A stretch of 64,000 nucleotides of DNA from Nostoc sp. S13 (GTDB taxonomy: Bacteria; Cyanobacteriota; Cyanobacteriia; Cyanobacteriales; Nostocaceae). Numbering within the stretch: position 1 is the first letter of the stretch; each line of letters starts with the position of its first letter. The notes beneath the pieces were generated by a model. It saw only the letters and a program-made list of their open reading frames with translations. It was not told where the DNA came from and did no database searches. Both the position numbers and the translations under genes were made by a program. The DNA is taken from NCBI RefSeq assembly GCF_029379315.1, contig NZ_JAQYWQ010000014.1, forward strand, positions 542 through 64,541, read 5' to 3'. This document shows, one piece after another, positions 1-64,000 of this stretch.

Positions 1-570
1 TGCCAAAACTTTGTAATAAGTGTGATTAATTCCCATTGCACCCGCAGCTAATTCATCTTCGCGGATAGCGATAAAAGCCCTTCCGACGCGGATGCGTTCT
101 AAACGATAAAGCAGCACCATACTAATTAATAGTAAGGGCAGAGCAATCCATAAATATTCAAGTTGTGTTTGGAAAGGTTGAGGAATGCCAAAAATTCCCA
201 CAGCACCGCCTGTAATATCTAAATTAAGGGAGATGACGCGCAGAACTTCCACAAAAGCGATAGTAGCGATCGCTAAATAAATTCCTCGTAATCTCAATGC
301 TGGAATTCCCACTACTACACCCAATAAACCAGAAATTACACCAGTAATTAACATCTCCAATAACAACAATGGAATGGGATATAAACTACTACTAGATGTC
401 AAAACTTTTGTGGATAAAATTGCTGCAATATACCCACCTAAAGCATAAAATCCTGGACTAGCTAAAGACAATTGCCCTGTCATTAGCGGTAAGTAAAGCG
501 ATAACCCTAGTAGCGCCCCCAATACCATAGAGACAATTAGAGAACCGTAAGTAGCGAAAAAATCAGCCAT
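1..570 (-). CDS. livM: Branched-chain amino acid ABC transporter permease (LivM-type), 3' end beyond window
   Basis: Manual translation from CAT at 568-570: MADFFATYGSLIVSMVLGALLGLSLYLPLMTGQLSLASPGFYALGGY. It is hydrophobic and co-oriented with the LivH-like and binding-protein genes. Confidence 0.85.
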   Translation of the reverse strand, partial: MADFFATYGSLIVSMVLGALLGLSLYLPLMTGQLSLASPGFYALGGYIAAILSTKVLTSSSSLYPIPLLLLEMLITGVISGLLGVVVGIPALRLRGIYLAIATIAFVEVLRVISLNLDITGGAVGIFGIPQPFQTQLEYLWIALPLLLISMVLLYRLERIRVGRAFIAIREDELAAGAMGINHTYYKVLA

Positions 571-619
571 TTTAAAACATTCTGATGAAGCTTAATCAAA
601 CTATTGCTTTTATCAACTA

Positions 620-1222
620 TTAAGCTGTTAATATTTGCTCTGCTGTCAGCGCCAGTTTAGGAAAAGTTTGTGACACAATCCGTTCTGAACCTCTAAACTG
701 TGTGCGTTGGTATTTTCCTTCAGCATCTAATAGAAAAACAAACACAGCCGGAACTTTTGGATTTCCTAAATACTCTCTTAGTCCAATTGCTAAATAATCT
801 ACAATCCAATATTCTGTAATCCCTAAGCGTTGATATTCATCTAATTTATCAATGTAGTCATCTTCCCAATTAGTTGATGTTACCTCTATAGCTAACTGGA
901 TGAGTTCTTCAAGTGCAGAATAAGCAGAACGATTTGAGCGCCATCTATCTTTATCTATGACACTTACATCAGGCTTGCGTCCTTGCTCTATCCCATTGGC
1001 AGTTATAGTTTTAAAGACTGCTGTGTTATTAACTACATAATTTAGGTTTTGTCGCCTAATTTCATCATTGAAACCAAACAATAGAAAATTAGCGACATCA
1101 TCATGATTTCTTGTTGCACGCACTTCTACAATTTCTCCATCCACAAGTTCATATAAACCTGACTCTGGACACTCTTCCAAAAATTGCTCAAAAGTTAATT
1201 TTTGTTTGATGTATGTTTTCAT
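620..1222 (-). CDS. Uma2 family (PD-(D/E)XK-like) putative endonuclease
   Basis: Motifs YELVDGEIVE, RKPDVSV, LAIEVTSTNWEDDYIDKLDEYQRLGITEYWIVD are typical of cyanobacterial Uma2. Confidence 0.9.
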   Translation of the reverse strand: MKTYIKQKLTFEQFLEECPESGLYELVDGEIVEVRATRNHDDVANFLLFGFNDEIRRQNLNYVVNNTAVFKTITANGIEQGRKPDVSVIDKDRWRSNRSAYSALEELIQLAIEVTSTNWEDDYIDKLDEYQRLGITEYWIVDYLAIGLREYLGNPKVPAVFVFLLDAEGKYQRTQFRGSERIVSQTFPKLALTAEQILTA

Positions 1223-1242
1223 AGCGCTACGTCTCCTTATCC

Positions 1243-2193
1243 TTAAACTTTCTGAATAAACCGCCGTCCCAGTAAACCTTGGGGTCTAACTAATAGCATG
1301 ATAAACAAAATTCCAAAGGCTACTGCGTCTTTATATCCAGAGTATTCGGCGGGTACAAACGCCTCTACTAGTCCAATTACTAAGCCTCCTAACACTGCAC
1401 CGGGAATACTACCTAAACCACCTAAGACAATTACCGCTAAACCCCGCAAACCAAAAGCAATGCCAAAATATGGCCCTGCAATACTAACACTAGAAGCAAC
1501 TAAAGTTCCTGCTAATCCTGCTAAAAAACTGCTGATGAAGAATGTTAAAATGATAAAACGATCGCTATTAATTCCTAACAAACTAGCTGTAGTTGGATCT
1601 TCTGCGATCGCCTGCATTGCTTTCCCATATTTAGTTCGATTGATAAAATAGGTAAGAATTGCCACAATCACCACAGATACAGTAAAAATTACCACCTGAA
1701 CGCTGCGAATCGGAATTGGATTTTCTGGACTCCCAAAGTTAATCGCGGGTGGCAAATTGCCATAAGTATTTGCAGGGTATGTGTAACTTTCTGCGCCGAC
1801 TAAATACTGGATTAAATTCACAATTACCACTGCTACCCCCAAGCTGGAAACAACAGTTAGTAAAGGGTCAGATCCTTGACGGCGCAAAGGTTGAAAAGCA
1901 ACACGTTCCATCACTACCCCTACCAATCCCGCCAAGGTACTTCCTAAAATCAAGGATATAGCAAAAGGTAATTTTATCGGCAGGGCTGCATTCGCCAATA
2001 AGCCATTAAATCCAAAGTTACCACCCATAAGTGCATAAGTAAAATATGCACCCAAGGTAAAAATTGCGCCATGAGCTAAATTAATGATGCCCAAAATGGA
2101 ATAAACTAAGGTATATCCCAAGGCAAAAATCGCATAAACACTGCCGATGGATAACCCATTTAATAACTGCTGCAAAAACAGATTGATATTCAT
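1243..2193 (-). CDS. livH: Branched-chain amino acid ABC transporter permease (LivH-type)
   Basis: QQLLNGLSIGSVYAIFALGYTLVYSILGIINLAHG signature. Confidence 0.9.
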   Translation of the reverse strand: MNINLFLQQLLNGLSIGSVYAIFALGYTLVYSILGIINLAHGAIFTLGAYFTYALMGGNFGFNGLLANAALPIKLPFAISLILGSTLAGLVGVVMERVAFQPLRRQGSDPLLTVVSSLGVAVVIVNLIQYLVGAESYTYPANTYGNLPPAINFGSPENPIPIRSVQVVIFTVSVVIVAILTYFINRTKYGKAMQAIAEDPTTASLLGINSDRFIILTFFISSFLAGLAGTLVASSVSIAGPYFGIAFGLRGLAVIVLGGLGSIPGAVLGGLVIGLVEAFVPAEYSGYKDAVAFGILFIMLLVRPQGLLGRRFIQKV

Positions 2194-2200
2194 GTAGCAA

Positions 2201-3457
2201 CTATTTGAGGAATGTGAATTTACCCTGGCTTCCGTCTTTTGCCATCTTGATTTGGGCTACATAGAAATCCTTTTGAATAACTTCACCTATAGGAGTAAAC
2301 CCAATTTCACCTAGTGGTGTATTGTATGTTCCGACAAGTATCTGTTTATTTAATTCAGTCCGAAATTCTGGTAGCTGTAATTTGTTGACTTTGCTCTTTT
2401 TATCTAAAGCTTGGAGTGCTTCAACATAAACCTGCACTGCTGTAAAAGCTTGGGCGCTAAACTGAGGTGGTTCTTTCTTGTATTCGTCAGTATAAGCTTT
2501 ATGAAATGCCGCGTTAATTTCACCTGGATGTTCTGGACTGTAGGCTTGAGCAATCAATACGCCATCACAAAGTGCCTTACAAACTGGCAATATATTCGAT
2601 GTATTTAGACCATTTCCACCAACAATTAAGCCTTTATAACCCAGTTCCCGCAATTGTCGGATTAAATTACCACCATCAGCAGCCAAACCAGAAATAATGA
2701 TCAAATCTGGTTTAAGATTAATGGCATTGGTAGCTTGGCTTTGAAAATCTGTATCACTGGTTTGGAACTTTTGTACTGTTACTAATTCTAGCCCTTGATC
2801 CTTAACTGTTTGCTGAAAAATTTCCGTTTCTGACTTGCTATATGAATCATTTTGAGCATAAAAAACTGCGACTTTTTTAAGTTGGGGGTTCTGCTTAAGT
2901 GCAGCTTTCACCGAATTAGGCGCGACGATGGAAACTGGTGCGGAAACACGAGCAACGTAATCACCAATTTCGGGAATGTTTTTAGCAGTATTTGATGGGC
3001 CAATAATTGGTATCTTTGCACGTTCGGCAATCGGGTCAGCGCTAAAGGCTTGCTGTGACAAAGTTGGGCCGACAATCCCAATAACTTTATCTTTGTTAAT
3101 TAAAGTTTGAAAAGCGTTAATTGCCCCCGCTTCATCACCGCTAGTATCTTGAAACACCAATTTAATTGGTGTGCCATTAACACCACCTTTACTATTGAAA
3201 TACTTCTCGGCGAGTTTGGCTCCAGCGACTTGTTCTTGACCTAGTAATGCCACGTTGCTAGTTTGAGCAACGGCAATACCGATGGGAATAGCAGCCGACG
3301 ATGTACTCGTTGTCGTTGCGTTATCAGTTGGAGTGTTATTTGGAGTACTATTTGGACTATTCTTTGTAGAAGTCACAGTGTTAGTGCCACCACAGCCGGT
3401 TAGTAGCAAAGCGCAAGTTGATAATAATGCAGTTGTCCGAGCGATCGCGTTGTTCAT
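2201..3457 (-). CDS. Branched-chain amino acid ABC transporter substrate-binding lipoprotein
   Basis: Lipobox LLTGC, GGVNGTPIKLVFQDT and VIGIVGPTLS match the periplasmic binding protein type 1 pattern. Confidence 0.9.
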   Translation of the reverse strand: MNNAIARTTALLSTCALLLTGCGGTNTVTSTKNSPNSTPNNTPTDNATTTSTSSAAIPIGIAVAQTSNVALLGQEQVAGAKLAEKYFNSKGGVNGTPIKLVFQDTSGDEAGAINAFQTLINKDKVIGIVGPTLSQQAFSADPIAERAKIPIIGPSNTAKNIPEIGDYVARVSAPVSIVAPNSVKAALKQNPQLKKVAVFYAQNDSYSKSETEIFQQTVKDQGLELVTVQKFQTSDTDFQSQATNAINLKPDLIIISGLAADGGNLIRQLRELGYKGLIVGGNGLNTSNILPVCKALCDGVLIAQAYSPEHPGEINAAFHKAYTDEYKKEPPQFSAQAFTAVQVYVEALQALDKKSKVNKLQLPEFRTELNKQILVGTYNTPLGEIGFTPIGEVIQKDFYVAQIKMAKDGSQGKFTFLK

Positions 3458-3706
3458 CGTTGCATAATCATGTAGTTATTAGATATTCGGCAAAAGTTAA
3501 TAGGAAAGTTGATAATATGCAAACAAAATGACGCAGATTTGCACTTTTGCACGAATTCTATTAAATCATTCTTATTTCACCATGCAAAGAGAAATATTCA
3601 AAGTGTTTGTAAATACAAATTATTATAATTAGTAATGATTTTATCATTACCCAGTTCTATTTGGGAATGTGCAATGAAGTCGCTTTGTCAGTTCAGGTAA
3701 GGACTC

Positions 3707-4033
3707 TTAAACCGTTTTTTGACTACCAGCTAATCCCTTAGATTCATAGTGACGGCAACCGTTACATGGGCCATCGGGATTGACAGCACAACGAATGTAA
3801 CCAGACCGGGCATTAAATTTGCAGCTGATATCGCCAATCAGATAACCCACCCCTTCTAGATAATAGCGATCGCCTTCAACCGAGCTGACGTTTTGCCCTT
3901 GCTGCACCGATGAAAAATTCATGGCTGCTTGTCTGAGCCGTAAACGCGATCGCAAATGGGTTTTGTGGATTACCCACAGGGAAATCAGAGACGGTAAAAA
4001 ACCAACGGCAATCACTAAAAGTGTCTTTAACAC
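3707..4033 (-). CDS. Conserved cyanobacterial membrane protein (DUF6464-like)
   Basis: N-terminal TM and C-terminal IGDISCKFNARSGYIRCAVNPDGPCNGCRHYE Cys motif. Confidence 0.7.
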   Translation of the reverse strand: MLKTLLVIAVGFLPSLISLWVIHKTHLRSRLRLRQAAMNFSSVQQGQNVSSVEGDRYYLEGVGYLIGDISCKFNARSGYIRCAVNPDGPCNGCRHYESKGLAGSQKTV

Positions 4034-4263
4034 CTTCTTTTTACCTCTTCTATGCGCTGATTGATTGTCCCTGATGTTACACTCTGGTTTTACGGAAGTG
4101 CAAATCTAAGGGCAGCTTTGCCTATTTGCTACCAACTGTGGCTGCAATTAGCAATCGCAGTGTGCTATTTTATAGCAATTTTCAGGAAAAAGTTCCTTCT
4201 GCCACTTCAATCAGCATAACTGTCAAAACCTCAAGGGTGATCTGCCGTTGAATATTGATAATT

Positions 4264-4758
4264 TTAAGATTTGTTGACTAATACCTTTTTGAACAAGCAT
4301 TTTGTGTGAGCCTCAGCCCCACTGTTGTTTTTTCTGTGTCGCTGCGATGCTAATCTTTTTTTGGTTTGCTGACGAAGTTGCTCTGCTAGCAGTGCGGCTT
4401 CCCTTTCGGCTCGGAATAAATCAACTCTTCGCGTCGTCAAAATAAATGATTCGTCTGGCTTTCGTTTCACCCAAGGGACGCTAACTGCAAAATACTGAAA
4501 AATATTTTTACATGGCTCCTGATTTAAAACTGGGTAACGTTTTTGAGTATTGAGTGTGTTAGCGATCGCTTTCAACTCTAATATCGCTGCTTCTAGCTCA
4601 CCTGCCATCTGATTGATGCGTTTGACTTGCGCTATCAAACGCCCCCGTTCACTAATGATTTTTTCCTCTTGGGGTTGCAGTGGCACTATTGCAGTAGTTA
4701 CAGATGTCGGCTGCAACAGCAAAATAGGCTTTTTGTCCGTGTCTAGGATTTTTTTCAT
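4264..4758 (-). CDS. Hypothetical protein (coiled-coil)
   Basis: 164-aa ORF; no recognised domain. Confidence 0.55.
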   Translation of the reverse strand: MKKILDTDKKPILLLQPTSVTTAIVPLQPQEEKIISERGRLIAQVKRINQMAGELEAAILELKAIANTLNTQKRYPVLNQEPCKNIFQYFAVSVPWVKRKPDESFILTTRRVDLFRAEREAALLAEQLRQQTKKRLASQRHRKNNSGAEAHTKCLFKKVLVNKS

Positions 4759-4839
4759 ACTACCTCAAGCTAGGCTAGCTGACTTGTAAGGCATTTTAGC
4801 AGTAAATTAGTATATTTGTACTAAAATGATATCTTGAGT

Positions 4840-4970
4840 CCCATCACATTTGCTTCTGTGCAAGAAAAGCTTTGTTCAATCAGAAGATTCTTCAAAAAGC
4901 GGAAGCTAATGGATGGGTGCGGCAAGTTGAGATGAACCAGAAGCTTAAAACCAATCTAGAAAACATCTAG
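4840..4970 (+). pseudogene. Relic C-terminus of a cyanobacterial tyrosine recombinase/integrase-like protein
   Basis: 4878-4970 translates NQKILQKAEANGWVRQVEMNQKLKTNLENI*, resembling from memory the C-terminal tail of cyanobacterial integrase-family proteins. It has no start, and the upstream part is frameshifted. Confidence 0.5.
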
Positions 4971-5285
4971 ATTATTTTCAAAAAATTGCTATATTTAAGC
5001 TGTTATTTAAGTATAAATTTTATCCCTCTTGTTCATGTTCTCAAGAATAAAATCAATAAAGGCTTATTAAAAAAAACTTACTTAATATTAAAATCTATAA
5101 TAAAAACCAATCAATATTTGTATTGACTATAATATACTATATAGAGTAAGCTGGGAAGTTTTTTAACAAGAGCTTATTCATTATGGTAAAAATGTAATGT
5201 GTATAGATTTCAGTGCAGCAAAGTACAGTACGATTGCTGCGTAGTATTTGTGTTCCAAGTATTTTTGGTAGGAGTGGGATAATTT

Positions 5286-6011
5286 ATGTACTTGAAAATT
5301 CCTGAGCAGTATAAGTCTGGAATGGAATTTATTTTAAACACTGATGATGATAGTATTGATGTAATTATATCAGCTTTACGTGATTTTCTTCCGACCGCCG
5401 AAAACGTTATATATAAAATTTCTGAAAGAATAGTTCAAACACAAAAAGTTGATGCCCCTACTGCCGTAAAGATTGTTGACACTTTAGTATCTTTAAGGCA
5501 ATTAAACAAAGAAGAAAAATTGCCTAATGAGGCTATTGTGACTTTAATCAGTGAGTCTCTAGAAAAAGATACTGAATTTGTAGTCACAACAGAGCTAAGA
5601 GAACGTTTTAGAAAGAGGTTATCCAGCCTACTACAAGCTTTAGAAAGTATTGCTTTCTCCTTAGATATTTCGGATAAAGCTTCTAATTTACTAGTTGAAC
5701 ATGAGCGAATATTTTCAGACTCAAAAATTTTTACTGACATAAGACCTGTCTTTGACTCAGAAACTGAGAGAAAAGTAGAAGCTGCCATCTTAATTCATAC
5801 ACTTAAAATTGAGTATAGAGATACAGAGGGAACTAAAGAATTTTATATAGCTCTTGACTCAGATGATTTAGATAATTTGTATGAGCAAATAACTATTGCA
5901 ATAGACAACAGAGATGCTCTTGGATCTATTTTAAAAAAAGCAGAAATAGAGTGTATAAATCCTGTACTTGAAGTTTCAGTGTTAGAAAATCTAGAAAATG
6001 GCGATGAATAA
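5286..6011 (+). CDS. Hypothetical protein; helical N-domain plus possible COMM-like C-domain
   Basis: 241-aa ORF whose C-terminus reads as three beta strands (FSDSKIFTDIRPVF, AAILIHTLKIEY, EFYIALD) followed by a long helix. Confidence 0.7.
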   Translation: MYLKIPEQYKSGMEFILNTDDDSIDVIISALRDFLPTAENVIYKISERIVQTQKVDAPTAVKIVDTLVSLRQLNKEEKLPNEAIVTLISESLEKDTEFVVTTELRERFRKRLSSLLQALESIAFSLDISDKASNLLVEHERIFSDSKIFTDIRPVFDSETERKVEAAILIHTLKIEYRDTEGTKEFYIALDSDDLDNLYEQITIAIDNRDALGSILKKAEIECINPVLEVSVLENLENGDE

Positions 6012-6070
6012 CAACATTGATTTAACCGTATAAATATCAAAAATTTCCAATCAAGAATCAGGAGAGAAAT

Positions 6071-6736
6071 ATGTTGACATTAGAAAAAGCGAAAGAGAAA
6101 ACAAACTCTTGGACTAAAAAAATAAATACTAAAAAATTAAGTAAATATTCACATTTTCCTCAAATTAGTCAATTTTGTGTGTCTCCTGTGCCAATTCAAG
6201 AAAATTCTAAGAGTTTCAATTTACTCAAAGATAATAACTGCGATATTTATTTGAGTAATCAAATTAAAACTGAAGCAAGCAAAGTATCGTTATTGAGAAC
6301 TAAAAGTTGGAAGCAAGAGGCTTTTTCTTGGAGAGAAGAAAAAGTGCTGTGTGTTTCTTCTCAACAATCCTTACTCAAAAAAAGTAAAACTCGGAAAGCG
6401 AAGCAAATAACAAACCGTCCGTCGAGTTATCTATTAAGGCAAGCAGAAATAAAAGACACTTTTATGAAACTTGCTAATCAATGGCGTAGCGAAACCAAGC
6501 ATATGTCATTAATGAGTGATATGATTTTACACACTGCATATCAACAAATAATAGGCATGGGGACAAATGCAGTGCCTTTAATTCTTGAAGAACTAAGCAG
6601 AGAGCCGGAACACTGGTTTTGGGCATTAAGATCGATCACTGGAGCAAATCCAATTAAGCCAGAAGATAGGGGTAGGGTCAAAAAAATGGCAGAGGCTTGG
6701 TTGGATTGGGGCAGACAGCATGGATACAAGTGCTGA
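6071..6736 (+). CDS. Hypothetical protein with conserved C-terminal helical domain
   Basis: C-terminus FMKLANQWRSET...YQQIIGMGTNAVPLILEELSREPEHWFWALRSITGANP; the N-half is low-complexity and Lys/Ser-rich. Confidence 0.7.
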   Translation: MLTLEKAKEKTNSWTKKINTKKLSKYSHFPQISQFCVSPVPIQENSKSFNLLKDNNCDIYLSNQIKTEASKVSLLRTKSWKQEAFSWREEKVLCVSSQQSLLKKSKTRKAKQITNRPSSYLLRQAEIKDTFMKLANQWRSETKHMSLMSDMILHTAYQQIIGMGTNAVPLILEELSREPEHWFWALRSITGANPIKPEDRGRVKKMAEAWLDWGRQHGYKC

Positions 6737-7199
6737 ACTTGAAGCCGATTGGCCTAACTTAGCCAAGACTACATACGAAATCACAAGCAAATTCACATCT
6801 GAATACAATTGCATTGCTTGGGCAATTAACAATGAAGATGACCGTTGGTGGTCTCCTGCTCCTGAAGAGGATTATTACTGGCCTGATGGTGCCCCTAGAG
6901 AGCAAACACTACAAGCATTTATTATTGCATTCCAAATTTGCGGTTACGAGATATGCACTAATGCGGAAATTGAAGCTGGATTTGAAAAGATTGCTATATA
7001 TGTAAAAGAAGACGGTAAGCCACAGCACGTAGCTAAACAGCTAGATGATGGTATGTGGACTAGCAAACTTGGACGTTATGAAGATATAAAACACGAACTC
7101 GACGGATTAGTTGGTGAACTATACGGAAATGTGCAACAGTTAATGAAACGTGCTTTAGAGGATTTTGGCGAGATTATTTTGTCTAAGACTTTCCCTTAG
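6720..7199 (+). CDS. Putative papain-like Cys-His fold protein (DUF7689-like)
   Basis: YNCIAWA...WWSP...QHVAKQ...WTSKLG; overlaps the upstream gene by 17 nt. Confidence 0.65.
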   Translation: MDTSAELEADWPNLAKTTYEITSKFTSEYNCIAWAINNEDDRWWSPAPEEDYYWPDGAPREQTLQAFIIAFQICGYEICTNAEIEAGFEKIAIYVKEDGKPQHVAKQLDDGMWTSKLGRYEDIKHELDGLVGELYGNVQQLMKRALEDFGEIILSKTFP

Positions 7200-7289
7200 T
7201 GATTTGACAGATTACCTTTGTTGATATATCTACAAAGTAAAATGCTTACTGTATAGAACTTTGTTGTTAATAACTATAGATAAAATTAA

Positions 7290-7742
7290 CTTATGTATAC
7301 ACCGTAGCCCCGCAGGCGGGGAGGGGATTAAGGGTGGGGTTCTTCACATAACATGACATTTCCTAAGCCCAAGACAAGGGTGTGGTTGGCTGTTAGGCAA
7401 TGTTGTCCCACTTCAGCAACCATTACCACGCACGTAAAAGCAATCGTTACTAAAATGACGCTTTTGTTCTTAAAGTTGAAATTTTCCCCTTGAAATCACA
7501 CGCAAGGGGGGAAACAGGAAATTTAGTTCCCTCACCTTTGCAAGGGGAGAGTTAGGGTGGGGTGACGCGGGTAGTGATTGGAAGCCAGAGAACTGAATAT
7601 CACGTCTTAACAAGGGTTTCACATTAAGTTCACACCAATGAGCAATGCTAAACCCCTACAGTGCGGATCTATTAGACATCTCCAGAAATTAAATATGCGT
7701 TATCTATAACCCTTGTAGAGACGCGAAATTTTGCGTCTCTAC
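7290..7742. repeat. Cluster of Nostoc-type intergenic repeats, including a REP-like palindrome
   Basis: G-rich gggagggg/gggtgggg blocks and palindrome GTAGAGACGCGAAATTTTGCGTCTCTAC (7715-7742), which overlaps the stop codon of the adjacent acyltransferase. Confidence 0.55.
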
Positions 7743-8809
7743 ATTCTTTTTTGGAGATGTCTATTTAACATCAAAGTAATTTTAATTTGCAATTTTTCTC
7801 GTAATTTTTGCGCCTGTTGATAGATTGCTATACGCTTTTTACCGGAGTGAGTTTTCAACCCTACTTGTTCCAAAGGCTGAATAAAGTAACGCAGGCGAGT
7901 TCTCATTGCCCAAATTCCCATTGAAGGAAACAGAATTAAGACAAGCATTAAAGGCGAGAAAGGCAAAAATGGTAATTTGACTAGTCGTTGTAATTTATGC
8001 AAATTAACAGCCCAAGGATGTAAAAATTCACTACCGATGCAAACTACTGAGAGAATGGGAATTTGATAGCGATCGCTCAACTGAATAAAACTCCCATCAA
8101 ACTTTTGTAGTTGATAGCGTTTTTTCCAACCTTTCAGAGGGCCGCGTATACCTTCGGGTGCATATAAGAGAATTTTACCTTGAGCGATCGCCGTAGGCGT
8201 TGACGTAGCGATCGCTGCCTCAAAATCATCTAATTCCGCTCTCACACCACCTAAAACCTGCGACCATTTAGGTGGTAGCCACCAAATCACCCAAGGATGC
8301 TCAAATAATGCTGGACTTGCTACGGGTTGTACCACCCATTCTCTAGCTTCACTTAATAAATAACCCAAAGTCAAAAAGTCCCAAGGAAAACACATCCCTG
8401 CGTGATTCATTGCCACAATCAATGGCCCTGTTGGCGGCAAGTTTTCGGCTTGTTGCAATTCTCCCCGAAAATAGTGTTTAACGATGGGGCGGAGAACTTC
8501 TTCGCCAAAAGCTTGTTGATATTTAGGATCAAATTCACCAATTTCTTTTTGCGGTGAACGAAAACCAAGACGCAACCAGCGACTCAGCAGCGCCAGATAA
8601 AATCCGCCAGGAATTAAAAATAATCCATATTCTAACCAATTCCAACCATCTGGATCGCTTTGATAATGCTGCCAATGGCGATTGAATAAAATTAGCCAGC
8701 CTGGAGGATACCAAAGACAAAACCAATCAAACCAGCTAAATATATAGCCTTCAACTGGTGCATTTTCCAGTTGAGTGTTTAAGAGGTTTTCGGAGTCTTG
8801 ATTAATCAA
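7739..8809 (-). CDS. Acyltransferase (PlsC/DGAT-like)
   Basis: NHAG motif (HxxxxD) and APEG motif. Confidence 0.8.
   Translation of the reverse strand: MINQDSENLLNTQLENAPVEGYIFSWFDWFCLWYPPGWLILFNRHWQHYQSDPDGWNWLEYGLFLIPGGFYLALLSRWLRLGFRSPQKEIGEFDPKYQQAFGEEVLRPIVKHYFRGELQQAENLPPTGPLIVAMNHAGMCFPWDFLTLGYLLSEAREWVVQPVASPALFEHPWVIWWLPPKWSQVLGGVRAELDDFEAAIATSTPTAIAQGKILLYAPEGIRGPLKGWKKRYQLQKFDGSFIQLSDRYQIPILSVVCIGSEFLHPWAVNLHKLQRLVKLPFLPFSPLMLVLILFPSMGIWAMRTRLRYFIQPLEQVGLKTHSGKKRIAIYQQAQKLREKLQIKITLMLNRHLQKRM
8184..8215. repeat. 24-bp in-frame insertion between two HIP1 copies
   Basis: GCGATCGC-cgtaggcgttgacgta-GCGATCGC; gives AIA-TSTPT-AIA in the protein. Confidence 0.75.
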
Positions 8810-9387
8810 AATAGTAATATAGATTAGGTAAAAATTTTATTTAAATCTGATCATAGCTTTACAGCTTTGCCATTCGCCTCTTACCTTAGAAGTAAAATTA
8901 ACTACATATTATTTTTATAAATATTTCAAATAGTGTGATCAGAATTAGTGATGATTGGGAAACATTTATAAATGTAAAGTATTAGATAAAAATTATATAG
9001 CGGTTCCCAGGTGTATTAAGTACATATCAAAACCTCACCTTTAACAAATTCAGTGTGTTTAAGTTTCATAGCAACTAACAAGCCGTAAGTATGTAAGTCT
9101 GGTTCTGTCTTGCAAAGTGCGGTCTTGGGGAGACCCCAAGACCGCACTTTGCGCTAAATCCCCGTTACAGAACTTAATTACGAATTACGAATTATTTTAA
9201 CTCCTCTATGTGAGTTCAAAGAGGGGAGATAAAGCACAGCTTTATCGGGGGTTAAGCTGTACAATGTAACGTACCACCCATAAAATTTTGGCGGTGGATG
9301 ATGGCAGAGAATCATCAAATCGCCTTAAATAATACTATTGTGGCATCAGATACCAGACGAAATTTAATGTTTATTTTATAAATACTC

Positions 9388-9573
9388 GGACTTACGCACT
9401 GTACAAATTAATCATGGTATGCATTTACCAAAATAGGTTGTTTCAGGGTTTTATTGCTCATTTTTTGATGGTAAATAAATCCGCGCTGTCGGGGCTACTC
9501 ATGAATTACCCGGACGACAGATGTGGTTTTTTAAATCATCCATATTTGGTATTTTCCGTCAATGCGTAAATTC
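9388..9573. mobile_element. Degenerate MITE-like element with GGACTTACGCA termini
   Basis: Left end GGACTTACGCA and right end TGCGTAAATTC; same terminus family as 22565-22795. Confidence 0.5.
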
Positions 9574-9725
9574 TAGATACTTTCTAGAGAGAACATTAAC
9601 CAATGAAGACTGATAACTGATATCAGTCTTCTGCCAAAAGATGAAATTGATAACAACTGATGATTGTTTAAATTCTTCCTCAAGTTGGAATCAAATGATG
9701 AGACATCTGTCCTAATCTTCCTATT

Positions 9726-9980
9726 ATGCAACTAGGAAAGCCACTAAAAATTTTAGATTTAATCCGTGAACTTCGGCAGCAACTCAATCTCTCTCAGGAA
9801 AAGTTTGCAGCCAAGTTGGGAGTTTCGCTGCGAACAGTCAATCGCTGGGAGAACGGATCTACAGTGCCTTCACAGATGGCACTGAAGCTAATTGAAAAAA
9901 TGTTAGAGAACATGGGCGAACCAGGCAAAAGATTACTGAACGAGTATCTTCCAAAAGCGAAGCAACGGGAGGACTCTTAA
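9726..9980 (+). CDS. XRE-family helix-turn-helix protein
   Basis: LRQQLNLSQEKFAAKLGVSLRTVNRWENG. Confidence 0.9.
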   Translation: MQLGKPLKILDLIRELRQQLNLSQEKFAAKLGVSLRTVNRWENGSTVPSQMALKLIEKMLENMGEPGKRLLNEYLPKAKQREDS

Positions 9981-9981
9981 A

Positions 9982-12900
9982 ATGATGGTGAAAGTATCCA
10001 AAAAAATTTTGATGATGCGTCCTCGGTTACTAAGCTATGGTGTGATGATTCTGGCAGTCATAGCGGCGCTCTTAGTGACACGACTGTTGTTACCAGTCTT
10101 CGATCCGAGCGTATTTACATTATTTTATGCTGCCGTGGCAGTGAGCGCGTGGTATGGCGGCATGAGATTTGGAGTGCTAGCGATCGCCTTATCTGTTATA
10201 ACTGCCTTTTACTTTTTGATTGAGCCAGTCTACTCATTCAATATTGTTAGCCTGAGCATCTTGGTACGATTAACCACATTCTCACTAGTATCTTTCTTAA
10301 TTACTGCACTCTCTTCAGAGTTGCGAACAGCTAGAGGCAAGGCAGAGACAAGCCTGAAGTTGTTGCAAAATAGCGAAATGCGGTTTAGCCGACTGGCAGA
10401 ATCCAACATCATTGGGGTGATCCTAACTGATATGAACAACGGCTCGATCATCGAAGCCAATGATGCTTTTCTGAAGATGGTCGGCTATACACCAGAAGAT
10501 TTGTCCGCTAACCAAATCAACTGGCGTGAGATTACCCCACCTGAGTATCTTCTTTTAAGTGAGCGTTCAGTGGAAGAACTGAAAACTACCGGAGTATGTA
10601 AGCCCTTTGAGAAAGAATACATTCGTAAAAATGGCGATCGCATTCCTGTTCTGCTCGGTTCTGTGCTTGTGGGGGATACTCAAGAAACAGTCATTGGCTT
10701 CGTTGTTGATTTGAGCGAACGCCAACAAGCAAAAGCGGCATTACAGCAAGCCAATGAGCGGAACACACGCACTTTGGAAAACATGAGTGATGCATTTATT
10801 ACTTTAGACCGGGGTTGGCGAATCATCTACCAAAATGCGGAAGCAGAGCGAATTAACGGCAAACCCCGCATAGAGGTGATTGGTAAATCGCACTGGGATG
10901 AGTGGCCTCTATCACTAGGCACGAATGTAGAGCGCCAGTACCATCGAGCGATCGCAGAACAGATTACCGTCCACTTCGAGCATCACTACTACTTGCCGTC
11001 TAAGTATGACCTGTGGCTGGAGATTCACGCTTACCCTTGTGAAGATGGTCTTGACATTTTCTTCCGTGACATCAGCAAACGCAAGCAAGCAGAGAAGGCA
11101 GTCGAAGCAAGTGAGGAACGCCTGAGAAGTTTTGTGAAAGCAAATGTAGTTGGCATCCTCTTTGGTGATGTGAATGGGGCGATCACTGAAGCCAATGACG
11201 AGTTCTTGCGAATTGTCGGCTATACCCAGGAAGATATCCAGGCGGGGAGACTACGCTGGAGTGATATCACGCCCCCTGAGTACCATTATTTAGATGAACT
11301 GGCGATCGCCGAGGCAACAGCGAAAGGAAGCTGCACTCCCTATGAGAAGGAATGTATTCGCCAGGATGGTTCCAGTGTCCCGGTTGTAGTTGGCTATTCC
11401 ATGTTAGGAGAATCTCGGCAGAAATCAGTCGCACTCATTCTCGATATTAGTGATCTCAAACAAGCTAAAAAGGCGCTGAGTCAGAGTCAAGAGCAATTTC
11501 AAGCTTTTATGGACAATATTCCAGCCGCAGCATGGATTACGAATGCAGACGGACGTGTACTTTATCTCAGCCCAACTTATCTCAGCACATTTTATTTAGC
11601 AACAAATAAAGCGATTAATAAAAATATTATTGACCTATACCCAGCCGAAATCGCTCAACCCTTCCTCGATAATATTAGAATGGTTGTCGAGACAAATCAG
11701 GTTATTGAAACGATCGAATCTGCCCCCCGCACAGATGGCACCTTGGGGGAATTTTTGGTATATAAGTTTCCCATTGCCGATGCATCTGGGCAACGCCTGG
11801 TAGGAGGGGTTGCAGTTGACATCACCGAACGCGAACGCGCCCTTCGTGAACGCCAGCTTGCAGAAAAAGCCTTACAAGAGCGCAGTGAACGACTTAAACT
11901 GCTCTCTGAAACAACCAGCGATTTGCTTTCAACTGAGCGCCCTTTGGATTTAATGAACAGCTTGTTTAGCAAACTCTCGGCGCAGATGGATTTGCATTTT
12001 TACTTTCACTATCTAATTGATATACACGAAAATAAGCACAAACTTCGGTTAGTAGGTTGGAACGGCATTACTGATGAAGTATTTCAAGCAATTGAATACC
12101 TGGAATTTAATCAAGGGATGTGCGGACTAGTGGTGCAAGAACGCCATCAAATTGTCCTTAATGATGTGTTGCACTCTACCCATCCAAATGCTGAGATCAT
12201 CCAGACTTTGCGAATTACAGCCTATGCAGGTCAACCATTAATTGCTCAGGGAAAGCTGCTTGGTGTCCTTTCCTTTGCCAGTCGCACCCGTACCCACTTC
12301 ACTTCTGGGGAAATTGCTTTATTACAAGCAACCTCCGATCAGGTAGCGGTTGCTCTGGAACGCGCCGAGTTGATAGCTTCGTTACAGCAGCAAAAAGAGC
12401 AATTAATCCAAGCTAACCGGATCAAAGATGAATTTTTGGCAGTTCTTTCCCACGAACTTCGCACGCCGCTAAACCCGATTCTGGGATGGGCGAAGTTACT
12501 GCAAACTAAAAAGTATGATCAAGCAACCACCACTCGCGCTCTGGAAACCATTGAACGCAATGCCAAGCTTCAGACTCAACTAATTGAAGATTTGCTGGAT
12601 GTCTCTCGCATTTTGCAAGGTAAACTCAGCCTGAATATTGCTCCTGTGAATCTGGAAAGTGCGATCGCCGCAGCAATAGAAACTGTACGTCTAGCGGCTG
12701 AAGCCAAATCTATCAATTTGCAATTTACGATTTTAGACTTTACTGCGGAACGCTACGCGAACGGCTTCTCTACGAGAGGCTACGCAAACGCTCAGTCGAA
12801 CGATTTGGGATTAGAAAATTCTTATAGAAATTTAGAATCTATCGATTTTAATAAGGAATCTGACAATCTCAAATCCCAAATCCAAATTGGGCTGGAAGCA

Positions 12901-13758
12901 GATCAAAGGGGCGACCCAAAATTGCTAGTAACCGGTGATTCAAGTCGTTTGCAGCAAGTTATCTGGAATCTACTTTCCAATGCGATTAAGTTTACGCCCC
13001 CAGGTGGACAGGTAGAAATCAGTTTAGAGTCTATTGGTTCTCAGGTTCAACTTCAAGTTCGTGATACAGGTAAGGGAATTAACCCAGATTTTTTACCCTA
13101 TGTATTTGCCTACTTCCGACAAGCTGATGGTGCAACTACCAGGAAATACGGCGGACTGGGATTAGGATTAGCTATTGTTCGTCACATCGTAGAACTACAT
13201 GGCGGCACAGTTAAGGCAGAAAGTTTGGGCGAAGAACAGGGAGCAACCTTTACAGTCATGCTACCACTGATCAAGATTCATCTAAATAGCCAGAAAATTG
13301 ATAGACAACCTGATGATTTTGCTGATCTAAAAGGGGTAAAGGTTCTGCTTGTGGATGATGAGCAGGATACGCGAGAGTTAATTGCTTTCATTTTGGAGCA
13401 GTCTGGCGCGGAAGTAATCCAGGCAGAATCGGCTGTGGAAGCACTACGAGTTATGCCTCAGTTCCAGCCAAATCTGCTGTTAAGCGACATTGGAATGCCG
13501 GAAGTAGACGGCTATATGTTGATGCGTCAAATCAGAGCCATGTTACCAGAACTTGGAGGGAAAATTCCCGCGATCGCCCTGACAGCTTACGCAGCTGAGG
13601 TTGATTACCAACAGGCAATTGCTGCCGGATTTGGTCAGCATATCACCAAGCCTGTGGAACCAGCTAAATTAATTCGAGCGATCGCTAACCTGATTTGTAG
13701 TTGTAGCGATCTGAAAACTAACTTACAACCCTTGGAAGCTCGAAAAAGACATAATTAA
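9982..13758 (+). CDS. Hybrid sensor histidine kinase (TM sensor, multiple PAS, GAF, HisKA, HATPase, receiver)
   Basis: H-box FLAVLSHELRTPLNPILGW, N-box QVIWNLLSNAIKFT, G-boxes DTGKGI and GGLGLGL, receiver LLVDDE...LLSDIGMP. Confidence 0.95.
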   Translation: MMVKVSKKILMMRPRLLSYGVMILAVIAALLVTRLLLPVFDPSVFTLFYAAVAVSAWYGGMRFGVLAIALSVITAFYFLIEPVYSFNIVSLSILVRLTTFSLVSFLITALSSELRTARGKAETSLKLLQNSEMRFSRLAESNIIGVILTDMNNGSIIEANDAFLKMVGYTPEDLSANQINWREITPPEYLLLSERSVEELKTTGVCKPFEKEYIRKNGDRIPVLLGSVLVGDTQETVIGFVVDLSERQQAKAALQQANERNTRTLENMSDAFITLDRGWRIIYQNAEAERINGKPRIEVIGKSHWDEWPLSLGTNVERQYHRAIAEQITVHFEHHYYLPSKYDLWLEIHAYPCEDGLDIFFRDISKRKQAEKAVEASEERLRSFVKANVVGILFGDVNGAITEANDEFLRIVGYTQEDIQAGRLRWSDITPPEYHYLDELAIAEATAKGSCTPYEKECIRQDGSSVPVVVGYSMLGESRQKSVALILDISDLKQAKKALSQSQEQFQAFMDNIPAAAWITNADGRVLYLSPTYLSTFYLATNKAINKNIIDLYPAEIAQPFLDNIRMVVETNQVIETIESAPRTDGTLGEFLVYKFPIADASGQRLVGGVAVDITERERALRERQLAEKALQERSERLKLLSETTSDLLSTERPLDLMNSLFSKLSAQMDLHFYFHYLIDIHENKHKLRLVGWNGITDEVFQAIEYLEFNQGMCGLVVQERHQIVLNDVLHSTHPNAEIIQTLRITAYAGQPLIAQGKLLGVLSFASRTRTHFTSGEIALLQATSDQVAVALERAELIASLQQQKEQLIQANRIKDEFLAVLSHELRTPLNPILGWAKLLQTKKYDQATTTRALETIERNAKLQTQLIEDLLDVSRILQGKLSLNIAPVNLESAIAAAIETVRLAAEAKSINLQFTILDFTAERYANGFSTRGYANAQSNDLGLENSYRNLESIDFNKESDNLKSQIQIGLEADQRGDPKLLVTGDSSRLQQVIWNLLSNAIKFTPPGGQVEISLESIGSQVQLQVRDTGKGINPDFLPYVFAYFRQADGATTRKYGGLGLGLAIVRHIVELHGGTVKAESLGEEQGATFTVMLPLIKIHLNSQKIDRQPDDFADLKGVKVLLVDDEQDTRELIAFILEQSGAEVIQAESAVEALRVMPQFQPNLLLSDIGMPEVDGYMLMRQIRAMLPELGGKIPAIALTAYAAEVDYQQAIAAGFGQHITKPVEPAKLIRAIANLICSCSDLKTNLQPLEARKRHN
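12743..12801. repeat. Nested small dispersed repeats in frame inside the kinase
   Basis: gaacgctacgcgaacggcttctctacgagaggctacgcaaacgctcagtcgaac lies within a roughly 55-aa extra segment between HisKA and HATPase. Confidence 0.6.
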
Positions 13759-13826
13759 CTCAGAGACCAATGGCACCCTTGACAAGCCAAAACACTTGTG
13801 TTTAAGCAATGACAAATGACAAATAA

Positions 13827-14378
13827 CTAATTTTGAGAATTTACTTCAATTTTGCTTAACCAAATCACTAAGTCATCTGCATGAATTTCGATCTCATTTC
13901 CTAAAGTTTTGACATACAGAAGTCCATCACTAATGATTAAATCTCTGATTGGATACCATGAATCTCTTGTCTGGATTAAAAGATCCGATTGAATTCCTAG
14001 TTGTAAAGCATTCTTGCGATATTTCCACCAAGCTCGCCATAAAAGGACAGATTTAGTACATTGCAACCTATAGTTTTTAGGGATTTGGCAATATTGATAG
14101 TGATAGAAACCATGACTATCGATGTTTCCTTTAAGCAGATAATGGGATTCTGGTAAAGCCTGATTTAGTAATTCCCAATGGGATGAGTGGGACAAAACTA
14201 AGAATTCAGTTAGCGGCGTATTTAGTTGGACAGTAGCAATTACACCTTCAGCCTTTGTTGCCAAATTGCTAATGTTATGAACTGTTTGTGCTGTTAAAGA
14301 ACGATTTGCCAATAAAATATCTTTTTTCTGGATAGAGTTGCTTACAAATTCTCGAACTAAATCTAAATTTGACAACAT
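13827..14378 (-). CDS. Conserved cyanobacterial hypothetical protein
   Basis: 183-aa ORF with LLWRAWWKY and WYPIRDL motifs. Confidence 0.7.
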   Translation of the reverse strand: MLSNLDLVREFVSNSIQKKDILLANRSLTAQTVHNISNLATKAEGVIATVQLNTPLTEFLVLSHSSHWELLNQALPESHYLLKGNIDSHGFYHYQYCQIPKNYRLQCTKSVLLWRAWWKYRKNALQLGIQSDLLIQTRDSWYPIRDLIISDGLLYVKTLGNEIEIHADDLVIWLSKIEVNSQN

Positions 14379-14902
14379 AAAATTATTTATACTAAATCAA
14401 CTAGTGTTGTAATTTATCTAACACTCTGTAGATTAGTAAATACACTGCTGTTGTCCGTAAATCCGGATACTTTTTCAAATCGCCATAAATCTTGCTCTTT
14501 TATTCTTTAAAATTAGGAAATCCGTTGGAAAGTTTCTATGATTCAGCTTTTTCAAACCTAATCAGAAAGCAGTTTTCAAAATTGGCTTTGTTATTTAGTC
14601 CAAACCTTATTTGCAATAAGCTAAGAATTTAACGGATTTTCCTAAGGTTTATTGAGAATATGATTTTCGGATTTTTTTGCAACCTGTTATATGACAATAG
14701 TTTGAGTCATTTTCGCCTGACCTGAATCTTTACAAATTTTCGATATACTATCACTGCTAATCTCGTGGTTTTGCGCTTGATATTCCTTGTATCTTTTTTT
14801 CTTTAACGCACTATCAAATGTAGGGGCGTATTGCTACGAGGGGATATTTTTTTAAGGAACTTCCAAAAAATAAATCATCCCAAATTATGTATACATTTGT
14901 AA

Positions 14903-15061
14903 CTGCCTATTGCAATACGCGCAGCAATCAACTCACCTGGTGTAGTCTACCAGCCTACACTGGATCGAATTTCGACTTTTGTAGTAGGAAGTAACGGTCA
15001 TCTATATGACAAGTTTTATAACGGTAGTCAATGGGTATGGGAAGACCAGGGAACGCCATAG
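14903..15061 (+). pseudogene. Isolated beta-propeller lectin-like blade (fucose-lectin/PLL-type repeat), no start codon
   Basis: Translates SPGVVYQPTLDRISTFVVGSNGHLYDKFYNGSQWVWEDQGTP*; the frame is closed upstream by TAA at 14900. Confidence 0.6.
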
Positions 15062-15378
15062 GAAAATAAACACTGCTAGGTGCAATTAGTTCTCGGTGTA
15101 GTCCTGGGTTTTTACAGAAAGGCTAATTTGCCTAAACTTTTTTTGAATACTTCCCCTCAAAATAGAAGAAGCTAGTTCTTCAACAGATATTTCTTTTAAA
15201 GCAGCAGCTTTGATTAGAGATTCTTGAGTTTGCTGACTGATGTAAATATTAATTAGTACCAATCATTTTCCACTCTCTCTACTTTTTTAGATGATATCAA
15301 ACATCATCAGCAAAAATTTTAGTGATGTAATGTTGGCTTTCCTAACTCTAATCAACTGACGAGATCAGCGATCGCTTC

Positions 15379-16584
15379 TTAAGTAGAAACTACAGCTTCA
15401 GGTTGATAGCGAATGCCAGCTTGCTTGAAGCGATGTAAAGCTTCACCCAAGCGATCGCAATCGGCAATCAAACTGATCCTGACATAACCCTCACCTGCAA
15501 CTCCAAAAGCATTACCTGGAGTCAGGACAACGCCTGTTTGCTGCAACACGTTCAGGGCAAAATCTGTGGAACCAACGCCAACGGGACACTTAACCCAAAG
15601 ATACATTGTCGCCTTGGTTTTGGGGATATCCCAACCCAACTCTCCTAATCCTTGAATCAGGAAATCGCGGCGGGTACGGTAGCGTTGTTGTACCTCGTGC
15701 AAATACACATCTGGCAGTTGTAAAGCTGTTTCAGCTGCTGTTTGTAATGCTGCAAAAATGCCGTAATCCAAGTTAGTTTTCAGCGTCCGCAAACCTTGAA
15801 TTACATGGCGATTACCCACCACAAACCCAACGCGCCAACCAGCCATATTGTAGGTTTTAGATAAGGTGTGAAATTCCACACCAATATCTTTCGCGCCAGG
15901 AATTTCTAACAAGCTAGTGGGTTGATAACCATCAAAAGCTAACTCGGCGTAACACAAGTCATGCACCAACAAAATTTCATATTTATGGGCGAAAGCGACG
16001 ATTTCTTCAAAAAATTCGCGGGGTGCGGTAGCAGCAGTGGGATTGCTGGGATAGTTAAAATAGAGAATTTTAGCTTGTTTAGCAACCTCATCAGGAATCG
16101 CAGCTAAATCAATTAACCAGTCATTTTCTGGTTTAAGAATCAAACTGTGGATTTTGCCGCCAGCGATCGCCGGGCCGCGAAAATGGGCGGGATAAGCTGG
16201 GGAAGGAACCAGAACTAAATCACCAGGGTTAACGTAGGCGATCGCTAAATGGGTTAATCCTTCTTTAGAACCCAGTAACGGTAAAGCTTCACTATCAGGA
16301 TCGAGAACCACACCATAACGGCGATGATACCAGTTGGTGATTGCACGGCGGAAACTAGCAGTCCCTTCAAAAGGAGGATAACCATGATTAGCGGGATCTT
16401 TCAAGGCTGCGATCGCCGCTTCTACCACTGGTGCTGGTGTTGCACCATCGGGATTTCCCATACCCAAATCAATTAAATCTAACCCTTGTTCCCGCGCTTT
16501 AGCTTTCAGTTCATCTAAACGGGCAAATACATAAGGTGGCAGTTTTTGTATGCGTTCTGCTGGCACTATCCAATTTAAACTCAT
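15379..16584 (-). CDS. Class I/II PLP-dependent aminotransferase (AspC/DapL-like)
   Basis: NYPSNPT, HDLCY and SKTYNMAGWRVG PLP-lysine motif. Confidence 0.9.
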   Translation of the reverse strand: MSLNWIVPAERIQKLPPYVFARLDELKAKAREQGLDLIDLGMGNPDGATPAPVVEAAIAALKDPANHGYPPFEGTASFRRAITNWYHRRYGVVLDPDSEALPLLGSKEGLTHLAIAYVNPGDLVLVPSPAYPAHFRGPAIAGGKIHSLILKPENDWLIDLAAIPDEVAKQAKILYFNYPSNPTAATAPREFFEEIVAFAHKYEILLVHDLCYAELAFDGYQPTSLLEIPGAKDIGVEFHTLSKTYNMAGWRVGFVVGNRHVIQGLRTLKTNLDYGIFAALQTAAETALQLPDVYLHEVQQRYRTRRDFLIQGLGELGWDIPKTKATMYLWVKCPVGVGSTDFALNVLQQTGVVLTPGNAFGVAGEGYVRISLIADCDRLGEALHRFKQAGIRYQPEAVVST

Positions 16585-17846
16585 AAAACCTCGTCACAAA
16601 TTCCCTTGGGCGAAACTCGATTTATAAGGCTGCGCCGTGCGGAGGTTCCCGACGCTCGATGACTCGCTACCGCTTCGCTATCCGTTGAGGCGACTGCGGT
16701 AGTATCTCTACTATCTATAGGTGCAGTGGTAGAAACCATTGCCGCCATCAACTGTTCTGGCGCGACTTTAAATGGTAGTCGATGGATGTCAGAATTAGGA
16801 ACTAGAGCAATCTCAGTCGCTGTTTGCAACTCGCCTAATGTGATGTTGCCCAATCCCAAATCAGTTAATTTTTGGGGTAGTCCAATTTCTGTGTAGAACT
16901 TTAACAACTGTTGTCGTGCTGATGCTGCTAGTTGATTGCCTTGTAGCATTTCTTCTAAACGCAGTTGTACCAAAATTCCAAAAGCAACCTTTTCGCCATG
17001 AATACTGCCATGTCCCGAAATGTGCGTTAAACCATTATGCACCGCATGGGCAGCAACTGTGCGACACTGCGCCCCTCCAAGTCCCCCAACGACGCCAGCG
17101 AGTAAAACAGTAGCGTCTACGACTTCTCGCCAAACTTCACTACCTGGTTCTTTGGTGGCGGCGGCTGACTTTTGCAAGAGGATATCTCGCAAAACTCGTG
17201 CTTGTTGTACCGCAGCAATAATTAAAGTGTCTTGCAAATGCCCACTGCTAACTGAAGCTTCATACCACTTAGCGATCGCATCACCAATTCCAGCTACTAA
17301 AGTACGTTGTGGTGCAGTTTTAATCAAGTCATAATCGAGTATCAGTAAATCGGGACATCTAGACAGCCCCACATCGTAAAGAAACGCCCCATCTTCAGAA
17401 TAAACATTCGACAAGGCACTCCAAGCTGCACACGTAGCCCCTGAAGTCGGAATTGTCACCACTGGCAACTGTAACTGCTGCGCGACTAATTTCGCTGTAT
17501 CTAGGGCTTTGCCACCACCAATACCGATAATTACATCAGCTTTATGTTCTTTTGCAGTCTTCTGTAAAGATTTCAGGCTAGCTTCGCAGCAATCTGCACC
17601 ATAAGTAGCTTGGGCAGTATGTAACTGTTGCGTTTCTAAAAATGGTTGCAAATTTTGTTGGCTGATGGTGAGAGTAGACTCACCTGCCACAATTAAGGGA
17701 CGACTTCCCAAACAGGCGATCTCTGCTGCGGCTGCTTGCAACACCCCAGAACCACGGATTACTTTTGCTGGGGCAACTGTGAGCGTAAATAATGGACTAG
17801 AGGTTTGAGTAGACAAAGAAGGTTTAGTAGAAAATTTATTGGGCAT
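16581..17846 (-). CDS. Iron-containing alcohol/glycerol dehydrogenase family protein
   Basis: GIGGGKALD, PTSGAT, AAHAVHNGL and HGEKVAFG motifs; start placed at MPNK (17846) rather than the track's 17885. Confidence 0.85.
   Translation of the reverse strand: MPNKFSTKPSLSTQTSSPLFTLTVAPAKVIRGSGVLQAAAAEIACLGSRPLIVAGESTLTISQQNLQPFLETQQLHTAQATYGADCCEASLKSLQKTAKEHKADVIIGIGGGKALDTAKLVAQQLQLPVVTIPTSGATCAAWSALSNVYSEDGAFLYDVGLSRCPDLLILDYDLIKTAPQRTLVAGIGDAIAKWYEASVSSGHLQDTLIIAAVQQARVLRDILLQKSAAATKEPGSEVWREVVDATVLLAGVVGGLGGAQCRTVAAHAVHNGLTHISGHGSIHGEKVAFGILVQLRLEEMLQGNQLAASARQQLLKFYTEIGLPQKLTDLGLGNITLGELQTATEIALVPNSDIHRLPFKVAPEQLMAAMVSTTAPIDSRDTTAVASTDSEAVASHRASGTSARRSLINRVSPKGICDEVL
16625..16705. repeat. 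Composite small dispersed repeat in frame near the dehydrogenase C-terminus
   Basis: Contains gctacCGCTTCGCTA / GACTCGCTACC motif shared with 22645-22666; encodes the low-complexity TTAVASTDSEAVASHRASGTSARRS. Confidence 0.6.
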
Positions 17847-18264
17847 ATAATCTAGTTTGCCAAAACCTTGATATTTTTTAATCAAATAGACTGGTGATCA
17901 GGGACACTTGTTGCCAAGCTCGTTTTTGGATGGTTCCAACCTTCCACCCGGCTGATCTGGATTTGAGCCAAGCAATGAATTAGACAAAGCCTGTTGCCGA
18001 CTGATTGAGTAGTTTGACGACGTTGCTTGAATCTATGATGCCCATTCACCTAAAATTCCGAAGTATCAAAGTTTTGAATAACCGTATATTTAATTAACAT
18101 TACCATTGTCACATTCTCAAGAAAAGCTATCGAGAATTGATTATGTGTAGATGGTCAAAATAAATGTTGTCATTCTGAATAAAAGGTAAATTATTTTGTC
18201 CTGTGAGATCAGGCAGAGGGAATAAGGAGAAACTTGTACAATAATTCCCCCTGTCCCCTGCTTC

Positions 18265-18786
18265 TTAAGCGGTGGGTTTTGGCAATTGGGCGAAATTAGC
18301 TGTATAAATTTCGACTGTGATTGGGGAATTTTGATGAGAAACGAGCGATCGCTTGACCTCACCCAAGTAAACTGGTACAGAAATCCCTGGTTCCGGGTGG
18401 ATAATGGTACGGGCGCGAACTGTCAACTTGTCGTCTTGTTGTGTACCTGAGCGACCATAAGAAAACAGATTACTAGTTGCTTGACGTAGAGTTGCTTCTA
18501 ATTGTGTGGGTGTAATTTGGGGTGATGTGGCAATCACCGCTTGTGTTGACCCATTGTCATAAACTAGAGTGTACCGGACTGCTCCGGGAATCACAGTCCG
18601 ACTCAAGGGGACTATCGAGAGTGCAAATAAACCACCCGTCAGCACCAGCATAAAGCCAGTTGTACCCACTAGCCGAAAACGGATGCCCCATTTGAGAATA
18701 AAAGCCAAAACTGTTAAGGCAGCAAATACCAAGGTAGCGATACCTGACCATTGGGTGTACTGAAGAAAGTTAGCTGTTGTGAGCAT
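18265..18786 (-). CDS. ycf51: Ycf51 family protein
   Basis: WGIRFRLVGTTGF and VYDNG...QA..NLFSYGR motifs. Confidence 0.8.
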   Translation of the reverse strand: MLTTANFLQYTQWSGIATLVFAALTVLAFILKWGIRFRLVGTTGFMLVLTGGLFALSIVPLSRTVIPGAVRYTLVYDNGSTQAVIATSPQITPTQLEATLRQATSNLFSYGRSGTQQDDKLTVRARTIIHPEPGISVPVYLGEVKRSLVSHQNSPITVEIYTANFAQLPKPTA

Positions 18787-18863
18787 AAGGTTGGTTATGG
18801 AGGCGTCTTTTTTTCGTTACCGACACACCTATTTTACCGAGAGCTTACACCATAAGGGTTATC

Positions 18864-19060
18864 GTTCAAAATTCAAAATTCAAAATTGTTCGTGTGCTCA
18901 CTGAGTTTTGCCGAAGTGCAACGTCTCGTAGAGAAGAGAGTTTCAGACTGGGATTTAAGCCCCGACTGTAGCTTGCTTCTCGTAGGGTAACTGAGCCGAG
19001 TCGAAGCCACTCCGCCTCCAAGCTAAGTGTTAACGTTGCGGGTCTTCAAACCTTTAATTT
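18864..19060. repeat. Intergenic STRR (caaaatt)n plus stacked small repeats
   Basis: (ttcaaaa)x3 followed by GC-rich blocks resembling other dispersed repeats in the window (cgtagagaag, actgagccgagtcg). Confidence 0.5.
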
Positions 19061-19104
19061 ACGATACCTAAAATTGGTATTACTTTTCCAAATTCCTCAG
19101 TTAT

Positions 19105-19623
19105 TCAGAACAGTATTGATTCACCAGAGCCGATATGATAATTTTTAGATGTCTGCAACCTAGTTTGAACACTATCAATGATTGCCAGCCAATCAGCATC
19201 TCTGTTCCATTCAGAGCGAATTCTCGTTTTAGTCGCAGCGTCGTAAAGACTGCAAAAAACCACATTCTCGTTTCCAGCAATGGGAGCGATAATCAGGGGC
19301 TTGGAAAAGTCTTGAACTAGTGATACAGCTAAAAGGAAACTTTTAGCAAAGTTCGTTTCTATCCCAGTCCTGACAACATAAATTTCATCCGATCTCACAA
19401 TGATGTCTAATTTAATGTTGTCCCTTCCCCTAAATTCTGTCGTTTTTAATTTCAGTTCAGATATATACCCAGTTAGCCCTGTTTGTTGTACAGGAATAGT
19501 TTGATTATTATTGATATCGTACTTATACCACAGGTAAGATTCCCCGTTTAATTCTCCGCTTTTCACATATAAATAAATAGGTTCTGGCGGGTTACAAAGA
19601 CCTAGTTTAATTTCAGCAATCAT
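19105..19623 (-). CDS. Hypothetical protein
   Basis: 172-aa ORF, beta-rich pattern; no recognised function. Confidence 0.65.
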   Translation of the reverse strand: MIAEIKLGLCNPPEPIYLYVKSGELNGESYLWYKYDINNNQTIPVQQTGLTGYISELKLKTTEFRGRDNIKLDIIVRSDEIYVVRTGIETNFAKSFLLAVSLVQDFSKPLIIAPIAGNENVVFCSLYDAATKTRIRSEWNRDADWLAIIDSVQTRLQTSKNYHIGSGESILF

Positions 19624-20111
19624 GCTTGATGTTCCTTTATGAAAAATAAAAGTTTTTCAGATATTACGTCAAATTGAATATTTTTTAAAATCCTGCTTAA
19701 CTGAAGAAAAATAATAAATATATAAAAGGGCATCTACAATAGATGCCCGTCATGCAGGAAAAACTTAAAGTTCTCCCTACACCTTCCCAACAATCAGCAA
19801 CTGTGACTAATTAAGTATTAGTCACGCTGTATAGTAATATTATTTACTTAAAAAATTAAATTGTCCTGAGTGTATACACTGAAAACCAAATAATGGCTAT
19901 TCTCAATGCCTAACTGACTAATTCGACAGAGCATATAGTGTCCACCTAATTAGTTAGCTCAATCAAAAGACCACTAAGGTGAATTCTAGTAATAAAATTA
20001 CCATAACCGTTGGTTTCGACAACATAGGTATTTTTTTCATCAGAAATCACCTAAGAGGTTTTACTAGGCAAAACGTCCCTCTGCGAATCGGAGAGGTTCG
20101 TCGAGTTCACG

Positions 20112-21491
20112 TTAACTTGGATGAGATGCAAGCCTATCTTGTTGGTTATAACGATGTACTACTCCACAAATGGCAGCCAAAATTAACCATGAGAGCGCAT
20201 TCAAACGCAACTCGAATAGAGTTACGTCTACTGTATTGAATAGAACCCACGCAACAAAAGCCAGAAGATAACTGAAAAATATCAATCTGTCTTGTGTATT
20301 TAAATATTTTGGCTTTCGCAGTAATTGGATACCTATAATCAAAATCCAAGCGAGTAAGCCGCAAAATAAAAAAGTACTCGGAAAACCAGTTTCAGCAGCT
20401 AACATCAAAAACAAGTTATGGGGATGACCCAAGGGAATCTGCATCTGCGCTTTGTAGAGTCCACTAAAACTGCGTAAGCCCCAGCCAGTCCAAGGATGTT
20501 CCTGAGCTAAAGACCAGGCAAACTCCCACTGAGTTTTTCGCATTAAAGCGACTGGTCTATCTGGATACATATCGTCATTTAACCTTGCCCAAAAGAAGGC
20601 CGGAACGTACTGACGAAAAAAGTGAGCGACTGGCGAGGGTGCAAAAGCTGCCAAAAGCACGCTAGAGACGATCGCAGCGACGCTACTGATAAGAATGCGC
20701 CAACCTTGGTAGAGTGCGTAAGCTAAACAGGCAAAAATAGCGATCGCCCACCCATTACGCGAGTTGGTGAAAATCAAGGCAATGAAATTTGTGATCACCG
20801 CCACGGTTAGGAAGAGGAGGGGGAGTGGGGAAGGTGCGGCCCCCTCTGAGGATAAGGGGTAATGGGGAGTAGGGAGAAGACGCCACTGCCTCCTCTTAAC
20901 TCTGAGTTGCTGATAGTTTTCTAGCCACAACCCTAGACCAAGAATGAAAACTATCGCTAGATAAGCAGCGAAGGTGTTAGCGTGCATGAAGAGTGAAGCG
21001 ATGCGACCTGGCGGATTTCCTCCTGGTCTGATCGTCCAAGCAAAGACAATCCACAAAATCTCGAACTTCAAACTCCAGCCCAAAAATAACTGTCCCAAGC
21101 CGATAATCACCACCGGCATGGAACCGATCACCAAAACCCAAGCCATTTGCCGCAATTGGGCAAATGTTTGAATCAGAGTGCTATGGGCAGCGAAAACTAA
21201 AAAGAATGGTAATAAATTAAATAAGCCGACGAAAGCTGTTGTCTTGTCTTGGGCAAACCCAGCAGTCACGATCAGCAACACGCTCAAAAGGGCAAATCCC
21301 CGGTTAAGGGGGCGGCGACTAATTTTGCGGTATTGTTTCAGGCAAGTTATTAATGAAACAATACCGATAGTCACAGCCCCCAATAAAGGACTCAATGGGA
21401 AGATTAACAGTGCCCATAGAGAGTAGTTCCAAGAAGATTGCCAACGAGACTTGAAATAGTAAAAAACCTTGTTCAAGCTGGCTCCCAACAT
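20112..21491 (-). CDS. O-antigen ligase family membrane protein
   Basis: Multi-TM protein with TNSRNGW, PWTGWG and HPHNLFL motifs. Confidence 0.85.
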   Translation of the reverse strand: MLGASLNKVFYYFKSRWQSSWNYSLWALLIFPLSPLLGAVTIGIVSLITCLKQYRKISRRPLNRGFALLSVLLIVTAGFAQDKTTAFVGLFNLLPFFLVFAAHSTLIQTFAQLRQMAWVLVIGSMPVVIIGLGQLFLGWSLKFEILWIVFAWTIRPGGNPPGRIASLFMHANTFAAYLAIVFILGLGLWLENYQQLRVKRRQWRLLPTPHYPLSSEGAAPSPLPLLFLTVAVITNFIALIFTNSRNGWAIAIFACLAYALYQGWRILISSVAAIVSSVLLAAFAPSPVAHFFRQYVPAFFWARLNDDMYPDRPVALMRKTQWEFAWSLAQEHPWTGWGLRSFSGLYKAQMQIPLGHPHNLFLMLAAETGFPSTFLFCGLLAWILIIGIQLLRKPKYLNTQDRLIFFSYLLAFVAWVLFNTVDVTLFELRLNALSWLILAAICGVVHRYNQQDRLASHPS

Positions 21492-22315
21492 TCCTCACGA
21501 GTGAGGCGAATTTGAGCTAAGGCGAAGATCGTCGGGATGATCCGACCGTAGTTAGTGGCGATCGCTCTCCACCCTAAATCCGCAAAAAACCAAGCCCACA
21601 TCATCGGCCCAATCACAGCAAACATCGTGCGGGCTGCCCCGTAACGAGCTGCACTCATTGTCATACCCCGTTCCGCCATTTGCATAGCTACATAGCTTTG
21701 AAATTGCGTTGCAGCTGCTTCTGAGCCTGTAATCACCGCTTGTTTGGCTACTTCATAGGTAGCAAAGTGGATGGCAAATTGACGGGCAATTTGCTTAAGT
21801 ACAAGTGGTTGCAGCATCGAAGTCACAGCGATCGCACTACCACCTTTGAAAAGTAATCCTAAGGGGTCACGTTGCAATAGAAGTGGTAGTGGTTGTTTTA
21901 GTTCTGATTTGAGCAGCTGACGCTGCACCTGTACAGTCAATTTTTGCTTTTCCTGTTCAGGCAATTTTTTCCACACCTGTCCTAACAGATGCAAAAATAC
22001 TTCTGCTTCTAAATCAATAGTTGCCAGCTGATTAGAATAGGAAATTTTTAGATACTTACATACTTGAACTAACGCTTGTCGATAAGTTACCTGGCCTGTG
22101 CGTCCCCGCAATACCGTCATCCCATCTGCCGCCAAAAAGCGAAAGCGACCCTCTAGTGAGTCTAGCCAAGCTTTACGGTCTTGGCTTTGTACTTCGATAG
22201 GTTCGGGTGTGTGTACATAGTCTAGGGGATTGAACTTACGACTAAATAGAATTGCGGTTAAGTCTTGCAATTCTTCTTCGGTCGCTAACTCTAGCGCCGC
22301 CCTCATCTCATCCAA
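21473..22315 (-). CDS. YaaW/UPF0174 family protein
   Basis: LELATEEELQDL, RFRFLAADG and TNYGRIIPTIFALAQIRL. Confidence 0.8.
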   Translation of the reverse strand: MDEMRAALELATEEELQDLTAILFSRKFNPLDYVHTPEPIEVQSQDRKAWLDSLEGRFRFLAADGMTVLRGRTGQVTYRQALVQVCKYLKISYSNQLATIDLEAEVFLHLLGQVWKKLPEQEKQKLTVQVQRQLLKSELKQPLPLLLQRDPLGLLFKGGSAIAVTSMLQPLVLKQIARQFAIHFATYEVAKQAVITGSEAAATQFQSYVAMQMAERGMTMSAARYGAARTMFAVIGPMMWAWFFADLGWRAIATNYGRIIPTIFALAQIRLTREECWEPA

Positions 22316-22446
22316 TTTCCCTTCCTCCCTTCCGTGCAGCTTTTCTGTACCTTATTCTACTATTAGCTTTCAGCAGTCATTAGTAGTAATTTTGTCCTTT
22401 GATAATAACCAATAACTAATGACCAATGACCAAGGACTATCGACTG

Positions 22447-22530
22447 ATGACTGAATATTGCACTGATTGGTGCCGGAATAGCCGGTTTAGTCTGGGCTTA
22501 GTAGTTAAATCAAGGTGGATATTTGGTGCG
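22447..22530 (+). pseudogene. Decayed 5' fragment of an FAD/NAD(P)-dependent oxidoreductase (renalase-like)
   Basis: Translates IALIGAGIAGLVWA**LNQGGYLV: Rossmann GxGxxG with two TAG stops and a frameshift after the ATG. Confidence 0.6.
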
Positions 22531-22564
22531 ATTACTGCTATGGCAGGAGGGTGTTTTTTTATTA

Positions 22565-22795
22565 GGACTTACGCAAAATATCTCTGAAACTCTGATTTCC
22601 ACCGTTCGCGCAGCGTCTCCCCTTGGGAGAAGTTCAGAGACGCTCGCGGACTCGCTACCGCTACGCTAACGGCGGAAGCCGCCGCTCCGACTTCTCTCCG
22701 TGTCGCGCCAGTTGCTACAACGGGGGGAACCCCCGCAACGCACTGGCTTCTCAGCGCCTCTGCGGTTCGTGATTCCGTAACTCGTGCGTAAGTCC
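22565..22795. mobile_element. MITE with GGACTTACGCA terminal inverted repeats, TA flanks and nested small repeats
   Basis: TA|GGACTTACGCA ... TGCGTAAGTCC|TA. Confidence 0.75.
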
Positions 22796-22860
22796 TATTT
22801 ATTTCTGCTCCCACTGTCGGATCAAAATTAGCAAGCCAGATATCACCCTGTTTAGGAGCA
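22796..22860 (-). pseudogene. 5' remnant of a PemK/MazF toxin gene truncated at the MITE
   Basis: Translates APKQGDIWLANFDPTVGAEINR, matching the MazF N-terminal RGDIWxVxxDPxxGxE motif. Confidence 0.7.
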
Positions 22861-22945
22861 GAATAACTATTGAGAGTTGCTGAGGTCGGGCATGAGGCAT
22901 TGAGCATGGCTTCTCCCTCATCTCTCTCATCCCCACTTCCCACTC

Positions 22946-23953
22946 CTAACTAGGGCGGTTGTTTTCTAATCCTGGTATTTGCTTAGAAAACAACTCGTTA
23001 GAGTCAACCTGACCATTTGAGATAACGGAACGCATACCCTCGAAAGCAGCAGGGATAGTGCGCGGATCTATAAATAAGACCTTGCTGCTATCGCTTCTAC
23101 CAATTGTCGCGCCCATATCCAGATAGCCCAAGGCAAACAAAACTTCTACTGCTTTATTGGCATTGGGGTTAGTCTGGAGCTTTTGGGCGATAATTTCTGT
23201 AGACTCTGCGATCGCCTGCGCTTTTAGAACCTGCTGCTGACGTTCTGCTTGAGCTTTCAGAACGGTCGCCTTTTGTTCAGCTTCCGCTTGCAAAATTGTC
23301 GATTTTTGACGAGCTTCCGCATCCAATATTTGCGCCTCCGCTTTACCTCTAGCACTATTGACAGCAGCTTCGCGTTCGCCCTCAGAAGTTAAAATTGCTG
23401 CTCGTTTGCGTCGTTCTGCCGACATTTGCAATTCCATCGATTCTCGCACTGCCTGAGATGGAATAATATCTCGCAGTTCTACCCGTGTCACTTTTACACC
23501 CCAAGGATCGGTAGCAACGTCCAAATCCTGTAATAAAAGTTCACTGATGTGGGAACGAGCAGTAAAAGTTTGATCCAACTCCAGTTGCCCCATTTCGGCG
23601 CGAATTTGAGTCAGCACCATGTTTACCATTGCCGACTGGAGATTTTCTACCTTGTACCAGGCTTTTTCCATATCCACGATCCGCCAGTAAAATACTGCAT
23701 CTACCTCAATGCCAACGTTGTCACGGGTGATGCACTGTTGAGGAGGAATATCCAAGACTTTTTCTCGGATAGTTTCTCGGTAGACAACTCTATCTAGGAA
23801 AGGAACGACAAAGTTTAGTCCTGGTTCTAGTTTTTTGTTATAACTACCCAATCTTTCCACCAAAGCTTGATTACCTTGATTGACGACTTTCACAGAACCC
23901 GCTACAGCAGAACCACCAAGGGCTAAAAAGACAAGCAAAAAGAACTGTTCCAT
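22946..23953 (-). CDS. SPFH/band 7 (stomatin-like) protein
   Basis: [20 protein letters not shown] and [13 protein letters not shown]; start placed at MEQFF. Confidence 0.9.
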
Positions 23954-24063
23954 TGTGAATCTCCTGATTTTTAACAAAGGGAGTAGGGAGTAGGGGGATG
24001 AGGGGGATGAGGGAGATGAGGTGGATGGATAACTCCTAACTCCCTATTCCCCACTCCCATTAA

Positions 24064-24498
24064 CTAAGAATTCAACAAGTTTTCTGGTATCACAATCAAA
24101 GTAGTACCTTCTCTCCTAACCACATAAACTCTTTGATGGGGTGGTACGGTAAATTTGTCATCGTCACATCTTGCTTGCCAAGAATTTCCCTCATACCGCA
24201 CCCGCCCTGTTTTACCAGGCAGAATTTCTGTTAAGGTTTCAGCTATGACTGCATCCTGAATTTTAGATTTGCGTTGTCGCGGTTGCAAAAACCGACGAGA
24301 AAGCACGATTAGTGCGGTGGAAAGCAATAGCCAAACCACAATTTGTAACCATACACTTCCTAAACCCACTCTAGACAGCAGCGCCACCACAAAAGCGCTA
24401 ATTCCCATCATGAAGGCGACAAACGCCGATGGTAAGAACAATTCCGTTAAACACAGAACTGCTCCTGCCAGAAGCCAGATTAAGGTAAAACTTGGCAT
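24064..24498 (-). CDS. NfeD family protein
   Basis: TM N-terminus plus OB-fold GRVRYEGNSWQA; canonical partner of SPFH genes. Confidence 0.9.
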   Translation of the reverse strand: MPSFTLIWLLAGAVLCLTELFLPSAFVAFMMGISAFVVALLSRVGLGSVWLQIVVWLLLSTALIVLSRRFLQPRQRKSKIQDAVIAETLTEILPGKTGRVRYEGNSWQARCDDDKFTVPPHQRVYVVRREGTTLIVIPENLLNS

Positions 24499-24710
24499 AG
24501 CGCCATCCTAAACTCTACATTGACGTAAATGTATTTCTACGATTAGATACAGCCAGACTAAGTTATTTACAGAAAGCAAAACTTGGTCTTTTTACCAATA
24601 ATTTTGATTAATTTCAGTAACAAGGTGTAGCTAGCGGTACACCAATCCAGTCTATTCTAGCCTTCAAGTCATTGCCAATGAGTTGATTGGTTTCTTAAAT
24701 TTATACCTTT

Positions 24711-26705
24711 ATGATTTCTACTCAACTGATAATTTATTGTATAAATCCAGGCTGTAATAGCCCCATTAATCCTATGGAAGATAGTGTTTGTGCCAGTTGC
24801 CAAACTCCTTTAGTTCACCGCTATCTTTGGGCTACTGGCTCATTGTCTGCTCAAATCTCACCAGGCACTAAGGTAGCAGATAGGTATGAGGTAATTAGTC
24901 ACCAGATTTGGCTGGATACTCAACCGGGATTGCCGCCAGATGTACCTGAAGAATTGCCAAAAGAAGTAATTCCTTATCTACTGTTATATCAAGAGCGGTT
25001 GCATTTGCCCCAGGTTTATGGATTTGCTTCTAACTTTGAAAGAGATACAACTGATATCCTCTTATTGGAAAATGTACCGATAGATGAGACAGGAAATATT
25101 TATCCAACTATTGTTGAGGCATGGGAGCAAGCAACGGCAGTACGACAAGTTTATTGGCTGTGGCAAATTCTCCAACTTTGGACACCTTTATCAGAATTGG
25201 GACTTAGCCGCAGTTTATTGTTAGTAAATAACTTGAGAGTCCAAGGTTGGTGTGTGCAACTGTTGGAACTCTATCAAACACCAGCAGATGAGAAGCTAAG
25301 TTTACAAAATTTGGGGCAGTGTTGGCAGTTTTGGGTAACGTCTGCAAAGGCATCAGTAGCCAAAGGGTTACAGAACATAGTCCAGCAGATGTGTGAAACT
25401 GAGGTTGAGTTTGAGGCTATTAATATTCAACTTAATAATTTACTACTAGCATCTGCGGCAGAATTGCCATTAGTCCTGAAAGTGGCAGGCTCTACAGATA
25501 TTGGCCTAGTTATGGCACAAAATGAAGACGCTTGCTACCCCAATGCTTTGAGTAACTTAGATGAACCTTTATTGTCTCACTTGTCGATTGTTTGCGATGG
25601 CATTGGCGGACATGAAGGCGGCGAGGTTGCTAGTAAGTTGGCAGTGCAGTCTATAAAGTTGCAAATTCGCGCTTTACTAACGGAGGTAACAGAACAAGCT
25701 GTAGTTGTACCACCTGGGTTGTTGCAGGAACAATTAGAAGCAAGCTTACGGGTGGTAAATAATCTGATTTGTGCCCGCAATAACGAACAAAAACGCCAAG
25801 GGAAAGAACGCATGGCTACAACTATTGTAATGGCGGTACAAGTTCCCCAACAAGTGCAGACGAGTACTGAGTGGCAATCAAATAATACTCATGAACTTTA
25901 CTTGGCTAATGTTGGCGATAGCCGTGCCTATTGGATTACTCGTAATTATTGTCAGCTACTGACAGTCGATGATGATGTGGCGACACGAGAAGTACGTTTT
26001 GCGAAAAACTTGTATCGAAAGGCACTTCTTAGACCAGATGCTAGTGCCCTAACTCAAGCATTGGGAACAAGAGATGCAGAATCTTTACGTGTCAAGGTTC
26101 AGCGATTCATTCTGGAAGAAGATGGCATCTTGCTACTGTGTTCTGATGGTTTAAGTGATAATAACTGGGTGGAAGAATCTTGGCAGGATTATGCAATACC
26201 CGTGTTAACAGGTCAATTGACAGTTGAAGATGCTGTCCGCAACTGGATTAACTTGGCAAACGAAAAAAATGGGCGTGATAATACGTCTGTTGTTCTCACT
26301 TATTACCGTGTCTCTCCAGAATACTTAGTACCTGTGACTCCGGCTTTGCCAGAAGAGCTTATAGAAGCAGAAATACAAGAAGAAGAAGACAAACAAGAGG
26401 AACCAATTTCCTTTACAGAAAGTTCGCGATCGCTGCTAGATCCAAATCTAAATTTGGATCTAGACTTGGATCTAGATTTGGATCTTTCAGAGGAACCATT
26501 TACAAGTCCAGAAATCCCACCAACCTTAATTACAAAACCTAAGCGGGGTAAACGTTTGGTAATGCTGGGGGGAGTGTTGGCGTTGCTTGCGGGAGGTACA
26601 AGTCTGGGATTATTTGCTTGGTGGCAATTTAATCCTCAAGGATTCCAGCAGATGTGTTGGCAACTTCCCCAAAGAATACAGCAATTATGTCGGCCTGGGA
26701 AATAG
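24711..26705 (+). CDS. PP2C-family Ser/Thr phosphatase with N-terminal zinc ribbon and C-terminal TM
   Basis: CINPGC...CASC, VCDGIGGHEGGEVAS, ANVGDSRAY, LLCSDGLSD and GRDNTS motifs. Confidence 0.92.
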   Translation: MISTQLIIYCINPGCNSPINPMEDSVCASCQTPLVHRYLWATGSLSAQISPGTKVADRYEVISHQIWLDTQPGLPPDVPEELPKEVIPYLLLYQERLHLPQVYGFASNFERDTTDILLLENVPIDETGNIYPTIVEAWEQATAVRQVYWLWQILQLWTPLSELGLSRSLLLVNNLRVQGWCVQLLELYQTPADEKLSLQNLGQCWQFWVTSAKASVAKGLQNIVQQMCETEVEFEAINIQLNNLLLASAAELPLVLKVAGSTDIGLVMAQNEDACYPNALSNLDEPLLSHLSIVCDGIGGHEGGEVASKLAVQSIKLQIRALLTEVTEQAVVVPPGLLQEQLEASLRVVNNLICARNNEQKRQGKERMATTIVMAVQVPQQVQTSTEWQSNNTHELYLANVGDSRAYWITRNYCQLLTVDDDVATREVRFAKNLYRKALLRPDASALTQALGTRDAESLRVKVQRFILEEDGILLLCSDGLSDNNWVEESWQDYAIPVLTGQLTVEDAVRNWINLANEKNGRDNTSVVLTYYRVSPEYLVPVTPALPEELIEAEIQEEEDKQEEPISFTESSRSLLDPNLNLDLDLDLDLDLSEEPFTSPEIPPTLITKPKRGKRLVMLGGVLALLAGGTSLGLFAWWQFNPQGFQQMCWQLPQRIQQLCRPGK

Positions 26706-26790
26706 GGAGTGGGGAGTAGGTGACAGTAATAACTACCGTAGGTTTTTCACCAATGTTTCAACATTAGTTATCTAAGTCATGGCGGGAACA

Positions 26791-27021
26791 GTTTCACAAA
26801 TTATGGGAACGGTTTCACAACTTATGGGAGCAGTTTCACAACTTATGGGAACGGTTCCACAACTTACGGGAGCAGTTTCCCAACTTACGGGAACGGTTCC
26901 ACAACTTACGGGAGCAGCTTCACAACTTATGGGAACGGTTCCACAACTTACGGGAGCAGTTCCACGACTTACGGGAACGGTTCCACAACTTAGGGGAGCA
27001 GCTTCACAACTTATGGGAGCA
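26791..27021. repeat. Tandem array of 11 x 21-bp units with 42-bp higher-order alternation
   Basis: Unit GTTYCACAACTTAYGGGARCR; ends mostly alternate ...GGAACG and ...GGAGCA; no spacers. Confidence 0.9.
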
Positions 27022-27305
27022 GTTTCAGTAGCGATGTTATTTAAGAGAGTTTTTGCATTCACAGTGAGAGTTTAACTGGTGAACTGATACTGTGAAGCGA
27101 TCGCACCAGAGATAACTTTACATCACAATGGCAAAGGCGATCGCTAGCTATTTATTTATGGAATACTGTGTTGATATATTATGGCGATCGCACCACACAT
27201 AACTCTACATCATATCTTGCACCAACATGGGAGCTAGTTAGCAACTTGACTCAGTGAATCTGCGATAAGGTAAGGGTATCACAACCTGCTCTCACCACAG
27301 GAAAG

Positions 27306-28931
27306 ATGAATATTGACCCCGTATCTGTAGTTAATGCTATTAAAGCAGTTGCACCTGCTACTGTTTCCCTTGGTATCCAGCAGGCTCAACGTAACGAATA
27401 TATTATTAAAGTTTTAAAACGTTTAAATCTTGCTCGAATACAGCCTCCCAAAGATTTTGAAGGTGTTTATACTTATGCTTTGGTAGAGTATGGCGTCTTT
27501 CAAGCTGATGATATACTCAATTTTTTTAGAAATAAAGAGATTAAAAAAACTTTTTATAAGGCTTTTGCAGAAAAGGCATTGGCTATTGATAATGAGGAAT
27601 GGAATACATTAAAAGATGAGGCACAACAAGCCAAAATAGACTTAGTTAAAGTTCAGGAATTTCATCAAGTTTTTGTCAGTGTGGCAAAACGCTCTAGAAA
27701 TCCTGGAGAAATTCTAGCTAATGTACAATTTCCAGAACACCTGAATAAATCTACAGAACCTGCAAAACAGTCTCTTTATCCAGATGAGTTTAAGGCGCTA
27801 ATTGAAGAAAAAACTAAGGCATTTTGCGGACGGGTATTTGTATTTAATGAGTTTAATGATTTCCTCAAAAATCATCCCAAAGGTTATTTTACTGTAATTG
27901 GGGATGCGGGGATGGGGAAAAGTGCGATCGCAGCCCAATCTGTATCTAAATACAAAGCTATCTGCTACTTCAATATTCGGGCAGAAGGTCGCAACACACC
28001 AGAGCAATTTTTGCAAAGTAGTCGTCAACAACTGATTAATTGCTATCAGTTACAGAATGCAGAGAATGATAATTTACCTACTTTGCTGACGAAAGTAAAT
28101 GAAAAGCTAGCAACTGGTGAACCCTTGGTAATTGTGGTTGATGCACTTGATGAAGTCGAACAACCAGGGTCAGGAAATCTTTTAGATTTACCCAAAAATT
28201 TGCCAGAGAAGATATATTTTCTGTTAACTAGGCGACGTTATGCCCAAAATGAAAAGCGCTTGTTGACTGAAGAAGTTCCAGAGCAGCAGTTGGATTTAAC
28301 AGCGAATAAGTATGAGGTCTGGAATCGAAAAGATATCAAAGAATACATTAGTACATTTATCAATGATGAGCCAGAGCATGATGGTTTAAAGGCATGGATT
28401 CAAAAACGCAACATTCAGCCGCCATATTTTATTGAGCAGGTAGCACAAAAAAGTGAAAACAATTTTATGTACCTGTACTATGTCTTACCAAGTATTGCTA
28501 GAGGAGATTATCAAGACTTAAGTTTAGAAGAATTACCTGAGAAACTTCAGGGTTATTATGAACAGCATTGGAAGCAGATGGAAATGGATACTCCAGACAA
28601 GCGGAGAAATGCGATTATCCTCTGTGTACTGGTTGAGGTAGGTAAACCGATTTCCTGTAAATCCATTGCCCGCATTACTGGTCGAAATGAATATGATGTT
28701 TTGGAGCTTTTGAATAAGTGGCTGGAATTCTTGAGAAGACAAAAACAAAATCAGGAAGACTACTATTCAATTTATCACCAAAGTTTTGCAGATTTCCTCC
28801 GCAAGCAACCGATTATCAAAAGAGAAAAAAAGAGCAATAATATTGATTGGCAAGAGGTTCAGCGTCTTATTTCCGACTCTAATGACCAATTGTGGGCAAG
28901 GCTCAAACCTGGTGAGGACGAAGATGAATAG
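27306..28931 (+). CDS. STAND/NACHT-like P-loop ATPase with N-terminal helical domain
   Basis: Walker A GDAGMGKS, Walker B VIVVDALDE, FLLTRR, ENNFMY and winged-helix YSIYHQSFADFL. Confidence 0.85.
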   Translation: MNIDPVSVVNAIKAVAPATVSLGIQQAQRNEYIIKVLKRLNLARIQPPKDFEGVYTYALVEYGVFQADDILNFFRNKEIKKTFYKAFAEKALAIDNEEWNTLKDEAQQAKIDLVKVQEFHQVFVSVAKRSRNPGEILANVQFPEHLNKSTEPAKQSLYPDEFKALIEEKTKAFCGRVFVFNEFNDFLKNHPKGYFTVIGDAGMGKSAIAAQSVSKYKAICYFNIRAEGRNTPEQFLQSSRQQLINCYQLQNAENDNLPTLLTKVNEKLATGEPLVIVVDALDEVEQPGSGNLLDLPKNLPEKIYFLLTRRRYAQNEKRLLTEEVPEQQLDLTANKYEVWNRKDIKEYISTFINDEPEHDGLKAWIQKRNIQPPYFIEQVAQKSENNFMYLYYVLPSIARGDYQDLSLEELPEKLQGYYEQHWKQMEMDTPDKRRNAIILCVLVEVGKPISCKSIARITGRNEYDVLELLNKWLEFLRRQKQNQEDYYSIYHQSFADFLRKQPIIKREKKSNNIDWQEVQRLISDSNDQLWARLKPGEDEDE

Positions 28932-31260
28932 TTTTGCTGAAAAATTTGCCCAGTTATCTTTAAGCGACCAGCGAACCATCCTCATTGACCCTCGTGTTAA
29001 AGCAAATCTAGGAAAATGGAAACTGTTTTACAAAAGACTGACTGATTTTGATTTTATCAATGCTAAAGTCAACCATTCTGATTTTGGTGTGCAGTCACTC
29101 ATTGACGATTATGATTTAATTAACGACTTAGAACTATTAAACAAACCAGAATATAATTCAGAGCAAGTTAAAACGCTGAAATTGATTCAATGAGCGTTGC
29201 GACTGTCAGCACATATTTTAGTAAAAGATAAAATGCAACTGGCAGGGCAATTGTGGGGGCGAATGCAGCACTTTGCAGTACCAGAAATTCAAGCAATGCT
29301 GAAATTAGCAAAGCAGCAAGTTTTACCTTGGTTCTGTCCGTTAACATCTAACTTAATTTCCCCCGGTGGAAGTTTACTTCTCACCCTCTCAGGTCATAGC
29401 CTCTACGTAAGTGCAGTAGCCCTCACCCCCGATGGCAAGAAAGTGATTTCTGCTTCAGCTGACAACACACTCAAACTTTGGAATCTGGAAACTGGGGAGG
29501 ATGAGTGGACTTTCCAGGGTCATAGCGGCTCGGTAAATGCAGTAGCCATCACCCCGGATGGCAAGCGGGTAATTTCTGGTTCATCTGATAACACACTCAA
29601 ACTCTGGAATCTAGAAACTGGTAAAGATGAGCGGACTTTCCAGGGTCATAGCGGCTCGGTATTTGCAGTAGCCCTCACCCCGGATGGCAAGCGGATGATT
29701 TCTGCTTCATCTGACAAGACACTCAAACTCTGGAATCTGGAAACTGGGGAGGATGAGCGGACTTTTAAAGGTCATAGCGACCCTGTACTAGCAGTAGCCC
29801 TCACCCCCGATGGCAAGCGGGTGATTTCTGCTTCACATGACAGCACACTCAAACTCTGGAATCTGGAAACTGGTGAGGATAAGCGGACTTTTTATGGTCA
29901 TCGCGACTATGTAAGAGCAGTAGCCATCACCCCCGATGGCAAGCGGGTGATTTCTGCTTCATCTGACAGCACGCTCAAACTCTGGAATCTGGAAACTGGG
30001 GAGGATGAGCGGACTTTTTATGGTCATAGCGGCTCGGTATATGCAGTAGCTCTCACCCCCGATGGTAAGCGGCTGATTTCTACTTCACATGACAGCACAC
30101 TCAAACTCTGGAATCTAGAAACTGGTAAAGATGAGCGGACTTTCCAGGGTCATAGCGGCTCGGTATTTGCAGTAGCTCTCACCCCGGATGGCAAGCGGCT
30201 GATTTCTGCTTCATCTGACAGGACACTCAAACTCTGGAATCTGGAAACTAGGGAGGATGAGCGGATTTTTAATTGTCACAGCGGCTTTGTACTAGCACTA
30301 GCCCTCAGCCCCGATGGCAAGCGGGTGATTTCTGCTTCATTTGACAGCATACTCAAACTGTGGAATCTGGAAACTGGTGAGGATGAGCGGACTTTTTATG
30401 GTCATAGCGGCCCTGTACTAGCACTAGCCCTCACCCCCGATGGCAAGGGGCTGATTTCTGTTTCTCATGACAGGACGCTCAAACTCTGGAATCTGGAAAC
30501 TGGGAAGGATGAGCGGACTTTTTATGGTCATAGCGGCTCGATATATGCACTAGCCCTCACCCCCGATGGCAAGCGGGTGATTTCTGCTTCTTATGACAGG
30601 ACACTCAAACTCTGGAATCTGGAAACTGGTGAGGATGAACGGACTTTTTATGGTCATAGCGGCCGGGTAGATGCACTAGCCCTCACCCCCGATGGCAAGC
30701 GGGTGATTTCTGCTTCTTATGACAGGACACTCAAACTCTGGAATCTGGAAACTGGTGAGGATGAACGGACTTTTTATGGTCATAGCGGCCGGGTAGATGC
30801 ACTAGCCCTCACCCCCGATGGCAAGGGGCTGATTTCTGTTTCTTATGACAGGACACTCAAACTCTGGAATCTGGAAACTGGAGAGGATGAGCGGACTTTT
30901 TATGGTCATAGCGACTCGGTATATGCAGTAGCCCTCACCCCCGATGGCAAGCGGGTGATTTCTACTTCTCATGACAGGACACTCAAACTCTGGAATCTGG
31001 AAACTGGGGAGAATGAGCGGACTTTTTATGGTCATAACGGCTTGGTATATGCAGTAGCCCTCACCCTCGATGGCAAGCGGGTGATTTCTGCTTCAAATGA
31101 CAACACACTCAAACTCTGGAATCTGGAAACTGGGGAAGAAATTGCCACTTTTACAGGAGAAGCTCCATTTTTTTGCTGCGCTGTTGCAGCAGATGGGGTG
31201 ACAATTGTCGCAGGGGAGTCGTCAGGGAGAGTGCATTTTTTGCGGTTGGAGAATGTTTAA
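28924..31260 (+). pseudogene. WD40 repeat protein with APAF-1-like helical N-domain, interrupted by an in-frame TGA at 29191-29193
   Basis: ORFs 28924-29193 and 29197-31260 share a frame and read LKLIQ*ALRLSAHIL. There are 14 near-identical 42-aa WD repeats plus one degenerate repeat. Confidence 0.85.
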
Positions 31261-31265
31261 AAAGT

Positions 31266-32351
31266 ATGAATACTTCACCTCGATCGCCAACGCCAATCAA
31301 TTCACCCTCATACCCAACAGAATTTCAACAAATCATTCTCGAAAAAAGCCAAAACTTTGTTGGTCGTGAATTCGTCTTCACCGCAATATCCAACTTTCTC
31401 CAACGTCATGACCGGGGTTACTTTACCATAATTGGCGCACCCGGTAGCGGCAAAAGTGCCATCCTCGCCAAATACGTCACAGAAAATCCCCACCTTCTCT
31501 ATTACAACGCCCAACTTCCAGACAAAAATCGCGCTGGGGAATTTATTGCTACTATCTGCACGCAAATTGACCCGACATCTCAAGAAACCTCTCTACCTTC
31601 CCTTCTTCAGCAAGTCAGCGACAAGCTAGAATCTCAACAAAAGTTTATCATTGCTATTGATGCCTTGGATGCTGTTAACCGCACCAACCAAACCCCAGGC
31701 TCAAATCTCTTTTATCTTCCCAGATATCTCCCGCGTGGCGTCTATTTCCTTTTTACCCGCCGTCCTTATGTGCGAAAACAATCCGGTTTGTTGATAGAAG
31801 CACCTTCCCAAATTCTCGACTTAGCAGAATACCCACAACAAAACCACGAGGATATCGAAGCATATATTCAACGATATGTCAACAATGACGAAGAACTCAC
31901 AGCACAGCTAATAGCCAAAAGCGAAAACAATTTCATGTATCTCACTCAGATATTACCTGCTATCTCTAAGGAGGTTGACCGACTTACCCCTGATTTAGAG
32001 GCGTATTATCAACAGCATTTGCACAAGATGATTCCCCCTAATTCGCCAACTTTTGAGAGGAAATTGAAATCATTTGTGCTGAGTGTGTTAGTGCAAGTTT
32101 CATCACCTTTATCAGCAGAAGTGATTGCTAGTGCAATTGATGCTGATGAATACGATGTTGAAGAAGTTCTGGAAAATTGGCGTGAGTTTTTAATACTCCA
32201 GGACGGCACTTGCTACCCTTCGGGAACGCTAAGAGCGAACAAGTCGGGAAACCGCAAGGGCGCAGTGCCTCAAATTGATGGAGAAATCCGCTACAGTCTT
32301 TATCATTCCAGCTTCCGCGATTTCTTAAGCAAGCAAGCAAATTTTGCTTAG
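31266..32351 (+). CDS. Second STAND-like ATPase lacking effector and sensor domains
   Basis: FVGREFVF, Walker A GAPGSGKS, Walker B IAIDALD, ENNFMY and YSLYHSSFRDFL; start placed at MNTSPR, 5 nt after the WD40 stop. Confidence 0.85.
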   Translation: MNTSPRSPTPINSPSYPTEFQQIILEKSQNFVGREFVFTAISNFLQRHDRGYFTIIGAPGSGKSAILAKYVTENPHLLYYNAQLPDKNRAGEFIATICTQIDPTSQETSLPSLLQQVSDKLESQQKFIIAIDALDAVNRTNQTPGSNLFYLPRYLPRGVYFLFTRRPYVRKQSGLLIEAPSQILDLAEYPQQNHEDIEAYIQRYVNNDEELTAQLIAKSENNFMYLTQILPAISKEVDRLTPDLEAYYQQHLHKMIPPNSPTFERKLKSFVLSVLVQVSSPLSAEVIASAIDADEYDVEEVLENWREFLILQDGTCYPSGTLRANKSGNRKGAVPQIDGEIRYSLYHSSFRDFLSKQANFA

Positions 32352-32401
32352 ATTCTATAGCGTTTCTCAGTTGAATCCAATAGAGACCTAACCCCCAACC
32401 C

Positions 32402-32788
32402 CTGTTGTTCTCACTTATTACCGTGTCTCTCCAGAATACTTAGTACCTGTGACTCCGGCTTTACCAGAAGAGATTATAGAAGCCGAAATACAAGAAGAAC
32501 AAGAGGAACCAATTTCCTTTACAGTAAAGTTCGCGATCGCTGCTAGATTCAAATCTAGATTTGGATATTTTAGAGGAACCATTTACAAGCCCAGAAATCC
32601 CACCAACCTTAATTACAAAACCTCATCGGGGTAAACGCTTGGTAATGCTGGGGGGAGTGTTGGCGTTGCTTGTGGGGTGTATAAGTCTGGGATTATTTGC
32701 TTGGTGGCAAATTAATCCTCAAGGATTACAGCAGATGTGTCGGCAACTTCCCCAAAGAGTGCAGCAACTTTGTCCGCCACAAAAGTAG
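32402..32788 (+). pseudogene. Frameshifted duplicate of the 3' end of the PP2C gene
   Basis: Closely matches 26287-26705 (ctgttgttctcacttattaccgtgtctctccagaatacttagtacc...), with small deletions and a +1 insertion near 32525. Confidence 0.9.
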
Positions 32789-32860
32789 GGACTAGCGACT
32801 TAAAGAATAGATTATACCGAAATATCATGATGTTGCTCAGAAATTTGTCATATGGGTACT

Positions 32861-33685
32861 TCACTGATGAGATGAGCGAAATAAGTGACTATGTTCGGGA
32901 TGATATAAACGCGATCGCCCTTTTGCTGTCGAGAGTGCTGGAGTGATTATATAAAGTGTAGTGCGAATTAGGTTTTCTTGATGAGTGCAGTCTGCCATTT
33001 GATTAAGGGGAACAACCCTGATTTTTTCATCAGGCCAGCCGATGCGAAAGCAAATTGCAATGGGAGTTTCGGCTGGGTAATGTTCGAGTAATTTAACTTG
33101 GGCATTTTCGACGTGACGCGCACTGAGATATAGGCAAAGGCTAGCCTGATGCGCTGCCAGCGAGGCTAATTCTTCAGTAGCGGGGACTTCTGTACGTCCA
33201 CTGATGCGTGTCAAAATGATGGTTTGGACTAAACCAGGGACAGTCAGTTCTATTTTGAGTTTGGCAGCAGCAGCTTGAAAGGCGCTGATACCTGGTATAA
33301 CTTCAAAAGGGATATTTGCCTCTCTTAGGAGGTGCATTTGCTCGTGGATGGCGCTGTAGAGGCTGGGGTCGCCAGAATGGAGACGGACTAGAGATTTATG
33401 CTGCGATCGCACCCTATCGATCATAACCGGCAAAATCTCTTCTAATGTCTGATTCGCAGTTCTAATTATCTCTGCATCTTCTCGGCAAAGTTCTAAAATC
33501 TGTTCGGGTACTAAAGAATCAGCAAATAAAATCACATCAGCAGCAGCCAGTAGTTTCTGCGCCTTCACCGTTAATAAATCAGGATCTCCAGGCCCCGCCC
33601 CCACAATATAGACAGATGGTTCTACAGCATATAATGTTTTTTTATAGCTTAGGCTTTCTGTATATTCACTTTTAAAAGAACACAC
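32861..33685 (-). CDS. cobM: Precorrin-4 C11-methyltransferase
   Basis: VYIVGAGPGDPDLLTVK, RLHSGDPSLY and ELTVPGLVQTIILTR. Confidence 0.92.
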   Translation of the reverse strand: MCSFKSEYTESLSYKKTLYAVEPSVYIVGAGPGDPDLLTVKAQKLLAAADVILFADSLVPEQILELCREDAEIIRTANQTLEEILPVMIDRVRSQHKSLVRLHSGDPSLYSAIHEQMHLLREANIPFEVIPGISAFQAAAAKLKIELTVPGLVQTIILTRISGRTEVPATEELASLAAHQASLCLYLSARHVENAQVKLLEHYPAETPIAICFRIGWPDEKIRVVPLNQMADCTHQENLIRTTLYIITPALSTAKGRSRLYHPEHSHLFRSSHQ

Positions 33686-33825
33686 GACAATCCCTCAAAA
33701 ATTTTTTTGGCATTTTCTCAGTATCTTTCCGGATTCTCCCTCTTCTGTTAGTAGAGAGTAATGGTAGATGCACCCTGGTTAAGCCCTAGAGAATACTCTG
33801 GGGCATTTTTTATTTTTTATTTTTT

Positions 33826-33920
33826 GGGCATTGGGCATTGGGCACTTCAATTTTGGATTTTGGATTTTAGATTTTGGATTAAATTTCAATCTAAAATCTA
33901 AAATCTAAAATCTAAAATTC
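33826..33920. repeat. STRR heptamer arrays (ttgggca)n, (ttttgga)n, (aaaatct)n
   Basis: Directly visible tandem heptamers between convergent-transcript ends. Confidence 0.85.
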
Positions 33921-33929
33921 TTACTCCCC

Positions 33930-34805
33930 TCATCTCCCACTCTCCGCATTTACTTTAGGAGTAGGAACTACATCGGGTAAAGGGCGTTTGAGTAAGTAAA
34001 GCCAAGCTAACCCAACTAATCCCAATAAAATTCCTAGACTACTGACTACTTGTGCCATCCGTAATGGCCCCAGCATTAAGCTATCAGTGCGAAAGCCTTC
34101 AATCCATAAGCGTCCTAAGCTGTAGGCTGGCCAGTAAACTAGAAACAGCGTGCCTACCTTCAGGCGTGGTTTACCGGATAAAGAGCGGAAAAACAAAGTT
34201 ATTAGTAGCGTAAACACCATTAAATCCCATAGAGATTCGTAGAGAAAGGTGGGATGAAAGTAATCGAAACTAGCATATTCTAGAGGACGATGGTCTGGTG
34301 GAATATAGAGCTTCCAAGGTAAATCAGTAGGATCGCCAAAAGCCTCAGAATTAAAGAAATTGCCCCAACGTCCGATCGCTTGCCCTAAAATCAGCGAAGG
34401 CGCTACTAAATCTGCGAGTTGCCAGAAAGAAACCTGCTTGATTTTGGCAAAGATTAACGCAGCCAAAACGCCACCAAGAATTGCTCCATGAATAGCAATA
34501 CCTCCTTCCCAGATAGCAAAGATTTTTCCTGGAGTTTGGGCATATTTTGACCACTCAAAGAAAACGTAATATAGCCGTGCGCTAGGAATTGCCCCAATCA
34601 ACAACCAAAAAAACAAATCACCTAGCAACTCAGGATTAACATTACGGCGTTTTGCCAAATGCTGGGAAAGCATGACGCCAATTAATACTGCTGTGGCAAT
34701 CAATAAGCCATACCAACGGATAGTTAATGGCCCTATTTTCAACAGAATCGGTCCTGCAGAAGTAAATTGAAACGCCAAAGGCAAGGTGGAAAAATCCAGT
34801 GCCAT
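33930..34805 (-). CDS. lgt: Prolipoprotein diacylglyceryl transferase
   Basis: [26 protein letters not shown] and HPTFLYES. Confidence 0.95.
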
Positions 34806-35339
34806 GAAAAATTACCTAAAAAAGTTCGTTAACTACCCGCGCACTTTGCTAAGTACGGAGTTTCTTATGTCTCAAATACTGGGGAGTTACGTTTGAATCT
34901 ACCACAATGTAATTGTGAAGACGCAGGTAAAAATCCAGCATCCATCTTTAGGAAGTTCCTAACGCCTAGTTGAGCATAACTTGTGTCACCAGAACAATTG
35001 AGTTTACAGCATTTTTCATTTATTTGAACCACATCTGTTGTCAGGGCACAGCAATGCTTTAGAGCCAAGGCAATGGAATACCCACGCCAGCAACTGGCGT
35101 CGGCAATGCCTGACTTGTCACTTGCTGTGTCTCCCAAGGGGAGAAACAACTGGCGTGCGGTTTCTAATTGCCAATTTAACGTTAAGTTAACACCGATAAG
35201 CAATGTTCCCTACAGTCTGGTCTATTTATATCAAACTAGCTTTAACATTCTTACCCAGAGCGCAAGATGGTAAATTTGAGTAAGTTACCCAAAACGGTTT
35301 CGATATAATCACCTAAACAACTTTGATATATCTAAAATT

Positions 35340-35891
35340 GTGATTGCTATTTATCCTGGTAGCTTCGACCCCATCACATTGGGACACCTTGATCTCATCC
35401 AGCGCGGTAGTCGGCTGTTTGAGCAGGTGATTGTCGCTGTACTGCGGAACCCCAACAAAATGCCACTTTTTAGTGTGCAGCAACGGCTAGATCAGATCCG
35501 TCATTCTACACAACATCTACCTAATGTAGAAGTAGATAGCTTTGATGGTCTTACCGTCAACTATGCCCAAATGCGACAAGCACAAGTTTTGCTGCGGGGT
35601 TTACGGGCTGTGTCAGATTTTGAAGTGGAACTGCAAATGGCTCACACTAATAAAACTCTTTCTACCCAAATTGAAACAGTTTTTCTCGCCACCTCAAATG
35701 AGTATAGTTTTTTAAGTAGTAGTGTGGTAAAAGAGATTGCAAGGTTTGGTGGTTCTATCGATCATCTTGTTCCTCCACACATTGCTCTAGATATATACCA
35801 ATGCTACAATCACAACTCTCCAATGTTGAACCCAATCTCAACGGAAGCAATCCCCCCCCTCAAGAATATCTCGGTCGAGAGGGAAGTATAG
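35340..35891 (+). CDS. coaD: Phosphopantetheine adenylyltransferase
   Basis: [25 protein letters not shown] and SSSVVKE. Confidence 0.95.
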
Positions 35892-36469
35892 ATATTCAGC
35901 AGGAACTCAACCGCCTAGAGGAAATGGTTCTCTCTAGTCTTAGAATTCCACTGACGGGACGCACACTCATAGATGAAGAAAAGTTACTCGATCAGCTTGA
36001 TTACATCCGGCTGGCCTTACCATCACTTTTTCAAGAAGCAGCAGTGATTCTGGAACAAAAGGATGAAATTCTGCTGGAAGCAGAAGAGTATGGACAGCAG
36101 GTTGTTGAGGCCGCGCAAGCCAAAAGAGCGCAAATTTTAGCTGAAAGCGATATTATTCAACAGGCAGAACAACAAGCTGAACAACTGCGGCGACAAGCGC
36201 AACAAGAGTGTGAGGCGATAATGCAAGAAACTCTCGCGGAGATTGACCGCAAGCGGTATGCTTGTCAGCAAGAGTTAGAGCAAATGCGACAAACTGCGAT
36301 CGCACAGGCTCAAGAAATTGAAGATGGTGCTGATGCATATGCCGATGGCGTTTTGGGAAATATTGAGCAGGATCTCAAAGATATGTTGCGAATTATCACC
36401 AACGGACGGCAACAATTGCAAATTGATAACCTCACTCAGCGCAATTCACCTCCTGCCAAGAAAAAATAA
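35801..36469 (+). CDS. Conserved coiled-coil protein (DivIVA/ATP synthase b-like), overlapping the coaD tail
   Basis: LNRLEEMV...[19 protein letters not shown] and ADAYADGVL pattern typical of the gene that follows coaD. Confidence 0.75.
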
Positions 36470-36762
36470 ACTGTAGTCCTAGCATTTACCAGTTTGGGCT
36501 GACGGGGTTATATAAAGATGGTTTGATACATTTTTCTCATAGAGATGCAATGTACATATCCCGTTCATACAAAACATGCTTTGCTAGAGGCGTGACAGCT
36601 GATTGAGCTGTGTTGCGAGTATCAGGATATAACCAGGTTTTATCTAACGAGACTCAAAATTTCTCAGGTTGTACAGTCAAACTAGAACAAGGAGGTCTAT
36701 TCTGTTTGTGAGCCACATCTGCTTGGCAAATTTATAATGTTTTCTGCCAACAGAGGAATATT

Positions 36763-38169
36763 ATGCTAACTAGGTTGAAAGTTTCTGGTTTTAAGAACCT
36801 CGTCAATGTTGATGTCCGCTTCGGGCCATTTACCTGTGTAGCCGGGGCTAATGGGGTGGGGAAATCTAACTTATTTGATGCTATTAGATTTTTAAGTGCG
36901 ATCGCTGATCGAACCCTAATTGATGCTGCGTTATCTGTGCGAGATGAAGAAGCACGAACAACAGATGTGCGTAGTTTATTTCACCGAGTTGGTGATGAAT
37001 ATGCAGGTAAAATATTATTTGAGGCAGAAATGATAGTACCGGAGGAAGGCGTAGATGATTTAGGACAACAGGCAAAAGCTAGTATTACCTTTCTTCGTTA
37101 CTCTCTCACTTTAGCCTACCGTTCAGATCATAGTTTACGGTCTTTAGGATCGCTGGAAATCATCAAAGAAGAGTTAGTTCACATCAACCTTGGTGATGCC
37201 AGAAAAAACTTATTGTTTCCTCACAGTGTTGAGTGGCGTAAATCCGCAGTTAAGGGAAAAAGAACTTCACCATTTATTTCAACTGAAGGTGATAAAGATA
37301 GGAGAGTTATTAAGCTACATCAAGATGGTATTAAAGGGAAACCTCTGTCTCGATTAGCTGCCAATCTTCCCCGAACCGTGCTTTCTGTGGCTAATGCGGC
37401 GGAAAGTCCAACAGTATTGCTGGCACGACGGGAAATGCAATCCTGGCGGCTACTTCAGTTAGAGCCTTCAGCACTACGGCAACCAGACGAATTTACATCG
37501 CCTACAAAATTAGACATGGATGGTTCTCACTTAGCTGCAACACTCTATCACTTGGCACGGTTCAACAAAAATCATCCAACAAATGGACTGTCAGATGATG
37601 AGGCGGAAGCACAAGTTTATAGCCAAGTTGCGAATCGGCTGGCAGAACTTATTGACGATGTGGATGAAGTAGGAATTGACCGGGATGAACGACGCGAAAT
37701 TCTGACGCTAATAGTTACTGGCAAAGACAGCACATCACATCCAGCAAGGGCGCTATCAGATGGAACCCTGCGCTTTTTGGCATTAGCAGTTCTAGAATTA
37801 GACCCTCAAGCACAAGGTCTTTTGTGTTTAGAAGAACCGGAAAACGGTATTCATCCAGAGCGTATTCCCAAAATACTCCAACTACTTCAAGACATTGCTA
37901 CTGATGTTAATGAACCTATTGGGATAGATAACCCCCTTCGTCAAGTAATCATAAATACTCACTCACCTTCAGTAGTTATGCAAGTACCTGACGACAGCCT
38001 ATTGGTTGCTGAATTAAAGGAAACAGTAGATTCAGGGAAGCGATTTAAGCGAGTGTCGTTTGCTTGTCTACCTGAAACTTGGCGACAAAAAGACCCAGAA
38101 GGCATGAATGATGTACCTAAAAACAAATTACTTGCTTACTTGAATCCGGTAGTACTTGGTGAATTATAG
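36763..38169 (+). CDS. ABC-type (AAA_21/AAA_15) ATPase; frame continues past a TAG to 38289
   Basis: Walker A GANGVGKS, signature-like LSDGTLR, Walker B LCLEEPENGIHP and H-loop NTHSP. Confidence 0.88.
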   Translation: MLTRLKVSGFKNLVNVDVRFGPFTCVAGANGVGKSNLFDAIRFLSAIADRTLIDAALSVRDEEARTTDVRSLFHRVGDEYAGKILFEAEMIVPEEGVDDLGQQAKASITFLRYSLTLAYRSDHSLRSLGSLEIIKEELVHINLGDARKNLLFPHSVEWRKSAVKGKRTSPFISTEGDKDRRVIKLHQDGIKGKPLSRLAANLPRTVLSVANAAESPTVLLARREMQSWRLLQLEPSALRQPDEFTSPTKLDMDGSHLAATLYHLARFNKNHPTNGLSDDEAEAQVYSQVANRLAELIDDVDEVGIDRDERREILTLIVTGKDSTSHPARALSDGTLRFLALAVLELDPQAQGLLCLEEPENGIHPERIPKILQLLQDIATDVNEPIGIDNPLRQVIINTHSPSVVMQVPDDSLLVAELKETVDSGKRFKRVSFACLPETWRQKDPEGMNDVPKNKLLAYLNPVVLGEL

Positions 38170-38291
38170 CCTGATAGCAATGGAAAAGTAGGAAATCTTC
38201 AGCAATCAAAACCAACACAACCGAAGAAACATCGAGTTGTGGATAGAGCTGATCTTCAACTACTAATTCCCGGTTTTCCTAGTGAATAGGC

Positions 38292-38942
38292 ATGAAAGAA
38301 CTTTGCTACACTTTGCTGTCAGACGGCAGCTCAGATAAAGCACTGATGCCTATCCTCACTTGGTTATTACGGGCGCATCAGGTTGAGTGTGCTATCCAGT
38401 CTAATTGGGCAGATTTGCGACGCTTACCCAAACCACCGAAAAAGTTATTACCCCGTATTATCAACAGCTTAGAACTCTATCCTTGTGATCTCTTGTTTAT
38501 CCATCGAGATGCAGAAAGAGAACCACGCGAAAAACGTATAACAGAAATTTTAGAAGCGCTAGAAGAAGTAGTTAAAAAATCAGTAGTAGTGCCACCTCAT
38601 ATTTGTGTGATTCCGGTGCCTATGCAGGAGGCGTGGCTCTTATTTGACGAAGCAGCGCTACGGAAGGCGGCAGGGAATCCTCGTGGGCGTCAGCCATTAC
38701 AACTGCCAGATATCTGTAAACTTGAACAACTACCTGATCCAAAAGATATTCTCTATGGACTTCTGTACGAAGCTAGTGAGTTGACAGGTCGGCGGCTAAA
38801 GCAATTCTCGGTTAACCAACGTGTACACCCATTAGCTGAACTAATTGATGATTTTTCACCACTAAGAGCTTTGTCTGCTTTTCAATTACTGGAAACTGAA
38901 ATTCAACAAGTTATAAAAACACAAGGTTGGTGTTCCTTATAG
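38292..38942 (+). CDS. DUF4276/TOPRIM-like partner of the ABC ATPase
   Basis: LLSDGSSD, FIHRDAE, IPVPMQEAWLL and SAF motifs. Confidence 0.65.
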   Translation: MKELCYTLLSDGSSDKALMPILTWLLRAHQVECAIQSNWADLRRLPKPPKKLLPRIINSLELYPCDLLFIHRDAEREPREKRITEILEALEEVVKKSVVVPPHICVIPVPMQEAWLLFDEAALRKAAGNPRGRQPLQLPDICKLEQLPDPKDILYGLLYEASELTGRRLKQFSVNQRVHPLAELIDDFSPLRALSAFQLLETEIQQVIKTQGWCSL

Positions 38943-39132
38943 AGATGCAAAATTTTGCATTTATAGAGGATATTTACATGAACATTATTATATATAAAAT
39001 GCTCCAACAGCATACCGGGAGAGTAATGTAAAGGTTTGTAAATGATTTGTGTAGTTCCCAAAATTCAAACTGAATACTAAATAGGTACGTGGTTTTACTA
39101 CGTGCAAAATTATTCATTAGAGGAGCATTATA

Positions 39133-39303
39133 ATGAGCACCTTCGGTCAGGCTTTTGTAGCTCTGGACTATGGTTTTACTGTCGTTGATGGTGGATGGAC
39201 TAGCTTTAACCAATATCCACGTCAGCTTGGTGATATCAACGGCGATGGTCGCAATGATATTGTTGGTTTTGGAAATAGCGATGTCTACGTTTCTCTAGCT
39301 TAA
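39133..39303 (+). CDS. 56-aa single FG-GAP/PVL-type lectin propeller blade
   Basis: MSTFGQAFVALDYGFTVVDGGWTSFNQYPRQLGDINGDGRNDIVGFGNSDVYVSLA*, with AGGAG at 39121-39125; too short for the ORF track. Confidence 0.6.
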   Translation: MSTFGQAFVALDYGFTVVDGGWTSFNQYPRQLGDINGDGRNDIVGFGNSDVYVSLA

Positions 39304-39566
39304 TAGGATGACACTTCTCATAAGTAATAATTTGTTTATCATTGCTCCAATGTCACCTCCCCGTTAGGGTAGATTTTTAGGTTCTATCCCCCGCCTTATG
39401 CTCAAGTGACTTACGCTATTATTAAATACCAAGCTGGAAAACTGTAAAACCCTTTATATATAAGGATAACAGCTTTAAAAAAGCATGTATTTAATATTAG
39501 GAACGATAAAGGGAGCAATAGAGCCTATTTCTATCTGTTGGTTTTTGATAGGCTGTCAGCAGATGA

Positions 39567-40913
39567 TTACAAAGTATATGTAAAATCTTCCACCAGCATA
39601 CCGGGAACTAAACTACCTCCCAGTTGACGACTTTCGTATGTACCTACTTCGGGAATGAATTCTTGAAAAGTGGTCAAATCTACTAAGTTTTCTCCCCAAA
39701 AGCGATAAAGACTTTCATCAAAACGCAAGTTTTCAATGGGGGCAATGATTTCTCCATTTTCTACCCAAAAACAAGCATAACGGGTCATGCCTGTGATTCT
39801 ACCAGTTTGGCGATCGCTCCAATTCAAGTAATGCAAATTAGATACATATAGTCCTGTATCTAAAGTCGGAAGAATCTGCTCAAATACTAAATTTCCCGGA
39901 CTCACTTCTGGCGCTCGTAAAGTCTCTGAACTATTAGCGCCGTTGGCATTTTTTTCATATTCTTTAGCAGTCCGAGAATTTACCAAAGTATTTATCAAAT
40001 CTCCTTTTTCTATTATAGGTAACTCCAGTGCTGCTATTTCTCCCAATTCATTAAATCGCGGTACTAATCCCCGTTGAAAGTTTTCTTTCAAACTAAATGC
40101 AGTCGAAAGTTGTTTTTCTTGGCGCCATAGAGCAGCTAAAGCGCTGTTTCCTTGTTGGATATCAGCTTCGCTTAGAGACCCCCAAGAAAGCATAATTAAT
40201 AAATCTGCAACAGCAGCAGGTGCAAAATAAGTTTTGTATTGTCCCCGTGGCAATTCTTTAGCTGGGCGAGAAAGTAATTCTAGTTGCTTTTTGGCTTCGC
40301 TAATTTTGGCTACATAAGTAGATTTATCCCAATCACTTCCGGCAAATGTGCCCTTAACTGCTTGTTCAGAGGTGGTGAATAGAGAATAATCTAAGGTAAA
40401 AGAATCAGTAGCAAACCAGTGTTTCTGTCCGTTAGAGTCACCATAAGCTTTAATTACCACTCCCCCTGCATATATGCCTGTAAAATCTAATTCAGCAACT
40501 AGTTCTAGCACAGTTGGTACTACTGCTTCCGCCGCCAATAAATTCCCATAATGTATTTCTCGACTGGTATTATTTCCTGATGGTAAAACTAAATATGAAT
40601 CAATGGGTAGTAGAATAAGTTCGTCACGTAGTTCCTGCAAAGCAGCATATGCTAACTGCCAATCTACGTCCCAATTTCCAGTAAAGGGAAACTGTCGAAC
40701 ACTGCTGCGTTTATCTGCCATCAAAGTTAGTTCGATCCAACCATCAGCAACACAACCAGTTTGTCGTACTTTCGCATGATTGAAACGAGTAAATTGACTT
40801 CTTTCACTGCTTAGTCTTACGGTAAATTGTTCATTCTCTGCTTTTTTGATAATTAGAGTTTCAATCAGTCGATAAAAGCTGACTTCTAACGCAGATAATT
40901 CCTCAAGTTTCAT
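39567..40913 (-). CDS. TldD/PmbA family protein (TldE-like)
   Basis: TRFNHAKVRQ, NLHYLN...TGMTR and APIENLRF. Confidence 0.85.
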   Translation of the reverse strand: MKLEELSALEVSFYRLIETLIIKKAENEQFTVRLSSERSQFTRFNHAKVRQTGCVADGWIELTLMADKRSSVRQFPFTGNWDVDWQLAYAALQELRDELILLPIDSYLVLPSGNNTSREIHYGNLLAAEAVVPTVLELVAELDFTGIYAGGVVIKAYGDSNGQKHWFATDSFTLDYSLFTTSEQAVKGTFAGSDWDKSTYVAKISEAKKQLELLSRPAKELPRGQYKTYFAPAAVADLLIMLSWGSLSEADIQQGNSALAALWRQEKQLSTAFSLKENFQRGLVPRFNELGEIAALELPIIEKGDLINTLVNSRTAKEYEKNANGANSSETLRAPEVSPGNLVFEQILPTLDTGLYVSNLHYLNWSDRQTGRITGMTRYACFWVENGEIIAPIENLRFDESLYRFWGENLVDLTTFQEFIPEVGTYESRQLGGSLVPGMLVEDFTYTL

Positions 40914-41028
40914 AGATATTAAATATTAATAGGAAAATCAAAAGAGGGAGGAAGTTAGGAGCAAAGCGTCTTTGCTCCTAACTTATAACTACCAAGTCCT
41001 AACTCATAGCTCATCACTCATAACTTTT

Positions 41029-42468
41029 TCAAGTTCCTCCGCCAAAAACTTCGACATTAGCAAATACACAAACAGGTGAACCATGTCCTACCCAAATGGC
41101 CTGATTTGGTTCTCCTTTACCACAATAAGGAGTACCATACATTTGCCAGTTGTCAGCATTTCCTACTTGGATTAAGCTGTGCCAAAACTCTGGTGTTGTA
41201 GCGCGATAGTTCGGATTGCGGAGGGTTTTAGTAAATTTACCGTTTTCAATTAATTTAGCGTACTCGCAACCAAATTGAAATTTGTAGCGGCGATCGTCAA
41301 TTGACCAAGAGCGGTTAGATTCCATATAAACGCCGTGTTCTATCCCAGCAATAATGTCTTCAAAGGTAGCGTTTAAAGGCTCTAAATTCAAGTTTGCCAT
41401 GCGATCGATCGCTGGTCGATTCCATGAGGAGGCACGGGCACAGGCAACTCCTGCTACACCTGCTCTTACTTGACTCTCCAGACTGCCTAAACCCCGTTGG
41501 AGTACACCTTCTTTAACCAAATACTCCCGCGTTGCTACAGCACCCGTATCATCAAAACCATAGCTGGCAAATTCACCAGGCACGGTGGGATCAAAAGTAA
41601 TATTCATCAGTGGCGAACCATATACTAGGTTGCCAAAATCACTTTTATTAACAAAGCTGCCCCCAGCATAGTTACGCTCATCTCCCAAAATTCGGTCAAT
41701 TTCTAGAGGATGCCCGACACTTTCATGGATTTGCAGCATCATTTGATCTGGGGCTAAAACTAAATTGGTACGGCTGGTTGGGCATTCCTCAGCTGTCAAG
41801 AGTTCTAGTGCTTGTTTGCCAATTTGCCGCACCCGATGCCATAAATCTTCTTGTTTTAAAAGCTCTAGTCCGCCTTGGTAACAGTTTGCCTGGGAACCAT
41901 TGTGACTGCGCTGCTGTACAATCACCCCATCTTGGGCAGTGGCTCCGTAATTAGTGCCTATAGATAGTATTTTTTGATAGACTTCTGAACCGTTGCTACT
42001 GACAAACCAAGATTCTCTCTCGGTTGTGCTAGCACTGGCTATGGTTTGCACAATCTTGTCGTCAACTTTCAGCGTTTGGCAAATACGAACCAGTAAATCG
42101 TTGATTTCTCCCGGACTCAGAGCATCCAATGGCTCAAGAAATGGAGAGTGATATTCACCAACGACTTTAGGGCGCTGACTTTCACTGAAAGGATGTATCC
42201 ACCATTCACTGGCTGCTAGCGCCTGTTTATAGGCTGTTTGAGCAGCAGCTTGTAGAGACGGTAATTCCAGAGAGTTAGTAGCTGCATAACCCAGACAGCC
42301 ATTAACCAAAACTTCCAGCATGGCTCCTACAGTGAAGGATTTGCTATTTAACTGGGGTAAGGCGTCACGGACTGACCGGATAGTTGAAGTCTCTTTTACG
42401 GCTCTGATACCAATCCAATCAGCAGGAATATCGAAACTAGCGATCGCTTTTTTAAGTTCAGACCACAT
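41029..42468 (-). CDS. tldD: TldD family metalloprotease
   Basis: HExxxH motif [10 protein letters not shown] and C-terminal CGKGEP. Confidence 0.88.
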
Positions 42469-42475
42469 AATTTAA

Positions 42476-42603
42476 GGAATTGGGAATTGGGAATTGGGCA
42501 TTGGGCATTGGGCATTGGGCATTGGGCATGGGGCATGGGGCATGGGGCATTGGGCATTGGGCATTGGGCATTGGGCATTGGGCATTGGGCATTGGGCATT
42601 GGG
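42476..42603. repeat. STRR array (TTGGGCA/TGGGAAT)n
   Basis: Long tandem heptamer run; similar shorter runs at about 46802-46835 and 54855-54915. Confidence 0.95.
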
Positions 42604-42654
42604 GAAAGAATTTTTATAACTCCTAACTCCTAACTCCTAACTCCCCACTCCCCT

Positions 42655-44121
42655 CTAATTCCGATGCCAGCGTGTGCCATCACGACTATCAATTAGCGTA
42701 ATACCTTCTGCTTGAAGTTCGTCACGAATACGATCGCTTTCAGCAAAATTCTTGGCAATACGTGCTTCTTGCCTTTGCTGAATTCGCGCCTCAATTTCCG
42801 CATCGCTTAAACCACTACTGGTGTGAGTTTCTGTTTCTATCTCGGCTTCTAAACCCAAAATTCCAGCTAATGTGATCAGAGTTTGCCATTGACGTTGTAA
42901 CTCATCTGGTGATGTTTCGGTTTTCCCTTCATGCACAAGAATATTTCCCTCACGACGCAGTTCTTTGGCTAATTCAAACAGTACCGTTAACCCACCAGGA
43001 AAATTAAAATCATTATTCACAGTTTCTTGGAAACGTTCAACAGTTTCAGGGAGTAGTGAGCTAGTTCCCACTTCCCAGCCTAGTTTTTTGCCGTATTGGT
43101 AGCCGAAGAGTAAACCTTCTTTAATGGTGTGCCAACCGTTGGTTGCTGCGGCGATCGCTTCGTCGGTAAAATCTATGGGTGTGCGATATTGAGCGGTCAG
43201 CACGAACAACCGTACTGCCATCGGGTCAACTCCTCGATCCAGCAATTCTCGAATAGTGATAAAGTTGCCCAAAGATTTGGACATTTTTTCACCATCTACC
43301 TTCACCATGCCGTTATGTAACCAGTAACGCGCTAAGGGTTTTCCTGTCACAACCTCTGATTGGGCAATTTCGTTTTCATGGTGGGGAAAAATTAAGTCAC
43401 TACCACCAGTATGAATATCTATGGTATCACCCAAGCGATCGCGTACCATTGCCGAGCATTCTATATGCCACCCCGGACGACCTGCGCCCCAAGGTGATTT
43501 CCAAGCTGGTTCTCCCGGTTTTGCTGCCTTCCACAAAGCAAAATCAAAGGGATCTTTCTTTTTCTGGTAGTCTGGATCTTCTACGTTCACGCGTAGGCGT
43601 AGCCCGCCGTAGGCATCGCTTTTACCCGCTTGCATATCTTCTAACTTGCGTCCCGAAAGCTTGCCATACTCAGAAAACTGTCGTACTGCATAATACACAT
43701 CGCCGTCAGAGGGGTAAGCAAAACCCTTGTTTTCCAACTCATGAATTAATCGTTGAATGCCATTCATCGTGTGGGTAGCACGGGGATACTCATCAGCTTC
43801 TTTGATTCCCAATCGCGCCATATCCTCAAAATATGCTTTGATAAAGCGATCGGCTACAACTTCCATTGATGAATGTTCAACACAAGCTCGATTCAGAATC
43901 TTGTCATCAATATCAGTAAAATTTTGGATATATCGCACTTGATAGCCGATAAACTGGAGGTATCGGCGCACTACGTCCCAAACGATGCAAGCTCTAGCAT
44001 GACCCAGATGGCAGTAGTCGTACACCGTCACGCCGCAGTAATACATCTTAACCTTGCCTGGTTCGACTGTTTCAAACGGTTCTTGACGACGGGTGAGGGT
44101 ATTGTAAACGGTTAGGGTCAT
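42655..44121 (-). CDS. cysS: Cysteine--tRNA ligase
   Basis: CGVTVYD, HLGH, PGWHIECS and KMSKS; start placed at MTLTVYNTL. Confidence 0.97.
   Translation of the reverse strand: MTLTVYNTLTRRQEPFETVEPGKVKMYYCGVTVYDYCHLGHARACIVWDVVRRYLQFIGYQVRYIQNFTDIDDKILNRACVEHSSMEVVADRFIKAYFEDMARLGIKEADEYPRATHTMNGIQRLIHELENKGFAYPSDGDVYYAVRQFSEYGKLSGRKLEDMQAGKSDAYGGLRLRVNVEDPDYQKKKDPFDFALWKAAKPGEPAWKSPWGAGRPGWHIECSAMVRDRLGDTIDIHTGGSDLIFPHHENEIAQSEVVTGKPLARYWLHNGMVKVDGEKMSKSLGNFITIRELLDRGVDPMAVRLFVLTAQYRTPIDFTDEAIAAATNGWHTIKEGLLFGYQYGKKLGWEVGTSSLLPETVERFQETVNNDFNFPGGLTVLFELAKELRREGNILVHEGKTETSPDELQRQWQTLITLAGILGLEAEIETETHTSSGLSDAEIEARIQQRQEARIAKNFAESDRIRDELQAEGITLIDSRDGTRWHRN
43591..43619. repeat. 21-nt SDR1-type repeat inserted in a HIP1 site inside cysS
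   Basis: Minus strand reads GCGAT[GCCTACGGCGGGCTACGCCTA]CGC and adds AYGGLRL. Confidence 0.85.
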
Positions 44122-44257
44122 AACAGAGTAATGCTGAAATACAGAGATACGTAATAATAGGGTAAGGCAGCTGGGATGACAGTCCAGCATCCCTATGCTA
44201 ATGTTTTCTGGACTATCTGCGCTACATTACTATTTTTTGACATTTGATAACAGCGCT

Positions 44258-45364
44258 ATGCAATCAGCAGTTACACCCGAATCTTCCGCAATGGATACGC
44301 CCAAACAAGGAATGCCAGTAACAATTATTACGGGTTTCCTCGGTAGTGGCAAGACGACTTTACTTAATCATATCCTCAACAACCAACAGGGTTTGAAAAC
44401 CGCTGTTCTCGTGAATGAATTTGGCGAAATTGGCATCGACAACGAGCTAATTGTTTCCACTGGTGAGAACATGGTGGAACTAAATAATGGTTGTATCTGC
44501 TGCACCATTAATAATGATTTGGTAGATGCAGTTTACAAAGTTTTAGAACGCCAAGAAAATCTAGATTATCTAGTCGTGGAAACAACTGGATTGGCAGATC
44601 CGCTACCAGTAGCTTTAACATTTCTGGGCACAGAGTTGCGTGATTTAACTCGTCTGGATTCGATTATTACCGTGGTAGATGCGGCGAATTATAGCCTAGA
44701 TTTATTCAACTCTGAGGCCGCATACAGCCAGATTGCCTATGGTGATGTCATTGTGCTGAACAAGACTGATTTGGTTGATGAAGCCACTTTGAAGGAGTTA
44801 GAAAGAAAAATTAACGAAGTTAAGGAAGGAGCAAGAATTATTCGCACCACGCGATCGCAAGTGCCACTTCCTTTAATTCTCAGTGTTGGTCTGTTTGAAT
44901 CTGATAAATATTTTGACACAGTGGTAGATGACCACGACGATCACGACCACGATCATGATGACCATGATCACTCAACATGCGGTCATGACCATCACGATCA
45001 TGACCATGACCATCACGATCATCACCATCATTCTGACCATTTAGAAAATGATGGTTTCACTTCCATATCTTTCCAAAGTGACAAGCCTTTTTCTATTAAG
45101 AAGTTTCAGTATTTCTTAGATAACCAGCTACCCTCAAATATCTTCCGAGCGAAGGGGATTATGTGGTTTGATGAAAGTCCGAAGCGTCATATTTTCCACC
45201 TTTGCGGTAAACGCTTCACCTTGGATGATGATGAATGGCAAGGTCAATTGAAAAACCAATTAGTGCTGATTGGTCAAAATTTGGATCGTGAGGCTTTAAT
45301 TACTCAACTCCAAAACTGCATTTGTCTACCTTCAACCTCTCGCGGTAAAGGGTTTGGGAAATAA
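44258..45364 (+). CDS. CobW/COG0523 family GTPase metallochaperone with His/Asp-rich tract
   Basis: TGFLGSGKTT, NEFGE, GCICC and ETTGLADP; start placed at MQSAV. Confidence 0.92.
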   Translation: MQSAVTPESSAMDTPKQGMPVTIITGFLGSGKTTLLNHILNNQQGLKTAVLVNEFGEIGIDNELIVSTGENMVELNNGCICCTINNDLVDAVYKVLERQENLDYLVVETTGLADPLPVALTFLGTELRDLTRLDSIITVVDAANYSLDLFNSEAAYSQIAYGDVIVLNKTDLVDEATLKELERKINEVKEGARIIRTTRSQVPLPLILSVGLFESDKYFDTVVDDHDDHDHDHDDHDHSTCGHDHHDHDHDHHDHHHHSDHLENDGFTSISFQSDKPFSIKKFQYFLDNQLPSNIFRAKGIMWFDESPKRHIFHLCGKRFTLDDDEWQGQLKNQLVLIGQNLDREALITQLQNCICLPSTSRGKGFGK

Positions 45365-45506
45365 AAGTTAGGAGTGAGGAATTAAGAGTTTAACATTCGT
45401 ACTCGTTCCCAGGTTCCACCTGGGAATGCATTCCCAATAGCTCCGCCATCGATTTTGAGTAATGAAAATGCGAGAATAACGTAGGACTATCGTAGACATC
45501 GGTTCC

Positions 45507-45864
45507 TCACTCCCCAACATTACTAGCTTCTTCGCTTGCCAACTGCTCTACCTGCTCCACGGTTAACCCCGTCACTTTCGCCACTATTTCCACCGAGATT
45601 CCCTCTTTGAGCAAATTCATCGCTACACGCCGCACTTCTTGGGCACGACCTTCGGCTAAACCTTCAGCAAGGATAGCTTGATAAGTTACTGACTCTTGCA
45701 TAAGTTCCCTCCGCAGCAATTGTTGAATTATCTCTTTCTCTAACTACTAGTGCAGCCAGAATGAACGCTGAGGCTGCAATATTATTCTGGATACGTTGAT
45801 CAGTAATTTCTGAAATTTCCTGAACAACTTGTTGTAACGTAGCGTCACAGCCCGTCGTAGACAT
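45507..45864 (-). pseudogene. 3' fragment of an Rpn/PD-(D/E)XK transposase-like protein, frameshifted
   Basis: NIAASAFILAALV shifts frame into LEKEIIQQLLRRELMQESVTYQAIL...VAKVTGLTVEQV; the 5' end is lost at a partial SDR1 (cccgtcgtagacattgc). Confidence 0.75.
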
Positions 45865-45903
45865 TGCTCTAAAATTGATACGTTCATCAACGTTTAGATT
45901 AAA

Positions 45904-46356
45904 ATGCGCGTTATCATCCAGCGAGTTAAATCATCTCAAGTTACAGTTAATCATGAAATTGTCGGCAAAATTGGGCGGGGGCTAAATTTACTCGTAGGTA
46001 TAGCCAATACCGATACTGATGCTGAAATCGACTGGATGGTACGTAAGTGCTTAGAATTGCGGCTGTTTCCTGACGAGCAAGGAGATGACCGTTGGCAAAA
46101 ATCTGTACAAGAAATTAGCGGTGATTTGTTAGTAGTCAGTCAATTTACCCTTTATGGTGACTGTCGCAAAGGTCGCCGTCCTTCTTTTGACCGTTCAGCC
46201 GCTCCCAAATCGGCAGAAGATTTGTATAATCGTTTTGTTACCAAGTTAAGAGCTAGCGGTTTGCAGGTGGAAACAGGTCAATTTGGTGCAATGATGCAAG
46301 TTACAATTGAAAACGATGGCCCCGTAACTTTGTTACTTGAAAAAGAAACAATTTAA
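45904..46356 (+). CDS. dtd: D-aminoacyl-tRNA deacylase
   Basis: [20 protein letters not shown] and NDGPVT. Confidence 0.95.
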
Positions 46357-46460
46357 GTATATACACTAGAAAGATGAATAACAGTAGCCTTTAGACCGTG
46401 GTGTTCTAATTGGTGAGAGAATATTAAATTAACCATCACAAAAGTTTAAATTCATTCATC

Positions 46461-46802
46461 ATGGCGAAAATCCAGTTTTTTAAAGGTCTTGACGAAGAAG
46501 TAACTCCAGAAGTGCGCTTGACGCGATCGCGCACTGGCGAGAGTGGTACAGCAACGTTTATTTTTACGAATCCCAAGATTTTAGATCAAGGCAGCACCGA
46601 AGATATTACCGGGATGTATTTAATTGACGAAGAAGGGGAAATAATTACCCGTGAAGTTAAGGCTAAATTTGTCAACGGAAAACCGGAAGAATTAGAAGCA
46701 CTTTACGTGATGAAATCAGCCCAAGAATGGGATCGCTTTATGCGCTTCATGGAGCGATATGCTGAAGAAAACGATCTGGGACTGAGCAAAGCTGAAAAAT
46801 AG
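46461..46802 (+). CDS. psb28: Photosystem II assembly protein Psb28
   Basis: [21 protein letters not shown]...[12 protein letters not shown]. Confidence 0.95.
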
Positions 46803-46910
46803 GGCATTGGGCATTGGGCATTGGGCATTGGGCATAAGTAATTATTTTCATGTCCAATGTGCTATTTCCCATGCAAAATTACTCGTGATCACAAGTTGAA
46901 AGCTTAACCG

Positions 46911-47423
46911 ATGACACAACAACCTCACCCAGACTCCCCTGTAATTATGGTAACTTGTGCTGTGGTTACTGTCAGCGATACACGCACTTTTGAAACAGAC
47001 AAAAGTGGCCAGCTAATTCAGCAATTACTCCTTGGTGCTAACTATGCTGTAGGAGCCTACACAATTATTAAAGATGAACCAATACAAATACAAGGACAGA
47101 TAGAAAATCTGGGTAAAAGCTCAAATTTGGATGCTGTAATTTTCAATGGCGGCACAGGTATTGCACCAAGAGATACTACCTACGATGCTATTGAGAAGTT
47201 ATTAGAGAAAACGTTACCGGGATTTGGTGAGTTATTTCGTTTTTTAAGTTATCAAGAAATTGGTTCGCGGGCGATCGCTTCTCGCGCTGTTGCTGGTGTT
47301 TATCAAAATAAATTAATCTTCTCGCTTCCTGGTTCCACTAATGCTGTGCGACTGGCGATGGAAAAACTGATTGTGCCGGAACTCACTCACTTGGTAAATC
47401 AGGTTTGTAAGGGGGTGAAATGA
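46911..47423 (+). CDS. moaB: Molybdenum cofactor biosynthesis protein (MoaB/Mog)
   Basis: TVSDTR, GGTGIAPRDTT, PGFGELFR and SLPGS. Confidence 0.88.
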   Translation: MTQQPHPDSPVIMVTCAVVTVSDTRTFETDKSGQLIQQLLLGANYAVGAYTIIKDEPIQIQGQIENLGKSSNLDAVIFNGGTGIAPRDTTYDAIEKLLEKTLPGFGELFRFLSYQEIGSRAIASRAVAGVYQNKLIFSLPGSTNAVRLAMEKLIVPELTHLVNQVCKGVK

Positions 47424-47560
47424 GCAGCCTTTCAGAAAGTTACCATGATAATTTTTGTAAAACTAACACATCACGCTCTAAAATCATCCCTTCTATGCAT
47501 ACATCTTCAATCTACCAAGAATTATAGTATAAGGGATAAAATGTTAATATCAGGTCAGCA

Positions 47561-49312
47561 ATGGAGCCTATTCAGTGGAATTGGATAATTGCTCACGGCA
47601 TCACTGCATTTTCATACTTTGGCATCCCTACTATAATAGGGGTTTTCTTTGCCAAAACTAAGGCAACTATCCCTTCTAAGTTTTGGCTAGCCTTTTTCTT
47701 ATCAGGTGGATTCATACTATTGTGCGGATTTCATCATCTTCTGGCGGTCTTTGAGCCACATATGGCAGTCTCGCTGCTGCACTTAGGTCTGCTCGACTTA
47801 ATGGCGTTTATTTCCTTGTCTGCCCTGCTCTACCTGATGCCAACCGCTTATCAAATTGTAGAGGCGATCGGCAAATATCAAGAAGATACCTGCGAACTTA
47901 AACGCAGCCAGCAGATGCAAGGGCTATTCCTAGATAATGGCCCGTTTGGGGCCTATATTAAAGATGAGCAATCTAGAATGCTCTACTACAACCAGGAGCT
48001 ACAGTCTATATTTTCGATAGATTCACAACAATGGTTGGGGAAAACGGATAATGAATTCTTCCCAGATCCAGAAGAGGCGCGGCAGGTAATAGAAAACGAT
48101 AAAATCGTTTTGAGGACTCTACGCCCCTTGAAGGTGATTGAACAGGTAAAAAAACCTGGTAATGATCAGACGTCCTACTGGCTATCGTTTAAGTTTCCGT
48201 TTTGCGATTACGTAACGGGCGCTAACCGCATCGGTGGGATCAGTATTGATATTACAGAATCCATAGAAACACAGCGATCGCTCACTGACATAAATCGGCA
48301 GCTAGAAGAAAAAACACTGAAATTAGAGGCAAAAAAACAGGAACTTATATCTCTCTCAGATATGGCGGATATGCTTTATTCCTGCGAGTCTGAAGATGAG
48401 GTGTATCAAGTGGTCGCTTTAACCTGTTCCAAGCTGTTTCCTAATATGAGTGGTTGTATCTGTATAATTGCTAATTCCAAGAATTATGTTCAGATCAATA
48501 GTATTTGGGGACGTGAAAGAAGCAGTAAAGAAATATTTTCACAATCTCAGTGTTGGGCATTGCGGAGAGGGAAATTCAACCTTTTATCGCCTCGCAACTC
48601 AGGACTGATGTGCAGCCACTTAGTACAGCCTGTTAGCGGCGCACATTTATGTGTTCCCTTGTTTGGACAAGGCGAAGTAGTTGGGGTTTTACACATCTAT
48701 GCCCTTGAAGAAATTAGTCCAGAAGAGCAACAAACTACTGAGATTATTGCTAGATCCTTAGCCTTTGCACTGAATAATATATCGATAAAAGAACGTCTAA
48801 CCCATGATAACTTGCGGGATGCAATGACCCAACTATTCAATCAAAACTATCTGCAAACTATAACGGAACAGAGGTTGGCGGAAGCTGAACGGTCGGCACA
48901 ACCTCTAAGTGTTATTTTCCTTGATATCGATAACTTTAAATCTTACAACTCGCGCTATGGGCATTTGACTGCCAACATTGTTCTTCAGGGATTAGCAAAA
49001 CTGCTCTTAAAATCTATTCGCTCCTTTGACATTGCTTGCAGATGGGGTGGTGAAGAATTTGTAATTGTGATGCCTAATATGACGCTGGAAACGCTCAGGA
49101 AGCGAGTAGAACAACTAAGAGTAGATGTTGAACAAATGCAGTTGAAGGACGGCGATCATATCCTCGAAGGCATCACGGCTTCTTTTGGAATAGCTGTATC
49201 AGAACCAGGAATTACAGTTAAGGATTTTCTGAATCGGGCAGATCAAGCGATGCTTGAGGCAAAGCGAAAAGGGAAGAATCGGGTTATGGAGTATATAAAT
49301 ACCTATAATTAA
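47561..49312 (+). CDS. Diguanylate cyclase: ETR1-like membrane sensor, PAS, GAF, GGDEF
   Basis: N-terminal SYFGIP and FILLCGFHHL; C-terminal RSFD I-site plus RWGGEEF and RADQAMLEAK. Confidence 0.88.
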   Translation: MEPIQWNWIIAHGITAFSYFGIPTIIGVFFAKTKATIPSKFWLAFFLSGGFILLCGFHHLLAVFEPHMAVSLLHLGLLDLMAFISLSALLYLMPTAYQIVEAIGKYQEDTCELKRSQQMQGLFLDNGPFGAYIKDEQSRMLYYNQELQSIFSIDSQQWLGKTDNEFFPDPEEARQVIENDKIVLRTLRPLKVIEQVKKPGNDQTSYWLSFKFPFCDYVTGANRIGGISIDITESIETQRSLTDINRQLEEKTLKLEAKKQELISLSDMADMLYSCESEDEVYQVVALTCSKLFPNMSGCICIIANSKNYVQINSIWGRERSSKEIFSQSQCWALRRGKFNLLSPRNSGLMCSHLVQPVSGAHLCVPLFGQGEVVGVLHIYALEEISPEEQQTTEIIARSLAFALNNISIKERLTHDNLRDAMTQLFNQNYLQTITEQRLAEAERSAQPLSVIFLDIDNFKSYNSRYGHLTANIVLQGLAKLLLKSIRSFDIACRWGGEEFVIVMPNMTLETLRKRVEQLRVDVEQMQLKDGDHILEGITASFGIAVSEPGITVKDFLNRADQAMLEAKRKGKNRVMEYINTYN

Positions 49313-49502
49313 TTCCGGTTCTACCGCTACCCTCATAATCAGGGTTTTATAGATAAGTTCTAAATGCTTAAAACTCAATCTATATAAGGAACACAGTTTA
49401 GAAGGGGAGTGGAAGACAATAACACTACTACATTAGCCGTATCTCTTCATACTCTTTTTTGGCTAAAGTCTTGCTTGTAGTTCACCAAAAGATTTGGAGC
49501 CT

Positions 49503-50639
49503 TTAATCTAGAGGCGCTCTAGTATTTCGCAATAACCCTCCAATATTCGTAAATTCAGGAGTATTATTCAAAGCTTTTAAAGAATTTCTATCAGCTTTAT
49601 CTACAATGGCATTGTAGGCATTAATTGCCTGATTGAGTTTAGTCAGATCGACAGCGTTCTGGTTTGTTACCAGACCGACAGCGTTCTGATTTGTTACCAG
49701 ACCGACAGCGTTCTGATTTGTTACCAGACCGACAGCGTTCTGGTTTGTTACCAGACCGACAGCATTCTGGTTTGTTACCAGACCGTTGAGGCTCAAGATT
49801 AAATCGGTTATGGATAGAGGATCAGCCCCTGTTAACCCCAGGCTTATCGCAGTATTCGCAGCACTAGGATCAACTCCGGCTGCCAACACAAATGCTAGAA
49901 CAATGGCTGCATTCTTAACCTTATCCCGTGGGCCAACTATTTCAAAATTAAATGTTTCCCCATTAGGTTTATTGACTGTAACAACCTTTTTTACAGTTTC
50001 TATTGGTGAACTATTAAGGGTTGGGGCTTGAATAGGAGGTATAACTGTTGTGTTACCACCAATTAGAACATAAATAGAGCCTTTGACAGGTAGTGTAGTA
50101 ATTGCAGTCTTTACATATTTAATGGCAGCCGCTAGAGTGGCAAAACTTTTACTGTTACCACTACCTGTTAACAACGATCCGCCACCAGGAACTAGCGGTT
50201 GAATAATATTCACAATTACAAAAATCCGACCAGGAACTGGCGCTTCAGTTCTATTCACAATAACAGGAGCCGCCGCCCCAACCAAAGCTGCAATTTGTTG
50301 TTGTGTCAAACCGCCAGTTTGTAAGGTGACAACAGCCCTTTGTGCAGATGTATTCAGAATATTTTGAATATTTGGCGGTACAGTAATTTTAAATATTCCA
50401 CCACTATTAGTCACTGTAATGTTGCCAAATTTTGTTGTGCCACCATTTTGAAGAGTGACAGGCACTGAAAAAATAGTACCACTTGCGGCATCAGAGTTAT
50501 TACCACTTGTATGACCACTGATTCCCAGACTGTCCCTCTGCCCGATCGGGAGAGGGCGAGCTTGGCTTGGCAATTGCCAAGTACTCAAAAGCAGAGGACT
50601 TAGACTTAGAGCAAGGATTAGAGACTTGATTTTGATCAT
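49503..50639 (-). CDS. Putative secreted Thr/Val/Gly-rich protein with internal 9-aa repeats
   Basis: Signal-peptide-like MIKIKSLILALSLSPLLL...SQA; (GLVTNQNAV)x5. Confidence 0.7.
   Translation of the reverse strand: MIKIKSLILALSLSPLLLSTWQLPSQARPLPIGQRDSLGISGHTSGNNSDAASGTIFSVPVTLQNGGTTKFGNITVTNSGGIFKITVPPNIQNILNTSAQRAVVTLQTGGLTQQQIAALVGAAAPVIVNRTEAPVPGRIFVIVNIIQPLVPGGGSLLTGSGNSKSFATLAAAIKYVKTAITTLPVKGSIYVLIGGNTTVIPPIQAPTLNSSPIETVKKVVTVNKPNGETFNFEIVGPRDKVKNAAIVLAFVLAAGVDPSAANTAISLGLTGADPLSITDLILSLNGLVTNQNAVGLVTNQNAVGLVTNQNAVGLVTNQNAVGLVTNQNAVDLTKLNQAINAYNAIVDKADRNSLKALNNTPEFTNIGGLLRNTRAPLD
49651..49785. repeat. 5 x 27-bp coding tandem repeat
   Basis: Unit acagcgttctgRtttgttaccagaccg. Confidence 0.9.
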
Positions 50640-50664
50640 AGTGATTCTCTGAAAATAAAGGGAT

Positions 50665-51792
50665 TTACTTGGGCAAGAAATTGAAACCATAGCTGACACT
50701 CAAAAGTACGGCACTACCACCAGCAGTCCGATCCGTCAGGTCTAAACCTTCAAGCTGAATCGTCAGAGGAATAGTTTGGACAGGAACGAAAGAAAGCCCA
50801 GCGTTTAAAGCTACTCCACTCCAAGATGCACCGATACCTACTTGAGGATGAACTTGCAAACCCACGCCTCCAAATACCCCAACGTCGTCATTTCCGTCAC
50901 GGAAGTTGCCGCCTCCCACTCCTACGGTAAGTGCCAATGGCATCTGATTTTGAGGACTGTTAGGTTGCAACAGGGAGACACTTGTAACTTCACCATAGAC
51001 ACTAGAATCAGCCACTCCTTCATTCCCATACTGGGCAAAGGTATTCCAGCCAACAGCAGCCGCAATTTGATTGGTAGTACTAGTAGAGAGAACACGGTGA
51101 GCTTTAAGATCGAAGGTTCCATTATCACCAAAGTTTTTGATACTACCTTCGTTGAAGGCGACTTCTAAACCGATTGACTTTTGGCTATCTCCCAAACCAA
51201 AACCCGCACTGATACTCCCATCCAAACCACCATTGCCATTGCGCTCTTTGCGAGTTGCTCCTGATGCTTGCACGAAAAAGTCTCCCCAGTTAGCTCCGAA
51301 AGCACTGGGAATGCCAAAGCTGAGGCTAGGAATATAGCTTTGTTTACCACCTCCAAACAAAGGCTTAATTTTTAGCCTTTGACGTAATTCACTATCATTT
51401 AATTGAGTTTGGGAGTCAACAGAGGGAGTTTGAGCTTGTAATAGAATTTGATGATCACCTTGCTTTGGTGATATCATCAGCATCTGTGCTGGACTGAGAT
51501 TTGAAGAGTTTACTTTCGGAAAAACAATCGCTTTTGGGGTTTGAGTCTTGCCTGATTCAGTTAAAGATGCAGTCTGTTGTTTTTCAAAAATAATTTTATC
51601 CTCTAAGGATGGAGTCTGTTGTTCTTGAGAAACAATGACAATATTATCTTCAGCAACTGCGGGATTAACTGAAATAGCCATTAATGCTGTGAAGGAAGTT
51701 ACCAGACTTGCCCCTAAAATATAGAAAATATACTTAACAACAGTCAGTTGATAAATCTTCTTGCTGTTGTGCCTCTTTTGTTTTTTATCCAC
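50665..51792 (-). CDS. Putative outer-membrane beta-barrel-like protein
   Basis: Signal-like N-terminus, Gly-rich alternating strands and aromatic C-terminal strand VSYGFNF. Confidence 0.6.
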   Translation of the reverse strand: MDKKQKRHNSKKIYQLTVVKYIFYILGASLVTSFTALMAISVNPAVAEDNIVIVSQEQQTPSLEDKIIFEKQQTASLTESGKTQTPKAIVFPKVNSSNLSPAQMLMISPKQGDHQILLQAQTPSVDSQTQLNDSELRQRLKIKPLFGGGKQSYIPSLSFGIPSAFGANWGDFFVQASGATRKERNGNGGLDGSISAGFGLGDSQKSIGLEVAFNEGSIKNFGDNGTFDLKAHRVLSTSTTNQIAAAVGWNTFAQYGNEGVADSSVYGEVTSVSLLQPNSPQNQMPLALTVGVGGGNFRDGNDDVGVFGGVGLQVHPQVGIGASWSGVALNAGLSFVPVQTIPLTIQLEGLDLTDRTAGGSAVLLSVSYGFNFLPK

Positions 51793-52027
51793 TTAAAACT
51801 CCTCAGACCTAAATAACTGCGTGGTTCATCGAAATTTATACTAAATCTGTAATTTCATCTTCATGAGTCAATCGTGGAATCGCCTTTGGGGCATTTATAG
51901 TGCTATATTCCACACTTAAGTATTTACTACATACTCAGTAAGTTTTGTATGGACTTATATCATATGAGCAGATATGTAATAGTGACAATAGTGACAAGAT
52001 CAGTAAATCGTAAAGTTTTTCTTAAGG

Positions 52028-52143
52028 GCGATGCCTGCGGTGGCCACTGAGCCAAGTCGTACCCTTCCTTACGGGACGCCAGGGGCGAACGGGAAGCAAG
52101 CTACGCGCAGCGTCTGGTAGAGAAGTGCGGGCTACGCCTACGC
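52028..52143. repeat. Composite SDR (nested within SDR1) in a HIP1 site, copy 1
   Basis: GCGAT[gcctgcggtggccactgagcc...gcgggctacgccta]CGC, 108-bp insert. Confidence 0.85.
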
Positions 52144-52359
52144 TAATGATATTTTACGTACAGTTTAGTTGTAAATAATACCTATTTCAAGACAATACCA
52201 TTGCCAACTTACGAGGTTCAACACCTTAGAAACTTGAAAGCGAACCGTATTGGAAGTGTTAGAGCTTTAATTCCTAATTCCTAATAAAAAAACAACTCCC
52301 TGAAGATGTGGGAGTTGTCATTTTATATTCGAGTAGTTTTTCAAACGATTCAGAATGGA

Positions 52360-52480
52360 GCGATGCCTGCGGTGGCCACTGAGCCAAGTCGTACCCTTCC
52401 CTACGGGACGCCAGGGGCGAACGGGAAGCAAGCTACGCGCACGCAGCGTCTGCGTAGAGAAGTGCGGGCTGCGCCTACGC
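52360..52480. repeat. Composite SDR in a HIP1 site, copy 2; supplies the mraY stop codon
   Basis: GCGAT[113 bp]CGC, near-identical to copy 1. Confidence 0.85.
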
Positions 52481-53566
52481 CAAGCAGATAGTAGCCAATA
52501 TAGCAGCGATGACATAGAATACTCCAACCACCTGTAATTCTGACCAGCCAGTTAGTTCTAAATGATGGTGTAAGGGTGCCATTTTGAAAAGACGTTTGCC
52601 TTTGCCATCAGGGCCTTTCGTGGCTTTGTAATAACTTACCTGTACCATCACAGAAAGAGTTTCTACAAAGAAGATACCACTGAGAATGAACAGAGCGACT
52701 AAGGTGTTTGTCAATAGCGCTACAGCAGCTAAAGCTCCTCCCAGTGCTAAAGAACCGGTATCTCCCATGAAAACGCGAGCTGGGTTACGATTATGGGCTA
52801 AGAAACCTAAGCACCCACCACTTAAAGCAGCACAGAAAACCATCAACCCAGGAGCTGTAGGTGCGATCAAGGCGCCTAATGCCAAAAGTGCGATCGCTAC
52901 TGTTCCTGCTGCCAAGCCATCAATACCATCTGTTAAATTAGTAGCATTACTTTCTGCAACTAGCACAAAACCTGCTAAAGGCCAGAATAAGAATCCTAAT
53001 GGTAATGTAAAACTTACCCAAGGCAAAGCAATATTTGTAATATTAGAAGGTTGATTAAACATCAGCCATATACAAAATACAGCCGCAAAACCCACCTGTA
53101 AAGCCAGTTTCGTTATGGGAGATATACCTTTATTTGATTTCCGGCGCAGAATTTGCCAATCGTCGAGCCAGCCAATCAATCCGTAGCTGATTGTCAATGC
53201 CGAAACTGCAAGCACATCTGTAGCAAAGTTAGACAATATGCAGGCAATTATCACACCTACAGGTATAAAAAATATACCGCCCATTGTTGGGGTGCCTGCC
53301 TTTTTTAGATGGGCTTGGGGGCCATCTTCGCGAATTATTTGTCCAGTTTTGAGTGCTTGAAGTAGGGGTATTACCCAATAGCCCACGACACCTGAACCCA
53401 GCGCACACAATAATAGTGGCAAGGTTAATGACATACTTTGCCACGGTAGCCTATTGGCGATCGAATCCAAATAAAATGCTGTTGTACCTAGCCCTATGGC
53501 TAATAAACAGGCTAAAGCGATTCCAGAAATATTTAATCCTTGCTCAGGAGATAATTTAGCGTCCAC
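52475..53566 (-). CDS. mraY: Phospho-N-acetylmuramoyl-pentapeptide transferase
   Basis: KKAGTPTMGG, NATNLTDGIDGL, FMGDTGSL and MAPLHHHLEL. Confidence 0.97.
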   Translation of the reverse strand: MDAKLSPEQGLNISGIALACLLAIGLGTTAFYLDSIANRLPWQSMSLTLPLLLCALGSGVVGYWVIPLLQALKTGQIIREDGPQAHLKKAGTPTMGGIFFIPVGVIIACILSNFATDVLAVSALTISYGLIGWLDDWQILRRKSNKGISPITKLALQVGFAAVFCIWLMFNQPSNITNIALPWVSFTLPLGFLFWPLAGFVLVAESNATNLTDGIDGLAAGTVAIALLALGALIAPTAPGLMVFCAALSGGCLGFLAHNRNPARVFMGDTGSLALGGALAAVALLTNTLVALFILSGIFFVETLSVMVQVSYYKATKGPDGKGKRLFKMAPLHHHLELTGWSELQVVGVFYVIAAILATICLA

Positions 53567-53646
53567 AGAAGTTTCCCTTCACTCCACACTTAATAAAACT
53601 GAATACCAGGAACTAGGGATACAACCAAGTCCCTAACCTGAAAAGG

Positions 53647-53925
53647 CTAATCCTCAGCGATTCCTATATCGTCGTCATCATCATCAAGGTCGTAGCCAAT
53701 TCCATCTTCTACACCCATTAAGGAGTCTATTCCTTCTTCGTCATTTTGAAAATCCGGTTCGTGAATGTCACGCGCGACGATCCGACCGTTGGTTTGCAAC
53801 CAGTCCAACAAAGAGGACTCTGGCTTTAGGGGGATGACATCGGCTCGTTGGTTACGGGGTTCTTCACGTAATGGAGAGTTCAACATATCGAGTGAGGACA
53901 AGAAAAGGTTTACGTAAGTTGACAT
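53647..53925 (-). CDS. Conserved cyanobacterial acidic protein (DUF3134-like)
   Basis: PLREEPRNQRADVIP...SLLDWLQTNGRIVAR with an acidic tail. Confidence 0.75.
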   Translation of the reverse strand: MSTYVNLFLSSLDMLNSPLREEPRNQRADVIPLKPESSLLDWLQTNGRIVARDIHEPDFQNDEEGIDSLMGVEDGIGYDLDDDDDDIGIAED

Positions 53926-54130
53926 TTAGAGTCTATCACTTGACATGGATTTATTTAGTTATCTTTTCAACCCTTTAGTTGATAAATCCGCATTGAGATA
54001 GAAATTTTTTTATTTAATAGGCGTATGGCTGACATCAAGCGATTATTAGTAATTTTTATGGTTCTATACATAGGCGATGAATATCTTGTTTATGCTGATG
54101 GAAAGTGAGTGATTTTTGAGGTGACAGGCG

Positions 54131-54715
54131 ATGATGGGAAAAGCGGCTCTTATAGATGCGATCGCACTTACAAATCGCGGTCTACTGGCGACTCAAGCAC
54201 AGAAACAGGCTATCTTAGCAGCGATCGCCAATTTAGAAGACTTTAATCCTACACCCCGTCCGGTGGAAGCTAGTAATTTGCTAGATGGCAATTGGCGATT
54301 ACTATACACCACCAGCAAGGCTCTTTTAAACTTAGATCGTCTACCTTTGTGCAAACTGGGTCAAATCTATCAGTGTATCCGGGTAGAAACTACCAGTGTT
54401 TACAACATAGCTGAGATTTATGGCTTACCTTATTTAGAAGGATTAGTTAGCGTTGCTGCTAAATTTGAGCCAGTTTCAGATCGGCGTGTCCAAGTTAAAT
54501 TTGAGCGTTCTATTATCGGCTTACAACGTTTAATAGAATACAATTCTCCGGTAACTTTTATCCAACAAATTGAAGCTGGTAGAAAATTTCCCGGTATTGA
54601 TGTTGCCATAAACAGTGATAAACAGCAAGGCTGGTTAGATATCACTTATATAGATAACGATCTGCGGATTGGCAGAGGTAACGAGGGAAGTGTGTTTGTC
54701 TTAACTAAAACATAA
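54131..54715 (+). CDS. PAP/fibrillin family protein
   Basis: LDGNWRLLYTT, GWLDITYID and LRIGRGNEGSVFVL. Confidence 0.9.
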   Translation: MMGKAALIDAIALTNRGLLATQAQKQAILAAIANLEDFNPTPRPVEASNLLDGNWRLLYTTSKALLNLDRLPLCKLGQIYQCIRVETTSVYNIAEIYGLPYLEGLVSVAAKFEPVSDRRVQVKFERSIIGLQRLIEYNSPVTFIQQIEAGRKFPGIDVAINSDKQQGWLDITYIDNDLRIGRGNEGSVFVLTKT

Positions 54716-55025
54716 GCTTGTACAAAAAGATCGTTTGCGAACGAAGGTACGCTATAACGCGTGCCTTGTCAAGTAGGGTATAATACCGTTTTAAATTTGG
54801 GAGTGGGGAGTGGGGAGATGAGGGAGATGAGGGAGAAAAAATAACTAATATTTAATGCCCAATGCCCCATACCCAATGCCCCATACCCAATGCCCCATGC
54901 CCAATGCCCAATGCCAAATCCAGACAAATAACTTAACAAAGACTCTTGCTGCGACCTTCAGGTTGTAGAGTGAAATCAATTAGCCCTCTAGATTGGCGAT
55001 TGATAACTATAAAGGGAAAATAATC

Positions 55026-55241
55026 ATGGTTCAACGTGGTTCTAAAGTACGTATTCTCCGTCCTGAGTCCTACTGGTTTCAGGATCTTGGAACTGTGGCT
55101 TCTATTGATCAAAGCGGCATCAAATACCCAGTAATTGTCCGCTTTGAAAAGGTAAATTACTCTGGTATCAATACCAACAACTTTGCCCAGGATGAATTAG
55201 TAGAGGTTGAAGCACCAAAGGCTAAAGCACCTAAAAAATAA
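55026..55241 (+). CDS. psaE: Photosystem I subunit IV
   Basis: [19 protein letters not shown]...[16 protein letters not shown]. Confidence 0.97.
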
Positions 55242-55486
55242 GCAGCAAAGCTACAAGGGGGTTGTTTGATGCGATGATGAAGGGAAGTCTTAAGTATGAA
55301 GTCTGAAAACTTTCAGTTTATTCATCCTTCATCCTAGCCTACCCTAATCGACGAGAAGCCGTCCTGTGGGTATTTACGGTTTCTTTCTGGTAGTACGGCA
55401 ACCACGTACATGTGTATAACATACTACCTTATCTCTTCTTTATTGACTCCCCAAGTACATCAAAATTGCTTGCTTAATCAATTTGA

Positions 55487-56365
55487 ATGCCTGAACTGCC
55501 TGAAGTTGAAACAGTCCGAAGGGGTCTAAATCAATTGACCCTCAACCAAGAAATTACGGGTGGAGATGTGTTGCTCGATCGCAGCATCGCCTACCCGTTT
55601 TCTGTCGGTGAGTTTGTTGATGGGATTAAAAAGAATGCGATCGCTACTTGGTATCGTCGCGGTAAATATCTCCTCGCTACACTCTCCCCCCCTTCTCCCT
55701 CATCCTCCTCATCAACTGGCTGGCTAGGGGTTCATCTGCGAATGACTGGTCAACTACTATGGCTGCATCGAGATGAACCATTACATAAGCACACACGGGT
55801 CAGATTATTTTTTGGGGATCAGCAGGAATTACGCTTTGTTGATCAGCGTACCTTCGGTAAAATCTGGTGGGTTCCGTCTGGTGTTGCTGTAGAAAGTATT
55901 ATGACTGGTTTGGCAAAACTGGCAGCAGACCCATTTTCCCCCGAATTCACTGTCGAATATCTAGCTCTTAAACTCCAAAACCGTCGCCGTCCGATTAAAA
56001 CTGCGCTACTGGATCAATCTGTGGTAGCGGGATTAGGTAACATTTATGCTGATGAAGCATTGTTTAAGAGTGGAATTTTACCTGAAACTTTGTGTATAGA
56101 TTTGCAGCTAAAGCAAATTGAGCGTTTACGAACAGCCATAATCCAAGTGTTAGAAACCAGCATTGAGGCTGGTGGTACGACTTTTAGTAATTTCCTAAAT
56201 GTTAAAGGTACTAATGGCAACTATGGTGGTGTTGCCTGGGTTTATAACCGCGCTGGAGAACCCTGTCGAGTTTGTGGCACAGCAATTGAACGGATTAGGT
56301 TAGCTGGGCGATCTAGTCATTTTTGCTCGCAGTGTCAAACGCTAGGGGGAGTTAGAAGTTTGTAG
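55487..56365 (+). CDS. mutM: Formamidopyrimidine-DNA glycosylase
   Basis: MPELPEVE, HLRMTG, GLGNIYADE and C-terminal zinc finger. Confidence 0.96.
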   Translation: MPELPEVETVRRGLNQLTLNQEITGGDVLLDRSIAYPFSVGEFVDGIKKNAIATWYRRGKYLLATLSPPSPSSSSSTGWLGVHLRMTGQLLWLHRDEPLHKHTRVRLFFGDQQELRFVDQRTFGKIWWVPSGVAVESIMTGLAKLAADPFSPEFTVEYLALKLQNRRRPIKTALLDQSVVAGLGNIYADEALFKSGILPETLCIDLQLKQIERLRTAIIQVLETSIEAGGTTFSNFLNVKGTNGNYGGVAWVYNRAGEPCRVCGTAIERIRLAGRSSHFCSQCQTLGGVRSL

Positions 56366-56442
56366 TTTGGAGTTTTTACTTCTAACTCGGAACTCTCTTA
56401 AAATGCAGATAGAAAGAAGTTACAAATTTGAGAGAGGAATTG

Positions 56443-56658
56443 ATGGCAGTCAAAAAAGGAGATATGGTTCGCGCTGTCCGCGAGAAACTGGAAAACAGTC
56501 TGGAGGCCAAAGCCAGTGATACTCGCTTTCCTTCTTATTTGTTTGAAACCAAGGGCGAAATTGTCGATATCAAGGGTGATTACGCCCTGATTAAGTTTGG
56601 GAAAGTACCAACACCTAATATTTGGTTACGTGTGGATCAAGTCGAAGAGTTTAATTGA
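56443..56658 (+). CDS. ndhO: NAD(P)H-quinone oxidoreductase subunit O
   Basis: [26 protein letters not shown]...VPTPNIWLR. Confidence 0.92.
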
Positions 56659-56815
56659 CACTCCCCGTTCGCTTTGTGACGGAGATTCTAATTTCATTTT
56701 AGCTACTTGCTCTACCAGGCTTTCACCAAGTAGCGTAGAGGTTGCTAGTCCATTAGCGTTACTTGGTCAGTGAGGCGTAAATGCCTCACTTAGCCTTCAA
56801 CCCAAGCACCTGAAG
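56655..56815 (-). mobile_element. Probable IS200/IS605-family right-end relic (no transposase or TnpB ORF)
   Basis: Minus strand ends GAATCTCCGTCAC...GGGGAGTGTCAA (subterminal hairpin then TCAA); a second hairpin AGTGAGGC-GTAAAT-GCCTCACT lies at 56769-56790. Confidence 0.55.
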
Positions 56816-57042
56816 TCGGAAAAACGCAACTGCGTTGCTTTAACCCCCTAATTCCCTTGCCGACGCGGGAAGGGGGAAAATTAAAAATCTCTCTCCTTGT
56901 AGGAGAGAGATTTTGTTTGTTTGTAAAGTTTAAGTTGATGGGTAAGCAAATTTGTAGTAACGACTTTAGTCCTTAAAAGTTAAGGACTAAAGTGTTTATT
57001 ACAAACCCTTCATTACTACCTTGACAAAGTATTAGTTTCGCG

Positions 57043-57375
57043 TTACCGGCGGGAATCCTGATCTGCGGGGTCGCCGTAGGGGTCTTCGCTGGCTGGACGC
57101 ACGTCACCAAACTCCCCTTTGTCTGCGGGGTCGCCGTAAGGGTCTTCACTAGCTGGGCGAACATTGCCGTAAGACGCGATATCTCCGGGGTCGCCATAGG
57201 GGTCTTGACTGGCTGGGGTAACGTTCCCGTAAGATGCCGGGTCTGCGGGATCACCGTAGGGGTCTTCGCTGGCTGGACGTACATTGCGATCGCGCAATTC
57301 GGCATCTTTGTCAGCTTGATCGCTGTCCGATCCCAAAAGGAAATCTTTCGCCTTTCGCAAAAAGTCATCTACCAT
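57043..57375 (-). CDS. Small acidic repeat protein with four VxPASxDPYGDP repeats
   Basis: Repeats visible in both protein and DNA (gggtcgccgtaggggtc). Confidence 0.75.
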   Translation of the reverse strand: MVDDFLRKAKDFLLGSDSDQADKDAELRDRNVRPASEDPYGDPADPASYGNVTPASQDPYGDPGDIASYGNVRPASEDPYGDPADKGEFGDVRPASEDPYGDPADQDSRR

Positions 57376-57470
57376 AATCTGTCTCCTGATTTAAGTTCGT
57401 GTTTCCGACGTGCGCGATCGGCGTTATCCTCCGGGAAACCCGCTTTAGATTTACACACGCTTCACTGAAT

Positions 57471-57968
57471 CTAGAGTGCCGGAGCTGCGGATGAAGTTAT
57501 GCCAGTTAGATCGCGACCTGTAGTACTCCCGTTATAGCCTTGGAACTGACTATACTGCCGTGCCTCAGATTCTGGTACTCGAATTCCTTCTGATGGTGGA
57601 GTTACCCAGTGAGCGCGCTTTTCAGCATCACGGTAGTATACACGCCCGTTTTTAGAAAGATAGTACTTACCTTGCGCTCCTTCTTTTGAAGCATTCTTAT
57701 GCTGGTTGTAGACGTAATAAAGTGCCGCAGCTCCCGCCAAAAGTGCCACTTTTTGCCCTGTACCCAATCCCTTTTTAGCTTCGGGTTGGTTTGTAGCGTT
57801 GCGCTCGCTCACTGTTCTACCAACACTATCATCAACAGGTGGTGGTACTGAAGCGTTTCGGGCACCGCCTCCGCAGCTACTTAACAAGGGTACCATTAGC
57901 AATGCGGAAAGTAGCACTGCAAATAGACGCGAAACTATTTTACGTTCTTTATATATTGTTGTGTTCAT
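57471..57968 (-). CDS. Putative lipoprotein
   Basis: Lipobox-like LLSSC; YYLSKNGRVYYRD motif. Confidence 0.7.
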   Translation of the reverse strand: MNTTIYKERKIVSRLFAVLLSALLMVPLLSSCGGGARNASVPPPVDDSVGRTVSERNATNQPEAKKGLGTGQKVALLAGAAALYYVYNQHKNASKEGAQGKYYLSKNGRVYYRDAEKRAHWVTPPSEGIRVPESEARQYSQFQGYNGSTTGRDLTGITSSAAPAL

Positions 57969-58307
57969 GGGATTTCATCATCACCTGTATTTGCTAAAAG
58001 CCTTGCTGTTGCAAAAACAAAGTTGGAATTCCTGTTATTTCACCTGGAATTGAAAAAACATATACCAACTCAATTTATAACTGCACCAGCTACAGCGTTT
58101 GAATATCATGATGATCGATTTTCGCAAGTATTCCATCCCGCCTTTGAGAGAACTGCATTCATCCGCAGGAAATATTTTGTGAATTTTTAATGAATCAATT
58201 TCGCTAAAACGCCGAAATATTCAGCAATTTCTCGGTTATTTTTTCGGGGTAAATAAATTAAAAAGATACAGTCGTTACAATAATTTTTTTCAGAAAGTAC
58301 ACTCAAT

Positions 58308-58961
58308 ATGACATCACAAAATACAGCCCAAACTAGAACTCGTCTCCTTTTGGCTTTGTGGGATTTGGGAGGAACGCAGCAGGAAGTTAAGAAAGGTCAA
58401 TTCACTAAGCGAATTGTATCCAAAAGCCAGAAGGTAGCAGATTATCAGGGCATATTCGAGGAATTACAGAGTCAGGGTGCGATCGCAATTTCCACAAAGG
58501 GATATTCTCTGACATCTGGCAAGGGTTTAGAGGTATTGAGTGAGGGTTTGAGAACTGGCGATTTTAAGTTTGAAGGGACGATTGTCGGTACTTGGGCGGC
58601 GAATGCTTTGGTGAGATGGATTAGTCAAATTGATGTGGCTTTAACTGGTTCAGACGTACTAGTTAATGGGAAAAGTGCGATCGTATCTTACGACAAGTTT
58701 AAGTCAGTGGCCTTGGAAGTTTACGACAAGTTGAACCAAAACTACAACTTAGATAATCTGGTGCCAATTTATCGCATCAGGAGAGAAATAGGGGAGAGAG
58801 TTAACCGTACAAAGTTTAATGAATGGCTAATAGAAATGCAAGCTGATGACATTTTGCAGCTGATGACTGGACAAGTACCAGACTTTACCCCTGATAAACG
58901 TGAAGATTCAATATCTATACCTGGTGCAGAACTACGTTCTTACGCGAAACGCTTGATTTAA
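58308..58961 (+). CDS. Hypothetical protein, probably two winged-helix-like domains; first gene of a putative defence operon
   Basis: LLLALWDLGG...; C-terminal NLVPIYRIRREIGERVNRTKFNEWLIEMQ. Confidence 0.75.
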   Translation: MTSQNTAQTRTRLLLALWDLGGTQQEVKKGQFTKRIVSKSQKVADYQGIFEELQSQGAIAISTKGYSLTSGKGLEVLSEGLRTGDFKFEGTIVGTWAANALVRWISQIDVALTGSDVLVNGKSAIVSYDKFKSVALEVYDKLNQNYNLDNLVPIYRIRREIGERVNRTKFNEWLIEMQADDILQLMTGQVPDFTPDKREDSISIPGAELRSYAKRLI

Positions 58962-59009
58962 TCAAATTGCCCGCACACTTTGTAGTTTCTCGCACCATAT
59001 CAAATCACT

Positions 59010-61125
59010 ATGACAAATACCTTTGTTTCTTCCATAGAAGCTGTCAATGCCGCCATTCAAAATCATAATCCGTTTACCAATGATGGCATTGTTAAAGAAC
59101 AGGATGTCTGGGGAAAAGGATTCCCTGATGTAGCAACTCTAAATGCCCATGCTTCTAATAAAGTTTTTGAGGCAATTGAATTTGTGCGAACAAGCCAATC
59201 TAGTCAAGACAAAGTGACTTCAATTGCCATAACTGCACAAAAGGGGGTTGGGAAAACCCACATTCTTAGTCGCATTCGTCATCAGCTTGAAAAAGAAGGT
59301 GGTGCTTTATTCGTCTATGCAGGCGGTAATAATTATACAGACTTAAATTTAGTTAAGTACCAATTCCAGCAAACCTTGGCAAATAGTCTGAGTAAAACTG
59401 GTAGCCAAAAAGTAATGCAATGGCAGGAAATAGCTACCGCTATGGCAAACGAAGGTAGAAGTGATAATTCTCCCACTCCAGAAGAGTTAGTCAAAAAATT
59501 TGACCAAGTTTATGCAAATAGTTTGGCTCAAAATAAAAACTTAATGAATGCTCTGCAAAAACAAGTTATCAAAAATAAACCCAATGCAGATCCCTATATT
59601 CTACGGGCTATTTTGTGGACGCTTTCAGAAACTCAAGCAACTTTTGCAATTCAATAGACTTATCCGGAAATGAGAACTTTATTTGGCTGAAACCTAGCTC
59701 TGGAGAGGGTTTTAGAGGTTCCTGTTTTATATAAGCTAAAAAGCCAGCTATGTAAGGGTTTCAGCTATTTTGAGGTTTATTTGTGGATAAGTCTAATGGT
59801 TATCTGGTAAAGAGTTAGCGAAATCTAATGCTGATGAGTTGGGATTGCCTAATCCTAATAAAACTAATCAAGATAGAGAAGCTGAAGCTCTCAGAAATAT
59901 TCAGCAAATTTTGAATTTAGTTAGTTTCTATAACCCTGTCGTCATTTGTTTTGACGAAATAGATGTTATTAACAACTCTACTGATGATGGCTTCCCAACA
60001 GCAAGCATAATCGCTAATTTTGTCAAAATTCTCCATGATACTCTCGAAAACTCTGAACTTAGTCAAGGTGTTGTTATTCTCACAGTAATGTTGTCCGAAA
60101 CATGGAGAGATAACGTAAACTCCATGCCAGGTGGTACACCTGACAGAATTTCAAAATATACACAAAGAAAACCACTGGAATTAAAAAACGTTAGTGGCGA
60201 TTCTATAGTTGAATTAGTTACTGCTTGGCTGCAAGAGTATTACAGTTCAAAAAATTTAATTCCTCCTCATCTAGTCTACCCATTTGAAGAAAGTAAGCTG
60301 AAGGAATATGGCAAAGTAAGTAAACCAAGTGTAAGGGAAGCTTTGCGATGGTGTGCAGACAACTTTAAGATTTATGAAGAACCACTTCCATCTGATCCAT
60401 TTGAGAGGTTTGAATTGGCATTCAAAAAGGAATCCGAGGCAGATATTGGAGATTATATAGAGGATAGTTCCTTAATTGCTGAAGCTCTCTACTTTGGCTT
60501 TGATACTTTGAAAGGTCAGACTTTAGAAGGAGTTTTGATTGAAGAAATTGTAAGCGATATCCAAAATAAATCACAGAATAAGCCTAGATCACAGGATAAA
60601 ATTTTTATAAACTTCAAAATTATTGGTAGTGAAAATGCGAAACCAGTAAAAATAGGGGTTTCTGTAATACAGTACTCTCAATTTACATTAACAGCTGCTT
60701 TAAAACGCTTAATCGACTATGAAACATTTGAACTTACTCGTGGTTGTTTGCTTCGTTCGCAATCCAAGATAGAACAAATGAAGAAAAACTCAGAAGCATA
60801 TAAATTGCTTAACGAACTTATATCAGAAAAAGGTGGTGAACATATCGATTTAATAGAAGAGCAAATTTGTCCAATTGTAGCACTTTTAGCTGTTTATAAA
60901 AAGCAGCTACATTATCAATTAACAGAAGATTATATTTTTGATGTAATTATTAAGAATAAAATTACGCTTGATAATGTTTTGCTTAGAGAAATTTTAAGTA
61001 ATCCATCTGGTAATATACCTACCGTTGATGATGAAGAAGATATCCAACTAATAGAGATTTTACTCAATTCTTCAAATATCAATGAAACAGATGACTTAGA
61101 TGAATTGAACGAGTTATTTAGTTAA
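59010..61125 (+). pseudogene. P-loop ATPase (657 aa when restored) interrupted by a 139-bp MITE
   Basis: Walker A AQKGVGKT in fragment 1 and Walker B VICFDEID in fragment 2. Deleting 59656-59797 gives in-frame ...FAIQ-WLSGKELAK... Confidence 0.9.
59656..59794 (+). mobile_element. 139-bp MITE copy A, TIR AGACTTATCC/GGATAAGTCT, AAT target duplication
   Basis: AAT at 59653-59655 and 59795-59797. Confidence 0.93.
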
Positions 61126-61127
61126 AC

Positions 61128-62805
61128 ATGAGTGAATCAATTTTAATTTATAACGCTCTGTGTCTACCAGCTCCCGATATTGAAGCTTTAATACAAGGGC
61201 GAATGATTGCGGCTATGCCTCGTAAATTGCTTAATAATGGGCAAAAATTTGCTTTTTACCCCCTTGATTATTTAACAAATCAGCTTTCAATTGAGCAATA
61301 CTACCACCCAAATTTTTTAGCTACTGCTCAAAGTGCCTTGACACAGTTAAATAGTCAAGATATTTTGTTACAACCTAAGCAAATAAGTTTACTTCAAAAT
61401 GAAGAACAGTTACAACTACCCCTCTTATCTCATAAGACAGTTTCAATTAAAGCTTGGGCTAGATGTGAACATTGCCAAATACTAGATAAGACTAAACCTT
61501 TAGATATTTTGTCTAAGTTAACAATATGGACACCAGAAGCATTTGAGGCAATATTACAGAAACAACCGCATATTTTTTTGGCTTACTTGCGTGTTTATAA
61601 TGTGCCTGAGTTCTGTGAAGTTGCAGCTCATCCAAACATTGAAGAAAAACTAGGTAAATTTGTGGGTTTAGCTAATATTGGTGTTTCTGAAGCTAATCCA
61701 GTATTAAACGATCGCACCTTCGCCCAACGCAAACGCCAATTAGAAAAGCTAGAACCCTCGCTGCATCCTGAATTGGAAAAATTGCAGAGTGCGATCGCAT
61801 CCCTAAGAATTAGCCAACCAGCAGCGAAACAATTAGACGACGATATTAAAGCATTTTTGGGTTGGAGTAGCAATCAACCAACAAATCCATTAGATTTAGA
61901 CTTACCTTGGATTCAGAAAATTGCTGAAGTTGGGAACTCTAGCGACGGACATACATTTGAAAAATTAGTTCGTAGAGGATTACTAAAATTAGGCTTTACA
62001 GGTTCAGGTTTGAATCCAGATGCAACTGGTGGCGCAGGAGGCATGGATTTTTACGCTGAACAACCTTATCCAATAGTAGGAGAGTGCAAAGCAACTAAAA
62101 CTGAAAAAGTTACTGATGGCACACCTGCACAGTTACTAAAAATAGGTATGAACCATCTTCGTAAAGTTCAGTATGAAAATTCAATTAAATTAATTGTAGC
62201 GGCTGGAGAACTAAATTTTTACGCCCTGAGAACAGCAACCGAAAATCAAATAGACTTATCCACAAATAAACCTTAAAATAGCTGAAACCCTTACATAGCT
62301 GGCTTTTTAGCTTATATAAAACAGGAACCTCTAAAACCCTCTCCAGAGCTAGGTTTCAGCCAAATAAAGTTCTCATTTCCGGATAAGTCTAATGAATGTT
62401 ATTAGCCCTGAAACACTACAAAAACTAGTTGAACTGCAAGCACACTACAAAAACTCTATCAATTTGATAGAACTAAAAGAGTATTTGCAACAAGCTCCTT
62501 TTGGTTTAGCTGAAGATAAAATTAATACTTATATCGATAAAGTTGAGCAATCTATAAAGTTGCGATCGCAGATTATCCAGCTTGTGAAAAATTATCTACA
62601 AAACTCAGGCGCAGAATCTGCTGGTGTTGATGCTCTACATGGTGCTTATTTCGGCTCACATCCACCACAGCCATTAAAAACAGTAGAAATGCACGAAATT
62701 CTGATTGAACTTTCTTCACCCTTAACAGGCTATTTAGGACGAATTAAAAGTAGTAATTGGAATAGAGATCGCTTTTACTTTCTCCGCGATTTACCCATTA
62801 ACTAA
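61128..62805 (+). pseudogene. DUF1802-like domain plus Mrr-type PD-(D/E)XK nuclease (511 aa when restored), interrupted by the MITE
   Basis: ALIQGRMIAAMP and IKAWARCE (DUF1802-like); FEKLVRRGLLKLGF...GGMDF...GECK (nuclease). Deleting 62252-62393 gives ...TENQ-MNVISPE... Confidence 0.88.
62252..62390 (-). mobile_element. 139-bp MITE copy B, inverted relative to copy A
   Basis: Reverse complement of copy A with one mismatch; AAT at 62249-62251 and 62391-62393. Confidence 0.93.
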
Positions 62806-62888
62806 AGATAATACAATATATTTGTTTTTTTACGGATATTTTCAAAATAACTGAAGTGCTTAGGCGTAGCCAGCTGTAGGCATCGCAG

Positions 62889-63251
62889 TTATCCCAAAGT
62901 TAATATATCAGCATGATAATTAACTACCAACGGCAGGATTTTTAGCCATTCTGAACCTAACAAAACTTCTGTAATTTCATCCCCTGCATAAACAGAAATC
63001 TCATACTCCTGTCCATCCAATAGAATCTTACCTAAATACCTATCAAATATGATTTCTCCTTGTGCAGTTCGCAGAAGTTCATCCCCACTATAGGCCCAGT
63101 CAAGACTATCTAAATCTTGTTTATTAATTGCTATAAAGCCTGTGAACCCAGTATCTAACATAGCATCTACAGGCAGATTTAATCCATCAAATGTAATCAA
63201 ATCAATTTCAAAAAATAGTTCTCCTTTACTACCAAAAGTACCCTGAATCAT
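62889..63251 (-). CDS. Single-domain clan AA (retropepsin-like) aspartyl protease family protein
   Basis: AMLDTGFTG catalytic-type motif and C-terminal VLLGSEWL. Confidence 0.8.
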   Translation of the reverse strand: MIQGTFGSKGELFFEIDLITFDGLNLPVDAMLDTGFTGFIAINKQDLDSLDWAYSGDELLRTAQGEIIFDRYLGKILLDGQEYEISVYAGDEITEVLLGSEWLKILPLVVNYHADILTLG

Positions 63252-63565
63252 ATTGTGCCAGTGGCTCCACTTTCATTCAGGCAAAAAACGCAGTGTTTAA
63301 CATTTGGGTACTTCTGAAGCGCTTTTCTATGAGCCACTTCTATATCTTCATCAATAAAAAAATTTCCGCTATCTGGTTCAATGGCAATATACCAGCCATA
63401 GTTTTTTTCGATATATTCTGGACGCACACACTCAAAAATTGCACGACAACGCCGATAAAATATCTCCCGTTCAGCTTTGCGTCTAGCAAGTTCTTCTGGT
63501 GGTAAAGTGCGTTCTGGAAAGATTCTGCCTCGACGTGCAGGTTGTTTTGCAGTTGATTCAGTCAT
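63248..63565 (-). CDS. Small hypothetical protein (DUF5678-like), coupled to the aspartyl protease gene
   Basis: YGWYIAIEPDSGNFFIDED motif; ATGA overlap with the downstream gene; start placed at MTEST. Confidence 0.65.
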   Translation of the reverse strand: MTESTAKQPARRGRIFPERTLPPEELARRKAEREIFYRRCRAIFECVRPEYIEKNYGWYIAIEPDSGNFFIDEDIEVAHRKALQKYPNVKHCVFCLNESGATGTI

Positions 63566-63769
63566 AGTAATTAACCCCATTTGTTAACGCTGTCTTAACT
63601 TTATTTTACAGAAAGATAAAAGCGATCGCTTTTACTTTCTCCGCGATTTACCTATTAACTAAAGATAATACAATATATCTCTTTTCTTACCTTCGCGCTC
63701 TTTGCGTCTTTTGCGGTTCGTTTCAAAATAACTGAAGTGCGTAGGCGTAGCCAGCCGTAGCCATTGCAG

Positions 63770-64000
63770 TTATCCTAAAGTCAAAATATTAGCCTGATAA
63801 TTAACTACCAACGGCAGAATTTTTAGCCATTCTGAACCTAACAAAACTTCTATAATTTCGTTGCCTGCAAAAACTGGAATTTCATACTCCTGTCCATTCA
63901 ATTTTACCTTCCCTAAAAACAAATCAAAAACTTTTTCACCCTGTGCTGTTCGTAGTTCTTGACCACGAATAAATTGCCAGTCCAGACCATCTAAATCTTG
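63770..64000 (-). CDS. Second aspartyl-protease-like paralog, 5' part beyond window
   Basis: Translates QDLDGLDWQFIRGQELRTAQGEKVFDLFLGKVKLNGQEYEIPVFAGNEIIEVLLGSEWLKILPLVVNYQANILTLG*. Confidence 0.85.
   Translation of the reverse strand, partial: QDLDGLDWQFIRGQELRTAQGEKVFDLFLGKVKLNGQEYEIPVFAGNEIIEVLLGSEWLKILPLVVNYQANILTLG

Follow-up and report, generated by a model that had tools for sequence, protein, structure and literature searches.

In eukaryotes, the Commander trafficking complex is built around a ring of COMMD proteins. The window, that is, the whole 64,000-nucleotide stretch of Nostoc sp. S13 DNA analysed here, carries an open reading frame that the initial annotation took to encode a possible bacterial protein of this kind, standing at the head of an accessory operon. 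This raises two questions: is the protein a relative of the eukaryotic ring-formers, and what might a ring protein be doing beside the genes that follow it?

The COMMD-like protein and its family

The reading frame is intact, with an ATG start and 241 codons, and it is the only COMMD-like gene copy in this Nostoc genome. Pfam, NCBIfam and PADLOC gave no above-threshold match for its product, and two candidates, MscS_porin (16 bits, cut-off 34.4) and WapI (13.9 bits, cut-off 27), were rejected as noise. A word-indexed search retrieved 43 relatives, the nearest being Nostoc proteins labelled hypothetical, and an exhaustive HMMER search for the family returned 3645 representatives of 50%-identity clusters at E <= 1e-3, 1266 of them at E <= 1e-10. 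When 39 relatives were aligned, the C-terminal third proved to be the best-kept part. D151, I152, R153, P154, V155, F156, H171, L173, I175, L190, D194 and L198 are invariant or nearly so, and the core motifs of the family read DIRPVF, HTLKI.Y and EFY.ALD.DDL..L.

A phmmer search of the PDB with the 241-aa protein alone found the COMMD-like protein MBK5214510 (9q6a_A) at E 5.1e-22, over residues 2-211. The same protein, represented by 9q6a, 9q6c and 9q6d, was the only one matched by the family profile (E 1.3e-34), and its identity to the Nostoc protein over the full length is 28%.

An AlphaFold2 (AF2) model built from the 39-sequence alignment (mean pLDDT 84.9, pTM 0.69) begins with the six helices of an HN domain (7-18, 21-32, 41-50, 57-76, 81-94 and 102-138) and continues with a COMM domain of three strands (142-156, 164-179 and 182-190) and a long helix (192-218). 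This agrees with the layout of a helical N-terminal region, three strands and a long helix that had been read from the sequence, and the segments singled out at that time, FSDSKIFTDIRPVF, AAILIHTLKIEY, KEFYIALD and the one beginning SDDLDNLYEQ, lie on the three strands and the long helix of the model and belong to the best-kept part of the family. Foldseek against the PDB placed 9q6a first (E 3e-12, TM 0.70/0.78), followed by human COMMD chains from the CCC/Commander structures 8f2r, 8esd and 8p0w (E 8e-7 to 9e-5, probability 1.00) and then by the Commd9 COMM domain, 6bp6. With VIA-align the match to 9q6a took in 212 of its 214 residues, HN domain included, at Z 15.8; Z was 8.4 to human COMMD10, 7.9 to the Commd9 COMM domain 6bp6 (77 of 78 residues) and 5.5 to the COMMD9 HN domain 4oe9.

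The call of a COMM-type fold, first made from sequence patterns, is therefore borne out by both sequence and structure, and the likeness to the COMM domain on which the initial annotation had staked that call is present with Foldseek and VIA-align alike. A scan with the Pfam COMM-domain model came out differently: this HMM gave no match to the 241-aa protein at E <= 0.1. The miss is expected, because prokaryotic COMMD-like proteins are less than 20% identical to eukaryotic members (PMC13392464), and kinship to the eukaryotic family of the Pfam model is at the level of fold or remote homology. Might the protein instead be a convergent look-alike, of the CT584/Cpn0803 or the Pur-alpha/Whirly type, and no COMMD homologue? 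Low VIA matches to Cpn0803 (3q9d, Z 4.6) and Pur-alpha (3n8b, Z 5.0) would fit such a view, but sequence homology to a solved COMMD-like protein extends over the full length, and the structural match to 9q6a leaves out only two of 214 residues and covers the HN domain. We consider convergence extremely improbable. This gene almost certainly encodes a bacterial protein related to the ring-forming COMMDs of eukaryotes.

The initial annotation expected such a protein to be unusual, but a prokaryotic COMMD-like family has meanwhile been published (Liu et al., Nat Commun 2026; PMC13392464), and the fold by itself is not a novelty. Their set comprises 250 bacterial proteins, with cyanobacteria among the phyla, and MBK5214510 and myxobacterial members formed homo-octameric and homo-decameric rings by crystallography and cryo-EM (PMC13392464). 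The Nostoc protein is an added member of this family and presents no new fold. Like MBK5214510, which comes from a Flavobacteriaceae bacterium, it joins a six-helix HN domain to a three-strand, one-helix COMM domain and is encoded once per genome. The rings of MBK5214510 have been solved, whereas the Nostoc oligomer is predicted from homology to it: most likely a homo-octameric or homo-decameric ring assembled through COMM-domain dimers. Eukaryotic COMMD1-10 (8f2r, 8p0w, 8esd, 6bp6 and 4oe9) have the same fold in both domains, but they are only 6-17% identical to the Nostoc protein and are ten paralogues as against one gene.

An accessory, mobile cassette headed by the COMMD-like gene

The COMMD-like gene is followed by two further genes (Table 1). 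Gene 2 starts 59 nt past the COMMD-like stop and overlaps gene 3 by 17 nt. With the leader, the three genes make up an AT-rich cassette of ~2.3 kb. GC content is 0.28-0.34 over positions 4800-6600 versus ~0.41 in the flanks, and the genes flanking the cassette lie on the opposite strand. The flanks themselves are kept in the genus, on the left up to position 4825 and on the right from about 7408, with an acyltransferase gene beginning at 7777. From the flanking 164-aa gene to this acyltransferase gene, the distance is ~720-970 bp in at least eight congeners versus 2937 bp here, and the cassette is absent from the otherwise syntenic site in at least eight same-genus genomes. At the DNA level it was not found in 27 of the 30 sampled congeners. 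The G227 copy of the block lies on a contig that differs from those of both flanks. The empty congener sites, the 95% identical copy elsewhere in G227 and the low GC content therefore identify the block as an accessory, horizontally moving unit with the COMMD-like gene at its head, in line with the accessory operon first proposed.

Table 1. Cassette features and surrounding elements, in window positions
Feature	Position	Strand	Description
Insertion	4826..7407		relative to the empty site of congener G226
Mobile unit	4968..7283	+	95% DNA identity to a block in congener species G227, in other genomic context
Leader	4968-5285		AT-rich, 318 nt, upstream of the COMMD-like gene
COMMD-like protein, 241 aa	5286..6011	+	HN domain ~7-138; COMM domain (strands 142-190, helix 192-218)
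Gene 2, 221 aa	6071..6736	+	variable N-terminal extension ~1-128; conserved C-domain ~129-221
Gene 3, 159 aa, DUF7689	6720..7199	+	Pfam E 8.7e-41
Short interspersed repeat	7504-7659		recurs across the genus
Short interspersed repeat	7671-7765		recurs across the genus
Terminator-like hairpin	7714-7743		within the preceding repeat
Short interspersed repeat	9389-9569		recurs across the genus
HTH gene and sensor kinase gene	9726-13758	+	84-aa XRE-type HTH; 1258-aa hybrid sensor kinase

A look for terminal repeats at the ends of the insertion, direct or inverted, found nothing convincing, and promoter and terminator scans stayed at chance level. In G227 the cassette copy adjoins a 176-aa ORF (L022:993-1523, minus strand) that resembles Phage_integrase weakly and at a sub-threshold score (E 1.9e-4), which may be a remnant of the vehicle moving the cassette. 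None of the three cassette proteins matched PADLOC-DB 2.0 at E <= 0.1, and there are no defence genes among the neighbours at the locus. Of the three short interspersed repeats beyond the cassette, the middle one recurs on six further contigs of the same genome, in copies 96-99% identical, and contains a 16-nt inverted repeat along with its hairpin. The XRE-type gene lies directly upstream of the gene for the hybrid sensor kinase, whose domains are DUF4118, four PAS, GAF, HisKA, HATPase and a receiver.

Linkage to an exchangeable pair of genes

A search of 201 Nostocaceae species genomes found full-length COMMD-like genes at 17 loci in 16 genomes. A gene 2 of 147-221 aa follows the COMMD-like gene on the same strand at all 17 Nostocaceae loci, the gap between them being 9-25 nt except in the window, where it is 59 nt. 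A third gene overlaps or abuts gene 2 (0 nt gap) at every one of these loci except L008. The downstream genes come in different versions: the gene-2 C-domain with DUF7689 at seven loci, the window included; a 147-181-aa unknown protein with HEPN at eight loci, plus L008, where the third gene has been lost; and DUF4325 with a PIN-like protein, the PIN match being below the Pfam cut-off, at one locus. Two of the three HEPN proteins scanned scored above the Pfam cut-off, with 27.9 and 24.9 bits. Genes of ~420 aa found upstream in relatives were considered as a fourth cassette gene and rejected, being psaB or a VWA protein according to the group and hence conserved neighbours only.

The arrangement extends to other phyla. 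A second gene follows tightly at 24 of 25 loci from Acidobacteriota, Calditrichota, Desulfobacterales, Bacteroidota, Betaproteobacteria and Planctomycetota, a set that was found via a sub-alignment and is biased to one acidobacterial clade. The exact trio of COMMD-like gene, gene-2 C-domain and DUF7689 is present at 19 of these 25 loci (Acidobacteriota, Hanamia and Pelomonas). Its range takes in Acidobacteriota, Bacteroidota and Betaproteobacteria. The sampled loci are interrelated, and all such counts measure recurrence and overstate independence.

Gene 2 belongs to no Pfam family, and in the ESM Atlas it has only unnamed clusters and no structure. Its C-domain is conserved (F131, W138, AYQ.IIGMG, HWFWAL, W210 and W213), and the N-terminal extension, 128 aa long in the window, is rich in K, S and N and poorly conserved. 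The stretch preceding the C-domain has a median length of ~76 aa in ring-linked genes (34 entries, or 27 distinct loci after 7 duplicates) versus 15 aa in stand-alone pairs (21 pairs), all of these lengths being upper bounds from mechanically placed ORF starts. The stand-alone DUF7689 pairs L033-L035 (genus g47) depart from this association of a long extension with the ring: their gene 2 has an N-terminal stretch of ~81 aa, and a COMMD-like gene is lacking in the vicinity.

DUF7689 is found in 40 of the 201 Nostocaceae genomes, with a COMMD-like gene alongside in only seven. Within these 40 genomes, every intact copy whose upstream sequence could be read has the gene-2 C-domain before it. The pair of genes 2 and 3 stands on its own, and the ring is an optional addition to it.

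How the parts are exchanged can be seen from two loci, L005 and L006, whose DNA is 80% identical from psaB onwards, over the whole COMMD-like gene and into gene 2 for ~62 codons. Past this point (oriented position ~2381), L005 continues into DUF4325 and a PIN-like gene, and L006 into the gene-2 C-domain and DUF7689. The transition inside gene 2 is a recombination breakpoint. From this pattern of homology it follows that the ring gene and the start of gene 2 are the constant part, and the C-domain and the enzyme the exchangeable one.

Elsewhere, the HN domain occurs without COMM, fused directly to the gene-2 C-domain (L060, L061, L063 and P0366; hhalign probability 97.4%). These fusion proteins of 249-256 aa (for example L060:1150-1899, minus strand), with an overlapping DUF7689 gene after them, are spread over four species of a related family and Tumidithrix. 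Such loci are a natural ring-less version of the cassette, and the fusions speak for joint action of the HN domain with the product of gene 2. At L062 an HN-only match lies within a longer frame of 325 aa. A different fusion, of 396 aa (L059:1483-2673, plus strand) and from another genome, consists of HN, a partial COMM domain and a DUF5678-like C-terminus whose score of 22.9 bits narrowly misses the cut-off. Downstream of it, L059:2677-3054 (plus strand) encodes a 125-aa retropepsin-like protein that has a DTG motif and Pfam matches below the cut-offs.

These observations bear on whether the COMMD-like gene simply adjoins the downstream pair and is functionally unconnected with it. That most DUF7689 pairs (33 of 40 genomes) have no ring gene is in keeping with such an accident of position. 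Against it stand the same adjacency and orientation throughout the Nostocaceae loci and at all but one of those from other phyla, the existence of HN-gene 2 fusions, and a swap breakpoint that falls inside gene 2 and not between genes. We regard a chance association as very improbable.

Gene 3 adds a putative enzyme to this arrangement. Its DUF7689 domain gave an AF2 model with a pLDDT of 90.2, in which C31 is at the start of a helix (31-37) and H103 is within a strand (101-107). Both residues, along with N30, S115 and K116, are invariant in 29 DUF7689 sequences down to 43% identity, and D122 and H125 are near-invariant. Foldseek matches were weak (E >= 0.012) and included phytochelatin synthase, Josephin-type proteases, C39 and NlpC/P60. 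In a VIA search of 48,161 chains, independent of Foldseek, ~45 of the top 50 belonged to the papain-like superfamily, with a best Z of 6.2; among the folds in this top 50 were NlpC/P60, AvrPphB, CHAP, CDI toxin, staphopain, Tse1/Tae3, C39, C58 and deubiquitinases (DUBs). A comparison of the DUF7689 profile with PDB sequences gave nothing significant, and our literature search found no paper naming DUF7689. By its fold and invariant residues, DUF7689 is a candidate papain-like Cys31/His103 enzyme, and from the model we infer that it would act as a Cys-His hydrolase or transferase.

Candidate roles of the ring and what they would mean

The function of prokaryotic COMMD-like proteins was described by Liu et al. 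as 'currently unclear', the sole context reported being a T6SS-like neighbourhood in Myxococcota (PMC13392464). For the other Commander subunits, Liu et al. found no prokaryotic counterparts apart from the common VPS29 and DENN folds (PMC13392464). The neighbours in Nostoc differ from that context, being a putative partner protein and the papain-like DUF7689 candidate enzyme. We infer that the ring is a scaffold or regulator of this enzyme/partner pair. Taken jointly, the identity of the protein and its place in a mobile cassette very probably give the best explanation of the locus.

As to mechanism, the gene 2 C-domain might hold or inhibit DUF7689, in the manner of an antitoxin/toxin or inhibitor/enzyme pair, the N-terminal extension might tether the pair to HN domains on the ring rim, and 8-10 copies of the pair would thereby be gathered or gated by the ring. 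The putative tether is modelled on the CCDC22/CCDC93 linkers of Commander, since HN domains of eukaryotic COMMDs engage extended CCDC22/93 chains (bioRxiv 10.64898/2026.02.02.703414). We offer this combination, a C-domain that would restrain the enzyme and an extension that would dock the pair on HN domains, tentatively, as something that falls somewhat short of an even chance. The broader scaffold proposal also has evidence to contend with. The pair does not depend on a ring, a COMMD-like neighbour being present in only 7 of 40 DUF7689 genomes, and HN-only fusions dispense with COMM, which means that some versions of the cassette need no closed ring. Structure searches with DUF7689 gave weak matches (Foldseek E >= 0.012, Z <= 6.2), the scores behind the PIN-like and retropepsin-like assignments are below Pfam cut-offs, and none of the three proteins matches a PADLOC model. 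Moreover, AlphaFold predictions by Liu et al. gave no contacts between COMMD-like proteins and neighbours in the clades examined (PMC13392464).

The most obvious analogy is to type II toxin-antitoxin and papain-like toxin-immunity pairs (9l5u; HEPN and PIN modules). Genes 2 and 3 resemble these in having a small coupled partner upstream, in being widespread on their own and in the exchangeability of the enzyme class (DUF7689, HEPN or PIN-like). They differ in the third, predicted ring-forming component upstream and in that gene 2 has no recognisable DNA-binding domain. The fold match between DUF7689 and 9l5u is weak (E 0.09), and the likeness to toxins comes here from gene order, overlap and the occurrence of the pair on its own.

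The trio could be a system of genetic conflict, whether for phage defence of the abortive-infection type or for addiction in the manner of toxin-antitoxin modules, with DUF7689 as toxin, gene 2 as antidote and the COMMD-like ring as the sensor or platform from which a trigger would free the toxin. The antitoxin-before-toxin order with its translationally coupled overlap would fit, as would a third gene exchangeable among toxin-type classes (HEPN, above its cut-off, and PIN-like and retropepsin-like), a patchy distribution (16-17 of 201 Nostocaceae and 14 of 401 cyanobacterial genomes) and an AT-rich, mobile cassette; papain-like toxin/immunity pairs and CDI or T6SS effectors are also among the weak fold matches of DUF7689. 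The absence of PADLOC matches and of defence genes beside the cassette at this locus counts against a conflict system, as does the independence of the pair from the ring. We consider it possible, if rather unlikely. Our literature search found no paper tying COMM-domain proteins to toxin-antitoxin systems. Another candidate is a ring that would serve, outside any genetic conflict, as a housekeeping-type platform for a regulated peptidase or transferase, for example in processing a specific substrate or in a stress response. The papain-like fold of DUF7689 also covers phytochelatin synthase, transglutaminases and deubiquitinases, and eukaryotic COMMD rings are scaffolds, not enzymes (PMC13392464), both of which suit such a role. 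But the cassette is accessory and mobile, missing at the DNA level from nine-tenths of the sampled congeners, and a downstream pair swapped between unrelated enzyme classes at one locus would be unusual for a dedicated pathway; this role seems to us distinctly unlikely.

To return to the ring as scaffold or regulator, a more general form of the idea is that COMMD-like rings are the constant platform of mobile modules, on which the gene 2 tether docks swappable pairs, the ring acting as sensor or gate for a toxin-type effector. The effectors swapped would be the papain-like DUF7689, HEPN, PIN-like and retropepsin-like proteins. We hold this generalisation as an unlikely one. If it were true, a ring joined to an extended adaptor chain would be an ancestral mode of COMMD action that predates Commander.

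What is new at this locus is the context, in which a ring gene is tied to a pair of partner and enzyme genes. Nature also supplies controls for this coupling, in the HN-only fusions, in pairs that lack the ring and in the exchange of one pair for another at a single chromosomal site. Should the ring bind the gene 2 extension, gene 2 would provide prokaryotic COMMD-like proteins with their first functional partner, and the interaction would be a possible evolutionary precedent for the way in which CCDC22/93 engage the eukaryotic ring.

What the first reader, a model, noticed from the sequence alone, without database searches (positions are those of the whole stretch)
27306..32351. Split NLR-like system: STAND ATPase, separate WD40 sensor and second minimal STAND ATPase
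Bacterial NLR/Avs proteins usually fuse effector, NTPase and repeat sensor in one chain. Here ATPase-1 ends after its winged helix. Its stop overlaps by 8 nt the start of a gene encoding the APAF-1-like helical domain and WD40 propellers, and a second effector-less ATPase follows 5 nt later. No catalytic effector domain is recognisable. A heteromeric, modular immune or signalling receptor is inferred.
Basis: partly seen in the sequence, partly recalled or inferred. Interest (0 to 1): 0.8.

Follow-up and report, generated by a model that had tools for sequence, protein, structure and literature searches.

The report
Three-gene split NLR-like receptor operon
This Nostoc locus encodes an immune-receptor-like (NLR-type) machine as three separate proteins: an ATPase switch, a WD40 sensor and a second ATPase that lacks a catalytic residue. 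The same three-gene operon is kept across filamentous cyanobacteria, although the sensor gene of this copy carries a private stop codon.

Summary
A1 (27306-28931) is an NNH5-NACHT ATPase that ends after its winged helix. W (28924-31260) has a helical linker and 14 WD40 repeats. Its ATG overlaps the A1 stop by 8 nt, and it has an in-frame TGA at 29191-29193. A2 (31266-32351) is a bare NACHT module that starts 5 nt after W.

The split is not decay. In 77 of 77 related loci that have W, A1 has its own stop. W lies in frame +1, +2 or 0, with gaps of up to about 280 nt, which excludes recoding. Of 52 loci with at least 6 kb downstream, 51 have W and 46 also have A2. The genome holds a second, intact paralogous trio. 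Of 125 family representatives, 117 end within 60 aa of the winged helix, and rare fused relatives are collinear with A1+W.

New here: A2 forms one clade. It always lacks the final Glu of the NACHT D[GAS]hDE motif (0/52, against 75/75 in A1) but keeps Walker A. All three genes are under purifying selection.

The TGA is private; six relatives read GGA. The NNH5 fold matches no solved structure, so the output step is unknown. Immune function is inferred.

The scan had already found this operon on other DNA (e1-3139739, e1-2695743). I found no published description.

The parts
27306..28931 (+). A1: NNH5-NACHT ATPase, 541 aa. It has an N-terminal helical NNH5 domain (residues 8-133), Walker A GDAGMGKS, Walker B with the NACHT signature VVDALDE, sensor-1 LLTRR, a winged helix with YSIYHQSF, and a conserved C-terminal helix (about residues 515-533). 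It has no repeat sensor.
   Evidence: ORF and translation; Pfam; motif counts; AlphaFold model with pLDDT 76.8 and STAND/NLR fold matches
27327..27704 (+). NNH5 domain of A1 (NACHT N-terminal helical domain 5). It occupies the effector or adaptor position, is all-alpha with about 7 helices, and has no recognisable catalytic motif.
   Evidence: Pfam PF22736, 112 bits. The domain model has pLDDT 78 and pTM 0.76. No PDB fold match (best E 0.7).
28924..31260 (+). W: sensor gene with a helical HD2-like linker of about 155 aa, 14 WD40 repeats and a C-terminal cap. It is interrupted by an in-frame TGA.
   Evidence: Translation; Pfam WD40 x14; APAF1_C sub-threshold; collinear with residues 523-753 of the fused relative P0094
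29191..29193 (+). In-frame TGA in W. It aligns with GGA (Gly) in five orthologues and with GGT (Gly) in the in-genome paralogue. A TTG that could serve as a restart codon lies 3 nt downstream, at 29197.
   Evidence: Sequence; DNA alignment; ORF list.
29392..31155 (+). Array of 14 homogenised 126-nt (42-aa) WD40 units, 82-90% identical at the DNA level. Amino-acid variation is concentrated at unit positions 5, 7, 23, 25 and 42.
   Evidence: the repeat finder; per-position variability
31266..32351 (+). A2: bare NACHT-type module of 361 aa, with no N-terminal domain and no sensor. Walker A is GAPGSGKS. Walker B is IDALDA, so the final Glu of D[GAS]hDE is missing. Sensor-1 LFTRR and the winged-helix motif YSLYHSSF are kept.
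   Evidence: Translation; BLASTP against A1; Pfam; motif survey; tree
26287..26715 (+). Left copy of a direct repeat: the 3' end of the intact PP2C phosphatase gene (24711..26705). It forms the left border of the roughly 6.1-kb island that carries the trio.
   Evidence: the repeat finder D7-D10; Pfam and NCBIfam PP2C
32402..32798 (+). Right copy of the direct repeat (86-95% identical): a relic duplicate of the PP2C 3' end, forming the right border of the island.
   Evidence: the repeat finder. A second copy was seen in only a few genomes of the genus.

Best explanation
The locus is one copy of an ancient, conserved three-gene operon of filamentous cyanobacteria. The operon encodes an NLR-like (NACHT-clade STAND) receptor as three polypeptides.

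Shown:
- A1 is the nucleotide switch and carries a non-catalytic helical N-terminal domain (NNH5).
- W carries the remainder of the post-winged-helix helical arm plus a double-propeller-sized array of 14 WD40 repeats. Variation between the repeats sits at a few positions.
- A2 is an old paralogue of the A1 NTPase module. It has co-diverged with A1, keeps its P-loop, and has lost the last acidic residue of the NACHT Walker-B signature everywhere.
- All three genes are under purifying selection and are inherited together.

Inferred:
- W docks in trans on the winged helix and C-terminal helix of A1, as the same segments do in cis in rare fused relatives, and holds A1 inactive.
- A ligand, probably a foreign or damage-associated protein, binds the variable top face of the propellers. 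This releases nucleotide exchange and oligomerisation of A1, which clusters NNH5 as the output.
- A2 binds nucleotide but hydrolyses it poorly. It acts as a co-assembling regulator (helper, cap or brake) of A1.

In this strain the W gene carries a private nonsense codon, so this copy may be disabled or further split. An intact paralogous trio exists elsewhere in the genome.
For: Anatomy is confirmed.

Separate genes by design:
- A1 has its own stop in 77/77 loci with W.
- W is in frame +1 (51 loci), +2 (15) or 0 (11), with intergenic gaps of up to about 280 nt.

Co-occurrence:
- 51/52 loci have W and 46/52 have W plus A2.
- The trio recurs in three paralogous lineages within the genus and twice in this genome.

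Family-wide:
- 117/125 representatives at the 50% cluster level end within 60 aa of the winged-helix motif.
- Distant relatives carry Pkinase, HEPN_Swt1 or EAD4 N-termini and keep the same ATPase|W split. This marks the N-terminus as the variable output position.
- The fused relative P0094 is collinear: A1 162-509 aligns with its residues 159-515, and W 1-230 with its residues 523-753.

A2:
- The D[GA]LDE signature is present in 75/75 A1 and 0/52 A2, while Walker A is kept.
- A2 forms a single clade with support 1.0.
- The mirror-tree correlation between A1 and A2 is r = 0.74, reached by 0/999 permutations.

Selection and fold:
- dN/dS is 0.20-0.46 for all three genes.
- WD40 variation is concentrated at unit positions 5, 7, 23, 25 and 42.
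- The A1 model matches NLR resistosomes, Apaf-1 and CED-4.

The trio sits on a small accessory island with patchy distribution in the genus.
Against: - No experiment or complex prediction was possible, so physical association of A1, W and A2 is inferred from operon conservation and from collinearity with fused forms only.
- No catalytic effector is present, and the NNH5 fold matches nothing solved, so the output step is unknown.
- No curated defence model fits; the Avs1b hits are far below their cut-offs.
- No phage-defence data exist for this family in the literature searched.
- The window's W has a stop codon, so this copy may not work.
- The mirror-tree signal is expected for any linked genes, so it shows co-inheritance and not interaction.
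- Loss of the Walker-B Glu predicts impaired hydrolysis but does not prove it.
Confidence: 0.7

Rival explanations
1. The locus in this strain is a decaying, non-functional copy. The nonsense codon in W has inactivated the sensor, and any function is carried by the intact paralogous trio on another contig.
For: TGA at 29191-29193 aligns with a Gly codon in all six compared relatives. Decayed trios exist in other genomes, for example L029, where W and A2 are both fragmented. A second trio with an open W is present in this genome.
Against: After the TGA the frame stays open for 688 codons with 14 regular repeats. A1 and A2 are intact. So the change is very recent, or it is a sequencing or assembly error in a 238-contig assembly. 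A TTG 3 nt after the stop could allow restart. This rival concerns only this copy, not the nature of the system.
Confidence: 0.4
2. The trio is a housekeeping or developmental signalling switch of multicellular cyanobacteria, for example for stress-, differentiation- or cell-death control, and not an anti-invader immune receptor.
For: No catalytic effector or known defence domain is present. The operon is old and widely kept in filamentous cyanobacteria. It lies next to a PP2C phosphatase in several genomes.
Against: Distribution within the genus is patchy, there are several paralogous copies per genome, and this copy sits on a small island bounded by a duplication. The PP2C neighbour is not kept in G006 or in the paralogous loci. 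The WD40 repeats are homogenised, variable at a few positions, and differ in number between orthologues. Relatives carry HEPN, kinase, TIR and EAD4 domains in place of NNH5. All of this is typical of conflict systems.
Confidence: 0.25
3. A2 is an unrelated passenger: a sensor-less NTPase that happens to be linked and works independently of A1 and W.
For: A2 is missing from 5 of 51 loci that have W and from the four distant split relatives examined. In one large lineage an antisense Uma2 gene separates it from W.
Against: A2 lies downstream of W in 46/52 loci across several orders, often 2-12 nt from the W stop or overlapping it. It has a single origin and has co-diverged with A1. It is under purifying selection. 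Its Walker-B change is specific and universal.
Confidence: 0.1
4. A1 and W are made as one fused NLR by programmed frameshifting or readthrough, so the split is only apparent.
For: The two genes overlap by 8 nt here. W is in frame +1 in 51 of 77 loci.
Against: Frames +1, +2 and 0 all occur. In the frame-0 loci a stop still separates the genes. Gaps of 84-280 nt separate the genes in many lineages, and W keeps its own ATG.
Confidence: 0.03

Closest known systems
Single-chain bacterial NACHT-WD40 NLR-related proteins (bNACHT; Kibby et al., bioRxiv 10.1101/2022.07.19.500537), including fused relatives of this family such as P0094 (1226 aa)
   Same: Same NACHT signature (D[GAS]hDE), winged helix, post-WHD helical linker and WD40 propellers in the same order. 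The N-terminal position is variable. NNH domains were named in that work.
   Different: Here the chain is cut after the winged helix in essentially all members, so the sensor is a separate gene. A second, motif-degenerate NACHT paralogue is part of the operon. [quoted passage not shown]
Apaf-1 / Dark / CED-4 apoptosome proteins
   Same: The domain order NOD-WHD-helical arm-double WD40 propeller is shared. These are the best fold matches of the A1 model, and the W linker gives a weak APAF1_C hit. CED-4 is a natural NOD protein without its own sensor.
   Different: The NTPase here is of NACHT type, not NB-ARC. The N-terminus is NNH5, not CARD. The sensor is encoded in trans, and there is an extra paralogous ATPase.
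Paired or sensor-helper NLRs (NAIP-NLRC4 in animals; RGA5/RGA4, RRS1/RPS4 and NRC networks in plants). This comparison rests on my own knowledge.
   Same: Two paralogous NOD proteins are genetically coupled, and one has degenerate nucleotide-handling motifs and a regulatory role.
   Different: In those pairs each partner has its own repeat domain. Here one sensor gene serves the operon and A2 has neither sensor nor output domain. Hetero-oligomerisation was not tested here.
Antiviral STAND (Avs) proteins
   Same: Same STAND superfamily and the same tripartite logic of output, NTPase and sensor.
   Different: Avs proteins are single chains, mostly with TPR-like sensors and catalytic effectors. 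Avs1b models score 21.8-35.7 bits against a curated cut-off of 1500.
Fungal HET-E / NWD-type NLR WD40 repeats. This comparison rests on my own knowledge.
   Same: Highly homogenised tandem WD40 units with variation focused on a few positions, and variation in repeat number between alleles or orthologues.
   Different: The fungal proteins are single chains. No allorecognition role is known here.

Membership tests
NACHT clade of STAND NTPases | Walker A GxxxxGK[ST] | tested here: met
   A1 has GDAGMGKS and A2 has GAPGSGKS.
NACHT clade of STAND NTPases | Walker B followed by the D[GAS]hDE signature, as defined in Kibby et al. | tested here: met
   A1 has VVDALDE, and 75/75 A1 homologues have D[GA]LDE. 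For A2 the feature is NOT met: DALDA here, and 0/52 A2 homologues keep the final Glu.
NACHT clade of STAND NTPases | Winged-helix domain C-terminal to the AAA+ core | tested here: met
   The model shows helices and a beta hairpin at residues 451-509. It has STAND fold matches (Apaf-1, CED-4, plant NLRs) at E 7e-9 to 1e-6.
NACHT clade of STAND NTPases | Curated HMM score above the gathering threshold | tested here: inconclusive
   PF05729 NACHT scores 21.5 bits against a cut-off of 26.7 for A1 and 19.2 bits for A2. The NACHT-type model NPHP3_N scores 36.9 bits against 24.8 for A1. Public annotation of homologues reads 'NACHT domain protein'.
Canonical NLR (output, NOD and repeat sensor in one polypeptide) | NTPase and repeat sensor in the same chain | tested here: not met
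   A1 has its own stop in 77/77 loci, and frames and gaps vary.
Apaf-1-like (AP-ATPase with HD2 and WD40) | APAF1_C (HD2) helical domain preceding the WD40 propellers | tested here: inconclusive
   PF17908 gives E 7e-4 and 19.9 bits against a cut-off of 22.8 on W residues 33-105.
Apaf-1-like (AP-ATPase with HD2 and WD40) | NB-ARC type NTPase | tested here: not met
   A1 carries the NACHT signature. No NB-ARC hit was listed for A1.
Avs (antiviral STAND) families in PADLOC / NCBIfam | Match to a curated Avs model at its cut-off | tested here: not met
   Avs1b scores 35.7 bits (PADLOC) and 21.8 bits against a cut-off of 1500 (NCBIfam).
Sensor-helper / paired NLR systems | Physical hetero-oligomer of two NOD paralogues | not testable with these tools
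   Only co-inheritance was shown. No multimer prediction tool was available.
Anti-phage defence system | Protection against phage, or infection-triggered toxicity | not testable with these tools
   No experimental data were found in the literature searched.

The most novel reading that the evidence does not exclude
A natural three-protein NLR. The WD40 sensor completes the helical arm of an active NACHT switch in trans, as a split-domain complementation. A hydrolysis-dead NACHT paralogue co-assembles with the switch as an obligatory helper or brake. This would be a bacterial counterpart of eukaryotic sensor/helper NLR pairs, and its output would be an undescribed helical cell-death or adaptor domain (NNH5).
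Probability: 0.3. Interest if true: 0.8.

Novelty: new variant of a known kind. Interest (0 to 1): 0.6.

Why it matters
NLR and STAND immune receptors are usually studied as single chains, which makes it hard to separate sensing, switching and output. Here nature has cut the receptor at a fixed point and kept it that way across hundreds of cyanobacterial lineages. It has also added a paralogous ATPase with a specific, universal change in the hydrolysis motif.

This offers a genetically separable system for three questions:
- how a repeat sensor controls a NOD module in trans;
- what a catalytically impaired NOD partner contributes, a question also open for plant and animal paired NLRs;
- what the NNH5 domain does.

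There is also a practical point. Censuses of bacterial NLRs that require the NTPase and the repeats in one protein will miss this large family.

Tried and rejected
- Gene decay as the cause of the split: rejected.
- Programmed frameshift fusion: rejected, because frames vary and intergenic gaps occur.
- TGA as selenocysteine or an alternative genetic code: rejected, because the codon aligns with Gly in all six relatives and TGA ends other genes here.
- NNH5 as a coiled-coil, HeLo or Death-like fold. The whole-A1 fold search put plant CC-NLR resistosomes on top. The isolated NNH5 model, however, has no PDB match (best E 0.7, TM 0.23), so no fold assignment is made.
- Known defence systems: PADLOC and NCBIfam give only sub-threshold Avs1b and STAND_TPR hits.
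- A solved close relative of A2: none found.
- The PP2C phosphatase as a fourth component: not kept in G006 or in the paralogous loci.
- An 'empty site' for the island: the two flanks are far apart in most genomes of the genus, so no simple empty site exists.
- Promoter and terminator scan: fewer sites than in shuffled sequence, so uninformative.
- One literature search ('split NLR') returned only irrelevant papers.
- 'Npun2340/2341' is named as a STAND family in PMC8195603, but the original paper is not in the library, so I could not test whether it is this family.


Full report
**1. Observation**

The window is part of a Nostoc genome: G000 contig 65, in a 7.23-Mb assembly of 238 contigs. 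A1 is 98% identical to an NCBI 'AAA family ATPase [Nostoc sp.]'.

- A1 runs from 27306 to 28931 (541 aa).
- W starts at the ATG at 28924, so its start overlaps the A1 stop by 8 nt (ATGAATAG). W reads in frame +1 relative to A1 and ends at 31260.
- An in-frame TGA lies at 29191-29193 in W. Behind it the frame stays open for 688 codons.
- A2 starts at the ATG at 31266, 5 nt after the W stop, and ends at 32351 (361 aa).

Pfam results are as follows.
- A1 has an N-terminal NNH5 domain ('NACHT N-terminal helical domain 5', residues 8-133, 112 bits). This is followed by NACHT-type P-loop matches: NPHP3_N above its cut-off, and NACHT just below.
- W has 14 WD40 repeats.
- The first 150 residues of W give a sub-threshold APAF1_C (Apaf-1 HD2) match: E 7e-4, 19.9 bits against a cut-off of 22.8.
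- A2 is a bare NTPase plus winged-helix module, 35% identical to A1 residues 148-501.

**2. The split is the native state, not decay**

Within this genome there is a second, paralogous trio on contig 73. It has A1' (51% identical), an uninterrupted W', and A2'.

In 41 related genomes, matches to A1 always lie in open frames of about 515-570 aa. An A2-type match usually follows 2-4 kb downstream. Thirteen loci that I cut out show A1, W and A2 in the same order in three paralogous lineages of the genus. Four more distant relatives from other families of the order show the same ATPase|W split.

A scan of GTDB species genomes returned 80 further loci. They come from Nostoc, Scytonema, Calothrix, Fischerella, Rivularia, Tolypothrix, Chroococcidiopsis, Coleofasciculus, Trichodesmium, Okeania, Potamolinea and others.
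- Of the 52 loci with at least 6 kb downstream, 51 have the W linker directly after A1, and 46 also have A2.
- In all 77 loci with W, A1 ends at its own stop.
- W lies in frame +1 in 51 loci, +2 in 15 and 0 in 11. Arrangements range from short overlaps to gaps of 84-280 nt.

This variety of junctions rules out a conserved recoding signal that would fuse the two proteins.

An exhaustive phmmer search of 1.84 billion representatives found 3,553 relatives, 701 of them below 1e-30. Of the 125 top representatives with a recognisable winged-helix motif, 117 end within 60 residues of it. Only 7 continue for more than 120 residues.

Some of those few continue into a W-like linker plus WD40 repeats (P0094, P0098, P0114, P0148). 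Others continue into other modules such as LRR or CHAT. The fused protein P0094 is collinear with the split pair. A1 162-509 matches its residues 159-515. W 1-230 matches its residues 523-753 at E 2e-33. The cut therefore falls just after the winged helix, ahead of the conserved helical linker.

**3. The N-terminus is the variable output position**

Distant split relatives carry a protein kinase, a Swt1-like HEPN RNase, EAD4 or a hydrophobic helical domain in place of NNH5. One related representative, P0126, has a fused C-terminal extension and an N-terminal region that I read as TIR-like without a domain search. This is the pattern of NLR-type conflict systems described by Kaur et al. (PMC7159879, PMC8195603) and Kibby et al. 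(bioRxiv 10.1101/2022.07.19.500537), read.

NNH5 itself is an all-alpha domain of about seven helices; the model has pLDDT 78 and pTM 0.76. It has no match among solved structures (best E 0.7). The whole-A1 model (pLDDT 76.8) matches plant CC-NLR resistosomes, Apaf-1 and CED-4 through its NOD module. However, A1 is not effector-less in architecture.

**4. A2 is a specific, ancient, motif-degenerate partner**

In a tree of 137 NTPase modules, the 52 A2 sequences form one clade (support 1.0), apart from the 75 A1 sequences and from the fused and distant relatives. A1 and A2 distances from the same loci correlate at r = 0.74, a value reached by 0 of 999 permutations. This shows long co-inheritance; it does not by itself show interaction.

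Every A1 carries the NACHT signature D[GA]LDE (75/75). No A2 does (0/52): the variants are DALDA, DGLNC, DGLDR, DGCDR, DGLNF and others. A2 keeps Walker A (mostly GAPGSGKS), the first Walker-B Asp, the sensor-1 'TRR' and the winged-helix 'YHxSF' motif.

By the definition quoted in Kibby et al., A2 fails the second acidic position of the NACHT motif. I infer that it binds nucleotide but hydrolyses it poorly. A2 also lacks the roughly 40-residue conserved C-terminal helix of A1 (V518 and I522 are invariant). That helix is the likely docking site for W.

dN/dS against orthologues is 0.23-0.28 for A1, 0.20-0.42 for the W linker and 0.26-0.46 for A2. All three genes are therefore maintained by selection.

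**5. W looks like a diversifying sensor**

The 14 repeat units of 126 nt are 82-90% identical to each other at the DNA level. Amino-acid differences concentrate at unit positions 5, 7, 23, 25 and 42.

Mapping the unit on the canonical WD40 blade places these positions in the d-a loop and start of strand a, the b-c turn, and the end of strand d. That is the top face, which usually binds ligands. This mapping rests on my own knowledge of WD40 structure. W length varies widely between orthologues, as expected for repeat gain and loss, although short-read assemblies can collapse such arrays.

**6. State of this copy**

The TGA aligns with GGA (Gly) in five orthologues and with GGT in the in-genome paralogue. 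It is a private single-base difference. Because everything downstream is intact, it is either very recent or an assembly error. A TTG lies 3 nt after the stop, so restart is conceivable but unsupported.

**7. Context**

The trio sits in an island of about 6.1 kb bounded by a direct duplication of the 3' end of a PP2C phosphatase gene. The copies are 26287-26715 and 32402-32798, 86-95% identical.
- The PP2C gene is present in 61/61 genomes of the genus.
- A substantial second copy of its 3' end was seen in only a few of them (G000, G066, G022, plus fragments in others). The two island flanks are usually far apart.
- G006 has the orthologous trio without PP2C.

The trio is thus accessory and has moved.

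**8. Mechanism: what is shown and what is inferred**

Shown: three separate, co-inherited, selected genes; collinearity with fused NLR-like relatives; a variable N-terminal position; variation concentrated at a few repeat positions; and a universal Walker-B change in A2.

Inferred: W binds A1 in trans and keeps it off. Ligand binding to the propellers allows nucleotide exchange and oligomerisation. NNH5 clustering is the output. A2 co-assembles as a regulator.

My confidence is about 0.85 for the architecture, about 0.6 for a conflict or immune role, and about 0.4 for the specific roles assigned to A2 and NNH5.

**9. Novelty**

I found no description of this operon in the papers searched. Kibby et al. 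say that their tested bNACHT genes were only rarely in operons, and that those operons were poorly conserved. A 2026 STAND survey mentions 'split proteins' only in a methods line.

Earlier agents of this scan reported the same three-gene operon on other genomes (e1-3139739, e1-2695743). My independent tests agree with them. The systematic A2 motif and tree analysis and the junction statistics are computed afresh here. All the domains are known; the fixed three-gene architecture and the degenerate partner are what is new. I therefore rate it a new variant of a known kind.

Noticed in passing
L005:8437-9012 (G000 contig 73, minus strand), and about 25 of the loci L037-L116: An intact Uma2-family (PF05685, PD-(D/E)XK 'putative restriction endonuclease') gene lies antisense between W and A2 in about 20 loci of the sister trio lineage. 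These include Nostoc, Calothrix, Fischerella, Tolypothrix and Potamolinea. In about 5 other loci it lies just after A2. It is 65-95% identical across genera and is absent from the window's island. It could be a fourth component or an old passenger.
   Followed up: partly
window 26287-26715 and 32402-32798: A direct duplication (86-95% identical, about 430 bp) of the 3' end of the PP2C phosphatase gene brackets the trio. A substantial second copy occurs in only a few genomes of the genus (G000, G066, G022). No integrase lies inside the island.
   Followed up: partly
window 26741-27069: About 15 tandem copies of a 21-nt unit lie between the PP2C stop and A1. The array is open on both strands (ORFs 26779..27075 on + and 26772..27062 on -), so it would give heptapeptide repeats if translated. 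Its function is unknown.
   Followed up: no
G012:C1:3012231, G010:C13:243037, G023:C63:13172, G007:C161:1810, G017:C175:7288, G022:C25:46369: In many genomes of the genus, a gene whose product starts with an NNH5 domain lies about 3.5 kb from the PP2C gene. Its open frame is mostly 1486-1493 aa, and 738-855 aa in two of the genomes. I did not run a domain search on the rest of the protein. The window's genome has no such gene there: the own-genome search found only the two trios.
   Followed up: no
L005:7328-8422 (G000 contig 73): The paralogous W' has only about 5 near-identical WD40 units, against 14 in the window. This may be a repeat array collapsed by short-read assembly and not a real 5-blade protein.
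   Followed up: no
window 24711-26705: The 664-aa PP2C phosphatase carries an N-terminal '4-Cys prefix' domain (NF045510), a model named for kinases. It also has a C-terminal hydrophobic segment.
   Followed up: no
L033 (G037:C70), L034 (G028), L035 (G034), L036 (G038): Distant relatives of A1 have Pkinase, HEPN_Swt1, EAD4 or a glycine-rich hydrophobic N-terminal domain. They keep the same cut between ATPase and W-type sensor gene, but no A2-type gene was seen within the flanks.
   Followed up: partly

Follow-up and report, generated by a model that had tools for sequence, protein, structure and literature searches.

The question raised by this locus is what a membrane-bound cyclase of Nostoc sp. 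S13 perceives through a domain that resembles the ethylene-binding domain (EBD) of the plant receptor ETR1, and what its catalytic domain makes. No structure of an EBD has been solved and the source of the affinity of its copper site is still debated; EBD-to-GGDEF fusions, of which the present protein is one, are mentioned in surveys with none characterised, and a 2022 census of c-di-GMP sensory inputs included neither ethylene nor copper. The gene lies within the 64,000 nucleotides of contig NZ_JAQYWQ010000014.1 that were analysed (the window), to whose forward (+) strand all coordinates refer. Taken together, the present data suggest that the protein probably senses a metal-dependent signal, and that ethylene may not be its ligand.

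Gene and domain architecture

An intact open reading frame at 47561..49312, preceded by merely 7 in-frame codons before a stop, encodes a membrane sensor GGDEF cyclase of 583 aa, an assignment drawn from the reading frame, a domain scan and 73% identity, across 583 residues aligned free of gaps, to the ortholog All4896 of Anabaena PCC 7120. The domains are, in order, a divergent ETR1_N module of three transmembrane helices (residues 5-100; 47573..47860; Pfam PF25487, hhalign and AlphaFold), a PAS domain (residues 124-234; 47930..48262; Pfam PAS_4, 62 bits; model strands 129-230), a GAF domain (residues 276-404; 48386..48772; Pfam GAF_2/GAF) and a GGDEF domain with a GGEEF motif and an RxxD I-site. 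In the AlphaFold model, helices at 2-32, 39-64 and 68-91 precede the PAS domain, with moderate confidence in the transmembrane region (pLDDT 60-81), and a Lys-rich loop at 31-40 is consistent with an N-out, C-in topology. Helix 3 continues to the PAS domain in this model as a long helix (residues 93-125; 47837..47935), and the inter-domain linkers are helical, the one between PAS and GAF spanning 42 residues (232-273; 48254..48379). Searched with Foldseek, the full model matched sensor diguanylate cyclases exclusively, and the PDB sequence matches of the GGDEF domain are diguanylate cyclases as well. Five residues of the GAF region (Cys275, Cys331, Cys351, His353 and Cys364) are invariant in the ortholog alignment, including a 40%-identical lineage. 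A bilin-binding GAF domain of the cyanobacteriochrome type was rejected, as weak generic GAF models match this region and no bilin-type family does.

A diverged ethylene-binding domain

The ETR1_N match at residues 5-100 has an E-value of 1.8e-9 and 38.1 bits against a Pfam cut-off of 27, and the same module scores 42.4 bits in a genome-wide scan; these values lie far below those of canonical ETR1_N members (118-148 bits) and of the two canonical EBD histidine kinases encoded elsewhere in the same genome (142-148 bits). The match is nevertheless more than chance, because hhalign aligns the ortholog profile with the canonical EBD profile at a probability of 98.8% (E 1e-16, 93 columns), and because those weak matches of the N-terminus among 1.84 billion representatives that were scanned against Pfam are all ETR1_N proteins. 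The single-sequence scan of those representatives returned just 16 matches. The first-pass annotation, made from the sequence, had named a closer fit to some other family of membrane sensors as grounds against its reading, and in Pfam no other such family fits the N-terminus at E <= 1. In a tree of EBDs the domain clusters with other variants lacking Asp25 (98/94 and 92/82 support, on long branches) and apart from the two canonical kinases of its own genome. A PDB search with this N-terminus or with a canonical EBD matched no chain, and word-indexed searches for the wider group with His at position 25, using the N-termini of P0121 and P0124, added one protein each, P0145 and the canonical P0146. 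Judged by these profile and tree comparisons, the first 100 residues do descend from the copper-dependent ethylene-binding domain but have diverged heavily.

Residues of the putative metal site

Residues were compared through the Pfam model and through canonical EBDs of cyanobacteria, whose motifs are those of the ETR1 strings on which the first-pass annotation had relied. The two motifs named there are present (SYFGIP at 18-23, FILLCGFHHL at 51-60), and the copper-ligand pair Cys65/His69 of ETR1 is kept, one turn apart on helix 2, as Cys55 (128 of 129 relatives) and His59 (129 of 129), both invariant in divergent orthologs. The claim that His occupies the position of ETR1 Asp25, which is required for copper binding and for high-affinity binding of ethylene, likewise holds: alignments place His12 on helix 1 (47594..47596) in that column, with Tyr/Ile/Pro at +7/+10/+11 as in canonical domains, and His12 is found in 128/129 relatives and in every divergent ortholog. 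Tyr19, Ile22, Pro23 and Ile52 correspond to Tyr32, Ile35, Pro36 and Ile62 of the ETR1 ethylene pocket, which ETR1 needs to bind ethylene, position 52 being Val in most orthologs.

Further substitutions surround this conserved core. The segment Cys55-Gly-Phe-His58-His59 (47723..47737) has an extra histidine, His58, in the column of ETR1 Thr68 (His in 126/129 relatives). On helix 3, the profile alignment places Leu78 in the column of ETR1 Lys91, a residue that forms a polar bridge to Asp25 and acts in signal transmission, with Asp79 as the next residue and His74 four residues, or one turn, before (47780..47797; register from hhalign and from the gap-free spacing to His59 and Ser85). His74 is new and conserved (125/129), as is Asp79 (128/129 relatives), position 79 being D or N in divergent orthologs and Asn in the PCC 7120 group. 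The membrane helices contain four His and one Cys that vary little or not at all among the relatives (125-129 of 129), and the same set is kept by orthologs from four further genera and by a lineage from a different cyanobacterial order that is 38-40% identical. The N-terminal extension with a conserved Cys (the PHGxC motif of bacterial members) is absent, the protein beginning six residues before helix 1; position 8 is Cys in most orthologs and Trp in this copy. The loss of Lys91, the change of Thr68 to His, the helix 3 His and Asp and, in the cyclase, Asn472 had not featured in the first-pass annotation.

In the published model of ETR1, positions 25, 68, 69 and 91 surround the copper, with distances of 2.8 A for D25-H69, 3.3 A for D25-K91 and 2.7 A for T68-Cu (PMC10266040), and three of these positions (25, 68 and 91) are the ones altered in the Nostoc protein. 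Measured along the three predicted helices from their outer ends, His12, His58/59 and His74 lie approximately level, and Cys55 and Asp79 a turn further in. A histidine cluster is therefore proposed on the basis of sequence depth and the ETR1 model. A natural and strongly conserved variant in which a set rich in histidine takes the place of Asp25 and Lys91 offers a ready means of testing the current model of ETR1.

Distribution, locus and the ortholog All4896

Only Nostoc and four sister genera carry the gene, and a search of 126 Nostoc genomes left 22 without a match. In Nostoc it is inserted between moaB and mraY, which together with psb28 are housekeeping neighbours that also adjoin in genera without the cyclase, on which ground functional linkage to them was rejected. 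Promoter and terminator sites occur no more often than in shuffled sequences, and conservation of the upstream intergenic region is patchy. All4896 has the same domains and is identical at His12, Cys55, His58, His59, His74 and Asn472; it differs in having Asn at position 79 and a GGDEF motif (Asp79 and GGEEF in the Nostoc protein) and in its locus, where the gene is flanked by those for an RPE65 carotenoid oxygenase and a CHASE3-PAS-GGDEF-EAL protein. The gene all4896 is a direct target of the iron/redox regulator FurA, with a 5.1-fold change in a strain that misregulates FurA (PMC12282138), which fits a metal or redox role, although control by FurA in Anabaena need not hold for Nostoc, where the gene is at another locus. 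Published all4896 knockouts have no phenotype under standard laboratory conditions (PMC8682488, PMC13075795), and the link to plant symbiosis and hormogonia that had been suggested for the Nostoc gene is unsupported. Given the silent knockouts and the 22 genomes without a match, the physiological importance of the protein may be small. The papers examined on All4896 make no mention of an ethylene-receptor-like domain. Nonetheless, as all4896 resides in a genetically tractable model strain with existing knockouts, the question of what the protein senses is directly testable.

A model for signal perception

We lean towards reading the membrane domain as a metal-centred sensor, with ethylene sensing possible but unsupported, and the gene product as a dimeric inner-membrane sensor cyclase. 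This model proposes that the Asp25-Lys91 second shell has been replaced by a histidine-rich set consisting of His12, His58 beside His59, His74 and Asp/Asn79, and that the domain most likely holds a metal ion, by default copper, in a higher-coordinate, nitrogen-rich site, as suggested by the shared depth of His12, His58/59 and His74 with Cys55 and Asp79 a turn below. A small membrane-permeant ligand at this site, or the metal or its redox state itself, would shift helix 3, which as one long helix into the PAS domain may pass the signal onward through the 42-residue helix, the GAF domain and a further helix. The signal would end in the geometry of the GGDEF dimer, and the RxxD I-site would supply product feedback. 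Ethylene is one candidate ligand, probably with altered affinity or kinetics.

A working ethylene receptor, in which Cu(I) on Cys55 and His59 would bind ethylene and thereby raise or lower c-di-GMP, appears unlikely, as does the accompanying suggestion that His12 with Asp79 stands in for Asp25 and Lys91 with the polarity reversed, so that a carboxylate-histidine-metal arrangement would persist. Six of the seven ETR1 ethylene-binding residues are present in this copy, the Cys/His pair being invariant, and model chemistry offers precedents for ethylene binding by Cu(I) with three nitrogen ligands. The natural Asp25Asn variant of Arabidopsis ETR1, which belongs to the same domain family, still signals, with an affinity approximately 100-fold lower (PMC10266040, PMC11971883), and EBDs of cyanobacteria and Azospirillum bind ethylene (PMC6682694, PMC11819568). 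However, all seven residues are present in every bacterial EBD shown to bind ethylene (PMC6682694, PMC11819568), and the Nostoc protein lacks both Asp25 and Lys91. Asp25 of ETR1 has been changed to A, N, E and Q, His not being among the substitutions, and all four left no detectable copper binding in vitro, with no detectable ethylene binding in yeast for A, N and Q (PMC10266040). Position 25, which is coupled to position 91, does vary in the family, being Asp in 93.55% and Asn in 3.67% of 1,221 sequences; His falls within the remaining ~2.8% and is undiscussed in that survey (PMC10266040). The Nostoc protein departs from ETR1 further in having His for Thr68, and His and Asp on helix 3 in place of Lys.

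Among the nearest known counterparts, SynEtr1 (Slr1212/UirS/PixA) from Synechocystis PCC 6803 and the Geitlerinema proteins GeiEtr1/2 likewise have an N-terminal three-helix EBD with the Cys/His pair, followed by PAS/GAF-type domains, but they retain all seven ETR1 residues, bind ethylene and signal through a histidine kinase, and the GAF domain of SynEtr1 binds bilin, whereas the Nostoc protein has Asp25 and Lys91 replaced and a GGDEF output (PMC6682694). AzoEtr1 of Azospirillum brasilense, also a bacterial receptor with an EBD, influences biofilm formation and the colonisation of roots; unlike the Nostoc protein it has all seven canonical residues, is proven to bind ethylene and has a histidine kinase as its output (PMC11819568). 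The module scores 38 bits where the two canonical EBD kinases of its genome reach 142-148, and the change of Asp79 to Asn in the PCC 7120 group means that the proposed carboxylate is not fixed. Of the first-pass proposal that ethylene or copper controls c-di-GMP, homology to an ethylene-binding domain is upheld; the step to control is unsupported, and the replaced Asp25 and Lys91 and the two canonical kinases weaken it. Because the genome has these two fully canonical EBD histidine kinases, the diverged copy is the least likely ethylene receptor among its three EBD proteins.

Somewhat less probable again is metal or redox sensing without a gaseous ligand, whereby loading of the His/Cys site according to copper, zinc or iron status in the membrane or periplasm, or its oxidation, would switch the cyclase. 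The histidine-rich site (four invariant His along with one Cys and Asp/Asn) agrees with such a mechanism, as does direct FurA control of the Anabaena ortholog, and the four invariant Cys and one His of the GAF domain could add redox or metal sensing. However, conservation persists at Tyr19, Ile22, Pro23 and Ile/Val52, whose ETR1 counterparts take part in binding ligand and not metal. In addition, no metal-homeostasis gene is linked, the neighbours being psb28, moaB and mraY, and a nearby CobW-type GTPase is also found at this locus in genera without the cyclase. That the helices are a mere EBD-derived anchor or dimerisation module, with sensing left to PAS and GAF, is improbable: these two are conserved sensor folds themselves and the knockouts show no phenotype, but an anchor would not be expected to bury five ionisable or polar metal-ligand residues that are invariant across 38-40% identical lineages, and purifying selection acts on all domains, with a dN/dS of 0.27 for the EBD, close to the 0.23 of the PAS domain.

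Cyclase output

The catalytic GGDEF domain spans residues 419-574 (48815..49282; Pfam 141 bits, TIGR00254 142 bits). The output predicted in the first-pass annotation, PAS-GAF-GGEEF with an RxxD I-site, is borne out by the Pfam domains and by the I-site Arg487-Ser-Phe-Asp490, which lies five residues before the intact and conserved active-site loop GGEEF at 496-500 (49019..49060; both kept in all orthologs). Alignment to DosC and motif position equate Asp455, Lys460, Asn463, Glu498 and Lys568 with Asp327, Lys332, Asn335, Asp370 and Lys442 of PleD, metal and phosphate residues listed previously (PMC6629876). The guanine-recognising Asp of PleD (Asp344), by contrast, is replaced by Asn472 (48974..48976, from the alignment to DosC), in the column of Ser348 of the Hypr GGDEF protein GacA. 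This substitution raises doubt, on alignment grounds, as to how well the enzyme uses GTP, and poses a second biochemical question independent of the first. A literature search for Asn in place of PleD Asp344 returned nothing relevant, and no enzymology was found in the papers examined on All4896.

Hypr GGDEF enzymes have Ser or Thr at the base-recognition position and strictly GGDEF, never GGEEF (PMC6456294). GacA of Geobacter shares with the Nostoc protein a base-recognition residue other than Asp, but a cGAMP-forming Hypr enzyme was rejected, as Asn472 is neither Ser nor Thr and the motif is GGEEF; the combination of Asn with GGEEF lies outside the coverage of the Hypr work (PMC6456294). A broader scenario would join both ends of the protein, such that a repurposed ethylene-binding fold, its intramembrane metal centre made of His12, His58, His59, His74 and Cys55, would have switched ligand, for instance to O2, NO, CO or the state of copper, iron or redox (in keeping with FurA control of the Anabaena ortholog), and a GGDEF domain with Asn is relaxed or altered in nucleotide specificity, giving an output that is maybe not pure c-di-GMP; as a joint claim this is doubtful. 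Of 119 Nostoc orthologs, 115 have Asn at position 472, as does every Nostocaceae ortholog checked, and the outgroup lineage has Asp. The genome has 11 intact GG(D/E)EF reading frames, of which this is the sole one with Asn there, the other 10 having Asp.

A variant ethylene-binding domain in a GGDEF protein

The cyclase gene is an intact open reading frame of 583 aa at window positions 47561-49312 (+ strand); just seven codons are open 5' of its start. Pfam assigns residues 5-100 to ETR1_N (PF25487; E 1.8e-9, 38.1 bits against a cut-off of 27), residues 124-234 to PAS_4, residues 276-404 (window 48386-48772) to GAF/GAF_2 and residues 419-574 to GGDEF (141 bits). A GGEEF motif occupies residues 496-500, with an RxxD motif (RSFD, residues 487-490) five residues ahead of it; both, like the N-terminal motifs quoted in the first-pass annotation, are found in the reading frame. 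NCBIfam returned generic diguanylate-cyclase models only, none above an equivalog threshold, and PDB sequence matches covered the GGDEF domain and, weakly, the PAS domain, leaving the rest uncovered.

By sequence comparison, the N-terminus is homologous to the ethylene-binding domain (EBD). Pfam found no family besides ETR1_N at E <= 1 in this region, and a search with residues 1-115 against 1.84 billion representatives matched 16 proteins, with ETR1_N in each of those domain-scanned. A profile of 110 orthologous N-termini aligned with a canonical-EBD profile over 93 columns (98.8% probability, E 1e-16), and AlphaFold, from an alignment of 37 sequences, models three helices here (2-32, 39-64 and 68-91; mean pLDDT 77.5). 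The domain's dN/dS of 0.27 (0.23 for PAS, 0.31 for GAF and 0.15 for GGDEF) indicates purifying selection. Within its family, however, it is by sequence an outlier, scoring 42 bits against 146-148 bits for the other two of the three ETR1_N matches in the Nostoc sp. S13 genome. In a tree of 42 EBDs it clustered with database proteins P0121 and P0133 (support 98/94), next with P0122 and P0124 (92/82), and separately from every canonical cyanobacterial EBD, those of both Nostoc sp. S13 kinases included, a placement that is tentative because the branches are long. The first-pass annotation had proposed ethylene or copper control of the cyclase. This is partly supported: the homology holds in Pfam and profile alignment, but function does not follow from homology.

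Binding-site residues and possible ligands

Seven residues required for ethylene binding were mapped by ETR1 numbering (PMC10266040; PMC6682694). Tyr32, Ile35, Pro36, Cys65 and His69 are kept as Tyr19, Ile22, Pro23, Cys55 and His59, Ile62 corresponds to Ile52 (Val in most orthologs), and Asp25 is replaced by His12; beyond the seven, Thr68 becomes His58 and Lys91 becomes Leu78. On helix 3, Asp79 directly follows the Lys91 column and His74 lies four residues ahead of it. Asp79 as the Lys91 equivalent was rejected, as profile alignment and ungapped counts (from His59, and back from conserved Ser85) place it one residue later. Conservation among 129 relatives is near complete (His12 in 128, Cys55 in 128, His58 in 126, His59 in 129, His74 in 125, Asp79 in 128), and the four His and the Cys are retained in orthologs of four other genera and in the 38-40% identical lineage P0121/P0145. 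On the P0121 contig, the ornithine carbamoyltransferase shares 78% identity with its counterpart in a cyanobacterium from another order.

Across 1,221 EBDs, Azhar et al. (2023, PMC10266040) report Asp25 in 93.55%; the 3.67% that have Asn instead are mostly from cyanobacteria. His at this position is not discussed there. In the same study, ETR1 Asp25 changed to Ala, Asn, Glu or Gln lost copper binding in vitro, the Ala, Asn and Gln forms showed no detectable ethylene binding in yeast, and Asp25 and Lys91 were found to co-evolve. Its AlphaFold-Multimer model of ETR1 has Asp25 hydrogen-bonded to His69 (2.8 A) and Lys91 (3.3 A) and Thr68 at 2.7 A from copper, distances by which the four positions changed in the cyclase are those lining the copper site. 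In a small sample of other non-Asp25 EBDs, a polar helix-3 residue likewise substitutes for Lys: His25 pairs with His91 in P0122, with His87 and Asn91 in P0124 and with Glu87 in P0131, and Asn25 with Asp91 in P0130 and P0133.

By residue count inward from the outer end of each predicted helix, His12 on helix 1, His58/His59 on helix 2 and His74 on helix 3 share a depth of five to six residues, and Cys55 and Asp79 sit one turn deeper. For ETR1, a two-coordinate Cys/His Cu(I) site is the favoured view; the modelled arrangement here suggests a metal site formed by all three helices and richer in nitrogen ligands. It is possible that ethylene is nonetheless the ligand, as its pocket residues are retained; however, the equivalents of both Asp25 and Lys91, tied to high affinity and signal transmission, are absent, and the genome already encodes two canonical receptors. 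These are ordinary histidine kinases, EBD-HisKA-HATPase (434 aa) and EBD-HisKA-HATPase-REC, whose EBDs (G000:C169:8749-9036 and G000:C238:30061-30348; loci L001 and L002, outside the window) retain Lys91 and each of the seven binding residues, Asp25 included, and they are better candidates than the cyclase for ethylene perception in Nostoc sp. S13.

N-terminal Cys residues of plant receptors form an intermolecular disulfide. Residue 8 of the cyclase (window 47582-47584) is Trp in the Nostoc sp. S13 copy and Cys in 113 of 129 relatives; if Cys8 forms such a disulfide in the relatives, the Nostoc sp. S13 protein would lack it.

Proposed signal path and probable catalytic output

If all three helices do form a metal site, the AlphaFold model offers a route for its signal. 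Helix 3 is prolonged unbroken, with a kink at Pro94, by a helix (93-125) that enters PAS; PAS and GAF are joined by a helix of 42 residues, and the final GAF helix heads toward GGDEF. IsPadC, DosP and Dcsbis, all helix-coupled sensor cyclases, are the closest matches among solved folds. Because helices connect the four domains in the model, a change at the metal site could shift these helices and so reach the catalytic dimer, with RxxD possibly mediating product inhibition.

In PleD, Asp344 reads the Watson-Crick face of guanine, and its equivalent in the Hypr GGDEF protein GacA is Ser348. The cyclase has Asn472 in this column (window 48974-48976), as do 115 of 119 Nostoc orthologs and every Nostocaceae ortholog checked; the P0121 lineage has Asp, as do the other ten with an intact motif among the 12 GGDEF ORFs of Nostoc sp. 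S13. Catalytic residues listed in PMC6629876 are mostly present (Asp455, Lys460, Asn463, Glu498, Lys568). Hypr enzymes pair Ser/Thr with GGDEF only (PMC6456294), whereas the combination of Asn with GGEEF falls outside that paper's coverage, and the literature searched yielded nothing on Asn at this position. Asn472 may relax or change nucleotide specificity and, because it replaces the guanine-reading Asp, diguanylate cyclase activity is likely but unproven for this protein.

In the GAF domain, Cys275, Cys331, Cys351, Cys364 and His353 are invariant, the 40%-identical outgroup included, which hints that this domain may itself be a redox or metal sensor; it did not match bilin-binding GAF families.

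Relation to all4896

The gene is an ortholog of Anabaena PCC 7120 all4896, whose group encodes a 583-aa protein 73% identical to the cyclase without gaps, differing in Asn at position 79 and GGDEF in place of GGEEF. In that group the cyclase has moved beside an RPE65-type carotenoid oxygenase, and at the locus of this group that was examined (L156:3404-6593) it lies between the oxygenase gene and one encoding CHASE3-PAS-GGDEF-EAL. Single deletion of all4896 left heterocyst frequency unchanged (PMC8682488), it is the one of the 16 c-di-GMP genes described here as having "little noticeable phenotype" (PMC13075795) and one of eight "DGC-only" genes deleted in multi-deletion strains, and EMSA identifies it as directly targeted by FurA, with a 5.1-fold change in a FurA misregulation strain (PMC12282138). 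The published accounts of all4896 that were consulted, these three among them, do not mention an ethylene-receptor-like domain. The domain family, the gene itself and EBD fusions to non-kinase outputs (PMC7700396) are already known; the literature searched contains no description of the His-rich variant site or of its combination with an Asn-type GGDEF.

Distribution and locus history

Among 389 Nostocaceae genomes (68 genera), the gene was found in 104 of 126 genomes of the window's genus and in ten genomes of four other genera, and not in the remaining 63 genera; across 401 genomes of the phylum, a sharp gap separated orthologs (>=171 bits) from canonical EBDs (<=37 bits). Nearly all of eighty named loci are labelled Nostoc, many being lichen cyanobionts; three are metagenome-assembled genomes labelled Chroococcales (two) or Acetobacteraceae (one), probably mis-binned. 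The order psb28-moaB-cyclase holds in 57 of 57 Nostoc loci, with convergent mraY downstream in 55. Since moaB directly adjoins mraY, with no cyclase between, in at least 17 of 29 other Nostocaceae genera, the gene seems to have been inserted here in the Nostoc lineage, and it appears functionally unconnected to the adjacent genes.

Between the cyclase and mraY (window 49503-51792, - strand) lie two genes without Pfam matches, one encoding a 398-aa protein that looks secreted and repeats the nine-residue unit GLVTNQNAV five times in tandem, the other a 375-aa protein; as only 4 of 57 Nostoc loci carry them, they look like a recent insertion. Some 2 kb upstream of the cyclase (window 44195-45364, + strand) lies a gene for a GTPase of the CobW/G3E family that contains a long tract rich in His and Asp, a metallochaperone-like feature; this gene is probably unrelated to the cyclase because it also occurs at this locus in genera lacking the latter.

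Follow-up and report, generated by a model that had tools for sequence, protein, structure and literature searches.

A predicted ATPase and ASCH–Mrr-type nuclease operon, broken by MITEs in Nostoc sp. S13, as a probable immune module of filamentous cyanobacteria

Operon organisation and MITE insertions

The window analysed here (64,000 nt of contig NZ_JAQYWQ010000014.1 of Nostoc sp. S13) contains three genes, designated A, B and C, which form one operon (Table 1). The gaps between them, 48 nt (A–B) and 2 nt (B–C), agree with the tight linkage described in the first-pass annotation, and B is translationally coupled to C; the B–C spacing was −4 to +18 nt in 59 of 71 trios. A promoter and terminator scan found fewer promoter-like sites than in shuffled sequence.

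Table 1. Features of the A–B–C operon and its downstream flank (window positions)
Feature	Positions	Strand	Description
Gene A	58308..58961	+	217 aa, intact; ORF
Gene B as ORF fragments	59010-59657 + 59839-61125	+	Split by MITE copy 1
Gene B 5' part	59010..59655	+	Codons 1-215, ends at MITE body; contains Walker A
MITE copy 1	59656..59794	+	139 nt; terminal inverted repeats AGACTTATCC and GGATAAGTCT; AAT duplication 59653-59655 / 59795-59797
Gene B 3' part	59797..61125	+	Codons 216-657; contains Walker B
Gene C as ORF fragments	61128-62276 + 62392-62805	+	Split by MITE copy 2
Gene C 5' part	61128..62251	+	Codons 1-374; predicted DUF1802/ASCH-like barrel, helical linker, Mrr-type PD-(D/E)XK core
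MITE copy 2	62252..62390	-	Inverted relative to copy 1, 1 base different; AAT duplication 62249-62251 / 62391-62393
Gene C 3' part	62393..62805	+	Codons 375-511; helical region and C-terminal winged-helix-like domain
Convergent pair D/E	62889..63580	-	D = 120 aa, E = 110 aa; frequent trio neighbour in Nostocales
Gene C 3'-end copy	63618..63690	+	73 nt, 92% identical to 62761-62833; between both D/E units

The annotation had also stated that MITEs hide this operon from the open reading frame track. Indeed, only fragments of B and C were seen until exactly 142 nt were excised per MITE, and the reconstruction that it had proposed as a check restored frames of 657 aa for B and 511 aa for C. Restored C showed 91% identity over 100% of the length to intact 511-aa homologues, and the C junction, between TENQ and MNVISPETLQ, lies inside a block that is invariant across the C family. 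In the close relative L086, neither insertion site is occupied and the three genes run uninterrupted (217, 657 and 511 aa).

The inserted element has a non-coding body of 139 nt (AGACTTATCC...GGATAAGTCT) with perfect terminal repeats of 10 nt. The genome carries 114 copies with 98.6–100% identity, whose target-site consensus is A-W-T with a 3-nt duplication. Short and non-coding, with terminal inverted repeats, a target duplication and many near-identical copies, the element is a MITE. Copy 1, which has many exact matches among the 114 genomic copies, breaks B between the Walker A and Walker B motifs, and the breaks in B and C correspond to one element in opposite orientations (160 nt, 95% complementarity). 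The A–B–C module is dead in this genome, B and C each having recently been split by a MITE; the operon here is a recent pseudogene resulting from a MITE burst that also hit approximately 30 other long reading frames.

Two other descriptions of the insertions were rejected. Excision of 139 nt on the basis of an IS630-like TA duplication would retain an in-frame TAA in B and does not fit the 3-nt AWT duplication seen across the 114 copies. A composite transposon made of two inverted MITEs around the B/C junction is contradicted by the separate duplication at each copy and by the presence of three other close MITE pairs in the genome. No autonomous insertion sequence with matching terminal repeats was found in the assembly.

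Downstream of C lies the convergent D/E pair, which often accompanies the trio (36 of 77 loci, within ca. 100 nt of the C stop) and is only a candidate member of the module. D carries a DTG motif and is a retropepsin-like aspartyl protease. The pair is tandemly duplicated in the window, with the second unit starting at 63709, and a third copy of the gene C 3' end sits just past the window edge. Toxin–antitoxin-like small gene pairs (D/E, ParE, HicB, Uma2) are clustered beside the trio.

Predicted domains of the three proteins

Protein A had been annotated as a helical winged-helix protein of 217 aa. Its ORF is intact as claimed, and support for the fold extends to weak Pfam matches in a minority of the 56 members (SelB-wing_2 in 10; DUF6293_C in 2, best E 1.7e-5); an A profile gave no significant match to PDB sequences. 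A is probably a winged-helix protein, with two putative winged-helix-like halves followed by a C-terminal tail of ca. 45 aa that co-varies with B.

Both motifs of the 657-aa ATPase named in the annotation were located in B (Walker A AQKGVGKT at 59235–59258; Walker B CFDEID at 59947–59964). Pfam matches to AAA_16 and KAP_NTPase were weak, and those to NPHP3_N and nSTAND_NTPase5 were mostly under the cut-off, NPHP3_N exceeding it in the L002 homologue only (26.3 vs. 24.8 bits). By sequence, the named proteins closest to the ATPase domain are the Sll1717 ATPases (NF047389; E 3.4e-9, 29–36 bits against a cut-off of 75) and DS-41 (NF053860; E 3.6e-6, 26–27 bits against a cut-off of 370). A literature search on Sll1717 found nothing relevant. 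DS-41 is a single AAA protein validated in the DefensePredictor study (PMC13092281), and this one-gene system lacks the ASCH–Mrr nuclease and A. The 3' part of B also encodes a helical region, a C-terminal domain of alpha/beta type in which the motif TRGCL(V/L)RS occurs, and an acidic tail. The order of strands and helices in the alpha/beta domain is that of a PD-(D/E)XK core, without the conserved acidic triad. Foldseek had been suggested in the annotation as a check, and a search with an AF2 model of the intact L001 homologue (pLDDT 85.1) returned mS29 (mS29/DAP3), Cdc6/ORC and BrxC, all at probability 1.0. No repeat domain was seen in the AF2 model of B. B is therefore predicted by modelling to be a divergent ORC/Cdc6/BrxC-like P-loop ATPase.

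Protein C has a predicted domain order of DUF1802/ASCH-like barrel (ca. aa 1–190), helical linker, PD-(D/E)XK core and C-terminal winged helix. DUF1802 (Pfam PF08819) scored well above its gathering threshold of 25 bits in both the window fragment (E 1.5e-33, 116.5 bits) and the intact L001 homologue (125.4 bits). Mrr_cat (Pfam PF04471) remained under its threshold of 21 bits, with 14.3 bits in the window fragment and 18.5 bits in L001 (E 0.0022), where the match spanned model positions 4–114 of 115. Residues E278, D307, E319 and K321 were invariant in 63 C sequences. The corresponding catalytic residues (a helix-borne E, D and ExK) are present in the window at 61950–62099, including the motifs GGMDFY (62037–62054) and VGECKATK (62076–62099). 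Thus, the annotated combination of DUF1802 and a PD-(D/E)XK nuclease (MDF...ECK) was borne out, and C is, from its sequence, a DUF1802 plus Mrr-type PD-(D/E)XK protein with intact catalytic residues and predicted nuclease activity. The further statement that DUF1802 is known to associate with Mrr-type domains held in that both domains occurred in every C homologue examined; a literature search on DUF1802 found nothing relevant.

The AF2 model of C (pLDDT 85.6) gave MspJI, a type IV PUA-nuclease, as its top Foldseek match, together with ASCH proteins at probability 0.98–1.0, among them ZmASCH (probability 0.99–1.0, TM-target 0.54–0.57), the TRIP4 ASCH domain and YqfB (TM-target 0.66), as well as the Mrr-like folds of AF1548/RPB5. 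The whole-model E-values were weak (4e-3 or worse; 1e-2 to 1 for the ASCH matches). The 3' part of C matched the winged-helix regions of ORC/Cdc6. On the basis of the model, the DUF1802 region is predicted to be an ASCH/PUA-like barrel, and this assignment would give a structural basis to the idea of modification-dependent activity raised in the annotation.

Distribution and allelic polymorphism

The order A–B–C was retained in approximately 72 of 80 cyanobacterial loci from Nostocales, Oscillatoriales and Xenococcaceae, so that the trio is conserved together. Gene C was present in 154 of 201 sampled Nostocaceae genomes, ca. 23% of which were without the module, and the module was found in all 19 genomes of one Oscillatoriales genus. 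A plasmid tblastn search and a viral-contig scan found no copies. Most filamentous cyanobacteria carry this conserved, chromosomal, three-protein module, and its near-universality in some genera, chromosomal location and absence from plasmid and viral collections are unusual for a mobile defence system. All three genes are under purifying selection (dN/dS 0.2–0.28). The module is dispensable, since it is broken by MITEs here and degraded in two other genomes (L057 and L061).

The alleles of B at a single syntenic site fall into deeply divergent classes, which are uncoupled from the species background. The classes are < 50% identical to each other and do not follow the flanking MutM; classes 1, 2, 3, 5 and 7 share the same mutM–ndhO site. 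Where two genomes shared at least 88% MutM identity, median identity was 47% for B, compared with 82% for A and 78% for C, and the Spearman correlation with MutM was 0.11, 0.75 and 0.69, respectively. B diverges along its full length, ATPase core included, with no concentration in a C-terminal sensor. The variable block consists of the A tail, the whole of B and the ASCH domain of C, which are linked: identity of the A tail was correlated with that of B (rho 0.69–0.85), whereas the rest of A was not to the same degree (0.07–0.37). Physical linkage, instead of co-adaptation, could explain why the A tail and the ASCH domain correlate with B. Divergent tandem trios were found in four loci (L044, L049, L055 and L063).

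Comparison with known systems and proposed function

Searches of PADLOC 2.0, NCBIfam, PHROGs, PDB sequences and the literature found no named system matching the module. PADLOC, which the annotation had recommended, gave no match with the window fragments or with intact homologues of four B classes; PHROGs had no match for the module proteins, and neither single sequences nor profiles of A, B and C gave a significant match to PDB sequences. The absence of a methyltransferase noted in the annotation extended to 84 of 85 loci, one locus having a candidate beside the trio in a crude motif-level scan.

Fusions of PUA-superfamily readers with nucleases act as modification-dependent restriction enzymes, and such readers are also known fused to McrBC-type systems (PMC6765204, PMC12707154). 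Like the PUA-nuclease type IV enzymes MspJI, VcaM4I and TagI, C has an N-terminal PUA-superfamily barrel fused to a PD-(D/E)XK domain, and the module shares with MspJI-type enzymes the lack of a cognate methyltransferase and the union of reader and nuclease in one polypeptide. However, the reader of MspJI-type enzymes is SRA or EVE rather than ASCH-like, C has an extra C-terminal winged helix, and those enzymes work alone and NTP-independently, whereas C is encoded with ATPase B and the small protein A. Escherichia coli Mrr has the same core type (GG.D ... ExK), to which the near full-length Mrr_cat alignment and the Mrr-like fold matches of C correspond. In Mrr, the winged helix is N-terminal and an ASCH domain is lacking, whereas C, with its sub-threshold Mrr_cat score, carries a C-terminal winged helix and an ASCH domain and is partnered by the ATPase and A.

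The operon also follows the logic of McrBC: a P-loop NTPase gene adjoins that of a PD-(D/E)XK nuclease, which the NTPase probably licenses. McrB is an AAA+ GTPase, whereas B is not of the McrB type (AAA_5 E 0.21; fold neighbours ORC/Cdc6/BrxC), and the McrB and McrC models in Pfam and PADLOC had no match in the module. Furthermore, the reader resides on the NTPase in McrBC and on the nuclease here, and A is an additional component. The BREX protein BrxC/PglY (DUF499) resembles B at the fold level only, through the BrxC N-terminal ATPase. A predicted defence system of COG1743, DUF499, SWI2/SNF2-nuclease and EVE proteins (Bell et al. 2020, PMC7641849) likewise joins a PUA-family reader and a nuclease to an ORC/Cdc6-like ATPase. 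In contrast to both, the module has no DUF499 Pfam match, methyltransferase, PglZ or helicase, B is approximately half the length of BrxC, and the reader is an ASCH domain fused to Mrr rather than EVE. Neither a PglX methyltransferase nor PglZ was found in or beside the operon, which distinguishes it from BREX.

This uncharacterised and highly polymorphic module is probably an immune system. The reading to which we give about an even chance is an NTP-dependent, type IV-like restriction or immunity system with an ASCH reader, an ATPase-licensed Mrr nuclease and a swappable specificity block. The feature of foreign DNA read by the ASCH barrel of C would most likely be a modified base; A would recruit or position B on the DNA; and B, as a nucleotide-dependent switch or clamp, would license cleavage by the Mrr-type domain. 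Specificity might be set by the swappable block (A tail, B and the ASCH domain of C), with the nuclease and winged-helix part of C as the constant effector. The reading of modified DNA is one option only, as other ASCH domains act on RNA or, like YqfB, are hydrolases. The very high prevalence for a defence system (Nostocaceae and the fully occupied genus) counts against restriction, as does the fixed locus flanked by housekeeping genes without plasmid or viral copies.

A more far-reaching version, which we advance tentatively, is that the module represents a novel class of type IV-like, NTP-dependent restriction system, with an ASCH–Mrr nuclease loaded or licensed by an ORC/Cdc6-like ATPase, and that it occupies a fixed, balanced-polymorphic immune locus whose cassette (A tail, B and ASCH domain of C) is exchanged by recombination as classes older than the Nostocales/Oscillatoriales split. 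Should the module restrict DNA, an ORC/Cdc6-like ATPase partner and an ASCH reader would join the modification-dependent restriction enzymes, and the locus would be a clear bacterial case of a fixed chromosomal immune locus kept as ancient allele classes. It would then also rank among the most widespread barriers to phage and gene transfer in Nostoc, Microcoleus and their relatives. Transformation of these bacteria is notoriously difficult, and the restriction barriers known from them are classical RM systems.

Mrr-like nucleases are common effectors of STAND defence proteins, a point in favour of abortive infection of the Avs/STAND type acting in trans. Here, fast-evolving B would recognise a phage protein or structure, oligomerise and switch on C, leading to indiscriminate DNA degradation, with the ASCH domain being regulatory or a DNA anchor instead of reading modified bases. 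The weak matches of B to the AAA_16, NPHP3_N, nSTAND_NTPase5 and KAP families fit this alternative, as does its status as the most divergent component, with classes uncoupled from phylogeny as in an arms-race sensor. However, Avs/STAND proteins have a C-terminal repeat sensor, whereas B has no repeat or TPR domain and no PADLOC Avs match; its divergence includes the ATPase core, its nearest folds are those of DNA-associated ATPases, and the ASCH domain co-varies with it. We therefore regard abortive infection as unlikely.

Less probable still is a housekeeping role in DNA maintenance or repair in these large, polyploid filamentous cells, in which ASCH would recognise damaged or N-acylated bases, the nuclease would incise, and the ATPase and A would organise the reaction. 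The near-universal presence in several genera at a fixed chromosomal site adjoining mutM, the absence from mobile elements and the purifying selection on A, B and C would suit such a role, and the ASCH protein YqfB acts on N4-acylated cytosines (PMC12707154). Repair genes, however, do not normally form allele classes < 50% identical at one locus among close relatives, nor are they stacked as divergent tandem copies; their dN/dS would be expected to be lower in the case of core repair genes, and the missing, broken or degraded modules also argue against it.

A selfish addiction or kin-discrimination locus, with the nuclease as a toxin restrained by A and/or B and the allele classes as compatibility groups instead of anti-phage specificities, is very improbable: the polymorphism does resemble balancing selection at a fixed locus, and toxin–antitoxin-like pairs and relics of displaced copies lie beside and downstream of the trio, but no intercellular delivery mechanism is encoded, no antitoxin-like fold was identified, and the strain survives with broken B although the C 5' fragment encodes the nuclease core (a weak argument, as C is also broken). 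Longer remnants of the gene C 3' end than those in the window occur downstream in five other loci (L002, L026, L064, L075 and L077).

Reconstruction of the interrupted operon

The first-pass annotation had described the locus as a candidate restriction or anti-phage operon broken by MITEs, in which a winged-helix protein, a P-loop ATPase and a DUF1802-Mrr nuclease (here A, B and C) are linked. The ORF layout of the window agreed with this description, with gaps of 48 nt between A and B and 2 nt between B and C, and the motifs cited for the proteins were found in the window sequence. The two breaks in B and C were inverted copies of the same element (160 nt, 95% complementarity). A search of the whole genome (7.23 Mb, 238 contigs) recovered 114 near-full-length copies with 98.6%–100% identity, and alignment of their flanks defined a body of 139 nt (AGACTTATCC...GGATAAGTCT) and a 3-nt target-site duplication with the consensus A-W-T, which is AAT at both operon copies. 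Excision of the body together with one duplication (142 nt) joined B at ...TFAIQ/WLSGKEL... and C at ...TENQ/MNVISPE..., giving proteins of 657 and 511 aa, respectively. A 139-nt (TA-type) excision was rejected because a stop codon would remain in B.

The repaired C matched intact 511-aa proteins over 100% of its length with 91% identity. On the contig carrying the closest C homologue (L086), the genes were unbroken and encoded exactly 217, 657 and 511 aa, both insertion sites were empty, and the excised window operon gave one single 4.3-kb match (87% identity). The restored frames, this intact relative with empty sites and the presence of the motifs confirmed the initial observation.

Features of the trio locus and its surroundings (window numbering unless a homologous locus is named)
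Feature	Coordinates	Strand	Description
Gene A	58308-58961	+	ORF, 217 aa
Gene B, two fragments	59010-59657 and 59839-61125	+	ORFs
Gene C, two fragments	61128-62276 and 62392-62805	+	ORFs
MITE copy 1, in B	59656-59794	+	insertion
MITE copy 2, in C	62252-62390		insertion, inverted
D/E pair directly after C, convergent	62889-63580 and 63770-64000+	-	120-aa retropepsin-like protein with DTG motif (D) and 110-aa protein (E)
Last 50-73 nt of gene C, three copies	62761-62833, 63618-63690, 64653-64702		third copy beyond the window end, on the same contig
Repeat ORF	57043-57375	-	110 aa, RPASEDPYGDPAD-type repeats
Toxin-antitoxin-like/defence-like neighbour genes	L086 5664-6229; L002 7348-7992; L083 11527-12243; L084 9516-10322		at homologous loci

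MITE copy 1 lies between Walker A and Walker B of B, and copy 2 breaks C after codon 374, so that C loses its C-terminal domain and the final strand of the nuclease core. With the ATPase motifs split and the end of C cut off, the operon is non-functional in this genome. The dN/dS values of 0.2–0.28 for all three genes, with the excised copies of the window among the comparisons, argue that the trio is under purifying selection and that this inactivation was too recent for other damage to have accrued. The burst of the 139-nt MITE in this genome is itself recent. For 31 of the 114 copies, excision left an open frame of 150 aa or longer running across the site; these copies appear to interrupt genes, and the broken operon is in keeping with this genome-wide pattern. 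Nor are two insertions within 2.6 kb exceptional, since three other MITE pairs in the genome are no more than 3 kb apart. Judged by eye, the interrupted frames resemble STAND/NB-ARC-type NTPases with TPR repeats, a TonB-dependent receptor, an RTX-like protein and an ABC exporter. No autonomous partner element of the MITE was found in the assembly.

Predicted architecture of the three proteins

Pfam assigned DUF1802 to C (E = 1.5e-33). The Mrr_cat model scored 18.5 bits on an intact C homologue against a threshold of 21, yet was matched over nearly its full length. Residues E278, D307, E319 and K321 (FEKLV ... GG.D ... ECK) were invariant in 63 homologues with identities down to 39%. An AlphaFold2 model from the alignment of these 63 homologues had a mean pLDDT of 85.6, and its top Foldseek match in the PDB was the type IV enzyme MspJI. 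Many ASCH domains (ZmASCH, TRIP4, EOLA1, YqfB; probability up to 1.0), the Mrr-like folds AF1548 and RPB5 N-domain and, for the C-terminus, ORC/Cdc6 winged-helix regions were also matched; the model as a whole, being a multidomain query, gave weak E-values (4e-3 or worse). C can be read as an ASCH-like barrel (about aa 1–190) holding a variable insert (aa 50–100), which a helical linker connects to an Mrr-type nuclease (about aa 260–378), and then a helical region with a winged helix (aa 380–511). The Pfam match, the invariant catalytic residues and the predicted fold support the earlier assignment of C as DUF1802 plus an Mrr-type PD-(D/E)XK nuclease. Stand-alone DUF1802/ASCH-like proteins of about 190–240 aa, without the nuclease part, were present at unrelated loci in many cyanobacterial genomes of the phylum sample.

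For B, weak matches to AAA_16, KAP, AAA_22, NPHP3_N, DnaA/Hda and Orc1/Cdc6 models were obtained. The named families closest to B in sequence were the Sll1717-type ATPases, at 36 bits against a cut-off of 75, and the ATPase of DS-41, at 26 bits against 370; DS-41 is a single-gene system that the DefensePredictor work validated (PMC13092281). The best fold neighbours of the AlphaFold2 model of B (pLDDT 85.1) were mS29/DAP3, Cdc6, ORC subunits and the BrxC N-terminal ATPase (probability about 1.0). Protein A gave no significant family match; among 56 homologues, winged-helix models recurred as weak matches (SelB-wing_2 in 10 members, MCM4_WHD, HTH_45, and DUF6293_C at 1.7e-5), and A is a probable winged-helix protein.

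Conservation, polymorphism and proposed function

A pattern-based scan, limited to one genome per species, detected C in 144 species, all of them cyanobacteria apart from a record (L012) that carries an Acetobacteraceae bin label and is probably a binning error. Among the 80 loci retrieved, A and B lay directly upstream of C in every case that had upstream sequence. Intact A-B-C sets were taken from 72 of these loci, in support of a conserved neighbourhood, and the others were contig ends and degraded copies (e.g., L057 and L061). In 59 of 71 trios B and C were separated by -4 to +18 nt, a spacing that suggests translational coupling. As had been claimed, the trio lacks an accompanying methyltransferase: crude scanning for motifs gave a candidate in only 1 of 85 loci, where it was part of a separate, divergently placed gene pair.

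Within the Nostocaceae, the family of the window, 154 of the 201 genomes sampled and 56 of 68 genera encoded C. Even sampling across the phylum showed C mostly in a small number of filamentous families, with 38/46 for the Nostocaceae and 25/26 for a second family, including 19/19 genomes of one genus; the counts were 0/33 in one family and 1/217 across twelve more. No copies of C were found in IMG/VR viral contigs or PLSDB plasmids.

B was by far the most divergent member, with a mean pairwise identity of 48% (A and C, about 60%) and seven classes at the 50% level, and its divergence was spread across the entire protein rather than limited to a terminal sensor. In the Nostocaceae the trio is found at a single syntenic position (psaE - mutM - ndhO - two small genes - A-B-C ... 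pgi). B classes 1, 2, 3, 5 and 7 all occurred at this site, and the same classes were also found in Oscillatoriales. Between genomes whose flanking MutM proteins were at least 88% identical, the median identity was 82% for A, 78% for C and 47% for B (minimum 40%), and the Spearman correlation with MutM identity was 0.75, 0.69 and 0.11, respectively. The edges of the variable block were located using sliding windows of identity correlation. The last 45 or so residues of A tracked B (rho 0.69–0.85; remainder of A, 0.07–0.37), the ASCH domain of C did so moderately (0.3–0.53), and the nuclease and winged-helix parts of C followed A instead (0.02–0.29 with B). These correlations point to a varying unit made up of the whole of B together with the tail of A and the C ASCH domain, between conserved recombination arms. 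Further signs of cassette gain and loss were two divergent trios in tandem (L044, L049, L055 and L063) and relics of the C 3' end downstream of C, in the window and, with lengths of up to about 150 codons, in L002, L026, L064, L075 and L077; the longer relics resemble what is left of trio copies that were displaced or deleted. The tandem trios (L044, L049/L085, L055 and L063; Calothrix, Rivularia and Richelia) were complete, with identities of 27%–28% for B and 34%–36% for C.

Modification-dependent (type IV) restriction enzymes are characterized by the fusion of a PUA-superfamily barrel to a PD-(D/E)XK or HNH nuclease (PMC6765204, PMC12707154). ASCH domains are predicted binders of DNA and modified bases, and a predicted defence system combines a Cdc6/ORC-like ATPase (DUF499) with a nuclease and a PUA-family reader (PMC7641849). 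On this basis, we propose that the ASCH barrel of C would read a feature of incoming DNA, that the putative DNA-binding protein A might position B, that B, as an ORC/Cdc6/BrxC-like ATPase, could serve as a nucleotide-dependent licensing switch, comparable to the role of McrB for McrC, and that the Mrr-type domain of C would cut. The data establish the architecture, linkage, conservation and polymorphism of the trio, and the mechanism is inferred at each of its steps. Given the very high prevalence of the trio, its chromosomal fixity and its absence from mobile elements, abortive infection triggered by a sensor ATPase, addiction and DNA repair were kept as rival explanations. A housekeeping role fits the evolutionary signature less well than an immune or self/non-self function; this signature is made up of allele classes of ancient origin at one fixed position, trios stacked in tandem, remnants of displaced copies and recurrent loss. 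Searches with PADLOC, PHROGs and PDB sequences returned no named system for the trio, and no described system with the A-B-C composition was found. Membership tests placed it outside MspJI, Mrr, McrBC, BREX, Avs and DS-41; the trio would represent a previously undescribed form of type IV-like restriction in which an NTPase assists and a PUA-type domain serves as reader.

Neighbouring genes and downstream repeats

The D/E pair is tandemly duplicated in the window (units 85% identical), and the three copies of the end of C, a repeat holding a HIP1-type GCGATCGC palindrome, bracket the D/E units. In 36 of 77 loci, all from Nostocales, a homologous pair was located no more than about 100 nt beyond C, and each trio of the tandem array L049/L085 had a separate pair. 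This genome contains just three D/E pairs, so their sheer number does not explain why they are found next to the trio.

The repeat ORF on the other side of the trio lies in a stretch with a GC content of 54% (vs. about 40%), and another long ORF, on the same strand but in a different frame, overlaps it completely; a homologue of 118–130 aa occupies the same place in relatives. Elsewhere, the immediate neighbours of the trio were often small toxin-antitoxin-like or defence-like genes, such as a ParE pair, Uma2 and a TIR-domain protein, and in one case a Uma2 gene was inserted between B and C.
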